Below are positions 1-33,139 of a stretch of DNA of 33,139 bases, one piece after another. This DNA comes from a virus (lineage: Duplodnaviria; Heunggongvirae; Uroviricota; Caudoviricetes): the IMG/VR virus record IMGVR_UViG_2703719355_000019; one strand, 5' to 3'. Under the pieces are notes generated by a model that saw only the letters and a program-made list of their open reading frames with translations, had not been told where the DNA came from and did no database searches. The translations under genes were made by a program, and so were the position numbers. Numbering within the stretch: position 1 is the stretch's first letter; every line of letters begins with the position of its first letter.

Positions 1-9996: not shown

Positions 9997-10367
9997 CCCG
10001 TCACCTTCCTGAGTGCAGCCATTTTGATATCAATTTTCGCTTCACTGTCGACGGTGTATTTCTCACCAACTTCAACAGTAAAGCAGTCCAGATAGGAGGT
10101 GCGCTTACCGCTGTTACTGAGCGGATAAATTGAGATTTTCACACCTTCCAGATTTTCCCAGTCCGGCTCGTTGGTATCAGGGATAACCGCCGAAACAGAA
10201 ATATCGTAGGTGGCAATGCCACGGGCAAAGCCTTTGGCCCTGCCGGTTTTGTTCATGGTCTTGACCAGCTTTCGCCCGGTGTTGATCTGAACATCAAAGT
10301 CGGTGATCTCGATTTCCTGGCTGTCCACCTCCAGCACAATCGAGCCGACATATTCTTTAATGGACAT
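9993..10367 (-). CDS. tail tube protein (Mu M-like)
   Basis: 124-aa ORF directly after the sheath gene. Confidence 0.85.
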   Translation of the reverse strand: MSIKEYVGSIVLEVDSQEIEITDFDVQINTGRKLVKTMNKTGRAKGFARGIATYDISVSAVIPDTNEPDWENLEGVKISIYPLSNSGKRTSYLDCFTVEVGEKYTVDSEAKIDIKMAALRKVTG

Positions 10368-10379
10368 TTACCGCGCTCC

Positions 10380-11801
10380 TTACAAAATCATGTCGATGCG
10401 ACCGGCAAACACATGCAGGCCGTTAACCACATCCGCCGGAACCACGCAGTCGAGACGGTTTGCATCTTTCCCGTTTCGTTGAACGCGCAGCTTTGCTTTG
10501 TTCGCTTCCACGTTCTCCAGAATTTCCGCTTCCTCCAGCTTGATCAGCACGTCATACAGTTCGCTTTCCACTTTTGCGATAGTGCGGGTGCTGAGTTTTT
10601 CGCGCGGGAAGCGAAGGCTGATGCGTTCGCGGCACGCCTTGCGGGTGTAGTCCAGCGTTCTGATGGACGTGATATCCAGTAACGAGACGTCAGTCACGCC
10701 CTGTGCGTTTACCGTGTACGTACTGACCGCACGCACAATCTGCACCGTGTTACCCGGGCCAACCTCAACCGGCGTCAGGCCGTTATGCAGGGCGTTTTCC
10801 TGCTCGTTACGGCTTTCACGCTGTGACATTGCGACCACATCCAGCCCGGACAGCGCCAGCGAGTTCAGCGGACGTGCCGGGTCTTCCTCGCCCGCCATCA
10901 CAGCGCCGTAGATGGCAGCCAGCACCGCCGGCAGCTTCACGGAGCCGCGATACCAGGGGACGGACACGCGCCCGCTGTTCACACCGGCTGCCAGGGTGAT
11001 CCCGTTTCCGAGACTCCCCGTCCAGCCCGCACAGCCAATCGCGCCACGCTGTTCCATCGCGTTCCCGGTTTTCTCCAGGTGCTGCTTCAGGGCGGCAAGG
11101 GCTGGCGCGGTACTGAACGGACAAATCAGAATGTTGTGACCGGCGGCAAAGACCGCATCCAGTGCGGGCTGAATATCCGGGTCCATTTCACCGTTCGCCA
11201 TCGGCGTGGCGCTCACGGTCAGACCACCTGCCGTGGTGGATGCTGACAGGGTGATGTCATTCCCCCAGGCACCTTTGGTCCGGGTGGTGACCGTCAGCTG
11301 AGAGGCTTCCGATTGGTATTCCCCCGTAACCAGAAGCGAAGGCGTCTGCGTCATTGCTTCCACCAGTGCCGGAATGATTTTCGACGGTCCATCACCGGTT
11401 TCCACATCCACCGAAACCTGCTCACCGGCAACCCATACCGACAGCGTGCCGCTGCTGATTGCCGTACCGTTGACGGTAACTGCGCCGGTTGCTGCCTTTC
11501 CTGCGCCACTGTCTGCAATACCAATAACATCCAGTTGCAGATAGCTGTTGGCATTAATGGCCGCGCGCGCCATTGCAGCGGCCAGCGAACCGGCCCCGAA
11601 ATACAAATCCGCTTCGTCTTCGGAATACACGGAAACGGCATTCAGGGGCGTGGCGGTGCCGCCTGACAGCATCGGGCCAATCACCAGAACACGCTGTTCG
11701 TTACCCGGCAGCGTGTTAACGGCCAGCCGGGTATTAAACTCAAAATGCACACCGGGCTTACGGATGCCGCCCGAAATGGTGTCAAACTGAATTTCACTCA
11801 T
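10380..11801 (-). CDS. tail sheath protein (Mu L-like)
   Basis: 473-aa ORF; size and position typical of contractile tail sheath. Confidence 0.9.
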   Translation of the reverse strand: MSEIQFDTISGGIRKPGVHFEFNTRLAVNTLPGNEQRVLVIGPMLSGGTATPLNAVSVYSEDEADLYFGAGSLAAAMARAAINANSYLQLDVIGIADSGAGKAATGAVTVNGTAISSGTLSVWVAGEQVSVDVETGDGPSKIIPALVEAMTQTPSLLVTGEYQSEASQLTVTTRTKGAWGNDITLSASTTAGGLTVSATPMANGEMDPDIQPALDAVFAAGHNILICPFSTAPALAALKQHLEKTGNAMEQRGAIGCAGWTGSLGNGITLAAGVNSGRVSVPWYRGSVKLPAVLAAIYGAVMAGEEDPARPLNSLALSGLDVVAMSQRESRNEQENALHNGLTPVEVGPGNTVQIVRAVSTYTVNAQGVTDVSLLDITSIRTLDYTRKACRERISLRFPREKLSTRTIAKVESELYDVLIKLEEAEILENVEANKAKLRVQRNGKDANRLDCVVPADVVNGLHVFAGRIDMIL

Positions 11802-12036
11802 CGGAATCCACCTGTTTCTCTCTCTTCGCCTTCGCTTTTACCTGCACGGCGTCCTGTTCAGCCGTCACGGTGGTTTCAGGCTCATCCTTCACCAGAATCA
11901 GGTCACCGTCCTGAACGGCGCGCCGGTAATAAGCGGTGTTCTCAACGGTCACCGCTTCCGTGGTGATGTATTTCCGGGCGTTATCCTCCATCGGGAACTT
12001 CATCCCGGGAGCCGCCTTAACCTTCATTTTGTTCAT
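11794..12036 (-). CDS. small conserved protein upstream of sheath (Mu gp38-like, DUF2635-like)
   Basis: 80-aa ORF whose end overlaps the sheath start. Confidence 0.6.
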   Translation of the reverse strand: MNKMKVKAAPGMKFPMEDNARKYITTEAVTVENTAYYRRAVQDGDLILVKDEPETTVTAEQDAVQVKAKAKREKQVDSDE

Positions 12037-12598
12037 GCTGTTGCTCTCTTAATTCATCCAGACCACAGATATCTGCGCCGTATTGCGTACCAATTCGCAG
12101 TAAATCCGGGTCAGGGTCTGACAGCCTGCCGTGGTAGCGGTTGAAGAGGCGATCCGCTTCTGCGCCACGCTCCGGCCATTTGCCGTTCTCCAGCGCGTGC
12201 TCCACCCAGCGGGTATCGAACTCACAGGCAAACACGGACATTGCCCGTTCTGCCACGCCGGTGTTAAACAGCGTCCTGACCCGCCCGGGTTCGAAATAAT
12301 CAATCTCCAGCCCCAAATCCTGACCGGTCAGCAGGCGACGGACGGATTCAACCAGCTGGTTTGTCCCGACTTCATCCCGGACAGTGCCTCCCTGTCTGGC
12401 GCTCTGTTCGCTGCGGGTGTTGTAATCACCCACCACAACCACAAAGCGTCCGGTGGCAATGTATTTCCGGCGTGACGTGGAATAGCGTTCGGTTTTCACG
12501 ATGCCGCCGAACGTCACCCAGGCTGCCGGAAGGCTGCGAACAATCCGGCCCGGGTCTTCATCCAGTTCACCGGCATAGGTGCGGACATCCTGCACCAT
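12017..12598 (-). CDS. Mu gp37-like protein (DUF1834-like)
   Basis: 193-aa ORF in the head-tail joining block. Confidence 0.7.
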   Translation of the reverse strand: MVQDVRTYAGELDEDPGRIVRSLPAAWVTFGGIVKTERYSTSRRKYIATGRFVVVVGDYNTRSEQSARQGGTVRDEVGTNQLVESVRRLLTGQDLGLEIDYFEPGRVRTLFNTGVAERAMSVFACEFDTRWVEHALENGKWPERGAEADRLFNRYHGRLSDPDPDLLRIGTQYGADICGLDELREQQHEQNEG

Positions 12599-12651
12599 AT
12601 GCCCCAGACCACAGCGCAGACGCTCAACCAGCGCCCGTTCAATGTCAGTAA

Positions 12652-13083
12652 TCAGAATGCACCTCCCCGCGTGGACTCACGCCCGAACTGACGGGAGCCG
12701 GAGCGGATACGCACCTGTGACGATGACTGGATCACGCTGCCGGACGTATCCCGTCCGAGGTTGATTTGTCCTGCCGCGACTTTCTCCAGAAAGCGGATGG
12801 CATCCCGGTAGCGCATCTGAATTTCTTCTGAGCAGATACGGTAATCGGTCGCCAGGTTATAACGGGCGATATCGCAGCAGTAACCCACCAGAATCCCCGG
12901 GCTGTCAGGCCACGGGGTCCGGTAACGCCCCACCAGATAGCCATCAATCTGGGCACTGGCACGCGCAAGCGCGGAGGCCAGCTTTTCTTCGTCGATGAAT
13001 CCTGTCATGTCTTCATCCGTCAGTGTGCGTGCCTCGCGTTCACTGAACGCCCTGATGAACTGTTCCGGTGTGGCGTAAGACAT
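12652..13083 (-). CDS. Mu gp36-like protein (DUF1320-like)
   Basis: 143-aa ORF; position after the major head and HI1506-like genes. Confidence 0.7.
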   Translation of the reverse strand: MSYATPEQFIRAFSEREARTLTDEDMTGFIDEEKLASALARASAQIDGYLVGRYRTPWPDSPGILVGYCCDIARYNLATDYRICSEEIQMRYRDAIRFLEKVAAGQINLGRDTSGSVIQSSSQVRIRSGSRQFGRESTRGGAF

Positions 13084-13086
13084 GGG

Positions 13087-13428
13087 TTACTTCTCCTTTT
13101 TGTCCGCTTTTTGTGTTTTCTGTGCGGCGTTCAGCTGTGCGGTCAGTTCACTGACTTTCTGGCGTTCTTCTTCCAGCTGCGCCGTCAGTTCGCTGACTTT
13201 CTGGCGTTCGGCATCCAGCTGTGCGACCAGCTCATCACCCCGGGCTGCGTCGTTCTGGCCGGACGCTTTATCGCGCTCGACCACAATCAGCATGGGGTCA
13301 GCCTTCAGCACCGCCAGCTGTTCTGGGGTGAACGCATCCGCAGGCCATTCCTTCGTGGTTGCGCTGTGTGCCACACCGCAGCGGCGAAAACCCTCACGGC
13401 GGGCGGTAATCTCAATCACTTTTGCCAT
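13087..13428 (-). CDS. HI1506-like (FluMu N-terminal domain-like) protein with repeat-encoded coiled-coil tail
   Basis: 113-aa ORF; C-terminal half contains duplicated ELTAQLEEERQKVS units encoded by tandem 42-bp repeats. Confidence 0.6.
   Translation of the reverse strand: MAKVIEITARREGFRRCGVAHSATTKEWPADAFTPEQLAVLKADPMLIVVERDKASGQNDAARGDELVAQLDAERQKVSELTAQLEEERQKVSELTAQLNAAQKTQKADKKEK
13132..13236 (-). repeat. tandem 42-bp direct repeat (2.5 copies) inside the HI1506-like CDS
   Basis: Units at 13132-13173 and 13174-13215 plus a half copy 13216-13236; in-frame (14 codons per unit). Confidence 0.85.
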
Positions 13429-13430
13429 CC

Positions 13431-14339
13431 TTATTCCTCCGTACCGTCAGAGCCAAATGCCATCTGCCAGAAGCCGTAACCGCCGTTACAGCGCGCTTCG
13501 GCACCAAACAGGAACTTCTTACGCTTGAACACGTTGTCGCTGTTGTAGTCCGTCTGCTCCACAAAAACAGGCTTTTTACGTAGCTGATAAATCAGCGGTT
13601 TCACCGGTTTGGTGGTGTCAAACAGGAACCACGCAGAATCCGACGCCAGCTCCGGCATCACCAGCACTTCGGCGGTATTGCGGTACGGGTTCGGCGTGCC
13701 GTCCGGGAACTTCTCGGCGGTCATCAGGTAGTTCGCGTCATCCTCCAGCGCCGGTGGCACAACCAGCAGATTCGGGCGAATTTTGAGGGATGCGCCTTCG
13801 TCATCTTTCAGACTACGCATGGCCGTACGGGCGGCACCGTAGGAGGCTTTCGCCTCGGCAAGCGAGCCAACTTTGAGTTTTTTGGTGCCCCTGTTGGACA
13901 CCGATTTACCGGCGACCAGGTGGTCGGTATCAAAGAACATCTGACCGTCGTAACATGGATTGATAAAACCGTTACTGATAAGGGACGCCACAATATCTGC
14001 CGGTAGCTCTGCTGCCGACTGTCCGGCTCCTTTCGCCTGAAGGGCATAGCCCATAATCTGGTCGTCCTCGATGTCGTTACGATCGACTTCAACCGTGGCT
14101 TCCCAGTCCTTGTTACGGATGGTGTAGTTAAATGCCGCCAGTGATTTGACGACCTTGTCACCAATCCACTCGCGCATTTTCGGGAAACGACTTAACCAGC
14201 TGTAGTCGTTTTCCTTGCCGTTTGATGGCACTTCCATTGCCACCTTCTGCCAGTCAGTTGGCGACTGGTCGAAGGCTTTCTGGAAGGTGGCCTTCAGATT
14301 GATAAAAATCTGTTTGACGTTTTTAACGTTGACTAACAC
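13431..14339 (-). CDS. major head subunit (Mu T-like)
   Basis: Start set at GTG 14339-14337, preceded by AAGGAG with a 6-nt spacer overlapping the stop of the upstream gene; the ORF-track start at 14381 is an alternative. Confidence 0.85.
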   Translation of the reverse strand: MLVNVKNVKQIFINLKATFQKAFDQSPTDWQKVAMEVPSNGKENDYSWLSRFPKMREWIGDKVVKSLAAFNYTIRNKDWEATVEVDRNDIEDDQIMGYALQAKGAGQSAAELPADIVASLISNGFINPCYDGQMFFDTDHLVAGKSVSNRGTKKLKVGSLAEAKASYGAARTAMRSLKDDEGASLKIRPNLLVVPPALEDDANYLMTAEKFPDGTPNPYRNTAEVLVMPELASDSAWFLFDTTKPVKPLIYQLRKKPVFVEQTDYNSDNVFKRKKFLFGAEARCNGGYGFWQMAFGSDGTEE

Positions 14340-14349
14340 GTTTTGCTCC

Positions 14350-14745
14350 TTAACTGAAATAAACCCAGACGCCATCGCCACAGATGCCGATCACTTTCCC
14401 GGCGACAGGACGGGCGCTGCTGTTGTCGGTTTTTGCCACGGTCACGCTGTCTTCCACGTAGCACAGCTTGCCGACCTGCGATTGTGTGACCGGGTCTGAG
14501 GTGCTGTTCGCCATCAGAAAGGCTTTGCCGCAACGCACCAGAACGGTGACATCACCATCGCTGCCGGTGCTGTTATCCGCCCAGCCATCAGACACGCCCA
14601 GCGTAATCTGTGAGGCCGTGGCACTGGCCGGAACGGCATAACCGGATGCGTTAACGGCCACCATATGACCGCCAAAAATTTCGGTCGCAGCGGCAACCGG
14701 CACCGGGTTCAGCTCGCCGTCACGGTAGGGGGTATTGCGATCCAT
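14350..14745 (-). CDS. small head-associated protein between protease/scaffold and major head genes
   Basis: 131-aa ORF, TAA stop at 14352-14350; located between the I-like and T-like genes. Confidence 0.55.
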   Translation of the reverse strand: MDRNTPYRDGELNPVPVAAATEIFGGHMVAVNASGYAVPASATASQITLGVSDGWADNSTGSDGDVTVLVRCGKAFLMANSTSDPVTQSQVGKLCYVEDSVTVAKTDNSSARPVAGKVIGICGDGVWVYFS

Positions 14746-15915
14746 TTACTTATCTCCTGCGTAACGGGCGACATCCTCTGGATCAACGCCCATCATTGAA
14801 CAAATGGCGATATCGACATCAACGTCATCGCCGGTTTTAATCTGCGCCGGAGCCGGTGACGGCGTTTTGGGTGGTTTGCCGCCGGTCTGGGTGCTGCTGA
14901 GTGCGGCAAGCGGGGTGGTTTTATCCAGCCAGGTTTTAAAACCGTTAATATCGCGACGAGCGTAATCTTTCGCCCAGTCTTCCAGCGTCGGAAGCAGTCG
15001 CCCGTCAGACAGCGCCGCCTGAATCAGTGCCCCGGCTTCGGCCTCACCGGACTGTTGCGCCAGTACGGCATAACGCCCCTGAAGTTCTTCATATGCCGTC
15101 AGAGGAATATGCTTCGTCGGGTCATAGGCATTTGCTGACAGGCTGGCGATTTGCTCGTCTTTCTGATTCAGCAGGGTCAGCAGGCTGACGGATGCCGCCG
15201 CCGTTCCCTGACCGTTCGAAATCATGTCAACGACCTTTTGCAGCTCGTTTTTGATATCTTCCGCCGTTGAGGTAACCGGGAGGTTAAGCATCCAGCGCAG
15301 ACTGGACAGCAAATCGTTTAACAGTTCTTCATCCACCGTTGTGGTCTCCGTTTCAGTTGACAGACTCGCCAGACGGCTGGCCGCAGCCAGCATGACTGCA
15401 TCCATACCGTCCAGCGCCGGGGTATTGGTCAGCGCAGCATGTAACAGCTCCAGCACTTCGCCGCGCTTGTTGTAGGCAAAAACAGGGGAAATAAATTTGT
15501 ACTCACCGGCGGCAATCATGGCCGCCGCGTTCTCCGTCCACTCCACACCAGTGGCATACAGGCCCGCACCTTCTCGCCATTCCACCTGGCTGAACCAGCC
15601 CGCCGCCGGGGCGGGCTTGCCGTTGTTTACGGCGCGCAGCGTCTGATGTTCGTAATCAATGACAAAAGGCGTGGTACGGGCGGCCACCTGTGCGACAATC
15701 TGCGCGGCCAGTTCAGTGGTCAGCACCCATTTACCGCTTTCGACTTCATCGGTATGTGGGCGACCATCCACCGCGCTGAACTCGCCCGCCGGAAACAGCT
15801 GGATTTCGCTGTGGGTTGCTTTGGTAATTTCGAGGCTTAACGCCGCAATGTTCATCTTCATACGCGGCATGATGACGGAAGGGGAACACGGGGTACTGTG
15901 GAGGGGGTTCAGCAC
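14746..15915 (-). CDS. head protease/scaffold protein (Mu I-like)
   Basis: 389-aa ORF; track start is GTG at 15915; internal ATGs at 15870, 15861 and 15855 are alternative starts. Confidence 0.8.
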   Translation of the reverse strand: MLNPLHSTPCSPSVIMPRMKMNIAALSLEITKATHSEIQLFPAGEFSAVDGRPHTDEVESGKWVLTTELAAQIVAQVAARTTPFVIDYEHQTLRAVNNGKPAPAAGWFSQVEWREGAGLYATGVEWTENAAAMIAAGEYKFISPVFAYNKRGEVLELLHAALTNTPALDGMDAVMLAAASRLASLSTETETTTVDEELLNDLLSSLRWMLNLPVTSTAEDIKNELQKVVDMISNGQGTAAASVSLLTLLNQKDEQIASLSANAYDPTKHIPLTAYEELQGRYAVLAQQSGEAEAGALIQAALSDGRLLPTLEDWAKDYARRDINGFKTWLDKTTPLAALSSTQTGGKPPKTPSPAPAQIKTGDDVDVDIAICSMMGVDPEDVARYAGDK

Positions 15916-15953
15916 CCTGCCATAACGGGAAAGGATAAAAGGGGAAATAAAAC

Positions 15954-15978
15954 CGTTTTTAAAACCCTTTTAAAAACG
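15954..15978. repeat. perfect 11-bp inverted repeat CGTTTTTAAAA-CCC-TTTTAAAAACG in the G-I intergenic region
   Basis: Read directly; a second inverted repeat GCCTCAT-CC-ATGAGGC lies at 16014-16029. Confidence 0.6.
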
Positions 15979-16070
15979 ATTCTGACGATATTTATGGGGT
16001 ATGGTGCTGTTATGCCTCATCCATGAGGCGTTTATGCTTTCACAGGCGATTACAGCGCGTTTCTGGCCAT

Positions 16071-16622
16071 TCAGTCAATCACACGCGCAAAATAGCGGTT
16101 TGCGGTGTTCTCCAGCTCGTCGATGTCGTCCTGTACAAGCTGAAGGAAGGGGCGCGCGGGCATGTTGACCGTATACGCTCCGACCGTTGCGCTCTGTACA
16201 AAATTACTGTTGCGCTTTTTCACAAAGCGGGTGCTGACGCTGCCGTTTTTGTACTGTTTAAAATACAGGTTCTGCGTCCGTGCCTGATGGCGGATTTCGC
16301 CGCCTTCGTTGTGGATACGGGCATAACGGACGTTTGTCCCGACCGTGGCCTCGTTATTGTTAACCGCAGAGCGGATACTGGCAGCCAGTCGCCCGGACTT
16401 CTGAAGGATTTGCCCGGGGCCGCGTCGCTTCGCATAAGCCGGACTCCAGCCCATCCATTTCGGGCGACCCTGTTGTTCAAAGTTAGTCTCAACCGCATCC
16501 AGCATGGAACCCGCAAGCGCTGTCATCAGGTCGCGCCGGTCCTTCACGGAACGAATCAGTTTCCCCAGCGTGGTGTTATACGCGCTTAAATCAATCTTAA
16601 TATCCAGTTTACCGCTGCTCAT
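16071..16622 (-). CDS. virion morphogenesis protein (Mu G-like)
   Basis: 183-aa ORF directly after the F-like gene with ATGA-type overlap. Confidence 0.8.
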   Translation of the reverse strand: MSSGKLDIKIDLSAYNTTLGKLIRSVKDRRDLMTALAGSMLDAVETNFEQQGRPKWMGWSPAYAKRRGPGQILQKSGRLAASIRSAVNNNEATVGTNVRYARIHNEGGEIRHQARTQNLYFKQYKNGSVSTRFVKKRNSNFVQSATVGAYTVNMPARPFLQLVQDDIDELENTANRYFARVID

Positions 16623-17785
16623 GATGCCTCCGGGGTGTCCTGCATAACCCAGTCTGTCAGCACGTCATCCTCAACCGTCACCACCGACCAGCGGTCGCCT
16701 GACTGTAACGCATACCGCCACGCGTTACCGTCCTGCGTGACATGCTCCGCCCGTTCGATGGTCTGCTGCATCAGCGCATAGTCGGCGGCAGTCGGGGGTG
16801 TGTCTGCTGCACTGAGGCGCTTCATGACGTCAGCCGTAAGGTTTACCGTCTGCCGTGCAGCGCCCGTGGCGGCGACCTGTTCCGGTGAACGGATGGCCAG
16901 CGGATATCGCTGGCGCGCATCCAGTTCGCTGACGTTCGCCAGCCCCCGTGCAAAATCCGGCCCGGTCAGGGTGCCGGTGACATACTGGCGGGCGCTGCGG
17001 TAATCGTATTTTTCCAGTTCCGGCTGCCATGCCACCCGACCGGGATTAAATCCGAAGCCCGGGTCGGCGGTATACACGGAACCGTCCGGCATCTTCAGCC
17101 CCATTGTTCTGATGGTCTGGCCCGGCTGGCCATATTCCTGTTCAACCTCAACCAGTCGCCCCTCGCTGCTCTGCACCGTCAGGCCATATTTCTCCACATC
17201 AGACGCCGAACGCGCACGGATACGGCAGCGGCATCCGTATCCGTCCGGCGCGTAGAAATACTCCCAGACAGGGTCATCCGCCCGGGCGGTAAAACCGTTC
17301 AGGGCGGCGTGTTTCGGGCGGGTGTGAAGGTCCATCACCGCCACGCGCTCAAAATAAGGCCGGTCAGCCACATTCGCCATCTGTTGCTGATAACGTCCGG
17401 CGTTGTAGGACGACTGAATGTTGGTATCAAATATCGTGCGCAACCGGCGTGGCGTCAGCTGTCTGCCGTGCAGTTCGCCGGTGTCCTCGTCCACAATCAG
17501 TTTTTTACCCAGCCAGCCTTTTGATTCCAGCAGTGGTTCCAGTTGTGCAGCAAACTCCCGGAACGTCCCGCCGTCAGCCAGTGCCGCCGTCAGGCCATCA
17601 CGGATATCCTTCAGCACATCCAGTTTCAGCACACCCGCCACCGTGAACGCCCGGGCGTTGGCGATGTCCTTCACATCGTGCCAGCGGAAGCCGATAACGT
17701 ACCCCTTGCTTTCGAAATACTTGATCGCTTCTTCCGGTTTCAGGGTGTACGCATATCCCAGGTCAACATCGTCAGCTTTCGGCAT
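16619..17785 (-). CDS. head morphogenesis protein (Mu F-like)
   Basis: 388-aa ORF directly after the portal gene. Confidence 0.85.
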   Translation of the reverse strand: MPKADDVDLGYAYTLKPEEAIKYFESKGYVIGFRWHDVKDIANARAFTVAGVLKLDVLKDIRDGLTAALADGGTFREFAAQLEPLLESKGWLGKKLIVDEDTGELHGRQLTPRRLRTIFDTNIQSSYNAGRYQQQMANVADRPYFERVAVMDLHTRPKHAALNGFTARADDPVWEYFYAPDGYGCRCRIRARSASDVEKYGLTVQSSEGRLVEVEQEYGQPGQTIRTMGLKMPDGSVYTADPGFGFNPGRVAWQPELEKYDYRSARQYVTGTLTGPDFARGLANVSELDARQRYPLAIRSPEQVAATGAARQTVNLTADVMKRLSAADTPPTAADYALMQQTIERAEHVTQDGNAWRYALQSGDRWSVVTVEDDVLTDWVMQDTPEAS

Positions 17786-19367
17786 TCAGTCGCCCCCAGA
17801 TATCCGCCACAAAGAATGCCTGTGTCAGCAACTGCCGCAGCGTTTCATCCGGCAGTTCCGGCCATGCTTCCGCCAGTACGTTCATGGCCTCGTCTGCATC
17901 CCGGCCTTCCTGTATGGCCTGCACCAGCGGGGCCACCAGTTCGTTCATCCCCTGCGCGATGGCCTCTGCCGGAAGTTCTGCCCGGTCGATGGCGCGTTGT
18001 GCCGGGTCGTCCTCCCCGTTGTCCTGCTGACTGAGTGCGACGACATTCAGCCGCTCACGCAACTGGCTGAGGCCCGCCTGCACAGGGAGACGCTGTGCCA
18101 CCGGCACCAGTACCTCTTCGCCGTCTTTCGGGGTGGGGATACCGGTTTTTTTGCGTACCCACGACGCCGGGATATCCTTCATCCCCACATTGTTGAGCAG
18201 CACGCTGACGGCATCCGCCACGCCCTTAATGTCGGCTTCCTGCTGCACATCAAACACCAGTCGCGGAAGACGGCGTGACGGGATATCCTGCCAGCCGTTG
18301 AGACTGGCCATCATCTGTATCAGACTGCTGAACATGCCGGACAGCTGGCGTGCATCAGCGGTCAGAATGTCGTGCCGGACCTCGTTATGCACATTACCCA
18401 GTGCGTTGGTGGAGGTTTTACCGTCGGCCTGGCTGGTCAGCGTACTGCCCAGAATCACTTTTGAGGTGGTACGCTCCGCCCATTCCACCATCGACATGAA
18501 CGCCTCCGGTCCGCCGGATGCGGCTTCCTTGAACTCGATTTCGTTACCCTGCGGCAGGGCTGCCACCGCTTCATGCCCCAGATTGACCAGCGCCTCAAGA
18601 ATGTTATCCCGGTCTTCGTCACTGGTGCCCTGTGCATAGTAGGCAATGCGCGCCGGAAGGCCGTAAATCTCCAGAAATTCCGCCATATCACGCAGCGCAA
18701 AGTTTTTAAACAGATACGGCCAGACCAGTACGCGGAACAGGCCGGATGAACCCAGGAACCCCGACCGGGCGTTGTAACGGTGAACCAGCCAGCCGAATGG
18801 CCACAATGCGGAACCGTCCTTACCGTCTTCCCCACGGTTGCCGTCATCCAGCCGGAGTTCGTCATTGTGTTCCGGCAGGGTAATAAACCAGTTATGCGGG
18901 CGCAGCGTCACCGCATCCGGTAACCACGTTTTATCCACGAACGCCCAGCTGATTTCCTGACAGCTGAAGCCGTAACCGACACTGCTCATCCCGTTGAGGA
19001 TGATGTCCTCCATATCCGGGATACCGTGCAGCCACTCATCCACGGCGGCGGCCAGCTCCTTTTCTGCCTTCGAGGCATTGCGGGGCGGCTCCACCGACCA
19101 GTCCAGCGTCAGCAACGCTTTTTTGCGCTTTTCCATCTCGGCGAACAGATGGCCGTCACGTTCTTCCATATCCGCAAACAGCATCGCCTGCGCCGGAAGA
19201 TAACCGCGTTCGGCAGCTTCCAGAATGCGCGGCAGTTTTCTGATGTTCAGACCACGGGACGGGTGGTCGGGATAAATGCGCAGCCGTTCCGCCACTCTGA
19301 CCGACTGCGTGGTTTTGAGTGCCTCACGTTTCAGCGGGCGTCCGTAAATATCAACAAGCTGTGCCAT
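17772..19367 (-). CDS. portal protein (Mu gp29-like)
   Basis: 531-aa ORF following the large terminase; ATG 3 nt after the terminase stop. Confidence 0.9.
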   Translation of the reverse strand: MAQLVDIYGRPLKREALKTTQSVRVAERLRIYPDHPSRGLNIRKLPRILEAAERGYLPAQAMLFADMEERDGHLFAEMEKRKKALLTLDWSVEPPRNASKAEKELAAAVDEWLHGIPDMEDIILNGMSSVGYGFSCQEISWAFVDKTWLPDAVTLRPHNWFITLPEHNDELRLDDGNRGEDGKDGSALWPFGWLVHRYNARSGFLGSSGLFRVLVWPYLFKNFALRDMAEFLEIYGLPARIAYYAQGTSDEDRDNILEALVNLGHEAVAALPQGNEIEFKEAASGGPEAFMSMVEWAERTTSKVILGSTLTSQADGKTSTNALGNVHNEVRHDILTADARQLSGMFSSLIQMMASLNGWQDIPSRRLPRLVFDVQQEADIKGVADAVSVLLNNVGMKDIPASWVRKKTGIPTPKDGEEVLVPVAQRLPVQAGLSQLRERLNVVALSQQDNGEDDPAQRAIDRAELPAEAIAQGMNELVAPLVQAIQEGRDADEAMNVLAEAWPELPDETLRQLLTQAFFVADIWGRLNAES

Positions 19368-19370
19368 TAA

Positions 19371-21029
19371 TTACCATCCTCCTGAACCAAAACGCCCGCC
19401 ACGGTCACGCCCGGTGCTGCGTGGGGTGTGTATCTGAAATTTTGCGCTGCGCGAAACCGCCAGCGTCCACAGCATGTGCAGACAGTCAGGGCCATCATCG
19501 TGGTCGGCTTTGGGGTAGTGGCGCAGCTGGTCAATCAGTGTCTGATGTGTGTGACTGATGCGGATCAGGCCGTTGGCCATATGCGGCTGAAGGGATTCGA
19601 TACGCAGCGCCTTATCCTCCAGCGGGATGACCGGCAGCGCCGGAACCGGTACGCCCAGCGCCGCCGAACGCTCAACCAGCACGGTACGCAGAAACTCCTG
19701 AAACTGGACGGACTCAAACGACCAGCACAGGCAGTGATATTCCCGCTGATACTTAATCACGTCTTCGATAAGTTTATTCGGCAGACGTCGGCGGATATCG
19801 GCTTCAACCACATCCAGAATGCCGGTAAAGCGGTTAAAGCCCCCCACGAGAATGGCCGACGGGTCGCGGTTTTTGTTTTTCTTCCCGAGGCTGGGGTCAA
19901 CAGCACCATAAAACACCCATTCATCAAGACGGTTAACCCAGAATTTAATGCAGCCCGCAAACAGCGCGTCTTCACCGCTGACCGGGTCGTTCTGGTATTC
20001 AGAATCAAAAGTGTCATGACCGTCACGGACACGGATTTTCATCAGCGCCAGCAGGGGGCGCGCCGCCCATGACACCACTGACCCGGCGAGCATATCGGCT
20101 TCGTTCTGCTGATAAAGTGCCTCCGCCGCTTCCGGCTGTTTGTTGCGGATGAGTTCTTCCCACTCGTCCCACAGTTTCATGTTGGCAGGCCACTGAATAA
20201 CGGCCTTAAAGCGGGCCGTTTTCCACATCGGGTTATTCAGCGTGCGCGACAGTACGGAGTCGTAATGCAGGATGGTTCCGATATAAATAATATCGGTTTT
20301 ACCGCCAGCCTCACCCAGCGGCATCACGGTTTTGGTGAGCCAGTCATGCAGCTTGTCGCGCTGCTCCGGGTTACGCACCATCTCGTCGTTCTCGATGTCG
20401 TCGAGGATGACCAGGTCAGGACGGTACGGACCGTGGCGCAGACCACGCAGTTTTTTACCACTACCGGCAACGGTCACCTTGATATTGTTGGCCGTGACAA
20501 TAGTCCCCATACGCCAGACGCGACCCTGCCCGCACACCTCCGGGAAATCGTTTTTTAAACGGGGGTTAAATTCCAGTTCAGCCTTGATGGCTTCCAGCAT
20601 CGGATAAGCCTGGTCGATACTGTCCATAATGATGACCGGGTAATGTTTAATGGCCCGGATAATGTTCCACAGGGTAAACAGCTGCGTCACCAGCGTGGAT
20701 TTTGCTTCACCACGGGGCGCGGCGATGGCGTCGTTCTCCGGGTCCGGGCTTGCCACAACCTGTGGCAGACGGGTGAACAGGTATTTATGCAGCTCGCTTT
20801 TTGCCGGGTTGCGGACGTAGTGCGGGAAATAGTTTTCGACAAAATAATCGTAGCCCGTCACCGGGTCACAGACTGCCGCCCGGCGGGCCTGTGTGGCCTG
20901 CGGGTTTACATCGAACCCCAGACATTCAGCCTCAATGGTCTGGCGGAGGTTGGCGATGTATTCCTGTAAGCTTCTCTGAAACTCTTTAATGGAAAGTTTA
21001 CGTTTTGCCACGTCACACCTGGTATACAA
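19371..21029 (-). CDS. terminase large subunit (Mu gp28-like)
   Basis: 552-aa ORF; track start is TTG at 21029, in-frame GTG at 21011 is an alternative. Confidence 0.9.
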   Translation of the reverse strand: MYTRCDVAKRKLSIKEFQRSLQEYIANLRQTIEAECLGFDVNPQATQARRAAVCDPVTGYDYFVENYFPHYVRNPAKSELHKYLFTRLPQVVASPDPENDAIAAPRGEAKSTLVTQLFTLWNIIRAIKHYPVIIMDSIDQAYPMLEAIKAELEFNPRLKNDFPEVCGQGRVWRMGTIVTANNIKVTVAGSGKKLRGLRHGPYRPDLVILDDIENDEMVRNPEQRDKLHDWLTKTVMPLGEAGGKTDIIYIGTILHYDSVLSRTLNNPMWKTARFKAVIQWPANMKLWDEWEELIRNKQPEAAEALYQQNEADMLAGSVVSWAARPLLALMKIRVRDGHDTFDSEYQNDPVSGEDALFAGCIKFWVNRLDEWVFYGAVDPSLGKKNKNRDPSAILVGGFNRFTGILDVVEADIRRRLPNKLIEDVIKYQREYHCLCWSFESVQFQEFLRTVLVERSAALGVPVPALPVIPLEDKALRIESLQPHMANGLIRISHTHQTLIDQLRHYPKADHDDGPDCLHMLWTLAVSRSAKFQIHTPRSTGRDRGGRFGSGGW

Positions 21030-21063
21030 ATATCAGACGGCCCGGAAAACCGGGCCGCTGTGG

Positions 21064-21564
21064 TTAACTGAAATTATCCTCAAGCTCTTTAGCGAAGCCT
21101 TCGAGCACCTCAAGGAACGGGGCATACTGTGCCGGGTGACGCTCCTTGATGAACGCACCGAGCCGCTGCACCACTTCCAGTGCCGTGGCGAGCCGGTCGG
21201 TTTCCGGCAGGATTTTTTTGCTGCTGGCCACCGCCTTACTGAGACTGTCAGACAGACTCGCCAGCAGTTCGACGGACTCCTGCGGCGGGATGTCCGGGTT
21301 CTGGTTCAGCCGTTCAAGCGTCGTCTGACACTTCACCACCAGACTGATAAGTACGGTGCGGGCGACACTTTCCAACCCGTCACCGGCGAGCGCGTGCGCG
21401 GCCCGCAGCTTGTCCCAGTCGTCGCCGTTCTTCATCGCCTGCGTTTTCCAGCGCCGCGCGGTATCGTGCGGCACGGCGTACTTCATGGCGACGATATCCA
21501 GCGGAAGCTGGTCAAAAATGTACCCGTTACGGACTTTGTCCCTGATATCCTGTGACCACGCCAT
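21064..21564 (-). CDS. terminase small subunit-like protein (Mu gp27-like, DUF1804-like)
   Basis: 166-aa ORF immediately upstream of the large terminase. Confidence 0.7.
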   Translation of the reverse strand: MAWSQDIRDKVRNGYIFDQLPLDIVAMKYAVPHDTARRWKTQAMKNGDDWDKLRAAHALAGDGLESVARTVLISLVVKCQTTLERLNQNPDIPPQESVELLASLSDSLSKAVASSKKILPETDRLATALEVVQRLGAFIKERHPAQYAPFLEVLEGFAKELEDNFS

Positions 21565-21770
21565 TAAGTGTCCTTCTGAGCCTGTTCAATCCTGCGCTGA
21601 ACTTCGTCGGGATTTTCAAGAACGAACACGTTTTTCCCGGTATCCAGTTCAATGACTGTGCCATCATGTGTACCGTACTGACGGTAAAAATGGGTGATGC
21701 GTTCAGCGAGCACCATGACAGCGCCAGCACCTCCTGAACCTGTGTATTCTGTAAATCTGATAATGCTCAC
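21564..21770 (-). CDS. hypothetical small protein (68 aa)
   Basis: ORF between lysis cassette and terminase genes. Confidence 0.5.
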   Translation of the reverse strand: MSIIRFTEYTGSGGAGAVMVLAERITHFYRQYGTHDGTVIELDTGKNVFVLENPDEVQRRIEQAQKDT

Positions 21771-21790
21771 TGTGTCAGACCTTCAAAAAA

Positions 21791-21973
21791 TCAGTTCTGC
21801 GAACACTGTCGGATACCGTCAATAATCCGGCAGACCTGCGCCGCCGCGTCAAACAACTGGCCCGCTCTGTTAATGTCTGTGCATCCCACCGGAAGCAACA
21901 TCACCAGAAACAGGGCCAGAACACAGCGAGCGGCTTTACATGGCGTTCTGTGTGTCCAGTGCTGACGCGTCAT
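21791..21973 (-). CDS. small secreted/lipoprotein-like protein, possible spanin component
   Basis: 60-aa ORF; ATG overlaps the endolysin stop (ATGA); basic N-region, hydrophobic core LALFLVMLLPVGC, three further Cys. Confidence 0.5.
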   Translation of the reverse strand: MTRQHWTHRTPCKAARCVLALFLVMLLPVGCTDINRAGQLFDAAAQVCRIIDGIRQCSQN

Positions 21974-22515
21974 ACCGCCACGCGCTCCTTCAGCCAGCCA
22001 TAAACAAACGATTCGTTAGCCTCGCGTTTCTCTGCCAGCTCCAGATAGCGGTCACCCTGCGTGCAGTTCAGGGCTGTCAGCATTACCCGTTCACCGTCCT
22101 GACCGCGATTATTCAGGAAGGCGCGCAATGCGCTGATGGTACGAGGCCCGATGCGTCCGTCTGCGTCCATATCCGGGTACAGCCTGCCGCGCAGATTGAA
22201 CACATTCAGCCAGCGCTGAAGCATTCTGGACGCCACGGTTGGCCCCATATTCACACCGGTATCACACAGCTCTGCGGCAATATCAGGGGATAATGCGGCG
22301 ACCTGGTCAAATCGCGGGCCATACCAGTAATCAGCTTCAAGGATGTCCAGCGCCTGTTCACGGGTTAAATCGCGCATATCGCCACGGTATCCGTGGGCGC
22401 GGGCGACTTTTTCCGTAATGCCCCATTTGGTCGGGCCGCCCTTATCATCCGGGTGATTGACGTAACCGCCTTCTTTGCCCAGAACTTCATCAAAAATTTC
22501 ATCTTTTGATTTCAT
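21970..22515 (-). CDS. endolysin, GH108-type N-terminal domain with peptidoglycan-binding C-terminal domain
   Basis: 181-aa ORF; N-terminal GKEGGYVNHPDDKGGPTKWGIT motif characteristic of GH108-type lysins. Confidence 0.85.
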   Translation of the reverse strand: MKSKDEIFDEVLGKEGGYVNHPDDKGGPTKWGITEKVARAHGYRGDMRDLTREQALDILEADYWYGPRFDQVAALSPDIAAELCDTGVNMGPTVASRMLQRWLNVFNLRGRLYPDMDADGRIGPRTISALRAFLNNRGQDGERVMLTALNCTQGDRYLELAEKREANESFVYGWLKERVAV

Positions 22516-22795
22516 GTGGATGCCTCAGTAACGAAAGAATTTTTGACAAATTCCCGTGCGCCCACACGATAAGCGCACAGAAAACCAGATTCAGCGCCAC
22601 AACCAGCCAGCTGGAGTGCGTGTATGTACCGGACAGCCAGCGGAACGGGATGATGATGTAGCCGAGCATCAGCCAGTACGCCAGCCAGGTAATCATCGGT
22701 TTATGCGCCGCACCGTGGCGGCGATACACAAACAACCCCAATACAATGGCGAGACACAGCCAGACGTTCACGATACCGGCAAGGCTACTTTCCAT
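22499..22795 (-). CDS. membrane protein with three predicted TM helices (holin/antiholin candidate)
   Basis: Start at ATG 22795, preceded by GGAGG with an 8-nt spacer; track start is GTG at 22801; three hydrophobic segments. Confidence 0.6.
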   Translation of the reverse strand: MESSLAGIVNVWLCLAIVLGLFVYRRHGAAHKPMITWLAYWLMLGYIIIPFRWLSGTYTHSSWLVVALNLVFCALIVWAHGNLSKILSLLRHPHEIKR

Positions 22796-23177
22796 TTCCA
22801 CCCCCTCCGCCGCGCAGTCTGGAAAACAGGCCGAACAGCGATGAAATTTCCTGTTGATAAAGAAAGGTCAGTATCTTGATGGATAACGCCGAGACACCGA
22901 CCGCACACAATGCATCGAGCGGCTTGTCGTTGTAATGGGTCAGCCACTGCATCAGTGACGCAGCCACGCCAGCCCCCAGAACGCCAACCACAAACGCGAC
23001 GAGCAGGTGAATAGCCATTCGCCATACCGGGATTTCTTTCTGCTGCGTGACAACAAAAAGCGCCCCGGCAAACGCGCCCACCACGACTCCGAAATCGGTA
23101 TTGGTGAGAAGACCAAACACACTGGCACCACCGATGGTGACTGCCACAGCTCCGCCGCCTGATAAGGGTTCAGACAT
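22785..23177 (-). CDS. holin-like membrane protein
   Basis: Start at ATG 23177, preceded by GGAG with a 7-nt spacer; Gly/Ala-rich hydrophobic helices; first gene of the lysis cassette. Confidence 0.6.
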   Translation of the reverse strand: MSEPLSGGGAVAVTIGGASVFGLLTNTDFGVVVGAFAGALFVVTQQKEIPVWRMAIHLLVAFVVGVLGAGVAASLMQWLTHYNDKPLDALCAVGVSALSIKILTFLYQQEISSLFGLFSRLRGGGGGNGK

Positions 23178-23359
23178 GAGTTTCTCCTGTAAATCTGAGC
23201 CACTGACGGCCCGTAAATAACACCCTGTCAAAGGCACAAAAGCCTTTTGCAGGGCGCTATCCCTTAAGGTGCCTTGTGGTCTGAGTGGACAGGGTAAACG
23301 GTCTGGTGTGGTGGGTACTGCTGGGGGTGTTCAGCACCCCGCGGCAGCGGGGTGATAAA

Positions 23360-23638
23360 TCAGAAGCGGGAAAGGGAATCCGGCGTAATAAGAGGTTTAT
23401 TACAAAGCCGAGCAGAGGTGTTCGCCTTTTCCATCGCTGCGCGCATCTCGTTTTCGCTGGCGATGATGTCAGCAATGGCACACTGCAACGCTTCTTCCTG
23501 AACAACCATATCCGGTTGTTCGGCCATTCGGTTTAACTGACTGGCCAAATTTTTCATATAAGCAAAGCGACGTCCGGCAGCATCCCGGGCCTGCTCTGAG
23601 TAGGCCGTATACTCGCCAAGTGCCATATAGTTGGTCAT
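23360..23638 (-). CDS. hypothetical protein (92 aa)
   Basis: Start at ATG 23638, preceded by AGGAG with a 6-nt spacer; the longer track ORF would start within the upstream terminator. Confidence 0.55.
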   Translation of the reverse strand: MTNYMALGEYTAYSEQARDAAGRRFAYMKNLASQLNRMAEQPDMVVQEEALQCAIADIIASENEMRAAMEKANTSARLCNKPLITPDSLSRF

Positions 23639-23664
23639 AAGTGTCTCCTTTTTTCTGAGGCCCA

Positions 23665-24132
23665 TTAATCAAAAAGCCCCACCTGGGTGGGGCTTTTCAG
23701 CGAAGTCTGTTTTTGTCGTCGGTGTATCAGCTGCCATGCGTACCGGTCTGAAATGCCGTAACGGGGACAGAGCAGTGCCAGCGCCTGCCGGTGTGAGCAT
23801 CCGTCTTTTATATGCTGCTGTAAATCAGCCATAAAACGGGTGTTACGCAGGGCACGTAATGCATGATCGCAACGGGGAATGTAAAACGGAGCACCGCCAA
23901 GAAAGCGGATCAGTTTGTTGATTTCGTCTTCGGTCAGCACATCATGTAACAGGGCATGGACGCCGCCGGTGCGTTCAGCGTGTGCGCCGGTTTTACCGCT
24001 TAACGTCACGCCACCAAAAGAACGGATTAACCGGGTCAGGGCGGGGAAGCCAATCACGCTAATCAGTTGTTGCACGGAGTCGGGCAGCAGTGCCTGCGCA
24101 TCGCGAAGATCTGTTTCACTGAAGGTCTGCAT
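23665..24132 (-). CDS. Mor/C-family transcriptional activator
   Basis: 155-aa ORF with GGAPFYIP motif followed by a C-terminal helix-turn-helix-like segment; located after gemA as in Mu. Confidence 0.8.
   Translation of the reverse strand: MQTFSETDLRDAQALLPDSVQQLISVIGFPALTRLIRSFGGVTLSGKTGAHAERTGGVHALLHDVLTEDEINKLIRFLGGAPFYIPRCDHALRALRNTRFMADLQQHIKDGCSHRQALALLCPRYGISDRYAWQLIHRRQKQTSLKSPTQVGLFD
23671..23697. terminator. bidirectional intrinsic terminator at the 3' end of the Mor-family gene
   Basis: A5-GCCCCACC-TG-GGTGGGGC-T4; perfect GC-rich stem flanked by an A-run and a T-run. Confidence 0.6.
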
Positions 24133-24161
24133 GATGGCGTCTCCGGTAGTAACTTACTGTT

Positions 24162-24189
24162 ATTATAGCCATACATGATCGCCTGTACA
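24162..24189 (-). promoter_or_regulatory. sigma70-like promoter upstream of the Mor-family gene
   Basis: On minus strand: -35 TGTACA (24189-24184), 16-nt spacer, -10 TATAAT (24167-24162); GGAG 8 nt upstream of the ATG at 24132. Confidence 0.4.
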
Positions 24190-24194
24190 GACCA

Positions 24195-24220
24195 CAAAAA
24201 AGCCCCTGCAAGGCAGAGGC
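24195..24220 (-). terminator. intrinsic terminator downstream of gemA-like gene
   Basis: Minus-strand RNA GCCUCUGC-CUU-GCAGGGGC (8-bp stem with one G-U pair) followed by U6; begins 8 nt after the gemA-like stop. Confidence 0.6.
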
Positions 24221-24227
24221 TGATTCT

Positions 24228-24641
24228 TTATTGTTTACGTGCTGCTCTGGCTCGTTTTCTGGCGTCTTTTGTCAGCGCCACCATCACCCCGAACAGTTGA
24301 TCATCTGTCAGCCATTCGATCACATGTTGCTTATACATGTGAGATGCCAGTCCTTCCGCATATGCCCAGGAACGACCGGCATCAGCCAGCAACGCTTCAA
24401 TTTTGGATAATACCGATTTTCTGCTCATTGCCACACGTGGGCGGCGACCTTTACCGGCGGGGGCTTTACGCGGAAATCCCTGTTCGTGCATGTATTCCCG
24501 GATGATGCGCAGTTCATCGAGGTTGCAGCGTGTGGTGCTGGTTTTACCGGTCAGGCGGGCCAGCGTCTGGCGATAAAGGACATCATCCCACCCCAGATAC
24601 GCCTGACCGGCTTTAATGGCTCCGATCATCTTTTTCAGCAT
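24228..24641 (-). CDS. gemA: GemA-like protein (Mu gp16-like, DUF1018-like)
   Basis: Start at ATG 24641 (MLKKMIGAIKAGQ..), preceded by GAGGA with an 8-nt spacer; basic C-terminus; position before the Mor-family gene. Confidence 0.7.
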   Translation of the reverse strand: MLKKMIGAIKAGQAYLGWDDVLYRQTLARLTGKTSTTRCNLDELRIIREYMHEQGFPRKAPAGKGRRPRVAMSRKSVLSKIEALLADAGRSWAYAEGLASHMYKQHVIEWLTDDQLFGVMVALTKDARKRARAARKQ

Positions 24642-24891
24642 GTTTGTTATCCTCAAAACGCACGGTAAAACGTGAAACGCCAATCCCTGACAGGAACGCA
24701 GCGGCACGGTCAAGAGACAGCCACGTCTTGTAATCGCCACGGCGTTCCTGTAGAAAATAGGACACCCCGGCGCGACGATTCACAGCAAAGAGGTGATACA
24801 CACCACCGAACCGCTGCACGACGAACTCATCCACGCCACCGCTTTCAGCCTGTTGCCTGAAAGCTGCCATTCCGATTTGTTCAATCTTCAT
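24613..24891 (-). CDS. hypothetical protein
   Basis: Minus-strand ORF; start uncertain (ATG 24891, no clear SD; track start GTG 24927); overlaps gemA start by 29 nt. Confidence 0.4.
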   Translation of the reverse strand: MKIEQIGMAAFRQQAESGGVDEFVVQRFGGVYHLFAVNRRAGVSYFLQERRGDYKTWLSLDRAAAFLSGIGVSRFTVRFEDNKHAEKDDRSH

Positions 24892-24958
24892 AATGACCAA
24901 AACATCACTTTTGGCAGACCAAAACACATGTTTTGGTCTGCGTTTGATTACTGTTCAA

Positions 24959-25177
24959 TCAACCCGCGTAATCGGGGCCGTGTTCCCATCTGGCATCGAG
25001 TATTTCCGTTCCATCTGTCCGGCATGGGTTATCAAGTGCCATTTTTCCGCACTCCCCATACTCGACATCGACAAAATCAGCAATATCATTGTCCGTTGCG
25101 TTATCAGGAACGTCGATTTCAACCGTTACGGTGATAGTTTTCATCAGGTTGTTACTCCGTGATTCAGAAAATTTCAT
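24959..25177 (-). CDS. small acidic protein (72 aa)
   Basis: ATG at 25177; alternative ATG at 25144 (MKTITVTVEIDV..); rich in Asp/Glu. Confidence 0.5.
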   Translation of the reverse strand: MKFSESRSNNLMKTITVTVEIDVPDNATDNDIADFVDVEYGECGKMALDNPCRTDGTEILDARWEHGPDYAG

Positions 25178-25185
25178 GCCGGGAC

Positions 25186-25596
25186 TCAGTATGTGAAATA
25201 GACAGTTGCCACACCGTTATAGTGGTCAAACGACACAGCGTTTACCTCATAACTGGCCGGGAGCTTCGAGCCAAGAACGTATCCGGGCCACGTTTTCCAT
25301 GGAATTTCTCTGCTCTCACTGTCGCCATATACCGTACATCCCAGTGAGCCTACAGCTTCATAAGAACGCTTACCGCACGTTATGAACCCCAGATGTTGCT
25401 TACTGCCCTTAACAGAAATCGGGAGAGCACTGGCTGATGCGTTAGCAGCGTCCCGCTCCTGTTGGCTTGCGATATTCGCAGAGTTTGCAGCAGCTACAGC
25501 AGCTGTGGTCGCAGCGGTAGATGCCACAATAACTGCTGAAGCCTGCGCCTGTTGGGTAATTGTCAGCAATGCCGCCACAAAAATCATTTTCTTCAC
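25186..25596 (-). CDS. secreted protein with N-terminal signal peptide
   Basis: GTG start at 25596 preceded by AGGAGG with a 6-nt spacer; MKKMIFVAALLTITQQAQA signal-like N-terminus; mature part contains two Cys. Confidence 0.7.
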   Translation of the reverse strand: MKKMIFVAALLTITQQAQASAVIVASTAATTAAVAAANSANIASQQERDAANASASALPISVKGSKQHLGFITCGKRSYEAVGSLGCTVYGDSESREIPWKTWPGYVLGSKLPASYEVNAVSFDHYNGVATVYFTY

Positions 25597-25608
25597 CTGG
25601 CACCTCCT

Positions 25609-25785
25609 TTACATACCGTGATTTTTCCTGCGGTTTTGCGCCGCGCTGGGCTTTTTGCAACAACTGTGCCCCATAACCCCTAAAAACCCTGTCAACCTCA
25701 ACCGTCTGTTACTAATCCTCACCCACCGCCAGACATCAAAGCCGTTTCTGCGAGCTAACAGAATTTTTGCCTTACGGTTTTTCAT
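25609..25785 (-). CDS. small basic protein B (58 aa), tandem paralogue
   Basis: ATG 25785-25783 overlaps the stop of paralogue A (ATGA); translation MKNRKAKILLARR..KKPSAAQNRRKNHGM. Confidence 0.45.
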   Translation of the reverse strand: MKNRKAKILLARRNGFDVWRWVRISNRRLRLTGFLGVMGHSCCKKPSAAQNRRKNHGM

Positions 25786-25958
25786 CGTACTGCGTACCCT
25801 TTATTCCGCCTGTTCTGTGACGCAGTAGGCTTACGCTTTGCGGCAAAAGCCACCTGACCAAATGGATGGAGTACCGCTATCTTATGGTTGCTAATAACCA
25901 GCTCCACCACACGCACAGGTCGCTGTAAAAGAAGGCGTTTTGCTTTACGGTTTTTCAT
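25782..25958 (-). CDS. small basic protein A (58 aa), tandem paralogue
   Basis: ATG 25958-25956 preceded by GAGGAAGG; translation MKNRKAKRLLLQR..KRKPTASQNRRNKGYAVR; the 112-aa track ORF 26120..25782 is an overextension. Confidence 0.5.
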   Translation of the reverse strand: MKNRKAKRLLLQRPVRVVELVISNHKIAVLHPFGQVAFAAKRKPTASQNRRNKGYAVR

Positions 25959-25959
25959 C

Positions 25960-26151
25960 TCATCCTTCCTCGCTTTTTGCAGTTTCAAACCACGCATCCT
26001 GCCCCACAACATCATCACCACATGGTGGTTCAGATTCTGAATAGCGACCGGCCCACCAGTATTTACCATTACGATGCTTTGCTGTGCCGCAACGCTGGCA
26101 TATGAAAATTGACCCATCACGCTGATAATGATGGATGTGCTCGTTACTCAT
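25960..26151 (-). CDS. small Cys/His-containing protein (63 aa), possible zinc-binding
   Basis: ORF with CQRCG..H motif; start overlaps upstream gene by 4 nt. Confidence 0.5.
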   Translation of the reverse strand: MSNEHIHHYQRDGSIFICQRCGTAKHRNGKYWWAGRYSESEPPCGDDVVGQDAWFETAKSEEG

Positions 26152-26372
26152 TGTGCAGCCTCCTGTTTTGCCACTTTAAACGCCCGTAACATCGGAACCG
26201 TTTTACCGGTGATGACGGTTTTCATTAAAAGGCCGCCGCCACTCTGGTGGCGCACTTCAGGAGCAACAAACAGCGCCGCATCCACAACCCGACAATAGCG
26301 ACGGAACTCCCAGAACCAGCAGGTAACAATGATTTTTGCGGTGACTCCGTAGTCATAAAATTCAATATTCAT
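26148..26372 (-). CDS. hypothetical protein (74 aa)
   Basis: ORF translationally coupled to both neighbours by 4-nt overlaps. Confidence 0.5.
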   Translation of the reverse strand: MNIEFYDYGVTAKIIVTCWFWEFRRYCRVVDAALFVAPEVRHQSGGGLLMKTVITGKTVPMLRAFKVAKQEAAQ

Positions 26373-26596
26373 TTGCAGTTAAACCTTCTTTTGTGACGTT
26401 CTACAGCGGCTTTCATGGCGTTGTGCACGGTTCTTTTAATAATCCGGCGTCCCGCACTGTCATAGAACCGCCACCGGGAAGCCTCCGGATATTTAGGGAA
26501 CTCAACCGCCGCGCTGTCGTCATTCATCCTGTATTCGTGGCGTTCTCCGGGCGGCTGGTATATTGCTTCGGTAACACTGAGAAGTTTAAAAGCCAT
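26369..26596 (-). CDS. hypothetical protein (75 aa)
   Basis: ORF starting 3 nt after the stop of the upstream 237-aa gene. Confidence 0.5.
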   Translation of the reverse strand: MAFKLLSVTEAIYQPPGERHEYRMNDDSAAVEFPKYPEASRWRFYDSAGRRIIKRTVHNAMKAAVERHKRRFNCK

Positions 26597-26598
26597 CG

Positions 26599-27312
26599 TT
26601 ATCCCCTCCCCAGTGCCAGCGGCCTGTTGTTCTGACCATTAACTCCCTGATGCAGTCTGGCGTTTTTCCCGGCGATAAAACCGGCTGTAGCAGCAAACTC
26701 TGCACCCCTGCACGCTTTAGCTGTGCGCATATCCCCGTCGCGCAGCCCTTTAGTGCTGTGCAGGTTCTTTCTGTAAAGCTCAAGGCGGCTTTTTTCTTCC
26801 GGGGAGACGTCATACACCGCAATGACATCACGGGCACCAAAGACCCAGCCTTCGCAGAACTGGTCGCCACGGACCACCCGCGTGGACGGACCGCAACGTT
26901 TGCAGTGTTTATCCTGATATTTCTTGCGCTCTGCCATCATCTGACGGGAAAGCACATCAAACGCATATGCCGCAATTTCCGGGCGGCTGTCAGGACCATA
27001 AAAACGCACGTAACGTTTGAGTGAACCAGAAGCCCGGTATTCACCTGAGATGTAACACTCGACACCGAAGGCTTTACATACCAGGTCACACAGGATGTGC
27101 ATATAACGCGGCGGCGTACTGGCATCACTCGGCGCACCCGCGCTGGCAGCTTCCTGAATGTCGAACAATTCCGCATCGTTTTCGCTGATACCATGCTGGC
27201 GCATATAAGCCTGGGCTTTTGCAATAGCGTTAGCGGCTTCTTCCGGGCTTGATGTTCCTCTGGCAAGGCGTAACAGTTTTTTGATTTTGGCGATGTATTT
27301 ATTTTTGCTCAT
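26599..27312 (-). CDS. DUF2786-like phage protein (237 aa)
   Basis: N-terminal KIKKLLRLARGTSSPEEAANAIAKAQAYMRQHGI resembles the DUF2786 motif; GGAGGG 8 nt upstream of ATG 27312. Confidence 0.65.
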   Translation of the reverse strand: MSKNKYIAKIKKLLRLARGTSSPEEAANAIAKAQAYMRQHGISENDAELFDIQEAASAGAPSDASTPPRYMHILCDLVCKAFGVECYISGEYRASGSLKRYVRFYGPDSRPEIAAYAFDVLSRQMMAERKKYQDKHCKRCGPSTRVVRGDQFCEGWVFGARDVIAVYDVSPEEKSRLELYRKNLHSTKGLRDGDMRTAKACRGAEFAATAGFIAGKNARLHQGVNGQNNRPLALGRG

Positions 27313-27694
27313 TGTCTACTCCCTCCAACAACGTGGTGATGAAATGTCCAGCCATTACTCCGGCATCACGATAAGCGCATCGTGTTTTGCTTTCTGATTG
27401 TTTACGCCGGGGAACGGAATAAGCTGATGCAAACATCTCCGCCCTGAATTGCTGCATTGTCAGGACTTTCAATTGCAGGAGACGCTCTTCATCGCTGCAT
27501 ACTGTGCTCATTAATCCATCAAGGATGACATTAAAAGCCCGGTATACCGGGTCATCTTTTGTTCGTTTTGTCAGGGCCACAGCACTGATTATTGACAATG
27601 CGCACTCAAGCTTTTTCAGCTCTGATAAGTTGTCGTTCTTTATTTCTGCATTTTTATTTAGCCATTCAACAGGTGACCAGACTTTATCTTTCAT
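27299..27694 (-). CDS. hypothetical cargo protein 2 (131 aa) behind duplicated leader
   Basis: ATG 27694 preceded by AAGGGGA; N-terminus MKDKVW shared with cargo protein 1, rest unrelated. Confidence 0.6.
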   Translation of the reverse strand: MKDKVWSPVEWLNKNAEIKNDNLSELKKLECALSIISAVALTKRTKDDPVYRAFNVILDGLMSTVCSDEERLLQLKVLTMQQFRAEMFASAYSVPRRKQSESKTRCAYRDAGVMAGHFITTLLEGVDNEQK

Positions 27695-27744
27695 ATACAA
27701 ATCCCCTTAATTCAGGCGTAAGCCAGCCCCGGCGGGTTTACGCC
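27681..27744 (-). repeat. duplicated 64-bp leader element, copy A
   Basis: Identical to 28306-28369 except one base; contains inverted repeat GGCGTAA..TTACGCC, the SD and the first codons of the downstream gene. Confidence 0.85.
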
Positions 27745-27773
27745 ATATACAAATAAAATTAAAAACAGACTTA

Positions 27774-28319
27774 TTAACTACGACGTTCAGCTTTCCGGTA
27801 ATGACGGTCAACAGACTTTACGAACGCCTTCACATCACGGGAAATCGAATCCAGCGGATAATATTCATCCAGCAGTTCCATTCCGCTGAATCGAATCTGA
27901 AAAAAATCAGGCTTATCTTTATATGACTCCATCAGGTCAATAAACCGCAGCTGACGCGGGAGGGATTCCTGCACACCTGAAATAGTGAGCAAATCATCTT
28001 CAAGGATGTATGCGAGGTCTTCCATATCCTTACAGTCAGACAGCATGGATATTCTTGTCAGTATGTTCCGTGTGGCGATATACAGCGCTGCTGTGTCATT
28101 CGCCATCATGGCGAACAAATCCCCCTGAATATACGCCCCGCTACTGGCCACAGCATTCCCGGCAATCTGGGCATCAAGCACTACATCCATAAAATTACCA
28201 GGTGCTCCCAGACAACCCAGCAAGGATGACGCCCATAACGCTACATTGGTTAATTTCTCAGATGAACGGGTAGCAAAACCTTCAGGAGTAACAATAAAAT
28301 CCCATACTTTATCTTTCAT
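27774..28319 (-). CDS. hypothetical cargo protein 1 (181 aa) behind duplicated leader
   Basis: ATG 28319 preceded by AAGGGGA; N-terminus MKDKVW. Confidence 0.65.
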   Translation of the reverse strand: MKDKVWDFIVTPEGFATRSSEKLTNVALWASSLLGCLGAPGNFMDVVLDAQIAGNAVASSGAYIQGDLFAMMANDTAALYIATRNILTRISMLSDCKDMEDLAYILEDDLLTISGVQESLPRQLRFIDLMESYKDKPDFFQIRFSGMELLDEYYPLDSISRDVKAFVKSVDRHYRKAERRS

Positions 28320-28369
28320 ATATAAATCCCCTTAATTCAGGCGTAAGCCAGCCCCGGCGGGTTTACGCC
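28306..28369 (-). repeat. duplicated 64-bp leader element, copy B
   Basis: See copy A; the two copies are 625 bp apart. Confidence 0.85.
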
Positions 28370-28400
28370 TGTTTTAAATAACAATTAAAAATGAATTAAA

Positions 28401-28592
28401 TTAATGTGCTGCTTTCAGTGTTTCGACCTTTACGAAATAAGGCTCGACATTAATTTCAACCACACAACCACATTTAAAATCTCTGGCCGGTGCAACAGTT
28501 TTTACCACCCGACCACCACGCACCGCCTGATGTGCAATGTGCATGAAACGAGTACCAGGCGGATATAACTGATTAAAGCGTTTCGCGTTCAT
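28401..28592 (-). CDS. hypothetical small protein (63 aa)
   Basis: ATG 28592 (MNAKRFNQLYPPG..); start chosen inside the longer track ORF 28718..28401; overlaps upstream gene by 20 nt. Confidence 0.35.
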   Translation of the reverse strand: MNAKRFNQLYPPGTRFMHIAHQAVRGGRVVKTVAPARDFKCGCVVEINVEPYFVKVETLKAAH

Positions 28593-28806
28593 GAATCGGC
28601 TTCCATCCTTTCTGGTGAGCATTGGCACAGAACTGTGCCCGGTGTTCTGCCCAGATGCGGCGCAGGGTGCTACACGGGCTTTGCGCTGCCTTACGCCACA
28701 GCTTTTCAGCCTCGGCATAATCGCCGCGTTGTTCTGCTCTGGACGCGCCCAGCGAATACGCCGCGCAACTATTTCTGGCTCTGTACTCTTTGATATCCTG
28801 ATGCAT
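28573..28806 (-). CDS. small protein (77 aa), possible ANR-like regulator
   Basis: ATG 28806 one nt after the upstream stop, preceded by AGGGG; RGDYAEAEKLWRKAA and IWAEHRAQFC motifs resemble small ANR-type phage regulators. Confidence 0.45.
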   Translation of the reverse strand: MHQDIKEYRARNSCAAYSLGASRAEQRGDYAEAEKLWRKAAQSPCSTLRRIWAEHRAQFCANAHQKGWKPIHERETL

Positions 28807-28807
28807 G

Positions 28808-29452
28808 TTAAACCCCTGCAATATCAAGCGGGATTGCGCGGTATTCATCAGAATCACCGACGCGCTCATACACGCGGATATAGCTTCTGCTACCAACCAC
28901 CTGGACGGCTTCACCAATCAGTTTCATGGCGTTATCCCAGCGTTCCTCCGTAATATCGAGACGACGCAGAGCCAGAACGCGACCGGTGTTGATGTTGCCT
29001 TCCTTGTCCGTGCTGAATGCCTCACTGATGATGGCCTTAATTTCAGGGCGTGCGCCTTCCGTCCAGTCAGCCAGACAGTCATCAATCAGCGCCTTCGCGG
29101 TCTGAATGCGTTCATCAAGCGCGATACGGTCCTGCATGGCGCGCTGAATCTTGTAACGCCCGTCAAAGCTGTACAGCGTGATATTCCCTTTTTTACCGCC
29201 TTTCACAGCGCCGTATTTCTCCGCCGACAGGTCAATAAATGCCTGAATATCACCAAACGCACGCAGCTTCAGTTCACGCAGTGAGGCGGAGGCAGCAATC
29301 ACCATCTCCACAAGCTCACCGACCAGCTGCTCACGGTCGCGGTCAATATCTTTGATAAGACTTTCAGGCGTCATCACACCACGGGCATCAACCCAGTAGC
29401 CTTCCTGCACTTTATTTTTTGTATATTGCTTAACTTTGTTTTCAGTCATCAT
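28808..29452 (-). CDS. conserved Mu-like early-region protein (214 aa), tentatively DUF3164-like
   Basis: Long ORF in the early operon; family assignment is from memory and untested. Confidence 0.65.
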   Translation of the reverse strand: MMTENKVKQYTKNKVQEGYWVDARGVMTPESLIKDIDRDREQLVGELVEMVIAASASLRELKLRAFGDIQAFIDLSAEKYGAVKGGKKGNITLYSFDGRYKIQRAMQDRIALDERIQTAKALIDDCLADWTEGARPEIKAIISEAFSTDKEGNINTGRVLALRRLDITEERWDNAMKLIGEAVQVVGSRSYIRVYERVGDSDEYRAIPLDIAGV

Positions 29453-29481
29453 AATTAAATTACCTCAGTGATATTTACAGA

Positions 29482-29697
29482 TTAATTTGTGTTATGTGCG
29501 CGAGGCGCAACGTTTTCAGAAAAAAGATTCACGCCGTTATAGTCATTTCTGAGCGTTTCCTTGATAACATCATGTAATCTTGTTGCCACCTGAAACTCCT
29601 TTTCGGAAGCTCCGTCCTTCGAATAACTCCCCGTGGTCTGGGTTAATACACAGCCTTTTTCATCGGTATAGATAATTACTTCTAACTTAACCGCCAT
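29482..29697 (-). CDS. hypothetical protein (71 aa)
   Basis: ORF in the early operon downstream of B. Confidence 0.5.
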   Translation of the reverse strand: MAVKLEVIIYTDEKGCVLTQTTGSYSKDGASEKEFQVATRLHDVIKETLRNDYNGVNLFSENVAPRAHNTN

Positions 29698-29709
29698 TCT
29701 GATTTCCTC

Positions 29710-29949
29710 TCATTGCCATACGACGGTGCAGCCGTCGATACAGGACGTTTTAACCACGCGGCGCAGGCCGCTGAATGTCTGGATGATTTCCGTTACCGGC
29801 CATACAGGACCACCCACGGGCGGGCAGGCATAAACCACAGGTAAACGGTGATGTTGTCCCGTTACACGACCACCAGTGGTGTGGATGGCCACACGGGCAC
29901 GGGAACGGACGGCGTTAATGGTCTGCTTGTCCATCGTCTTGTTCTCCAT
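29710..29949 (-). CDS. hypothetical protein (79 aa), first gene after B
   Basis: ATG overlaps the B stop (TGATG); Cys-containing. Confidence 0.5.
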   Translation of the reverse strand: MENKTMDKQTINAVRSRARVAIHTTGGRVTGQHHRLPVVYACPPVGGPVWPVTEIIQTFSGLRRVVKTSCIDGCTVVWQ

Positions 29950-30842
29950 CAGTGAATTAACATTTCTGCGAATTTATCAATGGCCTGCACACTGACCGGC
30001 GCATCGCTGATATCACAAATCCGGTACACACCACGCGCCAGCTTGAACAGACGGCGGGCATTACCCAGCGAACGTGTATAAAGCGCCTCGCTGATTTCCG
30101 GCTCTGCTGCTTCCGGCATCAACCCGGTAGCTATCTGGTTAAAATCTTCCTGCGACAACGTATCGCCCAGGTTAAGCGCCAGCGCCACGCGGCTGTATAA
30201 CTGGGCGAACTCACCACGACGCCCCTTGAGGTTAATCAGAAGGCGAGGCATACCCGCCAGAACAACCCCGATACCCGCTTTGTCATGCAGACGGCGCAGA
30301 ACCTCCAGGGCGCGATAGGGGAGCAGTTCAGCCTCGTCCACCATCAGCAGACGACCGGAATCACGCAGTTCGCGCACACAGGCATCTATCAGTTCGTGAA
30401 TGTTGCCGCGAACCTTTACCCCCAGCTGGCGGCACAACTCCTCAAGCAGTGTTCTGGCTGTATAGCCCGGGTCAGCCTCAATCAGGACCGCATCCCGGTT
30501 TCTGGCGGCGTATTCACGCAGAATCATTGTTTTGCCAAGACCTGCTGCGCCATACAGCACACAGATTTCACATTCCAGGTGAGCGTAGGCCAGCACCTCC
30601 AGTCCTTTGGCAGTCATACTGGTGGTCACAAACTTTGCTTTAATACGGCGGCTGTTTTCCTTTTCCCGCTCACGGGTCACAAAGGCAGAAATGCGTTCTT
30701 CAATATCAGCCATATCGCCCTGATATTTACCCTGTAAATACTGGCTGATAACGGCGCTGCTACGCCCAATGGCACGGGCGACGTGGGTCTGCGTATAGCC
30801 GCGACGGGCCATTACGTCATTTAATTGCGTAATTAAACTCAT
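29949..30842 (-). CDS. B: DNA transposition ATPase (MuB-like, AAA+)
   Basis: 297-aa ORF with Walker A GAAGLGKT; directly downstream of the transposase. Confidence 0.9.
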   Translation of the reverse strand: MSLITQLNDVMARRGYTQTHVARAIGRSSAVISQYLQGKYQGDMADIEERISAFVTREREKENSRRIKAKFVTTSMTAKGLEVLAYAHLECEICVLYGAAGLGKTMILREYAARNRDAVLIEADPGYTARTLLEELCRQLGVKVRGNIHELIDACVRELRDSGRLLMVDEAELLPYRALEVLRRLHDKAGIGVVLAGMPRLLINLKGRRGEFAQLYSRVALALNLGDTLSQEDFNQIATGLMPEAAEPEISEALYTRSLGNARRLFKLARGVYRICDISDAPVSVQAIDKFAEMLIH

Positions 30843-30860
30843 AATTAAATACCTTTTAAA

Positions 30861-32903
30861 TTAACGGTTGTTTGTGCCGTTTTTCTTTAAATTGCGCTCG
30901 CGTTCAGATGCGAATAAATAAAGTTCTTCTTTTTCCTTTTTCTCCGGGCGCTCCAGTCCATATCCCAGATTAAAGTCAGGCTTCTGCGTAATAGCCGGAG
31001 TAAGCTCGCGTTTAGCCTCTTCGATTTTCTGCGTGGCCCGTGCAATGCGGCCCCTGACGCGTTTCTCCAGTTTTTGTTCGATAACTGGTTTAGCGAAGGC
31101 ATCAACCTTGTTACCGTTCCAGATGGCATCGCAGATATAAGAGCCATCAGCCCGCCGGACAATGACGCTGTTTGCATCATGAATATCGTAACTGACCCTG
31201 ACTTCATTCCCGTGCTCTGCGGCCAGCTCATACGAGTAATAAATATTGTTGAATAACTGAATTTCCCCGCGAAATGTTTTGCGCGTCACTTCCGGCCTGA
31301 ACATTTCATGCAGTTCTTCCGGCGACAGGAAATCAATTTCAACATTCTGCTCTTTTATCAGTTTCCGGCGATACGCTGCCGGGCTGTAATGCTCGCCATC
31401 CTCTTTGCGAGGAAGGCTGCTGTGTGGCCGGTTGTTATAGCGTCTGACCTCCAGCTCTATGGCTGCCATCAGTTGCTCAAAGGTAGGGATTTCATCCCTC
31501 GCCTTAACCTGCCGTTTTGTCAGCTCTTTCCCTTTGTGGGTGGCCTTAATGGCTGACTGCATAATCCGTTGCTGCATCATTACGGTTTCCTTGTCTGCAT
31601 CCCTTGCGCAGTACGTCTGGAAACTCAGGGCCACGTCTTTGGGTATTTCCTTGTTAACCCTTTCAATCACCCCGCGCCCCTGCGGGTTACCTGGTATCCC
31701 CGTGTGATGTTCCACACCCAGACGGGGCAGAATCCCGGTAATATCGGCATCAAGCACCCGGTTTTTTTCGCCGCCCCCGTTATCGGAGTAATAAATCAGC
31801 GGTATCCCGTGCTGTGCCATGCCGTAACGTAACGCATCAGCAACGGCTATCACGTTCTCCGACAGGGACAGTGACCAGCCCACAATAAAGCGTTGTCCTG
31901 CATCCATAACCAGCGTCACTTCTGGCCGGAAAATATTGCCGGTCAGTGGGTTAAACGCGGTCATTTTCATACAGTGACCATCCCCGACCCATACCGCATT
32001 AACCGGTAATGTGCTCCAGTCGCGCCGCACAAAAGGATTGAGCGAACGCCAGGCTGAACCGGTGGAGCGGAAACGTTCTTTAACAATCACCGGAACGCTG
32101 CTTAACACCCGTCTGACTGCGTGAACTGAAGGCAGTGCTGCCAGCATTCCCGTATCATTCGCGTGTTTTTCATGCCACCAGGCTGAAAACTCGCGATACG
32201 CATATTCAACGGTCGGTCGCTTCCATGAACGATAGAACATAAAGAAATCGCTCAACCACCAGACCTGCTCCCACGGTGTTCCCTTATGATGACCGGGAGC
32301 CAGTAACGCCAGTAACTGATTGGCATCACCGCGCGCCATCACCCAGCTGGAGTACCAGCTATCCAGGCTGCCGGTGCTGACACCGGTTCGCTTTCCCTGA
32401 CGTGCATTTGCAGTATTAGCTGCTTCGATAATGCGGTCAGGTAACGCCCCCATGCGCACACCATCAACGATGTGCTTTAAAGCGGCCTTCCTGGTCATTC
32501 CGGCATACTCGCGCAGCTTATGCACTTCAGTAGCCAGCAATATCCGCGCATCAGCGATGGCCTTTTGCTTGTCAGTCAGTGCCTGAACTTCACGTAATGC
32601 CAGTTCCGGGCATTTGACCATCACCTCCAGTTCATCGCGAACGGCGACGTTTTTAACTGCCTTCTGCTCAACCACGGCGGGCAGTTGCGTATCTTCCAGA
32701 ACCTGATGGGTCAGGCGCTTACGTAAAACTTTCTGCGCTTCAGCGGGCAGGCAGTCGATGTGATACTCGAATGCTTTGGTGCCTTCGCGCTTGCGCTTCC
32801 ATTCCGGGTGCGTCTCTGTGATCCGATTGAGCGTCCAGCGCACCCCCTGAACTGTACCGGGCAAACCAGGAAGACCGGCCAGCTCATTGGCTGAATAAAA
32901 CAT
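30861..32903 (-). CDS. A: DDE transposase (MuA-like)
   Basis: 680-aa ORF between the ner-like and B-like genes; size and position match MuA. Confidence 0.9.
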   Translation of the reverse strand: MFYSANELAGLPGLPGTVQGVRWTLNRITETHPEWKRKREGTKAFEYHIDCLPAEAQKVLRKRLTHQVLEDTQLPAVVEQKAVKNVAVRDELEVMVKCPELALREVQALTDKQKAIADARILLATEVHKLREYAGMTRKAALKHIVDGVRMGALPDRIIEAANTANARQGKRTGVSTGSLDSWYSSWVMARGDANQLLALLAPGHHKGTPWEQVWWLSDFFMFYRSWKRPTVEYAYREFSAWWHEKHANDTGMLAALPSVHAVRRVLSSVPVIVKERFRSTGSAWRSLNPFVRRDWSTLPVNAVWVGDGHCMKMTAFNPLTGNIFRPEVTLVMDAGQRFIVGWSLSLSENVIAVADALRYGMAQHGIPLIYYSDNGGGEKNRVLDADITGILPRLGVEHHTGIPGNPQGRGVIERVNKEIPKDVALSFQTYCARDADKETVMMQQRIMQSAIKATHKGKELTKRQVKARDEIPTFEQLMAAIELEVRRYNNRPHSSLPRKEDGEHYSPAAYRRKLIKEQNVEIDFLSPEELHEMFRPEVTRKTFRGEIQLFNNIYYSYELAAEHGNEVRVSYDIHDANSVIVRRADGSYICDAIWNGNKVDAFAKPVIEQKLEKRVRGRIARATQKIEEAKRELTPAITQKPDFNLGYGLERPEKKEKEELYLFASERERNLKKNGTNNR

Positions 32904-33139
32904 TACGCCGCCTTACTGGCATACCGGCTTGGCCAGATCTCCGCAGGTTCCACACCAATAGCATCGGCTATGATGCGTTCATATTTAGGGCATGAGCGAT
33001 ACAGTGCATTTTTTAAAGAGTCTTTTTTTAGACCAGCGCGTTCAGAAAGTTCACGCAATGTAAAACCTTTGGTGTGCACAGCGGCAACGATGTACTCGCG
33101 GTGCCAGTCTTTGTTCATTACTTCATTTCTAACCATCAT
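32903..33139 (-). CDS. ner: Ner-like DNA-binding regulator
   Basis: 78-aa ORF with DWHR and IWPSRY motifs shared with Mu Ner; ATG at the last three bases of the window. Confidence 0.85.
   Translation of the reverse strand: MMVRNEVMNKDWHREYIVAAVHTKGFTLRELSERAGLKKDSLKNALYRSCPKYERIIADAIGVEPAEIWPSRYASKAA

Follow-up and report, generated by a model that had tools for sequence, protein, structure and literature searches.

A candidate strong gyrase site and a predicted late promoter in the central G-I gap of a Mu-like prophage of Escherichia coli

We analysed a stretch of DNA of 33,139 nucleotides (the window) that carries a Mu-like prophage, and we propose, at a probability of roughly 0.5, that the gap between its genes G and I is a central cis-acting spacer that combines the late promoter of I with a strong gyrase site of the Mu type. 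The downstream third of the gap (approximately 15862-15913) would hold the promoter of the I head operon, with a box, GCTGAACCCCCTC, that would be read by the single Mor/C-family protein of the phage. The rest of the gap would be a Mu-type strong gyrase site with the cleaved G-segment near 16011/16012. A conserved block at 15943-15984 (block 2) would be wrapped around the C-terminal domain of GyrA, with A/T clusters once per helical turn and G/C clusters between them, and a second conserved block at 16049-16062 (block 1) would belong to the other arm. Processive supercoiling that starts at this centre would, as in Mu, help to bring the two ends of the prophage together for replicative transposition after induction. 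A palindrome and U-run inside the gap may in addition act as a terminator of the upstream late transcript, in the E. coli lineage only; this is the role predicted for the Mu hairpin. The position of the gap, its pattern of conservation, its helical phasing, and the shared promoter box are observed directly in the DNA, and we infer that gyrase binds here, where it cleaves, and that the site serves replication.

The central gyrase site of Mu is, to our knowledge, the strongest natural gyrase site known, and it is a standard substrate for work on gyrase mechanism and structure. Central G-I gyrase sites of Mu-like prophages are already known, and the gap described here plausibly adds a candidate to them. 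What goes beyond the ordinary is that its sequence is unrelated to the Mu site and that it has a sharply conserved two-block geometry. If our proposal is correct, the gap would be a natural comparison to the Mu site, carried by 55 of 5,426 complete genomes of E. coli and by several other enterobacterial genera, with the reference EPEC strain E2348/69 among the carriers. It could then help to distinguish the features that gyrase reads (arm phasing and spacing) from those that it tolerates (core sequence). If the gap is inactive, position and phasing alone would be insufficient for a strong gyrase site.

Position, extent and content of the gap

On its annotated gene content, the window is an E. 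coli prophage of the Mu-like transposable kind, with its genes on the minus strand. A segment of 601 bases around the gap matches a prophage in E. coli strain 47-1826 at 100% identity and the prophages in the 55 genomes mentioned above at 91-99%. In the RefSeq annotation of the identical DNA, the minus strand carries a Mu-type arrangement of genes that includes a repressor, a Ner-like protein, a Mu transposase, an AAA ATPase annotated at the MuB position, and a Mor-family activator, together with lysis genes, terminase, portal, F, G, protease I, major head protein T, and tail genes. According to this annotation, the G-I gap is the sole non-coding stretch longer than approximately 60 bp in a structural gene block of approximately 24 kb. 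The closest complete prophage is 35,661 bp long, has the ends TGTAAC...CCCCACA, and is 100% identical to the window across the gap. Measured from its repressor end, the gap is at 18,666-18,874 bp, a fraction of 0.523-0.529 of the prophage length, with the Mu cut site at 0.487. The first-pass annotation of this DNA had placed the gap at the G-I junction in the centre of a Mu-like prophage, and both the gene annotation and the distance of 18.7-18.9 kb from the left end agree with it. This is the position of a Mu-type strong gyrase site, that is, between G and I near the centre of a Mu-like phage.

The gap had been described as 155 bp long and is in fact 209 bp (Table 1). The shorter figure arose because a mechanical open reading frame start had been taken at GTG 15915. 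The start of I at ATG 15861 is agreed on by the RefSeq annotation, the N-terminus of Mu gpI (MKK...), and the relatives; in Trabulsiella there is an upstream ATG that is out of frame and followed by a stop after three codons. The gap is 205-209 bp long in most related lineages. No sense-strand open reading frame of at least 20 amino acids is contained in it, in line with the earlier statements that the gap has no open reading frame and that no anti-CRISPR gene sits at this junction. The small open reading frames inserted between G and I that mark the anti-CRISPR locus of Pseudomonas Mu-like phages are lacking here, and the open reading frames in the gap are antisense only (42-188 amino acids). 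Searches with the gap found no match among phage records by blastn and no match in Rfam.

Table 1. Features of the G-I region in window coordinates.
Feature	Position	Strand	Remarks
Gene I homologue, head protease/scaffold	14746..15861	-	true start ATG 15861
G-I intergenic gap, 209 bp	15862..16070	.	annotation and relatives
Late-promoter activator box, GCTGAACCCCCTC	15901..15913	-	51 nt upstream of I start codon; conserved in all lineages
T-rich stretch, TTTTATTTCCCCTTTTATCCTTTCCCGTTAT	15914..15953	-	T runs continue ~11-12 bp phasing in this lineage
Block 2, sense CAGAATCGTTTTTAAAAGGGTTTTAAAAACGGTTTTATTTCC	15943..15984	.	no polymorphism in 16 E. coli variants; proposed wrap region
First inverted repeat, CGTTTTTAAAA-ccc-TTTTAAAAACG	15954..15978	.	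11-bp perfect arms, 3-nt spacer
Predicted gyrase G-segment	15994..16029	.	best centre 16011-16013; alternatives 16000/16001, 16031
Second inverted repeat, GCCTCAT-cc-ATGAGGC (sense GCCTCAT-gg-ATGAGGC)	16014..16029	-	7-bp arms
Block 1, AAACGCGCTGTAAT	16049..16062	-	conserved in all lineages
Gene G homologue, phage virion morphogenesis protein	16071..16622	-	RefSeq annotation of identical DNA, ORF list; upstream neighbour of gap

Identity to the closest genome (L001) is uneven along the window. It is 99.6% in the late region (1662-23347) and only 90-97% in the early region and tail-fibre end (1-1661 and 23348-33139), with 92-97% in the early half. This unevenness indicates recombinational mosaicism among these prophages. 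In L001, the prophage (ends at 3377 and 39037) interrupts a ynfE/ynfF-like molybdopterin oxidoreductase gene. Mu-type transposition is expected to leave a 5-bp duplication; the junction duplication at these ends appears to be only 4 bp (CAAA), and the end assignment may be one base off.

Late promoter of gene I

A late promoter for I had been placed in the gap by the first-pass annotation, and this is supported by a box shared ahead of three late operons. Allowing up to two mismatches, the 13-mer box occurs at only three sites in the window (15901-15913, 4004-4016, and 23323-23335), where by our own arithmetic approximately 0.7 matches would be expected by chance. All three copies (with 0, 1, and 2 mismatches) are intergenic and on the gene-sense (minus) strand, and they precede the I operon, the baseplate operon, and the lysis/head operon. 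The consensus over the copies is GCTGAAC(A/C)CCC(T/C)C. The box is located 50-51 nt from the ATG both of I and of the gene that begins at 3965. Neither gene shows a Shine-Dalgarno sequence, which suggests that their leaders are very short or absent. Relatives were fetched via the G protein and comprise Intestinirhabdus, Trabulsiella, Buttiauxella, a 51%-identical G labelled Martelella, and IMG/VR contigs; those from other genera share the box 51 nt upstream of the I start.

The phage encodes a single Mor/C-family protein, from a Mor-family gene at 23665-24132 located just upstream of the lysis genes. A scan of the gap for sigma-70 consensus promoters found none, as expected for a promoter that depends on an activator. 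With three copies of one box and a phage-coded Mor-family activator, the comparison provides a solid prediction of a Mor/C-activated late promoter for I in the gap. The palindromes are not the activator site; the box is another sequence that lies 40 bp downstream of the first palindrome. We had also considered GCATAAC at 16009-16015 as a Mu-type C box, and dropped it once the shared box was found at the three late operons.

Inverted repeats and conserved blocks

The two inverted repeats that had been reported in the gap are both present, and they differ in how far they stand out from chance. The first extends to 14 bp at 93%, and only three other perfect inverted repeats in the 33-kb window have arms of at least 11 bp; an arm of 11 bp was reached in 0.03% of dinucleotide shuffles of the gap (P ~0.0003). 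The second is on its own within chance expectation, an arm of 7 bp being reached in 11% of such shuffles (P ~0.11). It folds as a 6-bp RNA or DNA hairpin and occurs only in the E. coli lineage; there, a 1-nt deletion within it is found in one variant and C-to-T changes in two. On the antisense (+) strand at 16012-16031, this repeat together with TTATGCTTTC meets simple terminator criteria, and the terminator-like element could halt antisense transcription entering G. Elsewhere in the window, the longest inverted repeats are two perfect 13-bp repeats, one in the early/middle region (24914-24941, GCAGACCAAAACA-ca-TGTTTTGGTCTGC) and one inside the baseplate V gene (4442-4471, GGTATTGCCGTTC-agcg-GAACGGCAATACC). 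A perfect 12-bp repeat at the 3' end of the Mor-family gene (23672-23697, AAAAGCCCCACC-tg-GGTGGGGCTTTT) resembles a bidirectional intrinsic terminator, and its place is that of the predicted terminator after Mu C.

Comparison of related gaps points to spacing within the first repeat. Block 2 contains two T-run/A-run junctions, at 15972/15971 and 15961/15960, and the distance between them is exactly 11 bp in 26 of 26 distinct gap sequences from at least eight lineages with G identity down to 51%. In these gaps the element takes the form C(G/A)TTTTTAAA(A)-spacer-(T)TTTAA(A/C)A. Its palindromic symmetry is perfect for the E. coli type, Buttiauxella, and L114 and nearly so for L008 and L113; it is degenerate in Intestinirhabdus and Trabulsiella, which keep the sequence and the 11-bp spacing. 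Run and spacer lengths compensate for each other (A4-GGG-T4, A5-GG-T4, A5-GGG-T3, A4-GCAG-T3, A4-GGGG-T3, and A3-CGGGG-T3) and the junction spacing is held. On this comparison, it is spacing and not pairing that is under selection at block 2, which points to a constraint on helical phase at the DNA level rather than to an RNA hairpin. The first palindrome is a by-product of two self-complementary T-run/A-run elements one helical turn apart; the inverted repeat arises because TTTTAAAA is self-complementary and present twice. The palindromes had been taken as the functional unit, and the invariant spacing in all 26 sequences, with pairing lost in two lineages, speaks against this. Among relatives, the first palindrome is kept in several lineages and lost in two, and the second is not found outside the E. 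coli lineage.

The gap evolves unevenly. Among 16 distinct E. coli-type sequences, 33% of positions are polymorphic in 16070-15985 and 12% in 15984-15862, with 9-12% in the coding flanks and zero polymorphic sites in 15943-15984. The predicted G-segment lies in the part of the gap that changes fastest among these variants. Block 1 lies 86-89 bp from the first junction in lineages with G at least 76% identical and 78 bp from it in the most distant lineage, and the DNA between the two (first 85 bp) cannot be aligned between genera. Because the block 1 motif is in a different frame in L008, block 1 is conserved as DNA or RNA and not as coding sequence. The G stop codon is TGA here and TAG or TAA in other genera. 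After this stop (16050-16073; also in L005-L007) there are six in-frame codons and then a TAA inside block 1 (…AAC GCG CTG TAA). The T-rich stretch keeps its pyrimidine-rich character in other genera and loses its phase; this lack of conserved phase counts against a gyrase site as judged from the sequence comparison.

The repeats could instead be transcript punctuation only, an explanation that we consider unlikely. The first palindrome and its U-run would be an intrinsic terminator of the lysis-to-G late transcript, the second palindrome would be a hairpin that stabilises the 3' end, and the A/T phasing would be incidental to an AT-rich spacer. The first palindrome folds as RNA at -12.3 kcal/mol and is then followed by UUUUAUUU, as would be expected of a terminator, yet this U-run is found in the E. 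coli lineage alone, and the repeat is kept without it in Buttiauxella, L008, L113, and L114. Its stem is AT-rich, has two G-C pairs only, and was not called by a terminator scan. In favour of this explanation, the Mu record has a terminator predicted by TransTermHP at the equivalent place in the right arm. The C-to-T changes in the second palindrome fit a hairpin, as they sit in the left arm and keep G.U pairs on the sense RNA; however, no sense-strand U-run follows this repeat. Relatives have a clear terminator right after G that is built on block 1, which forms the 5' arm of a real terminator hairpin in Buttiauxella (-15.1 kcal/mol) and in Intestinirhabdus. In both of these, block 2 lies downstream of this terminator and is probably rarely transcribed. 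Intestinirhabdus and Trabulsiella lose the pairing and keep the 11-bp spacing, and the length changes described above preserve the spacing rather than the pairing. A terminator role of the first palindrome may be compatible with a gyrase site but cannot explain the conserved spacing.

Symmetry could also matter at the level of DNA structure. A cruciform extruded under negative supercoiling might serve as a topological sensor or barrier, and a perfect AT-rich 11-bp repeat with a 3-nt spacer and a DNA hairpin of -9.2 kcal/mol (z = -5.4 versus shuffles) is the kind of element that could form one. We regard this as highly improbable, given that the symmetry is degenerate in two lineages that keep everything else.

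A third explanation, about which we are doubtful, is that block 2 is the site of a dimeric or bending protein, either a phage regulator or host IHF, Fis, or H-NS. Two TTTAAA half-sites one turn apart would be bound, and the protein would modulate the I promoter or the domain structure of the prophage with gyrase uninvolved. Two invariant half-sites at a fixed 11-bp spacing are typical of such sites, and IHF, Fis, and HU contribute to the formation of the Mu domain (PMC3820752). When block 2 was inspected by eye, the IHF (WATCAR-N4-TTR) and Fis (G-N13-C) cores were not matched. In most lineages the promoter box follows 59-62 bp downstream of the junction, which speaks for this explanation, but this distance is not kept in L008 and L116 (92 and 96 bp), where the distance to block 1 is 78 bp (L008) and 87 bp (L116). 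The phased signal spans approximately 130 bp, far longer than a dimer site.

Helical phasing and comparison with known systems

The proposal of a gyrase site predicts A/T clusters in phase with the DNA helix. The region 15933-16018 ranks first or second among all subwindows of the 33 kb for A/T periodicity of 10.5-11 bp, scored free of phase; by the same measure the Mu arm is in the top 0.1-0.5% of Mu. In six of eight other lineages, the G-I gap is the top-ranking part of its locus. In its unusually extended series of helically phased A/T and G/C signals, the gap matches the arm of the Mu strong gyrase site, where A/T faces inward and G/C outward. We also used a two-arm template, modelled on the published gyrase motif as a cosine whose A/T peaks are 19 + 10.75k bp away from the centre. 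As controls, the true centre of Mu is an exact local maximum of this template (z = 2.5), and in the E. coli prophage Sp18 the template has its maximum 18.5 bp past the G stop codon, as it does in Mu. The Sp18 gap has a near-palindrome, AAGGTATGCAAATGCATTACCTT (L174 19240-19262), centred at this same predicted gyrase centre 18.5 bp after the G stop. Of all centres in the window, those ranked first (16000/16001, z = 4.1), second (16031), and fourth (16010/16011) fall in the gap. The mean score of nine lineages is highest 40 bp upstream of the first junction, which corresponds to 16011/16012, and the mean A/T profile across lineages has approximately 5 + 5 phased clusters flanking a non-periodic core of approximately 38 bp. 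Scores based on phase only are weak classifiers; a one-arm score puts the true Mu site only in the top 0.5% of Mu.

To approximate the published motif, we fitted a symmetric model by regression, with 424 site scores from published Topo-Seq data and 200 kb of W3110 sequence. The resulting matrix is shrunken (consensus 24.8 versus 36.8 published), with a cross-validated r of 0.82. It scores the Mu site at 8.7 (9.1 where set against the published 14.3), in the top 0.05% of Mu, and the Sp18 site, which is reported to be functional, at 6.4. The gap scores 6.1 at 16012/16013, a value equalled or bettered by approximately 1.7% of window positions, and the relatives score 5.3-9.1. In 23 of 26 related gaps the best centre by this matrix is 38-41 bp upstream of the junction. 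Non-symmetric matrix models with strand assignment were overfitted and were discarded. Scoring by identity or by W/S classes against the published 133-bp consensus was abandoned as well, as the Mu site was not outstanding in Mu and the control failed. Cleavage at CATAA/ATAT (15988-15991), which we had likened to Mu CATAA/AATC, is a secondary phase maximum only. When the published Topo-Seq scores are set against W3110, the residual of the symmetric matrix behaves like the absolute value of a sizeable antisymmetric component, and the published matrix seems less symmetric than described.

Alignment with the strong gyrase site of Mu, which the first-pass annotation had pointed to, gave no blastn match to the gap. 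In an nhmmer search of Mu with a profile of block 2, the right arm was only the fourth-best place (E = 0.67). The homology that Mu and D108 share at this site does not extend to the gap, and the resemblance is at the level of motifs only. There is a short collinear resemblance between Mu (GGGATTTTTAAACCGGTATTTA), the window (GGGTTTTAAAAACGGTTTTA), and Sp18 (GATTTTCTAACCTGTATTTAACGG), and three short motifs recur in Mu and the window: CAGA..TTTTTAAAA, GGG(A/T)TTTT(T/A)AAA.CGGT.TTTA, and CGTTTTAT.T.CC.

We tentatively assign the gap to gyrase because it has the central position, because an exceptional pattern of phasing and spacing is maintained in evolution, and because three scoring approaches agree on one centre. 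The assignment is weakened by the lack of homology, the moderate score from the approximate motif, the fast-evolving core, and the failure of most of the candidates that Pato tested. The earlier idea of a Mu-type gyrase site is supported by the central G-I position and by the phased A/T signal, and not by the palindromes or by sequence similarity to Mu. We regard the strong gyrase site as a candidate with about an even chance of being real. We think it distinctly improbable that the gap represents a second, sequence-unrelated class of central gyrase site in which supercoiling both pairs the prophage ends and gates transcription of the head genes. The conserved blocks 86-89 bp apart would in that case specify both arms around a freely evolving core, and the site would be hard-wired beside the late I promoter and a terminator-like hairpin.

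The predicted promoter resembles the late promoters of Mu (Plys, PI, PP, and Pmom) in that each late operon is preceded by one shared C-rich box, in the lack of a -35 consensus, and in the Mor/C-family activator. The sequence of the box is similar but different, being CCATAACCCC approximately 29 nt upstream of a weak -10 in Mu and GCTGAAC(A/C)CCC in the window. Mu has Mor plus C, whereas the window phage encodes one Mor-family protein, and the placement of the window box 50-51 nt from two start codons, which would leave very short leaders, is a further difference from Mu.

The genome-wide E. coli gyrase motif covers 130 bp, with a 36-bp core between two periodic regions of 47 bp each and a period of 10.75 bp (Sutormin et al. 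2018). The gap shares with it two A/T-G/C periodic regions of approximately 47 bp that flank a core of approximately 36 bp. The score of the window against this motif is moderate and comes from our own regression approximation rather than from the published matrix.

In the Mu record, gyrase cuts 20 bp past the G stop codon in a G-I gap of 196 bp. The right arm contains a terminator hairpin predicted by TransTermHP at 17908-17953, followed by PI at 17977-18043 and the I start at 18056. This arm is the key determinant of the Mu site, and the minor grooves of A/T face GyrA with G/C facing out (PMC10052514, PMC11626157). The window resembles Mu in being a Mu-type E. coli phage with the same G-I junction in a central position. 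Both have an arm on the I side made up of helically phased T/A clusters with TTTTTAAAA-type elements, a hairpin and T-run inside this arm, and a late I promoter approximately 100 bp from the centre. T-run/A-run junctions of this kind are 21 bp apart in Mu and 11 bp apart in the window. The predicted centre in the window is approximately 60 bp beyond the G stop (18 bp in Mu), so both arms would be intergenic, and in contrast to Mu there is a conserved block in the opposite arm too. The approximate motif score is lower in the window than in Mu. Gyrase cleavage and a replication role have been demonstrated for Mu, whereas the window site is a candidate only. Among E. coli genomes, 41 carry the Mu-type gap and 55 the window type, with no accession shared among the matches listed.

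According to a review, only the Mu/D108 and Sp18 sites have been shown to work, and most of the candidates tested by Pato failed to replace the Mu site; Sp18, from E. coli O157:H7 Sakai, is the one non-Mu site reported to be able to do so (PMC10052514). Sakai was matched by blastn with neither the Mu-type nor the window-type gap. The arm of Sp18 is visibly related to Mu (20 of 24 bases in GATTTTCTAACCTGTATTTAACGG), whereas the arm in the window is not. Like the window, Sp18 is a Mu-like E. coli prophage, with a G-I gap of 176 bp at a fraction of 0.47. It too has phased TTTAA-type steps 10-11 bp apart, and the approximate scores of the two sites are similar (6.4 for Sp18 versus 6.1 for the window).

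Follow-up and report, generated by a model that had tools for sequence, protein, structure and literature searches.

The window, by which we mean the whole stretch of 33,139 nucleotides that was analysed (IMG/VR record IMGVR_UViG_2703719355_000019), belongs to a Mu-like prophage of E. coli of the SuMu/FluMu type. Relatives of its activator region were found at 95-99% identity in at least 58 E. coli genomes, including EPEC E2348/69, in which the complete prophage is 97% identical to that of the window. All features of the terminator-promoter-activator region lie on the minus strand, where the original prediction had placed them, and are listed here together with the two features that follow:

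24228-24641, minus strand: gemA, last gene of the early operon (Pfam GemA, 67 bits); stop codon 24230-24228
24195-24221, minus strand: T1, intrinsic terminator 6 nt past the gemA stop, with a 9-bp stem, a 3-nt loop and T6
24155-24190, minus strand: P_mor, predicted sigma70-type promoter; -35 TGTACA 24189-24184, -10 TATAAT 24167-24162, predicted +1 at about 24155
23665-24132, minus strand: mor, Mor/C-family gene encoding 155 aa; Shine-Dalgarno GGAG 24144-24141, stop codon 23667-23665
23671-23697, minus strand: T2, intrinsic terminator in the last nine activator codons; stem end 23676, U-run 23675-23671
23671-23685, minus strand: QVGLF codons, predicted C-terminal beta-clamp-binding motif, overlapping the 3' arm and T-run of T2
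23360-23638, minus strand: orf92 (PHROG 7152, function unknown), starting about 30 nt past T2; Shine-Dalgarno AAGGAG 23650-23645
23335-23354, minus strand: hairpin CACCCCGC-TGCC-GCGGGGTG after orf92 (-17.6 kcal/mol), without a T-run

The gemA product shares 58-66% identity with its counterparts in the relatives. The whole window was also searched with Rfam, and no family reached its gathering score; sub-threshold matches at 23640-23770 were discarded, as they came from unrelated models that matched through the terminator part only.

The product of mor matches the Pfam family Mor with 29.1 bits (gathering cut-off 24.9) and PHROG 836, 'late transcriptional activator', with 1.2e-42. When its profile was compared with the PDB, the Mu C structure 9l0x was hit at 9e-4 and Mor at 0.79. 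The segment FLGGAPFYIPR aligns with FLGGRQFYIP of Mu C and HLGGGQVYIPR of Mor, and the LGGxxFYIP motif common to the three proteins is invariant in the homologue alignment. LGGxxxYIP is a beta-strand linker that contains invariant glycines and joins the dimerisation domain to the HTH domain; the role of this motif has been described (PMC2582627). At the C-terminus, QVGLF aligns with QPDLF of Mu C. Most homologues have a C-terminus of the QxxLF type, while a few lack it or carry QMGLL; an N-terminal clamp motif (Qx[DE][LM]F) is absent from the activator. In Mu C, the C-terminal clamp motif is functional and late transcription needs the clamp (PMC12867686, 2026). By these similarities, the protein appears to correspond to Mu C, not to Mor, and would be a C-like late activator, which may use the clamp and bind the promoter dyads described below. 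Only one Mor/C-family gene had been recognised in the original prediction, and this was borne out: six-frame HMM and phmmer searches of the window, with Mu Mor and Mu C among the queries, gave no second member, Pfam found no further one among the early-region ORFs, and the PGAP annotation of the complete E2348/69 prophage contains a single Mor-family CDS.

The terminator expected behind gemA is present as a hairpin, AGCCTCTGC-CTT-GCAGGGGCT at 24221-24201, with a T-run at 24200-24196; the folding energy of the hairpin is -17.7 kcal/mol (z -3.2). Our own scan of the coding strand of the 33-kb window showed no compact canonical intrinsic terminators besides T1 and T2. Among the relatives, at least six unrelated T1 stem sequences occur, each with a different upstream gene and all adjoining the same promoter (at about -38). 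The terminator always adjoins P_mor, both where gemA lies upstream and where any of several unrelated morons does. Variants were folded one by one, as a MAFFT alignment had misplaced the stems and was unfit for pair counting; the four that were folded gave -17.6 to -20.4 kcal/mol. T1 therefore shows what is expected of an intrinsic terminator, namely a GC-rich stem-loop followed by U6 and a structure that is kept despite sequence change. That the hairpin could be bound by a Mor-type activator, like the one in Pm of Mu, was rejected, since its centre lies at about -56 and its sequence is freely replaced in relatives.

P_mor has a 16-nt spacer, and its hexamers match the consensus in 10 of 12 positions (-10 perfect, -35 four of six). 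Taken alone, this match is not above chance, as 5 such sites were counted in 8 kb versus 6.3 expected. In the Salmonella and Edwardsiella relatives, all 12 hexamer positions are identical; the identity of synonymous-type third positions is 0.57 (Salmonella) and 0.52 (Edwardsiella), and that of the CDS 60-68%. The 29-nt core is 79% identical in the compared relatives, and seven spacer variants from class-A relatives all retain both hexamers. The spacer contains an invariant GATCA, with a GATC (Dam site) at 24180-24177. A sigma70-like promoter with a perfect TATAAT before the Mor/C-family gene, as originally proposed, is thus present and is supported as a predicted promoter by its conservation; its hexamers stand within the 16-18 nt spacing of sigma70 promoters. 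Because they are conserved in relatives, the promoter and both terminators are taken to be real and not chance matches. A position weight matrix (PWM) for the late promoters gave -19 bits on the P_mor region, without an activator dyad. No recognisable operator was found at P_mor, and none common to P_mor and the c-ner control region of the E2348/69 prophage, the shared words being 7-mers only; the palindrome CTGTACAG, considered as a shared operator, showed no meaningful enrichment. A leader hairpin masking the mor start codon in read-through RNA was likewise rejected (z only -1.5; absent in Salmonella and Edwardsiella).

T2 reads AAAA-GCCCCAC-CCAG-GTGGGGC-TTTTT from 23697 to 23671, with a 7-bp GC stem and U5, and folds at -20.6 kcal/mol (z -2.8). 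It falls within the codons K-S-P-T-Q-V-G-L-F, ahead of the stop codon; the pattern scanner missed it only because the stem was extended through A/T pairs. In class-A relatives T2 is near-invariant, with 97% and 85% identity over the final 33 nt of the coding sequence, and the Gly-Leu-Phe-Asp-stop codons are the same across the class. Part of this conservation reflects protein coding, because the T-run and the 3' arm also encode the clamp motif. In T2 of Edwardsiella an A:T pair is replaced by G:C; this compensatory pair results from two substitutions, both nonsynonymous (T to A and V to A), and the combination of GC stem-loop, U-run and a structure kept through compensatory change is that of an intrinsic terminator. 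Relatives without the hairpin encode the same motif with the Leu codons TTA, CTG or TTG, and T2 is missing in those whose mor overlaps gemA. A bidirectional terminator had been suggested for the last codons. T2 does lie there and has an upstream A-run, but the A-run is lost in Edwardsiella (CCAAGCCCC...), and no plus-strand gene converging on T2 was found. An activator site in the T2 dyad driving orf92 was rejected, as there is no -10 at a fitting distance and the sequence is unlike GCTGA-N6-TCAGC.

The start of orf92 is too near T2 for a promoter of its own. Homologues of orf92 follow mor in relatives with and without T2, and in Aeromonas and Enterobacter relatives the gene stands after a gemA-overlapping mor without T2; in relatives lacking T2, orf92 would simply be co-transcribed behind mor. 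Given the conserved orf92 downstream of it, T2 is therefore no tight insulator, and insulation on this side is probably leaky. The hairpin after orf92 overlaps the first late-promoter dyad with its 3' arm and is conserved, with loop changes, in relatives.

Late promoters were predicted with the PWM, which was trained on other genera only. Exactly three sites in the window scored 22-25 bits, the next best reaching 7.7 and the shuffle maximum being 17.4:

23291-23337, minus strand: predicted late promoter A (Plys-like); dyad GCTGA-N6-CCAGC at -43.5, -10 TACCCT 23296-23291; 22.1 bits
15869-15915, minus strand: predicted late promoter B (PI-like, before the protease); -10 CATCAT 15874-15869, ATG 15861 7 nt downstream; 24.8 bits
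3972-4018, minus strand: predicted late promoter C (PP-like, before the baseplate genes); -10 CAGACT 3977-3972, ATG 3965 6 nt downstream; 24.3 bits

At each of these sites a 16-bp dyad resembling GCTGA-N6-TCAGC, with its centre at -43.5, is combined with a -10 hexamer but no -35, the geometry known from Mor/C sites of Mu. All three lie on the coding strand, each at the start of an operon. The motif combined with the -10 pattern gave 3 matches versus 0.03 expected. The same dyad/-10 geometry was found in most relatives, where it marks predicted activator sites, and no other candidate promoter class was seen for the late operons. Because of the fixed 41-nt offset to the -10 hexamer and the -43.5 dyad geometry, explanations of the GTGCTGAAC motif as a sigma32/sigmaE promoter or an RNA element were dropped.

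Across 51 IMG/VR loci, T1, P_mor and T2 occur only together. The three are found in 21 of these loci, all from one clade (E. coli, Salmonella, Edwardsiella), outside which the cassette T1-CTGTACA-N16-TATAAT-T2 was not found. Its elements are kept well above the neutral level, in a comparison that comprises few independent lineages (the E. coli group, Salmonella and Edwardsiella). The original claim that the activator forms an insulated transcription unit thus holds in so far as the unit has separate bounds that are conserved together; it does not hold fully for the probably leaky T2 side. In another 16 of the 51 loci, and in five genome loci, mor overlaps gemA without a terminator or promoter. 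Two sister clades (Xenorhabdus/Photorhabdus/Morganella and Trabulsiella/Buttiauxella/Serratia/Aeromonas) share with the window the activator family, the C-terminal clamp motif, the late-promoter dyad and the -10 spacing. Unlike in the window, the promoter that drives mor in one of them is of the activator type (CCACTGAACCCCTTCAAC and AATACT) and a terminator hairpin spans its predicted start, an arrangement implying autoregulation; in the other, mor overlaps gemA.

The Mor-then-C cascade of Mu is the textbook timing model for transposable phages. In the annotated Mu genome, one terminator (9179-9200) lies inside Pm just past mor and a second (10383-10406) at the stop codon of C, adjoining Plys. 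The Mu middle operon (t9.2/Pm, gp18-20, C, terminator, Plys) has the same order of terminator, promoter, activator, terminator and late promoter as the window. The arrangement had been called unlike Mu; this was not confirmed, as Mu C also stands between a terminator/promoter and a terminator/late promoter. Of the components of the Mu three-step cascade, the bracketing terminators were found in the window; two paralogous activators and a dyad promoter in front of the activator gene were not. The real contrast with Mu is that Mor and the Mor-type dyad promoter are missing: Mu has Mor and the window prophage no gene for it, and Pm is a Mor-dependent promoter with a dyad, whereas P_mor combines a conserved -35-like element, TGTACA, with a perfect -10 and lacks the dyad. 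Further differences concern details. The Mu terminator hairpin is the Mor site at about -43.5, whereas the sequence-variable T1 is centred further upstream; the second terminator lies at or after the stop codon in Mu and before it in the window; and orf92 is inserted between T2 and the first late promoter, whereas the Mu terminator adjoins Plys. The late promoters of Mu depend on an activator and carry, like those predicted here, a 16-bp dyad at -43.5 (PMC2582627, PMC4287176); the window dyad GCTGA-N6-TCAGC differs from the Mu C site TTAT-N5-6-ATAA.

Single-activator Mu-like phages without C have been described before, explicitly for Pasteurellaceae phages (PMC4553209). Like the window, SuMu (Haemophilus), Mannheimia 3927AP2/phiMhaMu2, the Pseudomonas D3112/MP22 group and Klebsiella ST405-OXA48phi1.1 possess one Mor/C gene, which is located between gemA and the lysis genes, C being absent; the proteins are 31-41% identical to that of the window. 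As in the window, a hairpin with T-run flanks the activator gene of SuMu on both sides. In Klebsiella ST405-OXA48phi1.1, unlike in the window, the activator overlaps gemA without a terminator or promoter, and the match table suggests such an overlap for some D3112-like phages. The cassette is a clade-specific variant of the Mu C-gene layout and not a new kind of switch; an insulated activator is no new principle.

On balance, and with considerable room for doubt, we favour the reading that the region is a 'middle' unit in which the Mor-then-C cascade of Mu is merged into one activator serving three late promoters. Early transcription would run from the left end through gemA and stop at T1. P_mor, about 12 nt past the T-run of T1, would start a new transcript near 24155 encoding the sole Mor/C protein, C-like and with the clamp motif. 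T2 would end or attenuate this transcript, and read-through would also express orf92. The activator would then switch on the promoters of the lysis/head, protease/head and baseplate/tail operons. Such a unit would work like the Mu C operon, but from a promoter with a -35-like element and without an activator dyad. A step of regulation is missing from this model, because the near-consensus promoter of a lethal activator should not run free in a stable lysogen.

If T1 were leaky, mor could instead be expressed at the end of the early transcript, which is the situation in Mu and in most relatives, and the hairpins would only tune its level. The widespread overlap of mor with gemA, in the 16 IMG/VR and five genome loci as well as in ST405-OXA48phi1.1 and possibly some D3112-like phages, makes early-operon expression a common or ancestral solution, and a match like that of P_mor occurs at chance frequency. 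Against this, both hexamers are fully retained where neutral identity is about 55%, a strong terminator always stands directly before the promoter whichever gene is upstream, and T1 itself is canonical, with its GC-rich 9-bp stem and T6. We regard this explanation as unlikely.

Equally improbable is that P_mor is constitutive or weak, in the lysogen too. The late genes would then stay silent until the prophage replicates, the activator requiring beta-clamps that are loaded on replicating or nicked phage DNA, and T2, ahead of the stop codon, would limit the output. P2 offers a parallel: ogr is a small late-activator gene that stands alone outside the early operon and is driven by its own promoter, and late transcription of P2 requires replication. 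The two activators differ in family (ogr encodes a zinc-finger protein of the unrelated Ogr/Delta family), in promoter elements and in genome context. The presence of a -35 and a -10 at P_mor without a recognisable operator or activator site is consistent with such free running, as is the C-terminal clamp motif, given the clamp requirement of Mu C (PMC12867686). However, plasmid-borne expression of Mu C was toxic and switched on a late-promoter reporter in the absence of Mu replication (PMC12867686); a constitutive activator is therefore expected to fire the holin/endolysin operon. The carriage of relatives of the region at 95-99% identity in at least 58 E. coli genomes also speaks against a free-running activator.

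An elaboration that we consider quite unlikely is that the switch bypasses the early transcript altogether. A free-standing P_mor would be tied to Dam methylation, since its activity could follow replication through hemimethylation of the invariant GATC in the spacer, and clamp binding by the C-terminal motif, whose codons lie within T2, would provide a second link to replication. T2 would serve as a non-stop filter: as it precedes the stop codon, transcripts ending there would be non-stop mRNAs, the product of which would be tmRNA-tagged and degraded. If so, stable activator would come only from read-through transcripts, which also encode orf92.

It is very unlikely that no insulation was selected, with T1 a mere terminator of the early operon or of morons and T2 a by-product of the codons for the C-terminal motif. 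At least three unrelated signal-peptide morons do lie just upstream in relatives, several with their own terminator, and GGG-CTT-TTT represents the conserved G-L-F codons. But T1 is also present in moron-free lineages (the window, Edwardsiella), the residues encoded by the 5' arm of T2 are not conserved although this arm co-varies with the 3' arm, homologues lacking T2 use other Leu codons for the same motif and have no hairpin, and the three elements are found only together. A Mor-type middle regulator, with an unrelated, unrecognised protein as the true late activator, would fit the annotation 'Mor' and a position after gemA as that of mor in Mu, but is hardly credible, as the protein is nearer to Mu C than to Mor and has the C-type clamp motif, no second family member was found, and the three late operons share one dyad in Mor/C geometry with no other promoter class.

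Most Mu relatives have only one activator. With the middle-unit reading that we favour, close relatives would offer three natural versions of the circuit: the activator as early-operon tail, under an activator-type promoter with autoregulation, or under a sigma70-type promoter with insulation. Together with a clear consensus for the late promoters and an activator clamp motif, this makes a compact system for the effects of wiring on lysis timing. Experiments are easy to set up, as EPEC E2348/69 and no fewer than 57 further complete E. coli genomes carry the prophage. This group of prophages could show whether clamp dependence replaces the missing Mor step.

The original prediction placed an intrinsic terminator after gemA (T1), a sigma70-type promoter with a TATAAT (P_mor), a Mor-family gene (mor) and a second intrinsic terminator in the last mor codons (T2) in this order, and sequence reading and folding found all four at the claimed places. 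Pfam and PHROG annotation identifies the window as a Mu-like prophage whose genes all lie on the minus strand. The following features are referred to below:

truncated by the window end, minus strand: Ner-like gene
30861-32903, minus strand: transposase A
29949-30842, minus strand: B
between B and gemA, minus strand: several small early genes
24228-24641, minus strand: gemA
24221-24196, minus strand: T1, AGCCTCTGC-CTT-GCAGGGGCT plus T-run, -17.7 kcal/mol
24189-24184, minus strand: -35 of P_mor, TGTACA
24167-24162, minus strand: -10 of P_mor, TATAAT, 16 nt from the -35
24144-24141, minus strand: GGAG of mor
23665-24132, minus strand: Mor-family gene
23697-23671, minus strand: T2, AAAA-GCCCCAC-CCAG-GTGGGGC-TTTTT, -20.6 kcal/mol
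23291-23337, minus strand: late promoter A, before the holin/endolysin/terminase/portal block
15869-15915, minus strand: late promoter B, before the protease/head block
3972-4018, minus strand: late promoter C, before the baseplate/tail-fibre block

Past mor, the gene order is orf92, two holins, endolysin, DUF1804, TerL, portal, head, tail and tail-fibre. The prophage occurs with 95-99% identity in at least 58 complete E. coli genomes, among them EPEC E2348/69, where the insertion site is eutC. Two further structures were seen in the early region. A perfect 28-bp palindrome at 24894-24941, GCAGACCAAAACA|TGTTTTGGTCTGC, with a third copy (TGTTTTGGTC) nine nt beyond it, is located just upstream of ORF 24613-24891, the one ahead of gemA and overlapping it. 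The palindrome is a possible operator or internal control element for the early operon. A strong hairpin (28338-28371, -22 kcal/mol) between the early ORFs 27774-28319 and 28401-28718 has a T-run on the plus strand only, i.e., antisense to the early operon.

The prediction of a single Mor/C-family gene held. A six-frame search of the window with the homologue profile, with and without Mu Mor and Mu C added, gave no second Mor/C gene, and individual searches with Mu Mor and with Mu C returned the same ORF only (next best E-value > 0.4). No further Mor match was obtained with Pfam among all early-region ORFs, and the complete E2348/69 prophage contains one Mor-family CDS in the PGAP annotation. 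The window protein exceeds the threshold of the Pfam Mor family and shares the linker motif LGGxxFYIP with Mor and C. With the family profile, the solved structure of Mu C (9l0x) is hit at 9e-4, that of Mor (1rr7) at no better than 0.79; the alignment to Mu C extends through a C-terminal Q-x-x-L-F. This motif (QVGLF in the window) is present in most homologues and absent or degenerate in a few. Ho and Harshey showed that motifs of the Q-x-x-L-F type attach Mu C to the beta sliding clamp, that late transcription requires this contact and that in Mor the only clamp motif is N-terminal (PMC12867686). Judged by the profile match to Mu C and the C-terminal clamp-type motif, the window protein is C-like.

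Reading of the intergenic regions revealed GTGCTGAAC at three operon starts in the window. The same motif recurs 3' of mor in relatives of other genera, always with a -10-like hexamer beginning exactly 41 nt from the motif start. As a whole, the element forms an imperfect GCTGA-N6-TCAGC dyad, whose two halves match perfectly in Buttiauxella, Intestinirhabdus and Aeromonas. Its centre lies at -43.5 as set by the -10, the position that Mu's dyads for Mor and C also occupy (PMC2582627, PMC4287176). A weight matrix built from the other-genus sites alone singled out three positions in the window and no others (15915, 4018 and 23337; 22-25 bits), the next best window site scoring 7.7 and the shuffle maximum being 17.4. 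The motif plus -10 pattern matched 3 times versus 0.03 expected. The counterparts of the three promoters in Mu are Plys, PI and PP, and the consensus was also found in the relatives' loci L002, L005-L011, L019, L023, L046-L077, L078 and L079. The annotated start codons behind late promoters B (ATG 15861) and C (ATG 3965), both on the minus strand, follow the -10 by only 7 and 6 nt, respectively, and lack a Shine-Dalgarno sequence; hence, the protease and gp46-like mRNAs may be leaderless.

Relatives for comparison were drawn from genomes, assemblies and IMG/VR, and 51 IMG/VR loci were classified by mor layout, one of which fell outside the three classes. Class A (21/51; E. coli, Salmonella, Edwardsiella) has T1, a sigma70-type promoter and T2. 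Class B (13/51; Xenorhabdus, Photorhabdus, Morganella) has an activator-type promoter before mor, CCACTGAACCCCTTCAAC followed at the standard offset by AATACT, which implies autoregulation. Here, the predicted start falls within a strong terminator hairpin, whose 5' arm overlaps it; the hairpin should therefore stop upstream transcripts, not promoter-initiated ones; promoter and hairpin lie ~100 nt upstream of mor (L005, L006, L010, L011, L049-L065). In class C (16/51), mor overlaps gemA by 4-89 nt without terminator or promoter, a position matching that of mor in Mu. Klebsiella phage ST405-OXA48phi1.1 has this layout too, and some D3112-like Pseudomonas phages may share it, to judge from the hit table.

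T1 begins six nt after the gemA stop codon. The predicted +1 of P_mor is near 24155, 23 nt upstream of the mor ATG. The P_mor pattern match alone is not above chance (5 sites seen versus 6.3 expected, 8 kb scanned), and our scan of the coding strand for compact canonical terminators found T1 and T2 only in 33 kb. In Salmonella and Edwardsiella, respectively, mor is 66% and 54% identical to the window in protein and 68% and 60% in DNA, and third positions of conserved codons are identical in 57% and 52%. Both P_mor hexamers are 12/12 identical in the two genera with constant spacer length, the 29-nt core shows 79% identity and the leader 3' of the -10 is unalignable. The spacer has seven versions among class A variants, with CTGTACA, GATCA, TG and TATAAT constant. 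Within it (24168-24183), the Dam site GATC (24180-24177) and the TG at -16/-15 are present in all seven; the GATC is a lead, not evidence, on P_mor control.

T1 stems comprise at least six unrelated sequences in relatives (GCCTCTGC, GCCCCTGC, ACCTTCGC, ACCTCCGC, GCCCCGCC, CCCTCGCA), and four folded variants reach -17.6 to -20.4 kcal/mol. Each stem version is paired with a different upstream neighbour, either gemA itself or one of several unrelated signal-peptide morons, and the gemA-to-mor spacing is 95, 120, 434, 454, about 572 or 599 nt. The conserved P_mor block always starts ~3 nt upstream of the -35; with T1 this varied, a terminator abutting P_mor has therefore been retained despite any upstream insertion. 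The gemA-mor junction is a moron hot spot, with at least three unrelated 158-176-aa signal-peptide proteins among relatives (L001 12934-13410; L019 2359-2886; L023 2350-2874; upstream ORFs of L005/L006/L010/L011), several of which bring their own terminator.

P_mor has no operator in common with the c-ner region. The P_mor region contains no activator dyad and scores -19 with the late-promoter matrix, thus, P_mor, the promoter of the activator gene, does not itself belong to the late-promoter type. A free-running P_mor seems unlikely in a stable lysogen, since Mu C supplied from a plasmid is toxic and needs no Mu replication for its activity (PMC12867686).

T2 is located within the mor codons KSPTQVGLF, QVGLF doubling as 3' arm and T-run, and was missed by the pattern scanner solely because the scanner prolongs the stem through A/T pairs. 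It is nearly invariant: the last 33 nt of mor are 97% (Salmonella) and 85% (Edwardsiella) identical. In Edwardsiella, CCCCGC/GCGGGG replaces CCCCAC/GTGGGG, a compensatory A:T to G:C change via two amino-acid changes (T to A, V to A). Hairpin-less homologues have the same G-L-F with Leu codon TTA, CTG or TTG. Counted from the stem end at 23676, the mor stop codon occupies +9 to +11; RNAs ending at the usual +7 to +9 would be non-stop mRNAs without a complete stop codon. In ribosome-polymerase coupling, translation of the last mor codons is expected to mask the hairpin. The next gene, the conserved orf92 (23360-23638, 92 aa, PHROG 7152), starts ~30 nt past T2 with a good Shine-Dalgarno sequence and no space for a promoter; its expression can therefore come only from T2 read-through. 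In class C relatives from Aeromonas and Enterobacter, an orf92 homologue comes after mor with no T2 in between, with a hairpin and then the first late promoter behind it. Homologues (Escherichia albertii, Citrobacter, Enterobacter, Aeromonas, Salmonella, Edwardsiella) always occupy the interval from the activator gene to the first late promoter, with or without T2; one metagenomic homologue sits among head genes instead. Rather than a wall, T2 is more aptly called an attenuator or a 3'-end former.

In the Mu genome annotation, a predicted terminator (9179-9200) lies within Pm directly after mor and another (10383-10406) on the C stop codon, abutting Plys; both were also seen in the sequence. 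The window layout is therefore that of Mu's own C operon (terminator, promoter, activator gene, terminator, late promoter), with t9.2, Pm, C and the C terminator as equivalents of T1, P_mor, the window mor and T2. Unlike Mu, the window has no Mor, P_mor carries a -35-like hexamer but lacks a dyad, the upstream hairpin is centred near -56 rather than -43.5 and is not conserved in sequence, T2 precedes the stop codon whereas the Mu terminator is on it, and orf92 separates T2 from the first late promoter. Single-activator Mu-like phages are already known; SuMu, 3927AP2 and phiMhaMu2 have no C (PMC4553209). The isolated Haemophilus phage SuMu (L026) has a hairpin with T-run on both sides of its single activator (1340-1500 and 1920-2000), thus, terminator bracketing is not confined to the enterobacterial clade. 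The unit, predicted to be insulated and unlike Mu, is real, conserved and bounded but probably leaky downstream, where orf92 lies past T2, and is best read as Mu's C operon in variant form, not as a departure from Mu.

Follow-up and report, generated by a model that had tools for sequence, protein, structure and literature searches.

Does the run of small genes between B and gemA of this phage represent an ordinary early region of Mu type, or does it house an undescribed system directed against host defences, as the initial annotation proposed? The window, i.e. the whole 33,139-nt stretch of DNA that was analyzed, is, according to its gene content, a Mu-family prophage of E. coli, with genes read on the minus strand; all features described below lie on that strand. 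The flanking genes A (30861-32903), B (29949-30842), gemA (24228-24641; PF06252, 3.8e-18), which forms the end of the island, and mor (23665-24132) have all been placed, so the proposed assignment to an early accessory region of Mu type holds. The location, from B to gemA/mor and with genes on their strand, is that of the semi-essential (SE) region of Mu-type phages. We consider the locus to be probably an ordinary SE early region of an E. coli prophage, composed of a conserved backbone and two exchange slots. The main new point is a conserved hairpin, previously unremarked, in the first of these slots, which is found in Mu just after gam as well.

In the stretch 24613-29949, sixteen co-oriented genes were called from B to gemA, fewer than the approximately 20 claimed before. 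They fill the stretch and are tightly coupled, as described: six junctions are overlaps of 4-29 nt, four are gaps of 1-2 nt, and the remaining gaps are 8-81 nt long. The dN/dS ratio is 0.04-0.41 for all island ORFs with informative alleles, and the homologues carry no stop codons, so these ORFs are considered real genes; purifying selection acts on all of them, being weaker for the cargo. Fifteen of the 16 genes fall in PHROG families of unknown function, and g7 alone belongs to no family. The consensus scan of the minus strand at 24641-29949 revealed neither sigma-70-like promoters nor intrinsic terminators, and the first strong terminator in the scan, a terminator-like hairpin with a T-run at 24201-24221, is situated just after gemA. 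Hence the island genes are most likely co-transcribed as one long mRNA from the early promoter, a prediction based on a simple consensus scan. The SE genes of Mu are described as co-transcribed from Pe and largely uncharacterized (PMC3820752).

The genes were divided into backbone and cargo by a presence/absence matrix of 116 loci, with 21 close E. coli relatives within the comparison. Such a comparison had been suggested in order to separate conserved genes from variable cargo, and both were found; conserved genes rather than cargo, however, account for over half of the island. The backbone, as seen in the 21 close relatives, comprises the Kil homologue, g2, the DUF3164 protein, the ANR-like protein, g5, the DUF2786/DUF7168 protein, g9, g10 and g16. 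All items listed in the initial annotation are present: the DUF2786-like (g8), ANR-like (g4), CxxC (g11), acidic (g15) and signal-peptide (g14) proteins, and the duplicated leader.

Kil had been overlooked. The gene directly behind B, g1 (29710-29949, 79 aa), shares 1 nt with the B stop at its start. Its match to phrog_2679 ('Kil protein for bacterial septation inhibition', 8.4e-38) makes it a Kil homologue; it is present in all 21 close relatives with dN/dS of 0.04, though its similarity to Mu Kil is weak (34% over 44 aa; hhalign 41%). The next gene, g2 (29482-29697, 71 aa; phrog_7438, 3.8e-52), has two allelic forms among the relatives, with about 82-99% or about 50% identity, and an extra gene of 63/83 aa sometimes accompanies the allele. 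ANR-family protein g4 (28573-28806, 77 aa; NF033650, 57.3 bits with the cut-off of 32; phrog_2227) is found in 21/21 close relatives, and g5 (28401-28592, 63 aa; phrog_5591, 8.2e-41) in 55/116 loci of the first set and in 98 loci after later additions. Downstream, g8 (26599-27312, 237 aa) combines DUF2786 (PF10979, 5.3e-13) and DUF7168 (PF23771, 9.9e-29), and is followed by g9 (75 aa; phrog_9400) and g10 (74 aa; phrog_1001), located at 26148-26596 and present in 20/21 close relatives, g9 also occurring in distant Mu-like phages. The last backbone gene, g16 (24613-24891, 92 aa; phrog_7844, 2.4e-61), overlaps gemA by 29 nt and is retained by 20/21 relatives (dN/dS 0.05).

The deepest conservation in the island is that of DUF3164 protein g3 (28808-29452, 214 aa; PF11363, 4.6e-79), also encoded by BcepMu, phiE255, B3-like and Ralstonia Mu-like phages. 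Gam, in turn, is lacking, in agreement with the earlier statement: no island gene matches it in Pfam, and Mu Gam has no tblastn match in the window or in any of the 116 DUF3164-bearing loci, an absence that depends only on the sensitivity of BLAST. In this respect the island departs from the Mu-type SE region. The absence of Gam from all these loci, together with the fact that, among the early genes, only A and B are better conserved than DUF3164, would be expected if DUF3164 functionally replaced Gam in this phage lineage, protecting DNA ends. Still, this replacement is doubtful, since DUF3164 resembles Gam neither in sequence nor in profile comparison (hhalign probability 0.6%). The proposed structure search was run for DUF3164 and yielded a confident AF2 model (pLDDT 82.5), but no match in PDB or BFVD, neither Ku/Gam-like nor any other significant one.

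The second slot (24959-26151), patchy among the relatives, contains g11 (63 aa, the CxxC protein), g12 and g13 (basic 58-aa paralogues), g14 (136 aa, with a signal peptide) and g15 (acidic, 61-72 aa, pI 4.1). It is bounded by the conserved 3' end of g10 and by a palindrome just upstream of g16 (24892-24945; GCAGACCAAAACA..TGTTTTGGTCTGC plus the repeated arm; inverted repeat I4), which is kept in 21/21 relatives irrespective of the preceding cargo. The slot length in the relatives ranges from 847 to 2542 nt, and among the 21 close relatives g11 occurs in 2, g12 in 6, g14 in 11 and g15 in 4. At the nucleotide level, g12/g13 share 88% identity with P1 and Stx phages, and g14 shares 78% with the lytic phage Av-05.

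The signal peptide of g14 could point to lysogenic conversion, that is, to cargo as 'morons' benefiting the host (secreted g14 acting, for instance, in superinfection exclusion) rather than as counter-defence in the lytic cycle. Relatives do encode proteins with signal peptides in the gemA-mor interval, by a terminator and a promoter-like site, and a low-level transcription of SE genes from Pe is known for Mu lysogens (PMC3820752). The cargo of both slots, however, lies inside the operon and on its strand, being translationally coupled or preceded only by a Shine-Dalgarno sequence, with no promoter-like site upstream and no terminator downstream in the consensus scan; moreover, g14 is also found in a strictly lytic phage. 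The moron interpretation is therefore rather unlikely, and we retain the reading of the cargo as exchangeable members of the early operon.

The first slot, between g5 and g8, varies from 89 to 1359 nt across the loci and in the window holds g6 (27774-28319, 181 aa; phrog_7741) and g7 (27299-27694, 131 aa), the latter overlapping the start of g8 by 14 nt. Both are E. coli-restricted orphans, as judged by sequence searches. The homologues of g6, retrieved from 5.8e9 proteins, all have at least 85% identity, and there is no genuine match among 1.84e9 representatives, which makes g6 an orphan family confined to E. coli Mu-like prophages; it is present in 7/21 close relatives, and 28/58 E. coli genomes bearing this prophage family encode it. 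Rare g7 has no match in Pfam, PHROG, NCBIfam, PADLOC or PDB; its homologues form only four protein clusters, all at least 83% identical, and it occurs in 1/21 close relatives and 2/5426 complete E. coli genomes. Its dN/dS is 0.41, and its structure model is unusable (pLDDT 49).

The two genes are preceded by copies of a 97-nt direct repeat (27677-27773 and 28302-28398, 87% identity) that extend into g7 and g6, respectively, so that the first six codons (MKDKVW) are common to both. The duplicated leader reported earlier is thus real, while the 'cargo pair' built on it proved to be two independent cassettes. If g6 and g7 with their shared leader were one two-gene anti-defence unit, their adjacency, the common leader and codons, and their co-occurrence in the window and in L049/L160 would be explained, but g6 lacks g7 in 6/7 relatives and in 26/28 E. 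coli genomes, while the g7 homologues of 83-85% identity occupy the same place behind DUF7448 instead of g6. Moreover, the two proteins have no similarity past the six recombined codons. The two-gene unit is therefore very improbable. The anticipated variable cargo is indeed there (g6, g7 and, in the second slot, g11, g12, g14 and g15), whereas the undescribed 'system' is not supported, as g6 and g7 occur independently. Since only kil, gemA and mor match Mu early genes and the cargo does vary, the island is not a mere collection of known Mu functions.

The 97-nt leader contains the hairpin, a GC-rich 30-nt element GGCGTAA-N16-TTACGCC preceded by an AT-rich tract. Copy 1 (GGCGTAAACCCGCCGGGGCTGGCTTACGCC, 28340-28369; covariance model R1 at 28329-28380, 72 bits) forms the upstream boundary of the first slot, and copy 2 (27715-27744; R1 at 27704-27755, 71.5 bits) lies in the g6/g7 spacer. 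The 30-mer of copy 1 is identical in 38 IMG/VR contigs. The hairpin is situated 3' of g5 in 54/56 distinct loci (with distinct downstream sequences), even where g5 has only 34-55% identity, and the 30-mer remains unchanged in loci with g5 and g8 at only 35-50% identity; in the case of an empty slot g8 follows it directly. There are 1-3 copies per locus, on the sense strand and in this slot only. A further copy stands behind the g6-type cassette, both in the window and in all close relatives with such a cassette, and copies are also found between other cargo genes (e.g. in locus L139), while some cassette junctions have no copy.

The outer stem of the hairpin is invariant. One inner pair is always paired (GC in 33, UG in 6 and UA in 3 cases), in three others pairing is lost in 11, 16 and 35 of the 43 distinct sequences, and the stem alignment contains 14 G-U and 6 A-C cells, counts obtained from a model-fitted alignment, which leans toward the modelled structure. 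Covariation in the inner stem is modest, RNAalifold supporting only the invariant outer stem. In Mu, the covariance model identifies a counterpart in the gam-Mup11 spacer (6357-6408), where two stem pairs show compensatory changes. No Rfam family reaches the gathering score in the window, matches at the hairpin being at chance level, and the hairpin lacks both a promoter-like site and, downstream of the stem on the sense strand, a U-tract.

The invariance of the 7-bp arms in phages with proteins of as little as 35-50% identity might also be expected of a double-stranded DNA site, either a palindromic operator bound by a dimeric protein of phage or host, or a site of recombination; a DNA operator would explain the Mu element as well, both arms there having changed symmetrically, as co-evolving half-sites would. 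However, the spacer is itself self-complementary in its various versions (e.g. GCGTC/GACGC), asymmetric changes preserve G-U pairs on the sense strand only, the orientation is always sense, and the annotation of the loci includes no recombinase gene. A DNA site is thus improbable, and we favor a hairpin acting in the early mRNA, where it may be a processing/stability or translation-control element setting the expression of the genes behind it; a role as recombination linker would be a by-product.

As for the function of the slot cargo, neither g6 nor g7 shows a significant match to defence or restriction-alleviation families in PADLOC, Pfam, NCBIfam or PDB, and the recommended profile searches (PADLOC, Pfam, NCBIfam) gave no direct sign of anti-defence activity in the island. 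Support for the view that g6 and g7 counter host nucleases or restriction is circumstantial, coming from a positional argument: the slot is the positional counterpart of the Mu gam neighbourhood, the Mu element abutting gam, and in other phages it holds a Lar-like protein (with matches below the curated cut-offs, 27.5 with the cut-off of 28.6 and 25.9 with the cut-off of 39.6) and a phrog_1518 'host nuclease inhibitor' protein, an annotation given to genes adjoining Gam in Pseudomonas phages. For these reasons g6 and g7 are proposed as putative anti-nuclease or anti-restriction genes.

In the preferred reading, the backbone would serve host takeover and support transposition-replication, with the Kil homologue predicted to block cell division and ANR-like g4 possibly binding H-NS or AraC-type regulators. 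The slots would gather exchangeable early-expressed cargo by homologous recombination at conserved junctions, which would account for the leader duplication in front of g6 and g7 and for their common first six codons, and the cargo of the first slot would most likely act against host nucleases or restriction. A more specific proposal can be made only tentatively: the hairpin slot behind g5 (behind gam in Mu) may be a dedicated site of counter-defence cassettes in enterobacterial Mu-family phages, the hairpin being an undescribed cis-acting RNA that controls cassette expression and links swaps, and g6 and g7 being new anti-nuclease or anti-restriction proteins.

Some of these features have counterparts in known systems. 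By cut-off and size g4 fits the ANR (AraC negative regulator) family, e.g. Aar of enteroaggregative E. coli (PMC4983702, PMC5570504), but its gene lies within an early operon of a phage, between DUF3164 and g5, not beside an AraC/XylS regulator, and no AraC-type gene is annotated in the homologous loci. In the ANR family paper (PMC4983702) phages are mentioned only in one unrelated entry of the reference list.

In T4-type phages, hyperplastic regions contain PeSL cassettes, where short intergenic stem-loop motifs, each combining a terminator-like stem-loop with an early promoter, border variable orphan genes and are thought to drive modular shuffling via recombination (PMC2839356, PMC4122927). 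The hairpin of the first slot resembles PeSLs as a conserved stem-loop flanking variable ORFs, but differs from them in having no promoter consensus and no U-tract, and in being confined to a single locus with 1-3 copies, whereas PeSLs are dispersed across the genome.

The early regions of BcepMu, phiE255 and B3-like phages share DUF3164 (64-67% identity), GemA and Mor with the island, in the same order. In BcepMu, however, the interval from B to gemA contains just five genes, HU-like and SSB-like ones among them; this phage lacks the hairpin and encodes a transposase of Tn552 type rather than Mu type, according to the record annotation.

A close parallel in layout is the SE region of Mu itself (kil ... 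gam ... gemA, from B to mor). Besides kil, gemA and mor, the two regions have no detectably common early gene, and with no Gam, the island has a different backbone (DUF3164, ANR-like, g5, DUF2786/DUF7168). Still, both lie at the same place with respect to A, B, gemA and mor and on the strand of these genes, both start with kil directly after B and continue as a long tight run of small genes whose function is largely unknown, and both carry the homologous hairpin, which in Mu lies in the gam-Mup11 spacer.

The window is a nearly complete Mu-family prophage in minus-strand orientation, with genes for transposase A at 30861-32903, B at 29949-30842, GemA at 24228-24641 (PF06252, 3.8e-18) and Mor at 23665-24132, all minus. 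The island between B and gemA (24613-29949), estimated in the initial annotation at about 20 genes, contains 16 called genes in the same orientation, numbered here g1-g16 from the B side. Six of their junctions are overlaps of 4-29 nt, and at four the genes stand 1-2 nt apart. Long spacers occur only before g6 and g7 (leaders of 79-81 nt) and before g16 (67 nt). All island genes with informative alleles in the relatives have dN/dS of 0.04-0.41 (backbone 0.04-0.28, cargo 0.17-0.41, classes as defined below) and no stop codons in their homologues, and thus are real genes. Since a simple scan identified no sigma-70-like sites on the minus strand within the island, and the first strong terminator downstream lies at 24201-24221, directly after gemA, the island is predicted from sequence to be likely co-transcribed with A and B. 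Functions in host takeover are most likely expressed early across this whole operon. The observation of an accessory island between B and gemA is partly confirmed; the island is the ordinary semi-essential (SE) early region of a prophage of the Mu family, as expected for a Mu-type phage, and leaves the picture of such phages unaltered.

The g1 product is homologous to Kil (phrog_2679, 8.4e-38), though its similarity to the Mu protein is weak; g3 encodes a DUF3164 protein (4.6e-79), g4 an ANR-family protein (57.3 bits against the NCBIfam cut-off of 32), and g8 a DUF2786 protein with a DUF7168 domain. The products of g2, g5, g6 and g9-g16 belong to PHROG families of unknown function, and g7 has no family. 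When the island was compared with the Mu early genes by tblastn, and each island protein with each Mu SE protein by hhalign, only kil, gemA and mor were matched. Gam is absent: tblastn with the Mu protein gave no match in the window or in the 116 loci that carry DUF3164. The nearest sequenced phages for the backbone are BcepMu, phiE255 and B3-like phages, with DUF3164 proteins 60-67% identical, and the island is absent from all isolated coliphages of the phage collection searched. PDB sequence searches with g3, g4, g5, g6, g7, g8, g14 and g16 yielded nothing significant, PADLOC gave no genuine match for island genes, and nothing functional was found in the literature on DUF3164 or DUF2786. Several DUF3164 homologues are labelled "sulfate transporter" in NCBI and UniRef, which for a soluble phage protein of 214 aa seems to be an annotation error passed from record to record.

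The genes were scored by tblastn against four annotated E. coli relatives, 32 loci from species-representative genomes and 80 IMG/VR loci. Among 21 close relatives, all E. coli loci, g1, g2 (in two alleles), g3, g4, g5, g8, g9, g10, g16, gemA and mor are essentially always present and form the backbone. The remaining genes are variable cargo: g6 occurs in 7/21 relatives, g7 in one, g11 in two, g12 in six, g14 in 11 and g15 in four of the 21, while g13 falls into two allele groups. Cargo occupies two slots, one from g5 to g8 (slot 1, from 89 nt when empty to 1359 nt) and one from g10 to g16 (slot 2, 847 to 2542 nt). More distant Mu-like elements (Morganella, Serratia, Pantoea, Pseudomonas and others) keep only DUF3164, g5, DUF2786, g9, GemA and Mor. 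In a set of 5426 complete E. coli genomes, 58 carry this prophage family's allele of DUF3164, 28 carry g6 and two carry g7. This division picks out the genes to be screened, namely the variable g6, g7 and g11-g15; of the conserved genes without known function, DUF3164, g5 and DUF2786/DUF7168 are also worth screening.

Lesser variation affects the junction of B with kil, the surroundings of g2 and the gemA-mor spacer. Five relatives (L045, L047, L048, L049, L051) carry an insert of about 375 nt with a 110-116-aa ORF between B and kil, genes that in the window and the remaining relatives overlap by 1 nt or stand about 10-15 nt apart. The region of g2 (29482-29697) is a further small exchange point; the two allelic forms share about 50% protein identity, and some relatives have additional 63-aa and 83-aa genes here. 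At 24162-24221 (minus strand) there is, right after gemA, a strong terminator-like hairpin with a T-run and then, before mor, a promoter-like site (TGTACA-16-TATAAT). This 95-nt spacer gives way, in 11 of the 20 close relatives scored, to an insert of 440-680 nt that encodes a signal-peptide protein of 112-174 aa; it resembles a moron slot left empty in the window.

Upstream, slot 2 is bounded by the conserved 3' end of g10, with each cargo start codon overlapping or abutting the g10 stop codon. Part of the cargo also occurs in unrelated phages. The tandem paralogues g12 and g13 (25609-25958; phrog_1380) encode very basic 58-aa proteins (pI 12) and show 88% nucleotide identity to genes of P1(-like) and Stx phages; the PGAP annotation of L001, the E. 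coli F163 relative, contains only one of the pair. The g14 product (25186-25596, 136 aa) is predicted to be secreted, with a signal peptide, an Ala-rich linker and two Cys, and has a homologue of 78% nucleotide identity in Av-05, a strictly lytic Vequintavirinae phage. At the downstream edge, just upstream of the g16 start codon, a perfect 12-13-bp palindrome GCAGACCAAAACA..TGTTTTGGTCTGC (24892-24945) is kept in 21/21 relatives regardless of the preceding cargo. Its 3' arm is repeated after it, alternative pairings are possible, and g16 has no obvious Shine-Dalgarno sequence.

The slot 1 genes g6 and g7 are narrow orphans, judging by their homologues: g6 comprises about 20 protein clusters, all at least 85% identical, and g7 four, all at least 83% identical. 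A HMMER search for remote homologues of g6 over 1.84e9 representatives returned only its own cluster, one fragment and one Gram-positive MucBP repeat protein, the latter taken to be spurious, as its score sums five weak repeat matches. The AlphaFold2 model of g7, built from a four-sequence alignment (five helices, pLDDT 49), was unusable for a fold search. The initial annotation considered the island the most likely place for an undescribed anti-defence or host-modulation system. This interpretation is partly supported. Variable cargo is indeed present, but g6 and g7 do not form a system, since g6 is mostly found without g7, and g7 homologues, although likewise placed immediately ahead of DUF2786 and overlapping its start, stand behind DUF7448 and not behind g6; an anti-defence role is unproven.

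The duplicated leader of g6 and g7 is a conserved hairpin element. In the window it forms part of a 97-nt direct repeat (27677-27773 and 28302-28398) consisting of an AT-rich tract, a 30-nt hairpin GGCGTAAACCCGCCGGGGCTGGCTTACGCC (27715-27744 and 28340-28369), a Shine-Dalgarno sequence and the first six codons, MKDKVW. The hairpin follows g5 in 21/21 close relatives and appears again after g6-type cassettes; considering all loci with g5, it is present in 54 of the 56 distinct sequences downstream of g5 homologues. The same 30-mer, without any change, is present in 38 IMG/VR contigs, in some of which g5 and DUF2786 share no more than 35-50% identity with the window's proteins. The element marks one exchange site across phages with proteins diverged to about this level. 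A covariance model of the hairpin detects exactly these two copies in the 33 kb of the window; the compared loci have one to three each, all sense-oriented and confined to this slot. The clearest hairpin-separated cassette array is that of L139 (IMG/VR contig 2825508220_000003, 1969-2938), where three copies about 459 nt apart delimit a DUF7448-like and a VVA0879-family cassette.

The 7-bp outer stem is sequence-invariant except for two changes, both resulting in G-U pairs on the sense strand, while the inner stem alternates between self-complementary versions. One inner pair is paired throughout the model-fitted alignment (GC 33, UG 6, UA 3), and G-U cells outnumber A-C cells 14 to 6. The covariation is modest, and RNAalifold alone supports only the invariant stem. 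The model also matches phage Mu (NC_000929) at 6357-6408, in the gam-Mup11 spacer (33.5 bits, E 1.6e-6). Here the flanks are kept (CTTTTAATTAT ... TGAAA), while the stem, GGCGCGA/TCGCGCC, differs from that of the window by two pairs changed on both sides in a compensatory manner. The model found no copy in JBD5 or BcepMu, Rfam contains no match, and the literature searched gave no description of the hairpin and nothing functional on a stem-loop in the Mu early transcript. The hairpin common to Mu and the window is the one feature for which no description was found and, being present in Mu beside gam, is directly testable by Mu genetics.

The strand bias, the G-U pairs, the self-complementary spacer and the location 12-20 nt before the next Shine-Dalgarno sequence suggest that the hairpin acts in mRNA, where it could affect processing or stability, or control translation. 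A palindromic DNA operator, which would also account for the symmetric changes in Mu, is a live alternative. The hairpin is not an intrinsic terminator on the sense strand, since it has no U-tract there, and a terminator on the antisense strand was rejected, as the T-run is not conserved and is missing in copy 2 and in Mu. Integron-like attC cassettes were also rejected, as the element is a short hairpin with perfect arms and the island annotation of four E. coli relatives shows no integrase.

In at least nine loci slot 1 is empty, the hairpin being followed directly by DUF2786. Its occupants in other phages include a 60-aa gene, DUF7448, a VVA0879-family CxxC protein, unknowns of 141, 71 and 53 aa, a 104-aa Lar-like protein (PF14354, 27.5 bits against 28.6; TIGR03655, 25.9 against 39.6; phrog_599, 8e-8), a 154-aa protein of phrog_1518 (1.4e-19), whose name "host nuclease inhibitor" is an annotation rather than a tested function, and an 88-aa protein weakly matching phrog_6755, "Mu Gam-like end protection" (6e-4). 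Relatives of phrog_1518 adjoin Gam in Pseudomonas Casadabanvirus phages. One relative, L001 (4698-4916), has in slot 1 a 72-aa gene that sits within the early operon on the opposite strand, where it separates the 60-aa cargo gene from DUF2786. Given these occupants and the Mu hairpin abutting gam, slot 1 is the positional counterpart of the gam neighbourhood. Solely on this circumstantial basis of slot position and occupants, g6 and g7 may act against host nucleases or restriction. Slot 1 is thus a simple source of candidate counter-defence genes, these being whatever stands between the hairpin and DUF2786.

Cargo is most likely swapped by homologous recombination at the conserved junctions. 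A similar exchange at conserved junctions has been proposed for the PeSL cassettes of T4-type phages (PMC2839356), although, compared with these, the hairpin junctions of the window are without promoter or terminator.

What the first reader, a model, noticed from the sequence alone, without database searches (positions are those of the whole stretch)
25186..25596. Signal-peptide protein encoded inside the phage early operon
A GTG start with a perfect AGGAGG SD is followed by a signal-peptide-like N-terminus (MKKMIFVAALLTITQQAQA), an Ala/Thr-rich linker and a two-Cys domain. A periplasmic protein made early from a prophage is the classic profile of a superinfection-exclusion or envelope-modifying moron. 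I did not recognise the family.
Basis: partly seen in the sequence, partly recalled or inferred. Interest (0 to 1): 0.55.

Follow-up and report, generated by a model that had tools for sequence, protein, structure and literature searches.

The report
Exported periplasmic phage accessory protein
This is a real gene for a small protein that a Mu-like E. coli prophage probably exports to the periplasm; it belongs to a tiny, uncharacterised family found in several unrelated enterobacterial phages, so it is a reasonable candidate for wet-lab study but not a surprising find.

Summary
On the minus strand, 25596-25186 encodes a 136-aa protein with a GTG start and AGGAGG 6 nt upstream. It has a Sec-type signal peptide (KK, short hydrophobic core, AQA/ASA), an Ala/Thr-rich linker and a C-terminal domain with two invariant cysteines. 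The gene is under purifying selection and matches phrog_8805 (unknown function) over its full length. Pfam, NCBIfam and PADLOC give nothing.

The window is a Mu-like prophage, and the gene sits in the accessory part of the early operon between DUF2786 and GemA. It abuts the upstream gene and has no promoter or terminator of its own, so it is an operon-embedded cassette and not an autonomous moron.

Homologues occur in P1-like phage-plasmids, the Avunavirus phage Av-05 and T1-like 45-kb phages, which points to a role in lytic growth. The family is tiny: 15 representatives among 1.84 billion proteins.

AlphaFold2 gives a confident small alpha/beta domain with no significant structural match. The only hint is weak resemblance to the enterobacterial periplasmic DUF1471 domain.

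My best guess is a periplasmic factor that acts on the host envelope during infection, as exclusion or protection. That function is inferred, not shown.

The parts
25603..25608 (-). Shine-Dalgarno AGGAGG, 6 nt upstream of the GTG start, directly after the TAA stop (25611-25609) of the upstream ORF
   Evidence: read directly from the sequence
25186..25596 (-). complete ORF, 136 codons plus stop, GTG start; member of phrog_8805
   Evidence: purifying selection
25540..25596 (-). residues 1-19, Sec-type signal peptide (MKK n-region, MIFVAALLTIT core, QQAQA c-region); cleavage after A19 (AQA|S) or A21 (ASA|V)
   Evidence: conserved n/h/c layout in all 27 family members; no lipobox cysteine and no twin arginine
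25423..25539 (-). residues 20-58, Ala/Thr/Ser/Gln-rich low-complexity linker that starts with the conserved hydrophobic VIV; replaced by a short Pro/polar linker in the T1-like phage homologues
   Evidence: position-independent sum of the Hessa hydrophobicity values over 19 residues is +2.8 or more, so a membrane span is unlikely
25189..25422 (-). residues 59-136, conserved globular domain (strand x4, helix, strand x2) with motifs GF[IV]TCG, SLGC, IPW..PGY.LG..LPASY.V..[IV]SFD.YN..ATVYF.Y
   Evidence: AlphaFold2 mean pLDDT 88.7, pTM 0.76; alignments; residues 100-136 have pN/pS 0-0.11
25375..25377 (-). Cys74 codon (TGC), invariant in the family
25336..25338 (-). Cys87 codon (TGT), invariant; presumed disulfide partner of Cys74 across a 12-residue beta-hairpin
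   Evidence: the disulfide itself is inferred

Best explanation
The gene encodes a small soluble periplasmic protein.

Shown or strongly indicated:
- It is a real, selected gene.
- Its N-terminus has every rule-based feature of a Sec signal peptide cleaved by signal peptidase I. The mature protein would be about 12 kDa.
- The mature protein has a variable spacer and a conserved 78-residue alpha/beta domain with two invariant cysteines.
- It is a single-gene cassette embedded in operons of unrelated enterobacterial phages: Mu-like prophages, P1-like phage-plasmids, an Avunavirus and T1-like phages.
- In this prophage it is co-transcribed with the early (transposition/accessory) operon.

Inferred:
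- The two cysteines form a DsbA-made disulfide that staples a beta-hairpin.
- The protein is made during lytic development, not in the resting lysogen.
- It binds a periplasmic or envelope component of the host that is common to Enterobacteriaceae.

Most likely role, as a guess: it protects the infected cell's envelope or blocks a post-adsorption step of secondary infection, as T4 Spackle/Imm or P1 Sim do. It is less likely to mask one particular receptor, because the carrier phages are of very different morphological and genomic types and so are unlikely to share one receptor; their receptors were not examined here.

My confidence that the protein is exported and periplasmic is about 0.85. 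My confidence in the exclusion/protection role specifically is about 0.3. The single confidence value given for this explanation (0.35) refers to the whole statement, including the guessed role.
For: - Gene, start and SD.
- Full-length match to phrog_8805. RefSeq CDS in a 99.8%-identical prophage.
- dN/dS 0.14-0.36, and 0-0.11 for residues 100-136.
- Signal-peptide layout and invariant Cys74/Cys87 in 27 sequences down to about 40% identity. Third-party notes 'signal peptide' and 'Prophage exported protein'.
- No hydrophobic span predicted in the mature part.
- Confident domain model, pLDDT 88.7.
- Mu-like context.
- No promoter or terminator of its own.
- Start overlapping or abutting the upstream gene in all other contexts.
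- Single-gene exchange: DNA similarity to Av-05 (78%) covers only window 25167-25609.
- Presence in Av-05 and in T1-like KLB16/KW1E, with no integrase annotated in KLB16.
- Found only in phages of Escherichia, Salmonella, Citrobacter, Klebsiella and Cronobacter.
- About 8% of complete E. coli genomes carry it (427 of 5426).
Against: - No experiment and no homology links the family to any exclusion or protection protein.
- PADLOC, Pfam and NCBIfam give nothing.
- No dedicated signal-peptide or topology predictor could be run.
- The Ala-rich segment after the signal peptide reaches a Kyte-Doolittle 19-residue mean of 1.7, which is borderline for a membrane span.
- In the T1-like phages the gene lies between the small and large terminase genes and not in an obviously early region, so 'early' is not a family-wide property.
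- Lytic-only expression is inferred from Mu and has not been measured for this prophage.
Confidence: 0.35

Rival explanations
1. It is a phage-borne, divergent relative of the enterobacterial DUF1471 (YhcN/BhsA/McbA/SrfN/YdgH) periplasmic domain. It would then alter envelope properties or envelope-stress signalling (surface hydrophobicity, permeability, protease or Rcs-type sensing) to favour phage development, and would not exclude other phages.
For: - hhalign of the family domain against E. coli DUF1471 paralogues aligns the C-terminal hairpin (SY.V...ATVY with .Y.I...tA.iY) with P 0.003-0.006. That score exceeds all 200 column-shuffled controls.
- Both families are small, carry Sec signal peptides and are restricted to Enterobacteriaceae (PMC4092069).
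- The order of elements, strand - helix - strand - strand, is the same in the C-terminal half.
Against: - hhalign probability is only 6.5-11% over 19 columns.
- No member hits Pfam PF07338 even at E 10.
- A profile search of PDB sequences does not find DUF1471 chains.
- None of the six E. coli DUF1471 paralogues aligned here has the two-Cys hairpin.
- Column shuffling destroys beta-strand periodicity, so the control may overstate significance.
- DUF1471 itself has no known biochemical mechanism.
Confidence: 0.25
2. It is a periplasmic enzyme inhibitor. The disulfide-constrained loop between Cys74 and Cys87, or the variable loop just after it, would plug the active site of a peptidoglycan hydrolase, nuclease or protease. 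The target could be the tail lysozyme of a superinfecting phage (as for T4 Spackle) or a host enzyme (as for Ivy).
For: - Periplasmic location and a conserved Cys-x12-Cys hairpin.
- The segments around the hairpin (residues 55-68 and 88-98) are the most variable among close homologues, with pN/pS 0.3-0.57, while the rest of the domain is nearly frozen. A specificity loop on a constant scaffold would show this pattern.
- The Ivy disulfide loop and Spackle precedents are from my own knowledge, not tested here.
Against: - No sequence or fold similarity to Ivy, PliC/MliC, PliG or Spackle appears in any search.
- The gene occurs with different endolysin types, GH108 in the window and M15 peptidase in STEC313. 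It is therefore not tied to the phage's own lysin.
Confidence: 0.12
3. The N-terminus is not cleaved. The signal-like segment plus the weakly hydrophobic Ala/Thr/Ser-rich stretch would act as a membrane tether or releasable SAR-like anchor. The protein would then regulate lysis timing, like the T4 RI antiholin, or act on an inner-membrane partner.
For: - The Ala/Thr/Ser-rich composition of residues 20-43 resembles signal-anchor-release segments, and the Kyte-Doolittle 19-residue mean peaks at 1.7.
- In the T1-like phages the next gene encodes a conserved 60-70-aa protein with two hydrophobic segments and a charged C-terminus, which is holin-like in shape.
Against: - The short-form homologues lack the Ala-rich stretch entirely but keep the signal peptide and the domain.
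- The position-independent sum of the Hessa hydrophobicity values for the Ala-rich stretch is +1.9 to +5.6 kcal/mol, so insertion is unfavourable.
- KLB16 has a complete holin-endolysin-spanin cassette more than 10 kb away.
- In the window the holins and endolysin lie 2-3 kb downstream, beyond a terminator and the Mor-family gene.
Confidence: 0.08
4. It is an outer-membrane lipoprotein receptor blocker of the Cor/Llp type, or a virion component.
For: Only the general profile supports this: a small exported phage protein, present in T1-like phages, a group in which Cor-type receptor blockers are known (my own knowledge).
Against: - There is no lipobox. The window protein has no cysteine before residue 74, and the Cys at position 10 of some short forms is neither conserved nor preceded by a lipobox.
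- The only structural-protein hit is a PHROG 'major tail protein' match at E 0.16 in the low-complexity linker.
- The gene lies outside the structural modules in every genome seen.
Confidence: 0.03

Closest known systems
phrog_8805 (PHROGs v4 family, unknown function)
   Same: Full-length match, 136 of 136 profile positions, E 5.4e-83. This is the family itself.
   Different: None; the family simply carries no functional annotation.
DUF1471 / YhcN family (BhsA, McbA, YhcN, SrfN, YahO, YdgH; Pfam PF07338)
   Different: No Pfam hit and hhalign probability of 11% or less. The window protein carries about 25 extra residues with a two-Cys hairpin, and an N-terminal linker. It is phage-encoded rather than a chromosomal stress gene.
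T4 Spackle (gp61.3) and Imm; P1 Sim (superinfection-exclusion proteins acting in or at the periplasm)
   Same: Small proteins with export signals made by phages, acting after adsorption; Spackle and Imm are made early in lytic infection (own knowledge). The location and timing proposed here are the same.
   Different: No detectable sequence or fold similarity. No T4 or P1 reference genome appears among the five phage records that match, and no Spackle structure appears in the fold searches. The function here is untested.
Cor (T1, phi80, N15) and Llp (T5) receptor-blocking lipoproteins
   Same: Small exported phage proteins, and homologues of the window protein occur in T1-like phages.
   Different: Those are lipoproteins with a lipobox cysteine. 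This family has a signal peptidase I site and no lipobox.
Morons of temperate phages (autonomous promoter-gene-terminator units expressed from the prophage)
   Same: An accessory, horizontally exchanged single gene in a variable region.
   Different: No promoter or terminator of its own, and closely abutting or overlapping the upstream gene. It is also present in phages that appear to be virulent.

Membership tests
phrog_8805 | significant full-length match to the family profile | tested here: met
   E 5.4e-83, residues 1-136 on profile positions 1-136
Sec / signal peptidase I exported proteins | positively charged n-region, hydrophobic h-region of about 7-15 residues, polar c-region with small residues at -3 and -1 | tested here: met
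   MKK / MIFVAALLTIT / QQAQA|S (or ASA|V). The same layout is present in all 27 aligned members. The test is rule-based only; SignalP was not available.
Sec / signal peptidase I exported proteins | experimental cleavage and periplasmic location | not testable with these tools
   needs fusions, fractionation or N-terminal mass spectrometry
Bacterial lipoproteins (Cor/Llp-type blockers) | lipobox [LVI][ASTVI][GAS]C at the end of the signal peptide | tested here: not met
   no Cys before residue 74 in the window protein, and no conserved lipobox in the family
Moron (autonomous prophage transcription unit) | own promoter and terminator flanking the gene | tested here: not met
   no sigma-70-like site and no terminator-like hairpin on the minus strand next to the gene (the nearest such sites are over 350 bp away, inside or beyond other ORFs). 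The SD directly follows the upstream stop codon, and an 8-nt gap separates the gene from the next ORF.
Moron (autonomous prophage transcription unit) | expression in the lysogen | not testable with these tools
   needs transcript data. Position inside a Mu-type early operon argues against it by analogy with Mu.
DUF1471 / YhcN (PF07338) | match to the Pfam model above its gathering score | tested here: not met
   no hit even at E 10 for the window protein or any of 27 members
DUF1471 / YhcN (PF07338) | profile-profile homology | tested here: inconclusive
   hhalign probability 6.5-11%, P 0.003-0.006, 19 columns; above 200/200 column shuffles
DUF1471 / YhcN (PF07338) | shared fold (four-stranded sheet, order 2-4-3-1, with a helix; PMC4092069) | tested here: inconclusive
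Superinfection-exclusion proteins | expression reduces infection by the same or other phages at or after adsorption | not testable with these tools
   a functional definition; there is no homology to any PADLOC model
Lpp/OprI alanine-zipper coiled coil (for the linker) | match to NF040598 / PF11839 above cut-off | tested here: not met
   only one distant member (P0072) scores, at 16.8 bits against a cut-off of 43. One member hits PF11839 at E 0.29. The window protein gives no hit.

The most novel reading that the evidence does not exclude
The family could be a previously unrecognised class of phage periplasmic effector. It would be a disulfide-stapled offshoot of the enterobacterial DUF1471/RcsF-like fold, used by temperate and probably virulent phages alike during lytic growth to manipulate a conserved envelope component. 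Examples would be blocking DNA passage of competitors through the periplasm, or silencing an envelope-stress sensor. If so, it would also give the first mechanistic handle on what DUF1471-type domains bind.
Probability: 0.15. Interest if true: 0.6.

Novelty: new member of a known kind. Interest (0 to 1): 0.3.

Why it matters
Small exported phage proteins are the usual agents of superinfection exclusion and envelope remodelling, and few families have been characterised. This one is compact, with a 78-residue domain that models confidently. About 8% of complete E. coli genomes carry it. It is shared by four unrelated phage lineages, some of them probably virulent, which suggests a host-directed function useful in any lytic cycle. 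That makes it a cheap and well-defined target for a plasmid-expression screen against a coliphage panel. A possible distant link to DUF1471 could also shed light on that long-standing family of unknown function. Nothing found here shows that the biology is unusual.

Tried and rejected
- Pfam, NCBIfam and PADLOC scans of the protein and of distant members found no family.
- A profile search of PDB sequences gave only a chance FtsI match at E 1.5.
- AlphaFold2 on the full-length protein was unusable (pLDDT 48). Restricting it to residues 59-136 worked.
- Lipoprotein reading: rejected, no lipobox.
- Membrane-span reading of the Ala-rich stretch: unlikely.
- Lysis-cassette membership: rejected, the lysis genes are elsewhere.
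- A conserved partner gene: none across lineages. The downstream small two-span membrane protein is conserved only within the T1-like group.
- C-terminal aromatic motif (YF.Y-COOH) as a PDZ or outer-membrane-protein-like signal: weakened, because three members carry 1-4 extra C-terminal residues.
- Alanine-zipper coiled coil for the linker: only sub-threshold hits in one distant member.
- A homologue in Mu itself: none. None of the N-terminal sequences of Mu's accessory early proteins looks like an export signal.
- Plus-strand ORFs overlapping the gene (25159-25347, 25206-25385, 25382-25621): I treated these as spurious, because the homology and the dN/dS signal are all in the minus-strand frame.
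- Rfam on the whole window: nothing.
- Literature searches by accession, by PHROG id and by topic found no study of the family.
- Contigs for the most divergent members were too short to give context.

Full report
**1. The observation**

The feature is on the minus strand. Reading the reverse complement gives ...GGTATG TAA AGGAGG TGCCAG GTG AAG AAA ATG.... So:
- GTG start at 25596-25594;
- AGGAGG at 25608-25603, with a 6-nt spacer;
- the TAA stop of the upstream ORF (25785-25609) directly before the SD.

Residues 1-19 are MKKMIFVAALLTITQQAQA. Residues 20-47 contain 11 Ala, 4 Ser and 3 Thr. Cys74 and Cys87 are the only cysteines.

**2. It is a real gene**

- RefSeq annotates the same 136-aa CDS (WP_053896997.1) in a 99.8%-identical prophage of E. 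coli STEC313.
- The protein matches phrog_8805 over the whole profile at E 5e-83.
- The word-indexed search returned 56 clusters, nearly all 70-98% identical.
- Nei-Gojobori estimates give dN/dS of 0.36 against phage Av-05 and 0.16 against a phage-plasmid copy. Between two short-form homologues the value is 0.14.
- Split by region, residues 100-136 have pN/pS of 0-0.11. The linker and the N-terminal half of the domain are looser, at 0.3-0.86.

**3. Genomic setting**

The window is a Mu-like prophage read right to left. In order:

| Coordinates | Gene or family |
|---|---|
| 32903-30861 | MuA-type transposase |
| 30842-29949 | MuB-type AAA ATPase |
| 29452-28808 | DUF3164 |
| 27312-26599 | DUF2786/DUF7168 |
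| between | several small ORFs |
| 25596-25186 | the target |
| 24740-24228 | GemA |
| 24132-23665 | Mor-family activator |
| 23237-22499 | two holins |
| 22515-21970 | GH108 endolysin |
| 21564-21064 | DUF1804 |
| from 21029 down | ORF that RefSeq calls terL in related prophages, then head and tail genes |

This corresponds to Mu's non-essential early region between B and gemA. None of the N-terminal sequences of Mu's proteins in that region looks like an export signal, and Mu has no homologue.

On the minus strand the scan finds no promoter-like site and no terminator-like hairpin next to the gene. The nearest convincing terminator is at 24221-24201, just after gemA. The gene is therefore embedded in the early operon. 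In Mu that operon is repressed in lysogens (established knowledge), so expression only after induction or infection is the expected pattern here. This is an inference.

Other E. coli chromosomes carry the gene in the same slot of the same prophage lineage, but with different small neighbours.

**4. Distribution**

DNA similarity at 80% identity or more is present in 427 of 5426 complete E. coli genomes, with 232 places on chromosomes and 254 on plasmids. Other carriers:
- **Plasmids.** All 66 plasmids that match by tblastn are non-mobilizable and of about 85-110 kb, and the two examined carry phage-type genes. One has phd/doc, humD and hot and is therefore P1-like. In those two the gene lies among ead/Ea22-like, DUF551 and ASCH accessory genes.
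- **Avunavirus Av-05.** Among sequenced phages the gene is found in Av-05 (Vequintavirinae). Nucleotide similarity of 78% covers only window 25167-25609, that is, this gene alone.
- **45-kb phages KLB16, KLB22 and KW1E_UTAR.** Their gene order is T1-like, and I saw no integrase in KLB16's annotation. The gene lies upstream of the large terminase gene (between the small and large terminase genes in the related metagenomic contigs L013 and L015), far from the holin-endolysin-spanin cassette.

In every case the start codon overlaps or abuts the preceding gene.

An exhaustive HMMER profile search of 1.84 billion cluster representatives found only 15 proteins. Two of those are low-complexity artefacts and several are fragments. 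The family is thus small. Every host I could identify belongs to the Enterobacteriaceae.

**5. Anatomy of the family**

All members begin with one or two basic residues, a hydrophobic core and a c-region ending in A/V/S/T/G-x-A. None has a lipobox or a twin arginine.

Directly after that site every member has a hydrophobic tripeptide (VIV, VVV, VVI or AII). I cannot explain this.

The linker then differs between forms:
- Long forms, including the window, have 25-40 residues rich in Ala, Thr, Ser, Gln and Asn.
- Short forms, in the T1-like phages, have about 15-20 residues rich in Pro and polar residues.

The linker is therefore a spacer and the conserved unit is the C-terminal domain. Its motifs are K.[IL]GF[IV]TCG, S[LT][GA]C, [IV]P[WY]...PGY.LG..[LI]PASY.V..[IV][SA][FY]D.YN..ATVYF.Y. 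The two cysteines, separated by 12 residues in the window protein, are invariant.

The position-independent sum of the Hessa hydrophobicity values over the best 19-residue window of the mature part is +1.9 to +12 kcal/mol. No membrane span is expected, although the Kyte-Doolittle mean for residues 19-37 reaches 1.7, which is borderline.

**6. Structure**

AlphaFold2 on the full-length protein with 22 sequences failed (pLDDT 48). On residues 59-136 with 27 sequences it gave a confident model with mean pLDDT 88.7 and pTM 0.76; four of the five models agree. The elements, in full-length numbering, are strands 69-74, 80-82, 86-90 and 95-99, a helix 100-111, and strands 117-124 and 129-135. Cys74 ends the first strand and Cys87 lies at the start of the third, so a disulfide stapling the 80-82 hairpin is plausible. 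This is inferred; I could not inspect coordinates.

Fold searches:
- Foldseek against the PDB found nothing at E below 0.2.
- Foldseek against BFVD found only a 117-aa viral protein with 47% identity, presumably a family member.
- AFDB50 was unavailable.

**7. The DUF1471 lead**

To test the lead I collected six E. coli K-12 paralogues plus BhsA and its relatives and ran hhalign on the mature domains.
- The only alignment is the last hairpin, 19 columns, with P 0.003-0.006 and probability 6.5-11%.
- Its score of 17.6 exceeds all 200 column-shuffled controls (mean 9.1, sd 1.9).
- No member hits PF07338, even at E 10.

The link is therefore a lead and not a membership.

**8. What it most likely does**

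Well-supported steps: a Sec-exported, soluble periplasmic protein. It is exchanged as a single gene between unrelated enterobacterial phages, embedded in operons, and made in this prophage with the early lytic genes.

Inferred steps: a DsbA-dependent disulfide, and binding to a conserved host envelope component. I favour a host component over a particular receptor because the carrier phages are of very different types, so they are unlikely to share one receptor; I did not examine their receptors.

The known precedents for early, periplasmic phage proteins are exclusion and protection factors: T4 Spackle and Imm, and P1 Sim (own knowledge). That is my best guess, at roughly 0.3. The rivals are:
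- a DUF1471-like modulator of envelope properties or stress signalling (0.25);
- an enzyme inhibitor using the constrained loop (0.12), favoured by the variable segments that flank an otherwise frozen scaffold;
- an uncleaved or SAR-like tether regulating lysis (0.08), disfavoured by the short forms and by separate lysis cassettes;
- a lipoprotein blocker or virion protein (0.03), contradicted by the sequence.

**9. Verdict**

Its reading of an exported early phage protein is supported. The 'moron expressed from the prophage' element is not, and the exclusion function remains untested. The family is already catalogued (phrog_8805, RefSeq hypothetical proteins) but uncharacterised. I rate it a new member of a known kind, the small exported phage accessory proteins, with modest interest of 0.3.

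Noticed in passing
window 25609-25785 and 25782-25958 (minus strand): Two tandem paralogous ORFs of 58 aa (43% identical) encode small, very basic proteins of phrog_1380 (unknown function), directly upstream of the target. This ~340-bp stretch is about 87-94% identical in DNA to segments of P1, RCS47, Stx2 phages and phiV10, and a homologue lies two genes from the Av-05 copy of the target.
   Followed up: partly
window 24201-24221 and 24162-24189 (minus strand): A strong intrinsic-terminator-like hairpin (9 pairs, T-run) lies immediately after the GemA gene. It is followed by a promoter-like TGTACA-16-TATAAT just before the Mor-family gene (24132-23665). Here the early operon seems to end before the Mor-like activator, unlike the arrangement annotated in Mu.
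   Followed up: no
window 24914-24941: A perfect 12-bp stem with a 4-nt loop (GCAGACCAAAAC ACAT GTTTTGGTCTGC) overlaps the GTG start listed for ORF 24927-24613. It scores as a terminator on the plus strand only. It could instead be an RNA structure affecting translation of that ORF.
   Followed up: no
window 19371-23237 compared with L001 (STEC313 prophage): The almost identical prophage in STEC313 has an M15 metallopeptidase endolysin and an extra DNA methyltransferase gene between DUF1804 and terL. The window has a GH108/PG_binding_3 endolysin and no methyltransferase there. This shows cassette swapping in the lysis and packaging-proximal region.
   Followed up: partly
L003 5227-5442, L004 5222-5428, L013 10339-10527, L015 3916-4095: In the T1-like 45-kb phages the homologue is always followed by a 59-71-aa protein with two hydrophobic segments and a charged C-terminus. 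It is conserved only within that lineage and absent from the Mu-like, Av-05 and plasmid contexts. KLB16 also has a 57-aa exported two-Cys protein two genes further on.
   Followed up: partly
window residues 20-24 of the target (25525-25539) and all homologues: A hydrophobic tripeptide [VI][VI][VIA] directly after the predicted signal-peptidase site is conserved in both long and short forms, although the rest of the linker is not. Its role is unexplained.
   Followed up: no
window 24959-25177 (minus strand): The ORF just downstream of the target matches phrog_8773 only from its Met12. RefSeq annotates a 61-aa product in STEC313, so the real start is probably the ATG at 25144. The protein is acidic with two Cys and has unknown function.
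   Followed up: no

Follow-up and report, generated by a model that had tools for sequence, protein, structure and literature searches.

Can two open reading frames (ORFs) of 58 codons, lying back to back in the early region of a Mu-like prophage, be regarded as genuine genes, and if so, what might their products do? The question is raised by a 33,139-nt stretch of caudoviral DNA (IMG/VR record IMGVR_UViG_2703719355_000019), which as a whole is referred to here as the window. An original prediction, made from the letters of this DNA alone, held that two adjacent ORFs, termed ORF A and ORF B, encode paralogous and strongly basic proteins that had gone unrecognised. Here we show that both ORFs are genuine protein-coding genes, paralogous to each other and under purifying selection in the proposed frame. 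We also show that they belong to a known family of phage proteins, and we discuss which functions the sequence, distribution and predicted structure of this family would be compatible with.

Results

The locus and its prophage

E. coli NZ_CM135183 contains an annotated prophage that is collinear with the window (99.6% identity over the 801 nt compared) and is referred to below as the RefSeq twin. The layout derived from the annotation of this twin is that of an almost complete Mu-like element (Table 1). ORF A and ORF B are located in the Mu-type semi-essential early region, with the transposase and B genes on one side and gemA and mor on the other, and they are on the strand of the early operon. 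No promoter or terminator was predicted adjacent to the pair. The early-operon strand together with the lack of a promoter of their own suggests that the two genes would be transcribed from the early promoter upon induction, and not in the lysogen.

The start and stop codons of the two minus-strand ORFs could be read from the sequence at the positions originally proposed. Both proteins start with MKNRKAK and have the ISN and KP(T/S)A(S/A)QNRR motifs in common, and the different codons used for conserved residues (P cct/ccc, Q cag/caa, R agg/cgc and R cgg/agg) are visible in the two sequences. The extreme basicity attributed to both was borne out by their composition: each has a pI of 12.0, with 15-16 K+R and 1 D+E. 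In a single BLASTP comparison, the two proteins were 43% identical over 53 aa (E 2e-9). The similarity of their DNA is limited to a 22-nt direct repeat that spans the start codons, and the remainder has diverged, which points to an old paralogy and not to a recent duplication. ORF A is preceded by the expected Shine-Dalgarno sequence, with 5 nt between the end of GAGGAAGG (25971-25964) and the ATG. The overlap of the two ORFs by the bases ATGA is also present, and is an arrangement from which translational coupling would be expected.

Table 1. Positions of the features discussed in the text, in coordinates of the window. Features marked "RefSeq twin" are taken from the annotation of the near-identical prophage.
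Feature	Position	Strand	Description
ORF A	25782..25958	minus	58 aa (MKNRKAKRLLLQRPVRVVELVISNHKIAVLHPFGQVAFAAKRKPTASQNRRNKGYAVR); ATG at 25958, TGA at 25784-25782; PHROG 1380, A-type
ORF B	25609..25785	minus	58 aa (MKNRKAKILLARRNGFDVWRWVRISNRRLRLTGFLGVMGHSCCKKPSAAQNRRKNHGM); ATG at 25785-25783, TAA at 25611-25609; PHROG 1380, B1-type
ATGA overlap, ORF A stop/ORF B start	25782..25785	minus	four bases common to both ORFs
Shine-Dalgarno-like sequence of ORF A (GAGGAAGG)	25964..25971	minus	inside the final codons of the upstream 63-aa ORF
22-nt direct repeat, copy 1 (GATGAAAAACCGTAARGCAAAA)	25938..25959	minus	spans ORF A start; repeat family D1, 95% identity
22-nt direct repeat, copy 2	25765..25786	minus	spans ORF B start
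Upstream Cys/His-containing 63-aa ORF (MSNEHIHHYQRDGSIFICQRCGTAKH…)	25960..26151	minus	PHROG 7369, full length, E 1e-42
Downstream 136-aa gene	25186..25596	minus	GTG start; AGGAGG at 25608-25603; PHROG 8805
Repressor	32870 onwards		RefSeq twin
Mu-type transposase	30409-32451		RefSeq twin; ner-like HTH gene listed between repressor and transposase
AAA ATPase (B)	29497-30390		RefSeq twin; string of small early genes listed next, then gp16/GemA
Mor	23204-23671		RefSeq twin; lysis, terminase, head and tail genes listed after

The gene directly downstream of the pair was described as encoding a secreted protein. This agrees with the N-terminus of its 136-aa product, which, read from the sequence by eye, resembles a Sec signal peptide (MKKMIFVAALLTITQQAQA|S). 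The families to which the neighbouring genes belong are all labelled "unknown function" in PHROG, and the context therefore provides no functional lead.

Several other features of the early region were observed. A 75-aa ORF on the minus strand (MAFKLLSVTEAIYQPPGERHEY…; 26369-26596) matches PHROG 9400 over its full length (E 4e-39); it falls within a gap in the annotation of the twin (26373-26598), and is probably another missed small early gene. The early operon is otherwise unidirectional, but is opposed by a single RefSeq hypothetical gene on the plus strand (27401-27661), which could be an inserted accessory gene (moron). Strong terminator-like hairpins were predicted at 24914-24941 on the plus strand (12 pairs) and at 24201-24221 on the minus strand (9 pairs). 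The latter is located on the early strand just upstream of mor, and a Mu-type early transcript is expected to end at about this position.

The start of ORF A and the annotation of the pair

The two ORFs had been reported as missed by the ORF track. This is a matter of thresholds, and public annotation already has both. ORF B is 58 aa long, and in the mechanical ORF list ORF A is hidden within a single 112-aa ORF that starts with GTG (25782..26120). In the near-identical genome of the RefSeq twin, PGAP has called a 111-aa CDS (25782-26117) in place of the 58-aa ORF A, and the 63-aa ORF upstream (25960-26151) has no annotation there because ORF A was stretched across it in another frame. These two gene models would imply that a GTG near 26117-26120 opens a protein of 111-112 aa, of which ORF A is only the C-terminal half, and that neither a separate 58-aa gene nor a 63-aa gene exists. 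We consider this extremely unlikely for the following reasons. Firstly, the PHROG 1380 profile begins at M1 of MKNRKAK, and aligns with the long form only from its residue 55, where this sequence starts. Secondly, the competing 63-aa ORF is itself a full-length match to another family, PHROG 7369. Thirdly, the Mu-like prophages of STEC313 and UMNF18 have a different gene upstream of an intact ORF A, and in these prophages the extension frame contains two stop codons 7-8 codons before the ATG. Fourthly, the homology with other phages begins exactly at the ATG of ORF A, which, moreover, is preceded by a good Shine-Dalgarno sequence. Judged by these comparisons of sequences, ORF A starts at the ATG of the 58-aa form, and the 111-aa model of RefSeq is wrong. 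As ORF A is not annotated in the STEC313 and UMNF18 RefSeq genomes either, the sense that something had been missed is fair in the case of this ORF.

The view that the two genes had not been recognised did not hold, however. The exact proteins encoded by ORF A and ORF B are both deposited at NCBI as "hypothetical protein", that of ORF A on 58 contigs and that of ORF B in RefSeq as WP_370926431.1 (hypothetical protein). In addition, their family exists as PHROG 1380, and a tandem pair was noticed previously, since the record of phage phiV10 remarks on the similarity of the adjacent p50 and p51. The family of ORF A and ORF B is thus already catalogued.

The annotation of other members is uneven. 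In phage 933W (locus L003, AF125520) a B2-type homologue at 2004-2192, between L0069 and L0068, is without annotation, and in VT2-Sakai (locus L084) a B2-type homologue at 1222-1689 is annotated as an over-extended 155-aa orf8. PHROGs 12350 and 9263 seem to have been built from over-extended or read-through forms of PHROG 1380. A correct gene model of 58-62 aa would help to resolve this inconsistent annotation of PHROG 1380 members.

Membership and distribution of PHROG 1380

ORF A matches the 62-position profile of PHROG 1380 with its residues 1-58 (E 2.1e-22), and ORF B with its residues 1-57 (E 3.4e-27). All three motifs of the family are present in both proteins, in register with 58 other members. 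PHROG 1380 is labelled "unknown function", has "VT2-Sa p08-like" as its other name, and comprises small (55-68 aa), very basic proteins.

A tblastn search, one of the checks that had been proposed, detected the family in 146 phage records. The carriers include Stx lambdoid phages such as 933W and VT2-Sakai, the P1-like RCS47, phiV10, the Salmonella phages Sasha and Sergei, and the virulent phage Av-05; Mu itself was not found by name in the summary of these hits, and the family HMM found no member in the Rac prophage of K-12. The family was confirmed in 269 IMG/VR stretches. A DNA search with an 801-nt query, which spans also the flanking genes, gave matches in at least 443 of the 5426 complete E. 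coli genomes, and about half of the matching places were on plasmids. A profile search yielded 184 clusters at 90% identity, from Escherichia, Salmonella, Citrobacter, Enterobacter, Klebsiella and Phytobacter. Only 40 representatives at 50% identity were present among 1.84 billion proteins, which indicates that PHROG 1380 is a narrow but real family. No relative was found in the GTDB species-representative genomes scanned, which fits with the family being confined to a few enterobacterial species.

Conserved blocks, allele types and tandem pairs

Alignments of 25 and of 60 members revealed three blocks of conservation, and the stretches between them are variable and mostly hydrophobic. The first block is M-(K/N)-N-R-K-A-(K/R)-x-L-L, the second (I/V/L)-S-N-(R/H)-(R/K), and the third K-x-(S/T)-A-(A/S)-Q-N-R-(W/R)-K-N-H, with K[PRN][ST]A[AS]QNR[WR] as the membership pattern. 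Five allele types can be distinguished (A, B1, B2, B3 and C), and most of the differences between them lie in the region of the predicted sheet.

Tandem pairs with an ATGA junction make up 22-24 of the 87 occurrences, the higher figure including two extra pairs in loci L007 and L008. The 4-nt overlap was found in every tandem pair elsewhere (e.g. 2002-2178/2175-2363 in locus L002 and 3001-3183/3180-3371 in locus L030). The pairs are of the types A+B1 (the window, STEC313 and UMNF18), A+B2 (RCS47) and B1+C (phiV10), and, judging from the coordinates of adjacent hits, the pair of TL-2011c is apparently A+C. Wherever the A-type was seen in the loci examined, it was the leading gene of a tandem pair. 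Leading genes always have the tail …QNRR(N/K)KGYAVR, and singletons and second copies usually have the tail …QNRWKNHLRTKGE, whose final codons provide the ribosome-binding site for the gene that follows. The first copy of phiV10 consists of a B1 body with an A-type tail, a chimera that points to recombination within the conserved C-terminal block.

Another small ORF often accompanies the family. Outside the Mu-like phages, the PHROG 1380 member is usually preceded by an ATGA-joined 58-aa ORF that belongs to PHROG 13831 (54 of about 70 other loci; e.g. about 1829-2005 in locus L002, and 1149-1325 in locus L085, which is p49 of phiV10). This ORF, which has an extremely basic tail (…HTGIAAARRAAKRRRRAKR), is annotated in phiV10 and lacks annotation in RCS47. 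It is absent from the window.

Selection on the protein

Conservation of the reading frames in related phages is a key prediction if the two ORFs are genes. The frame was open, with a length of 52-64 aa, in all of the more than 80 loci fetched, and the resulting family sample contained 53 unique DNAs and 39 unique proteins. The dN/dS between allele types, calculated according to NG86, was 0.21-0.49 wherever dS was computable. Between the types of ORF A and ORF B the synonymous sites are saturated (pS 0.70-0.81, with pN 0.43-0.48), and despite this the three protein motifs have been retained. Among the six possible frames, the proposed one had the lowest pN/pS (0.3-0.66) in 10 out of 10 type pairs, and within the ORF the pN/pS is lower at both ends than in the middle. 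The selection on the protein that was originally deduced from the codon differences within the pair is thus found across the members of the family. The constraint is only moderate. Frameshifts in the C-terminal third occur in a few database variants, one of which (P0016) is present on 91 contigs, and variants of this kind indicate that some lineages can do without the gene.

The first 21 nt of the gene are conserved even at synonymous sites, and codons 4 (CGT) and 6 (GCA) are invariant in the 53 unique DNAs. This suggests an additional constraint on the mRNA or the DNA at the start of the gene, and part of the N-terminal "motif" may reflect that constraint rather than one on the protein. The conservation of the 22-nt start repeat at synonymous sites could even be taken to mean that the region is not translated at all and acts only as DNA or RNA, for instance as a repeated recombination "linker" at module boundaries or as a small RNA. 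Chimeric alleles such as that of phiV10, as well as deletion fusions to neighbouring genes, indicate that recombination occurs within the conserved ends, and would be in line with such a role. However, frame and length are preserved in all loci, no other frame shows a pN/pS as low as the proposed one in any comparison, and the C-terminal motif has been retained with different codons. Furthermore, the region folds as RNA no better than shuffled sequence (z-score -0.01), gives no Rfam match at the gathering score and none above chance level at E up to 10, and is not flanked by a promoter or terminator of its own. A role as DNA or RNA alone is, therefore, barely credible.

Mobility of the two-gene unit

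The DNA homology with lambdoid Stx phages, P1-like phage-plasmids and phiV10 extends from the ATG of ORF A to about the stop codon of ORF B, and its boundaries (query positions 242-583/600) coincide with the two ORFs. By this criterion of shared DNA, the two genes together form a mobile accessory cassette. In other genera, members of PHROG 1380 are located in early regions of the lambdoid nin/ea type, next to genes for Ead/Ea22, DUF551 and replication, and they overlap their neighbours by 4 nt.

The virulent phage Av-05 (locus L096, NC_025830; Vequintavirinae) contains a close homologue of the downstream 136-aa protein at 871-1281 (about 83% nt identity). It also has, some 500 bp further downstream (1801-2010), a divergent member of PHROG 1380 with the N-terminal and SNRR motifs and without the SAAQNRW block. 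The co-occurrence of PHROG 8805 and PHROG 1380 in this phage may reflect co-transfer, a functional link or coincidence.

Discussion

What could be the function of these proteins? Homology searches gave no direct answer. Pfam returned no match at E up to 1 for ORF A and ORF B, or at E up to 10 for the 60 members, and the family had no match in NCBIfam, PADLOC, the sequences of the PDB or a fold comparison. Literature searches retrieved no paper on the family, nor was it found in the supplements of the Sakai Ribo-seq study on small genes (PMC5597208). AlphaFold2 modelling based on 60 sequences predicted a helix (residues 4-10), three strands (20-23, 28-32 and 38-43) and a second helix (48-56), at low confidence (mean pLDDT 68, pTM 0.37). 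A run with 13 sequences, which gave one long helix (pLDDT 66), was discarded as uninformative.

In PHROG 1380, polar and basic residues are conserved and the hydrophobic core is variable. This pattern, together with the occurrence of the same motifs in unrelated phages, suggests that the proteins recognise one conserved ligand that is supplied by the host. The ligand would most likely be a nucleic acid, DNA or RNA, and less likely an acidic protein surface. The charge and composition of ORF A and ORF B, their conserved Asn, Arg, Lys, Gln and Ser residues, and the low-confidence model make nucleic-acid binding our best guess. We lean towards the view that ORF A and ORF B, two real genes for diverged PHROG 1380 paralogues that are probably coupled in translation, would act as early-expressed, accessory nucleic-acid-binding proteins. 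A member of the family would then consist of a basic N-terminal arm (NRKAK), a small predicted three-stranded sheet bearing the invariant S-N-(R/H)-(R/K) turn, and a predicted C-terminal helix, K-x-S-A-A-Q-N-R-W-K-N-H. Contacts to the nucleic acid could be made by the arm, by the S-N-R-R turn and by the helix Q-N-R-W-K-N-H. The tandem copies might pair into a heterodimer, or else represent diversified versions of a single binder.

An alternative is that the proteins target a protein of the host or of a competitor. They might be small early factors of host takeover, peptides that inhibit growth, or anti-defence factors docking on an acidic surface. Genes for host takeover, toxicity and anti-defence are known to cluster in the accessory early regions of phages, and the PHROG 1380 genes lie in just such regions, the Mu semi-essential and lambdoid ea/nin regions. 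The presence of a portable unit in many unrelated phages would agree with this alternative too, and a variable middle between conserved ends would fit an adaptable binding surface. On the other hand, no match to any defence-related model or characterised inhibitor was found, the dN/dS is not elevated as would be expected for an arms race (0.3-0.55 in the middle region), and the conserved residues are of the kind that typically contacts nucleic acids. We therefore regard a protein target as rather unlikely.

More speculatively, PHROG 1380 might be an uncharacterised class of phage host-takeover factor, whose invariant Asn, Arg, Lys and Gln residues recognise one conserved host target. Such a target would be a nucleic acid or a nucleoprotein machine, e.g. 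rRNA or the ribosome, tRNA, or a site on the nucleoid, and tandem pairs would form heterodimers with altered specificity. A single conserved target would explain why the same motifs are found in Mu-like, lambdoid, P1-like, epsilon15-like and virulent rV5-like phages. We judge this proposal quite improbable, but if it were true, PHROG 1380 would constitute a new early phage effector; as matters stand, it is one more conserved phage hypothetical protein. The family is of some relevance in either case, as its carriers include Shiga-toxin phages (933W and VT2-Sakai), P1-like phage-plasmids and E. coli prophages.

How, then, does the preferred reading, that of accessory nucleic-acid-binding proteins, compare with known systems? 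HicA mRNA-interferase toxins are about 58 aa long and have an alpha-beta-beta-beta-alpha fold like that of the double-stranded-RNA-binding domain. ORF A and ORF B have the same length and the same predicted order of secondary-structure elements, and the S-N-H of ORF A falls where HicA has its G-S-(N)-H motif. HicA (PF07927) was nevertheless rejected as a relative: there is no Pfam match, hhalign against E. coli HicA gave a probability of 0.5%, the position of the catalytic His in the first strand is occupied by Arg in ORF B and most members, and the neighbouring genes are unrelated small ORFs, with no cognate HicB antitoxin gene adjacent. A three-stranded sheet with a helix and a basic N-terminal arm is also characteristic of certain DNA-binding domains, namely the arm-type domains of tyrosine integrases (the N-domain of lambda Int; HPI integrase, 3jtz) and AP2-like domains, to which ORF A and ORF B show no significant structural or profile similarity; these candidates were likewise rejected.

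With respect to their genomic niche, the two genes can be compared with the small accessory early genes of lambda and Mu, which are well established. NinD, NinE, NinF, NinH, Kil, Gam and GemA resemble ORF A and ORF B in niche (the nin/ea or semi-essential region) and size class, are likewise distributed as a mosaic and likewise expected to be dispensable, but they have no sequence relationship to PHROG 1380. The closest counterparts are the members of the family itself. VT2-Sakai orf8 (VT2-Sap08), phiV10 p50 and p51, RCS47 gp057 and Sasha gp78 have the same length, motifs and charge as ORF A and ORF B, and members elsewhere occupy the same kind of position, in an early accessory region and with 4-nt overlaps with their neighbours. 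The pair in the window differs from them in three respects: the position that in most members holds the Trp of QNRW is occupied by Arg in both copies, the tail of ORF B is short (…KNHGM instead of …KNHLRTKGE), and the pair is harboured by a Mu-like element rather than a lambdoid one.

Follow-up and report, generated by a model that had tools for sequence, protein, structure and literature searches.

Comparison of Mu-like phages and prophages places a short non-coding element, a 30-nt imperfect hairpin preceded by an AT-rich spacer, at the border between the conserved early genes and a hypervariable accessory slot, where by these alignments it is the only sequence kept, and shows that crossovers at or between its copies add, remove and replace accessory genes. 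We give an even chance to the reading that the element punctuates the mRNA between cistrons of the Mu-family early operon and doubles as an accessory-cassette crossover point; the exchange can be followed in the genomes themselves, and the molecular function we infer. A cis-regulatory or RNA-processing role, one of the options raised in an earlier note on this DNA, is plausible as a proposal, no Rfam match and no promoter or terminator consensus having been found.

A repeat search of the window (the whole 33,139-nt stretch of viral DNA analysed here) returned a two-copy direct repeat at 27677-27773 and 28302-28398 (97 nt, 87% identity, spacing 625), and the span of the two copies (27677..28398, minus strand, period 625) brackets a gene for a 181-aa protein. 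Between 27681-27744 and 28306-28369 the copies are identical at 63 of 64 positions, with ATTTGTAT versus ATTTATAT as the single-base difference that the earlier note had reported; in 33 kb, a 64-nt match broken at one base is not remotely expected by chance. On the minus strand each copy runs from the AT-rich spacer through the hairpin GGCGTAA..TTACGCC, TGAATT, the SD AAGGGGA and the ATG to the codons for MKDKVW, and the repeat continues ~24 nt past the 64-bp coordinates into the spacer upstream and 4 nt into the ORFs. In copy A (all features on the minus strand) the spacer extends from the stop codon of the upstream 63-aa gene to the hairpin (28370..28400) and holds three AT blocks ~11 nt apart (aTTTAA / aaTTAA / TTTAAA), the hairpin, GGCGTAAACCCGCCGGGGCTGGCTTACGCC, occupies 28340..28369, and the linker TGAAT with the SD AAGGGGA (28320..28339) leads up to the ATG of the 181-aa gene. 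In copy B, likewise on the minus strand, the spacer follows the stop codon of the 181-aa gene (27745..27773) and is AT-rich with a degenerate three-block pattern, the hairpin (27715..27744) has the same sequence as in copy A, and the linker TGAAT and SD AAGGGGA lie at 27695..27714. The conserved unit, judged from the aligned relatives, is the 30-nt imperfect hairpin with its flanks and not the SD or the first codons of the 64-bp leader; the SD and MKDKxW leader accompanies only the families of the 181-aa protein and of the 131-aa protein encoded behind copy B, and is found there with either of two hairpin types.

The hairpin folds as (((((((.((.((....)).)).))))))) with a dG of -13.9 kcal/mol, its stem having 13 pairing positions of which two are conserved 1x1 mismatches. 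On the sense strand 86.5% of cells are paired, compared with 21-44% when the partners are slid, double changes occur at four pairs, and the covariation score was reached in none of 500 shuffles (0/500). RNAalifold independently returned this hairpin alone, with compensatory changes in 6 of 10 pairs, and the consensus fold contained no structural extension into the flanks and no pairing with the SD. Mu has a stem of GCGA/TCGC in place of the window's GTAA/TTAC and even so retains the GGCG..CGCC lower stem, which, together with A8, C10 and the loop GGG, is invariant or nearly so across 24 variants. The compensatory stem changes support the idea that the hairpin is under selection as a folded structure.

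The antisense strand pairs equally well (89.7% versus 86.5% for sense), so that by its sequence the hairpin may act on either strand or at the DNA level. Individual hairpin variants favour either strand in fold energy, and the asymmetry of the non-Watson-Crick pairs outside the conserved A.C position (13 G.U and 4 A.C on the sense strand) may be a weak hint towards the sense strand. A hairpin working on the opposite strand could be a terminator or insulator against transcription opposing the early genes. In most variants folding gains 2-8 kcal/mol in stability on the antisense strand, because the sense A.C mismatch turns into a G.U pair there, and in many lineages the antisense hairpin leads into a T-containing tail, for example ATTTTTAAAG or TGTTTTAAAT. 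We nevertheless consider this improbable, as the tail is inconsistent in T (ATATACAAAT at window copy B, ATAATTAAAAG in Mu, AAAATTAAACG in others), a terminator scan called neither window copy nor the Mu copy, the sense-strand fold is the better one in several variants, no consistent downstream gene or promoter was seen on the opposite strand, and the fixed distance to the sense start codon would be left unexplained. A Rho-independent terminator was also rejected: the sense tail after the hairpin is UGAAUUAAGG, with no U tract, and the scan called neither window copy on either strand.

We defined a class, R1, as an AT-rich spacer, a GGCG..CGCC hairpin, a linker and an SD on the gene strand of a Mu-like early region, and all of these are present in the window. 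The R1 covariance model matches the window at 28328-28404 (84 bits, E 1.6e-14) and 27703-27779 (79 bits, E 1.9e-13), scores that are partly by construction because the model was built in part from the window copies, and it matches Mu at 56 bits. The element is carried by 73 of the 80 loci seeded with DUF3164, on the gene strand without exception, and by the genomes of ~37 Enterobacterales species, where all true matches adjoin Mu-like genes. It lies between gam and gp11 in phage Mu itself and is also found in D108, SfMu and Yersinia Mu-like phages; copy number is two in the window and reaches three in relatives. At every copy, and for all cargo clusters, the start codon is 13-28 nt past the hairpin. 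A search of the window from 25000 to 33139 on both strands against Rfam 15 gave no covariance-model match at an E of 1 or below, the element is unannotated in the Mu records, and a literature search whose scope lay outside the 2002 Mu genome paper found no description of the Mu gam-gp11 hairpin.

The possibility, allowed for in the earlier note, that the repeat is a common host element can be set aside, since 49 of 5426 complete E. coli genomes have it, at 63 sites overall and with 1-2 copies per genome, and since in species genomes it lies beside Mu-like genes; this copy number and context rule out a host repeat of the REP/BIME type. There is a formal likeness: REPs too are imperfect, GC-rich palindromes (~30-35 nt) and occupy transcribed spacers separating co-directional genes, an arrangement that the window shares. 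REPs differ in having hundreds of chromosomal copies, compared with 1-2 per genome and only in Mu-like prophages for the element, and in lying close to the upstream stop codon, whereas the element lies close to the next start codon. REPs shield the upstream message from 3' exonucleases, and REP hairpins stabilise upstream cistrons in malEFG, the intercistronic REP between malE and malF being reportedly the one described by Newbury et al. in 1987.

A comparable effect is what we would propose for the hairpin, acting in the sense-strand early mRNA. It could block decay in the 3'-to-5' direction, or could guide endonucleolytic processing to the AU-rich stretches on either side of it, and in either case the upstream core message would be uncoupled in its fate from the variable genes downstream. 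The hairpin may also keep the ribosome-binding site 5-10 nt downstream clear of upstream pairing, so that any gene landing behind it would be translated. Processing by RNase E occurs in papBA, and stem-loops can position RNase E cleavage; RNase E motifs are too degenerate for testing at the element. The hairpins of the T7 early region, which are RNase III sites, resemble it in separating the genes of one long early transcript of a phage, whose mRNA they could punctuate, yet they are irregular hairpins of ~20 bp or more while the element has 13 pairing positions including two mismatches. An RNase III site of this type was rejected, as the stem is too short for a classical site and the consensus fold does not extend into the flanks. 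Two further candidates were dropped, a CsrA site, to which the fit is inconsistent (the Mu loop is AGGA, yet most variants have GGG), and a lambda nut site, for which a check by eye found no boxA-like CGCTCTTA next to the hairpin.

The exchange of genes at the element is visible at the level of single cassettes. Prophages with an identical 131-aa protein occur both with and without the 181-aa gene and differ by one clean 625/626-bp gap whose ends lie inside the two hairpin copies. The 625-bp gap corresponds exactly to a single repeat unit that includes the 181-aa gene; recombination between the window copies would excise exactly 625 bp and thus give the form seen in the sibling prophages, and these alignments show the window's second copy to be part of the 181-aa gene cassette. 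Homology with E. coli UMNF18-type prophages stops at 27710, just past the hairpin and TGAAT and inside the linker of copy B, Mu and SfMu diverge 8-9 nt beyond the hairpin and have different downstream genes, and in related phages homology ends a few bases past the hairpin. At least 23 unrelated protein clusters, in ~120 distinct contexts, follow the element, the hairpin in front of them being identical or nearly so. The earlier note had read the 64-bp leader as a module behind which genes are swapped; the swapping is borne out by these clusters and by the presence or absence of the 625 bp, and the module itself has to be redrawn as the 30-nt hairpin and AT-rich spacer.

The exchange is explained by ordinary homologous recombination between the repeats. 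It could be argued that the element then has no molecular function of its own and is a passive scar or short homology persisting through recombinational copying, as gain and loss clearly proceed through the direct repeats and identical alleles occur in otherwise divergent phages. We regard this as highly unlikely, because the stem is upheld by compensatory substitutions, the element is retained in Mu despite both flanking genes differing, and it is present in 73 of 80 relatives with a fixed start-codon distance.

The closest known system is that of the PeSL (promoter-early stem-loop) cassettes of T4-type phages (Arbiol et al. 2010, PMC2839356; Comeau et al. 2014, PMC4122927). Both are short conserved stem-loop motifs repeated among non-essential orphan genes of a hyperplastic region, and in both recombination between copies gives insertions, deletions and replacements between related phages; the window conforms to this, with orphan genes of a hypervariable region bordered by the copies and a 625-bp indel that their recombination explains. 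The two differ in that a PeSL combines a strong sigma-70-like early promoter with a terminating stem-loop, while the Mu-family element has no promoter consensus and no U tract, lies within one long operon right before a ribosome-binding site, is present in 1-3 copies per genome as against dozens, and belongs to transposable rather than T4-like phages. The idea of regulatory motifs as recombination linkers would in this way be extended from T4-type to transposable phages.

This comparison raises the question of whether the element is instead a moron-type DNA expression cassette, the AT blocks being a promoter and the palindrome an operator or the transcript's 5'-terminal stabilising hairpin. 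Position-wise conservation among 29 lineage representatives gives the spacer consensus t.aaa.tAA....aaatTaAat...tTTTAAAaAT, in which blocks 1 and 3 are ~23 bp apart, like a -35 / -10 geometry, AANNAT fits the last six bases before the hairpin in most lineages, every copy stands directly before a gene with its own SD, and the T4-type PeSL cassettes do combine a promoter with a stem-loop (PMC2839356). In a consensus scan, however, neither the window copies nor the Mu copy gave a sigma-70 call, and the best hexamers reach ~7-8 of 12 by eye. The three-block pattern is missing at secondary copies although these retain the hairpin, and the alternative hairpin type is preceded by a T run. Moreover, a transcript starting ~7 nt past the putative -10 would begin within the 5' arm and so destroy the RNA hairpin, leaving the covariation of the inner stem unexplained. 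A promoter cassette is in our judgement rather unlikely. The ~11-nt spacing of the three AT blocks suggests the turn of a DNA helix rather than a property of RNA, and this counts against the punctuation reading.

Morons and the boundary (linker) sequences of lambdoid phages, reportedly described by Juhala et al. in 2000 and Clark et al. in 2001, share with the element the placing of extra genes between conserved ones and of short conserved sequences at mosaic junctions. Morons typically have their own promoter and terminator, in which they differ from it, and the lambdoid boundary sequences lack a covarying hairpin structure.

Conservation of the hairpin does not follow that of its surroundings. 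Its identity is 83-100% where the DNA of the upstream gene is 59-67% identical, the same 30-mer is found in loci whose neighbouring proteins are only 36-55% identical, and the hairpin alleles track neither flank similarity nor host (Providencia has the E. coli allele, while Xenorhabdus and Photorhabdus differ). The conserved GGG loop and near-invariant lower stem would be superfluous in a pure barrier or insulator and hint at sequence-specific recognition that the punctuation model does not explain. The hairpin might then be a recognition site, as RNA, single-stranded DNA or a DNA palindrome, for a phage or host protein that controls the accessory genes or promotes their capture. The near-invariant lower stem, A8, C10 and loop, conserved while compensatory change is tolerated elsewhere, the identical 30-mer beside divergent neighbours, the two conserved 1x1 mismatches and the independence of the alleles from flank and host all speak for such a site. 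Against it, no candidate binding protein emerged, the upstream neighbour is not constant (the 63-aa protein here, Gam in Mu), MuA is the only recombinase evident in the region, and ordinary homologous recombination at the element could also share alleles; we hold a recognition site to be unlikely, if not greatly so.

A more far-reaching version, which we consider very unlikely, is that the hairpin is the target of an active cassette-capture or homing-like mechanism of transposable phages, in which a phage or host protein binds or cuts the folded RNA or single-stranded DNA and so directs accessory genes to this single slot. Compatible with it are a lower stem and loop that hardly vary, the conserved mismatches, the alleles common to divergent phages and the presence of one hairpin per cassette, and, if true, it would amount to an integron-like function on a 30-nt hairpin with no known integrase. 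No recombinase was found among the scanned early-region ORFs near the element. Integron attC sites likewise form imperfect hairpins containing unpaired bases and separate the promoterless cassettes of unrelated genes in an array, but they measure 57-141 nt, have RYYYAAC/GTTRRRY cores and need IntI, whereas the element has 30 nt and GGCGTAA/TTACGCC; an attC site was ruled out by this length and core sequence.

Returning to the punctuation reading, Mu itself would offer a simple testable case of how a long phage operon divides up its message and secures the expression of genes it has newly gained. The surroundings of the element are those of the Mu-type early accessory region to which the earlier note had assigned it, with MuA, MuB, DUF3164, GemA and Mor as neighbours. 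Directly upstream in the window is the 63-aa gene (28401..28592, minus strand; ORF with a match to phrog_5591), homologues of whose product (36-100% identity) are encoded immediately 5' of the element in nearly all loci; in Mu gam replaces it. A gene with a Pfam match to DUF2786/DUF7168 (26599..27312, minus strand) is the commonest one directly behind an element without cargo, in 31 of the ~120 contexts.

The two cargo genes of the window are confined to E. coli. The 181-aa gene (27774..28319, minus strand), which with one element copy makes up the 625-bp cassette, is an E. coli-only orphan assigned to phrog_7741, and the 131-aa gene (27299..27694, minus strand), found in four E. coli clusters only, overlaps the start of the next gene by 14 nt at its 3' end; a program-made ORF listing extends it to a TTG at 27700. 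BLASTP of one protein against the other leaves MKDKVW alone in common, in agreement with the earlier description of them as unrelated after residue 6. Searches of Pfam, NCBIfam, PADLOC and PDB sequences gave no match for either, and word-indexed and exhaustive HMMER searches found close E. coli relatives only, an HMMER match to a mucin-binding repeat protein being judged spurious. The 131-aa protein falls into no family, and for the 181-aa one PHROGs offers a family of unknown function and nothing more. The AlphaFold models are all-helical with low confidence (pLDDT ~50), and Foldseek found no PDB match to them at an E of 0.001 or below. Nothing in these results points to the host-takeover or anti-defence role that had been suggested for the two proteins.

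Most of the at least 23 cargo families are without annotation. The semi-essential early region of the textbook phage Mu and its prophage relatives holds many small genes with no annotated function, and a conserved and easily searched non-coding anchor offers a handle for cataloguing such accessory genes of Mu-like prophages across Enterobacterales. Mu-like Pseudomonas phages carry acr-aca anti-CRISPR loci in their late region, under a promoter repressed by Aca. In these loci, too, small genes vary at a fixed place in a Mu-like genome, next to a conserved anchor usable for gene mining, the difference being that their anchor is a protein gene in the late region and here it is a non-coding hairpin in the early region. 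Two other cargo families had sub-threshold matches to Lar (restriction alleviation), which may be taken as a hint, the sole one in the accessory slot, of an anti-defence function.

The window, a Mu-like prophage, has its genes on the minus strand, among them MuA (30861-32903), a MuB-like AAA ATPase (29949-30842), DUF3164 (28808-29452), a 63-aa gene (28401-28592) and DUF2786/DUF7168 (26599-27312). A repeat search finds a single strong direct repeat here (27677-27773 and 28302-28398; 97 nt, 87% identity, period 625), and direct comparison of the two 64-nt copies described in the earlier note gives the same one-base difference. On the minus strand each copy reads AT-rich spacer, GGCGTAAACCCGCCGGGGCTGGCTTACGCC, TGAATT, AAGGGGA, ATG and the codons for MKDKVW, and this peptide is, as had been claimed, all that the 181-aa and 131-aa proteins have in common. 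The 30-mer GGCGTAAACCCGCCGGGGCTGGCTTACGCC forms a hairpin of 13 pairing positions including two 1x1 mismatches (dG -13.9 kcal/mol). Among 29 lineage representatives the 35 nt upstream of it hold three AT blocks spaced by about 11 nt (consensus t.aaa.tAA....aaatTaAat...tTTTAAAaAT), the first adjoining the stop codon of the upstream gene. On the 3′ side W-R-A-W-T-Y precedes the SD, and the start codon lies 13-28 nt past the hairpin in all cargo clusters. Secondary copies, such as the window's own second hairpin (27715-27744), keep hairpin and linker with a degenerate AT pattern.

The earlier note suggested the whole 64-bp leader as a modular unit. A shared unit does precede different genes; the identical 30-mer stands before many differing ribosome-binding sites and genes in E. 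coli loci and 35 IMG/VR contigs, and the unit is therefore the hairpin and not the SD and first codons. The SD+MKDKxW leader is confined to the 181-aa and 131-aa families and is also found behind a second hairpin type, GGCGCAGGTAAACAGGTCTGCGCC, downstream of a DUF7448 gene. This unrelated hairpin (comparison loci L005, 3619-3689, minus strand, and L188, 2456-2479) lies 3′ of the DUF7448 cargo gene with a T run before it, and retains the GGCG/CGCC clamp and TGAAT linker of the main hairpin, which suggests that hairpins of this kind form an interchangeable class and are not one single sequence.

Of 5426 complete E. coli genomes, 58 have a match to the 1.6-kb region; every match lies in a Mu-like prophage, and the genes found from the 63-aa gene to DUF2786 differ among these prophages. 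The hairpin with TGAAT occurs at 63 places, always in unannotated intergenic DNA, and since only 49 of the 5426 genomes carry it, in Mu-like context, it is not the host repetitive element that had been named as the refuting alternative. When 100,044 species genomes were scanned with a loose pattern, 63 stretches came up. Enterobacterales account for about 37 of them (Photorhabdus, Xenorhabdus, Pantoea, Erwinia, Yersinia, Providencia, Edwardsiella, Brenneria and others), every one with the AT-rich flank and with homologues of DUF3164, MuB or the 63-aa gene as neighbours; the others (Clostridia, Bacteroidales and others) have neither flank nor such neighbours, and their number is about that expected by chance. 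Eighty viral loci were seeded by DUF3164 alignment, with no use of the hairpin in their choice. In 73 of them a covariance model detects a copy on the gene strand, and in five of the 80 it detects two; the model rests on 38 diverse copies, and many of the 80 loci had contributed sequences to it. In the window the model finds the two copies only, at 84 and 79 bits.

Phage Mu itself (NC_000929) carries the element at 6333-6409 (hairpin GGCGCGATACGTCAGGAGATTGCTCGCGCC; covariance model 56 bits, E 2e-8), within the 98 nt that separate gam (Mup10) from gp11 (Mup11). In the Mu records the only features under the match are the two CDSs and a ribosome-binding site, and the element itself is unannotated. 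It is also present in D108, SfMu, Yersinia Mu-like phages and one Pseudomonas phage record, and was not found by the covariance model in BcepMu or phiE255. In the Pseudomonas phage VW-6B (MF975721; recorded host Pseudomonas fluorescens) the hairpin at 2501-2530 is identical to the Yersinia-type variant and has the same AT-rich flank, which suggests either that it was recently acquired from a Mu-like phage of enterobacteria or that the host assignment is doubtful.

Paired cells make up 86.5% across the 24 distinct variants of the hairpin, versus 21-44% with the partners slid; four pairs have changes on both sides, and the covariation score is reached by no shuffle. RNAalifold independently predicts this hairpin alone, with 6 of 10 pairs compensated, and Mu has GCGA/TCGC in place of GTAA/TTAC. 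Identity to divergent loci is 83-100% in the hairpin, versus 59-67% in upstream gene DNA and 54-77% in the spacer. Judged from these alignments, the hairpin structure is under selection. As antisense RNA most variants give the better fold, since the conserved sense A.C turns into G.U, and others fold better as sense RNA; overall pairing is 86.5% for sense versus 89.7% for antisense. With the A.C position excluded the sense strand has 13 G.U versus 4 A.C, at most a weak hint that it is the acting strand. That the hairpin is an antisense terminator is a reading weakened by scans and inconsistent tails, as is that of a promoter by scans and inconsistent hexamers.

Best supported is the reading as an intercistronic punctuation element at work in the sense early mRNA; we infer this RNA role from position, orientation and covariation, and from known cases such as stabilising REP sequences and operons processed by RNase E. 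The hairpin would act as a decay barrier or processing landmark beside AU-rich single-stranded stretches and would also insulate the adjacent ribosome-binding site, and the element, as the sole conserved sequence in the slot, doubles as the crossover point. However, a simple barrier leaves unexplained the invariant lower stem and loop (bottom GGCG/CGCC, A8, C10 and loop GGG are near-invariant), the conserved mismatches and the regular 11-nt spacing of the AT blocks, all of which keep alive the alternative that the hairpin is a specific binding site.

Our comparisons show an exchange role for the element. The proposal that different genes are swapped behind it holds: at least 23 protein clusters, unrelated to one another, lie downstream in about 120 distinct contexts; the commonest, DUF2786 (31 contexts), is the layout without cargo. 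Between the window and prophages of the E. coli UMNF18 type, homology stops at 27710, directly past the hairpin and TGAAT, and between Mu and SfMu (hairpin 1549-1578) it stops 8-9 nt past the hairpin, the next gene being gp11 versus DUF5420. Among loci with an identical 131-aa protein the 181-aa gene is present in three (L192, L197, L199) and absent in five (L193-L196, L198), and the two forms are ∼96-97% identical except for one 625/626-bp gap. This gap is one repeat period long, ends inside the two hairpin copies, and is what homologous recombination between the direct repeats, or its reverse, leaves behind.

Among known systems the PeSL cassette of T4-type phages (PMC2839356) comes closest, and has in common with the element a stem-loop, repetition around orphan genes and recombination-driven shuffling; of its defining promoter and terminator, the scans called neither at the element. 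Membership tests ruled out a REP, attC or RNase III site, the element fits no Rfam family, and literature searches turned up no description of it.

The 181-aa protein is phrog_7741, a PHROG without assigned function, with homologues in E. coli only, all at least 85% identical; when 1.84 billion representatives were searched exhaustively with HMMER, only a fragment and a spurious match to a mucin-binding repeat protein were added. The 131-aa protein has four close clusters in E. coli and no profile family match, in line with the earlier reading. AlphaFold models of both are all-helical (pLDDT ∼50), and Foldseek and PDB sequence searches gave no match for either. Ten other cargo families were checked, one being DUF7448. 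Two of the ten (L024, ∼2590-2900; ORFs of L156/L070) have sub-threshold matches to the Lar restriction-alleviation family (PF14354; 27.5 and 20.4 bits, cut-off 28.6), a weak hint that the slot can hold anti-restriction genes. In a Cedecea neteri locus (L137) the element is followed by a 125-aa protein with the start MKTDKVWQAITPPDGY, like the MKDKVWDFIVTPEGF start of the 181-aa family, which may therefore have distant relatives missed by sequence searches.

The 131-aa gene overlaps the DUF2786/DUF7168 gene start by 14 nt (27299-27312, minus strand) with no hairpin between, so the last cargo gene looks translationally coupled to this conserved gene; the alternative occupant in relatives is a 60-aa ORF (MNIAKQKKFAREINL...), often without annotation. 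Just upstream of the 63-aa gene in the early region sits a 77-aa ANR-family regulator (AraC negative regulator; 28573-28806, minus strand; NF033650, 57 bits versus a cut-off of 32), and ANR-type proteins could modulate host AraC-type regulators from the prophage. Further along the early region a 136-aa ORF (25186-25596, minus strand) has a signal-peptide-like N-terminus (MKKMIFVAALLTITQQAQA...), and a 63-aa Cys-rich ORF (25960-26151, minus strand) weakly matches a prokaryotic RING finger (E 0.0085, below cut-off). The two are possible further accessory genes.
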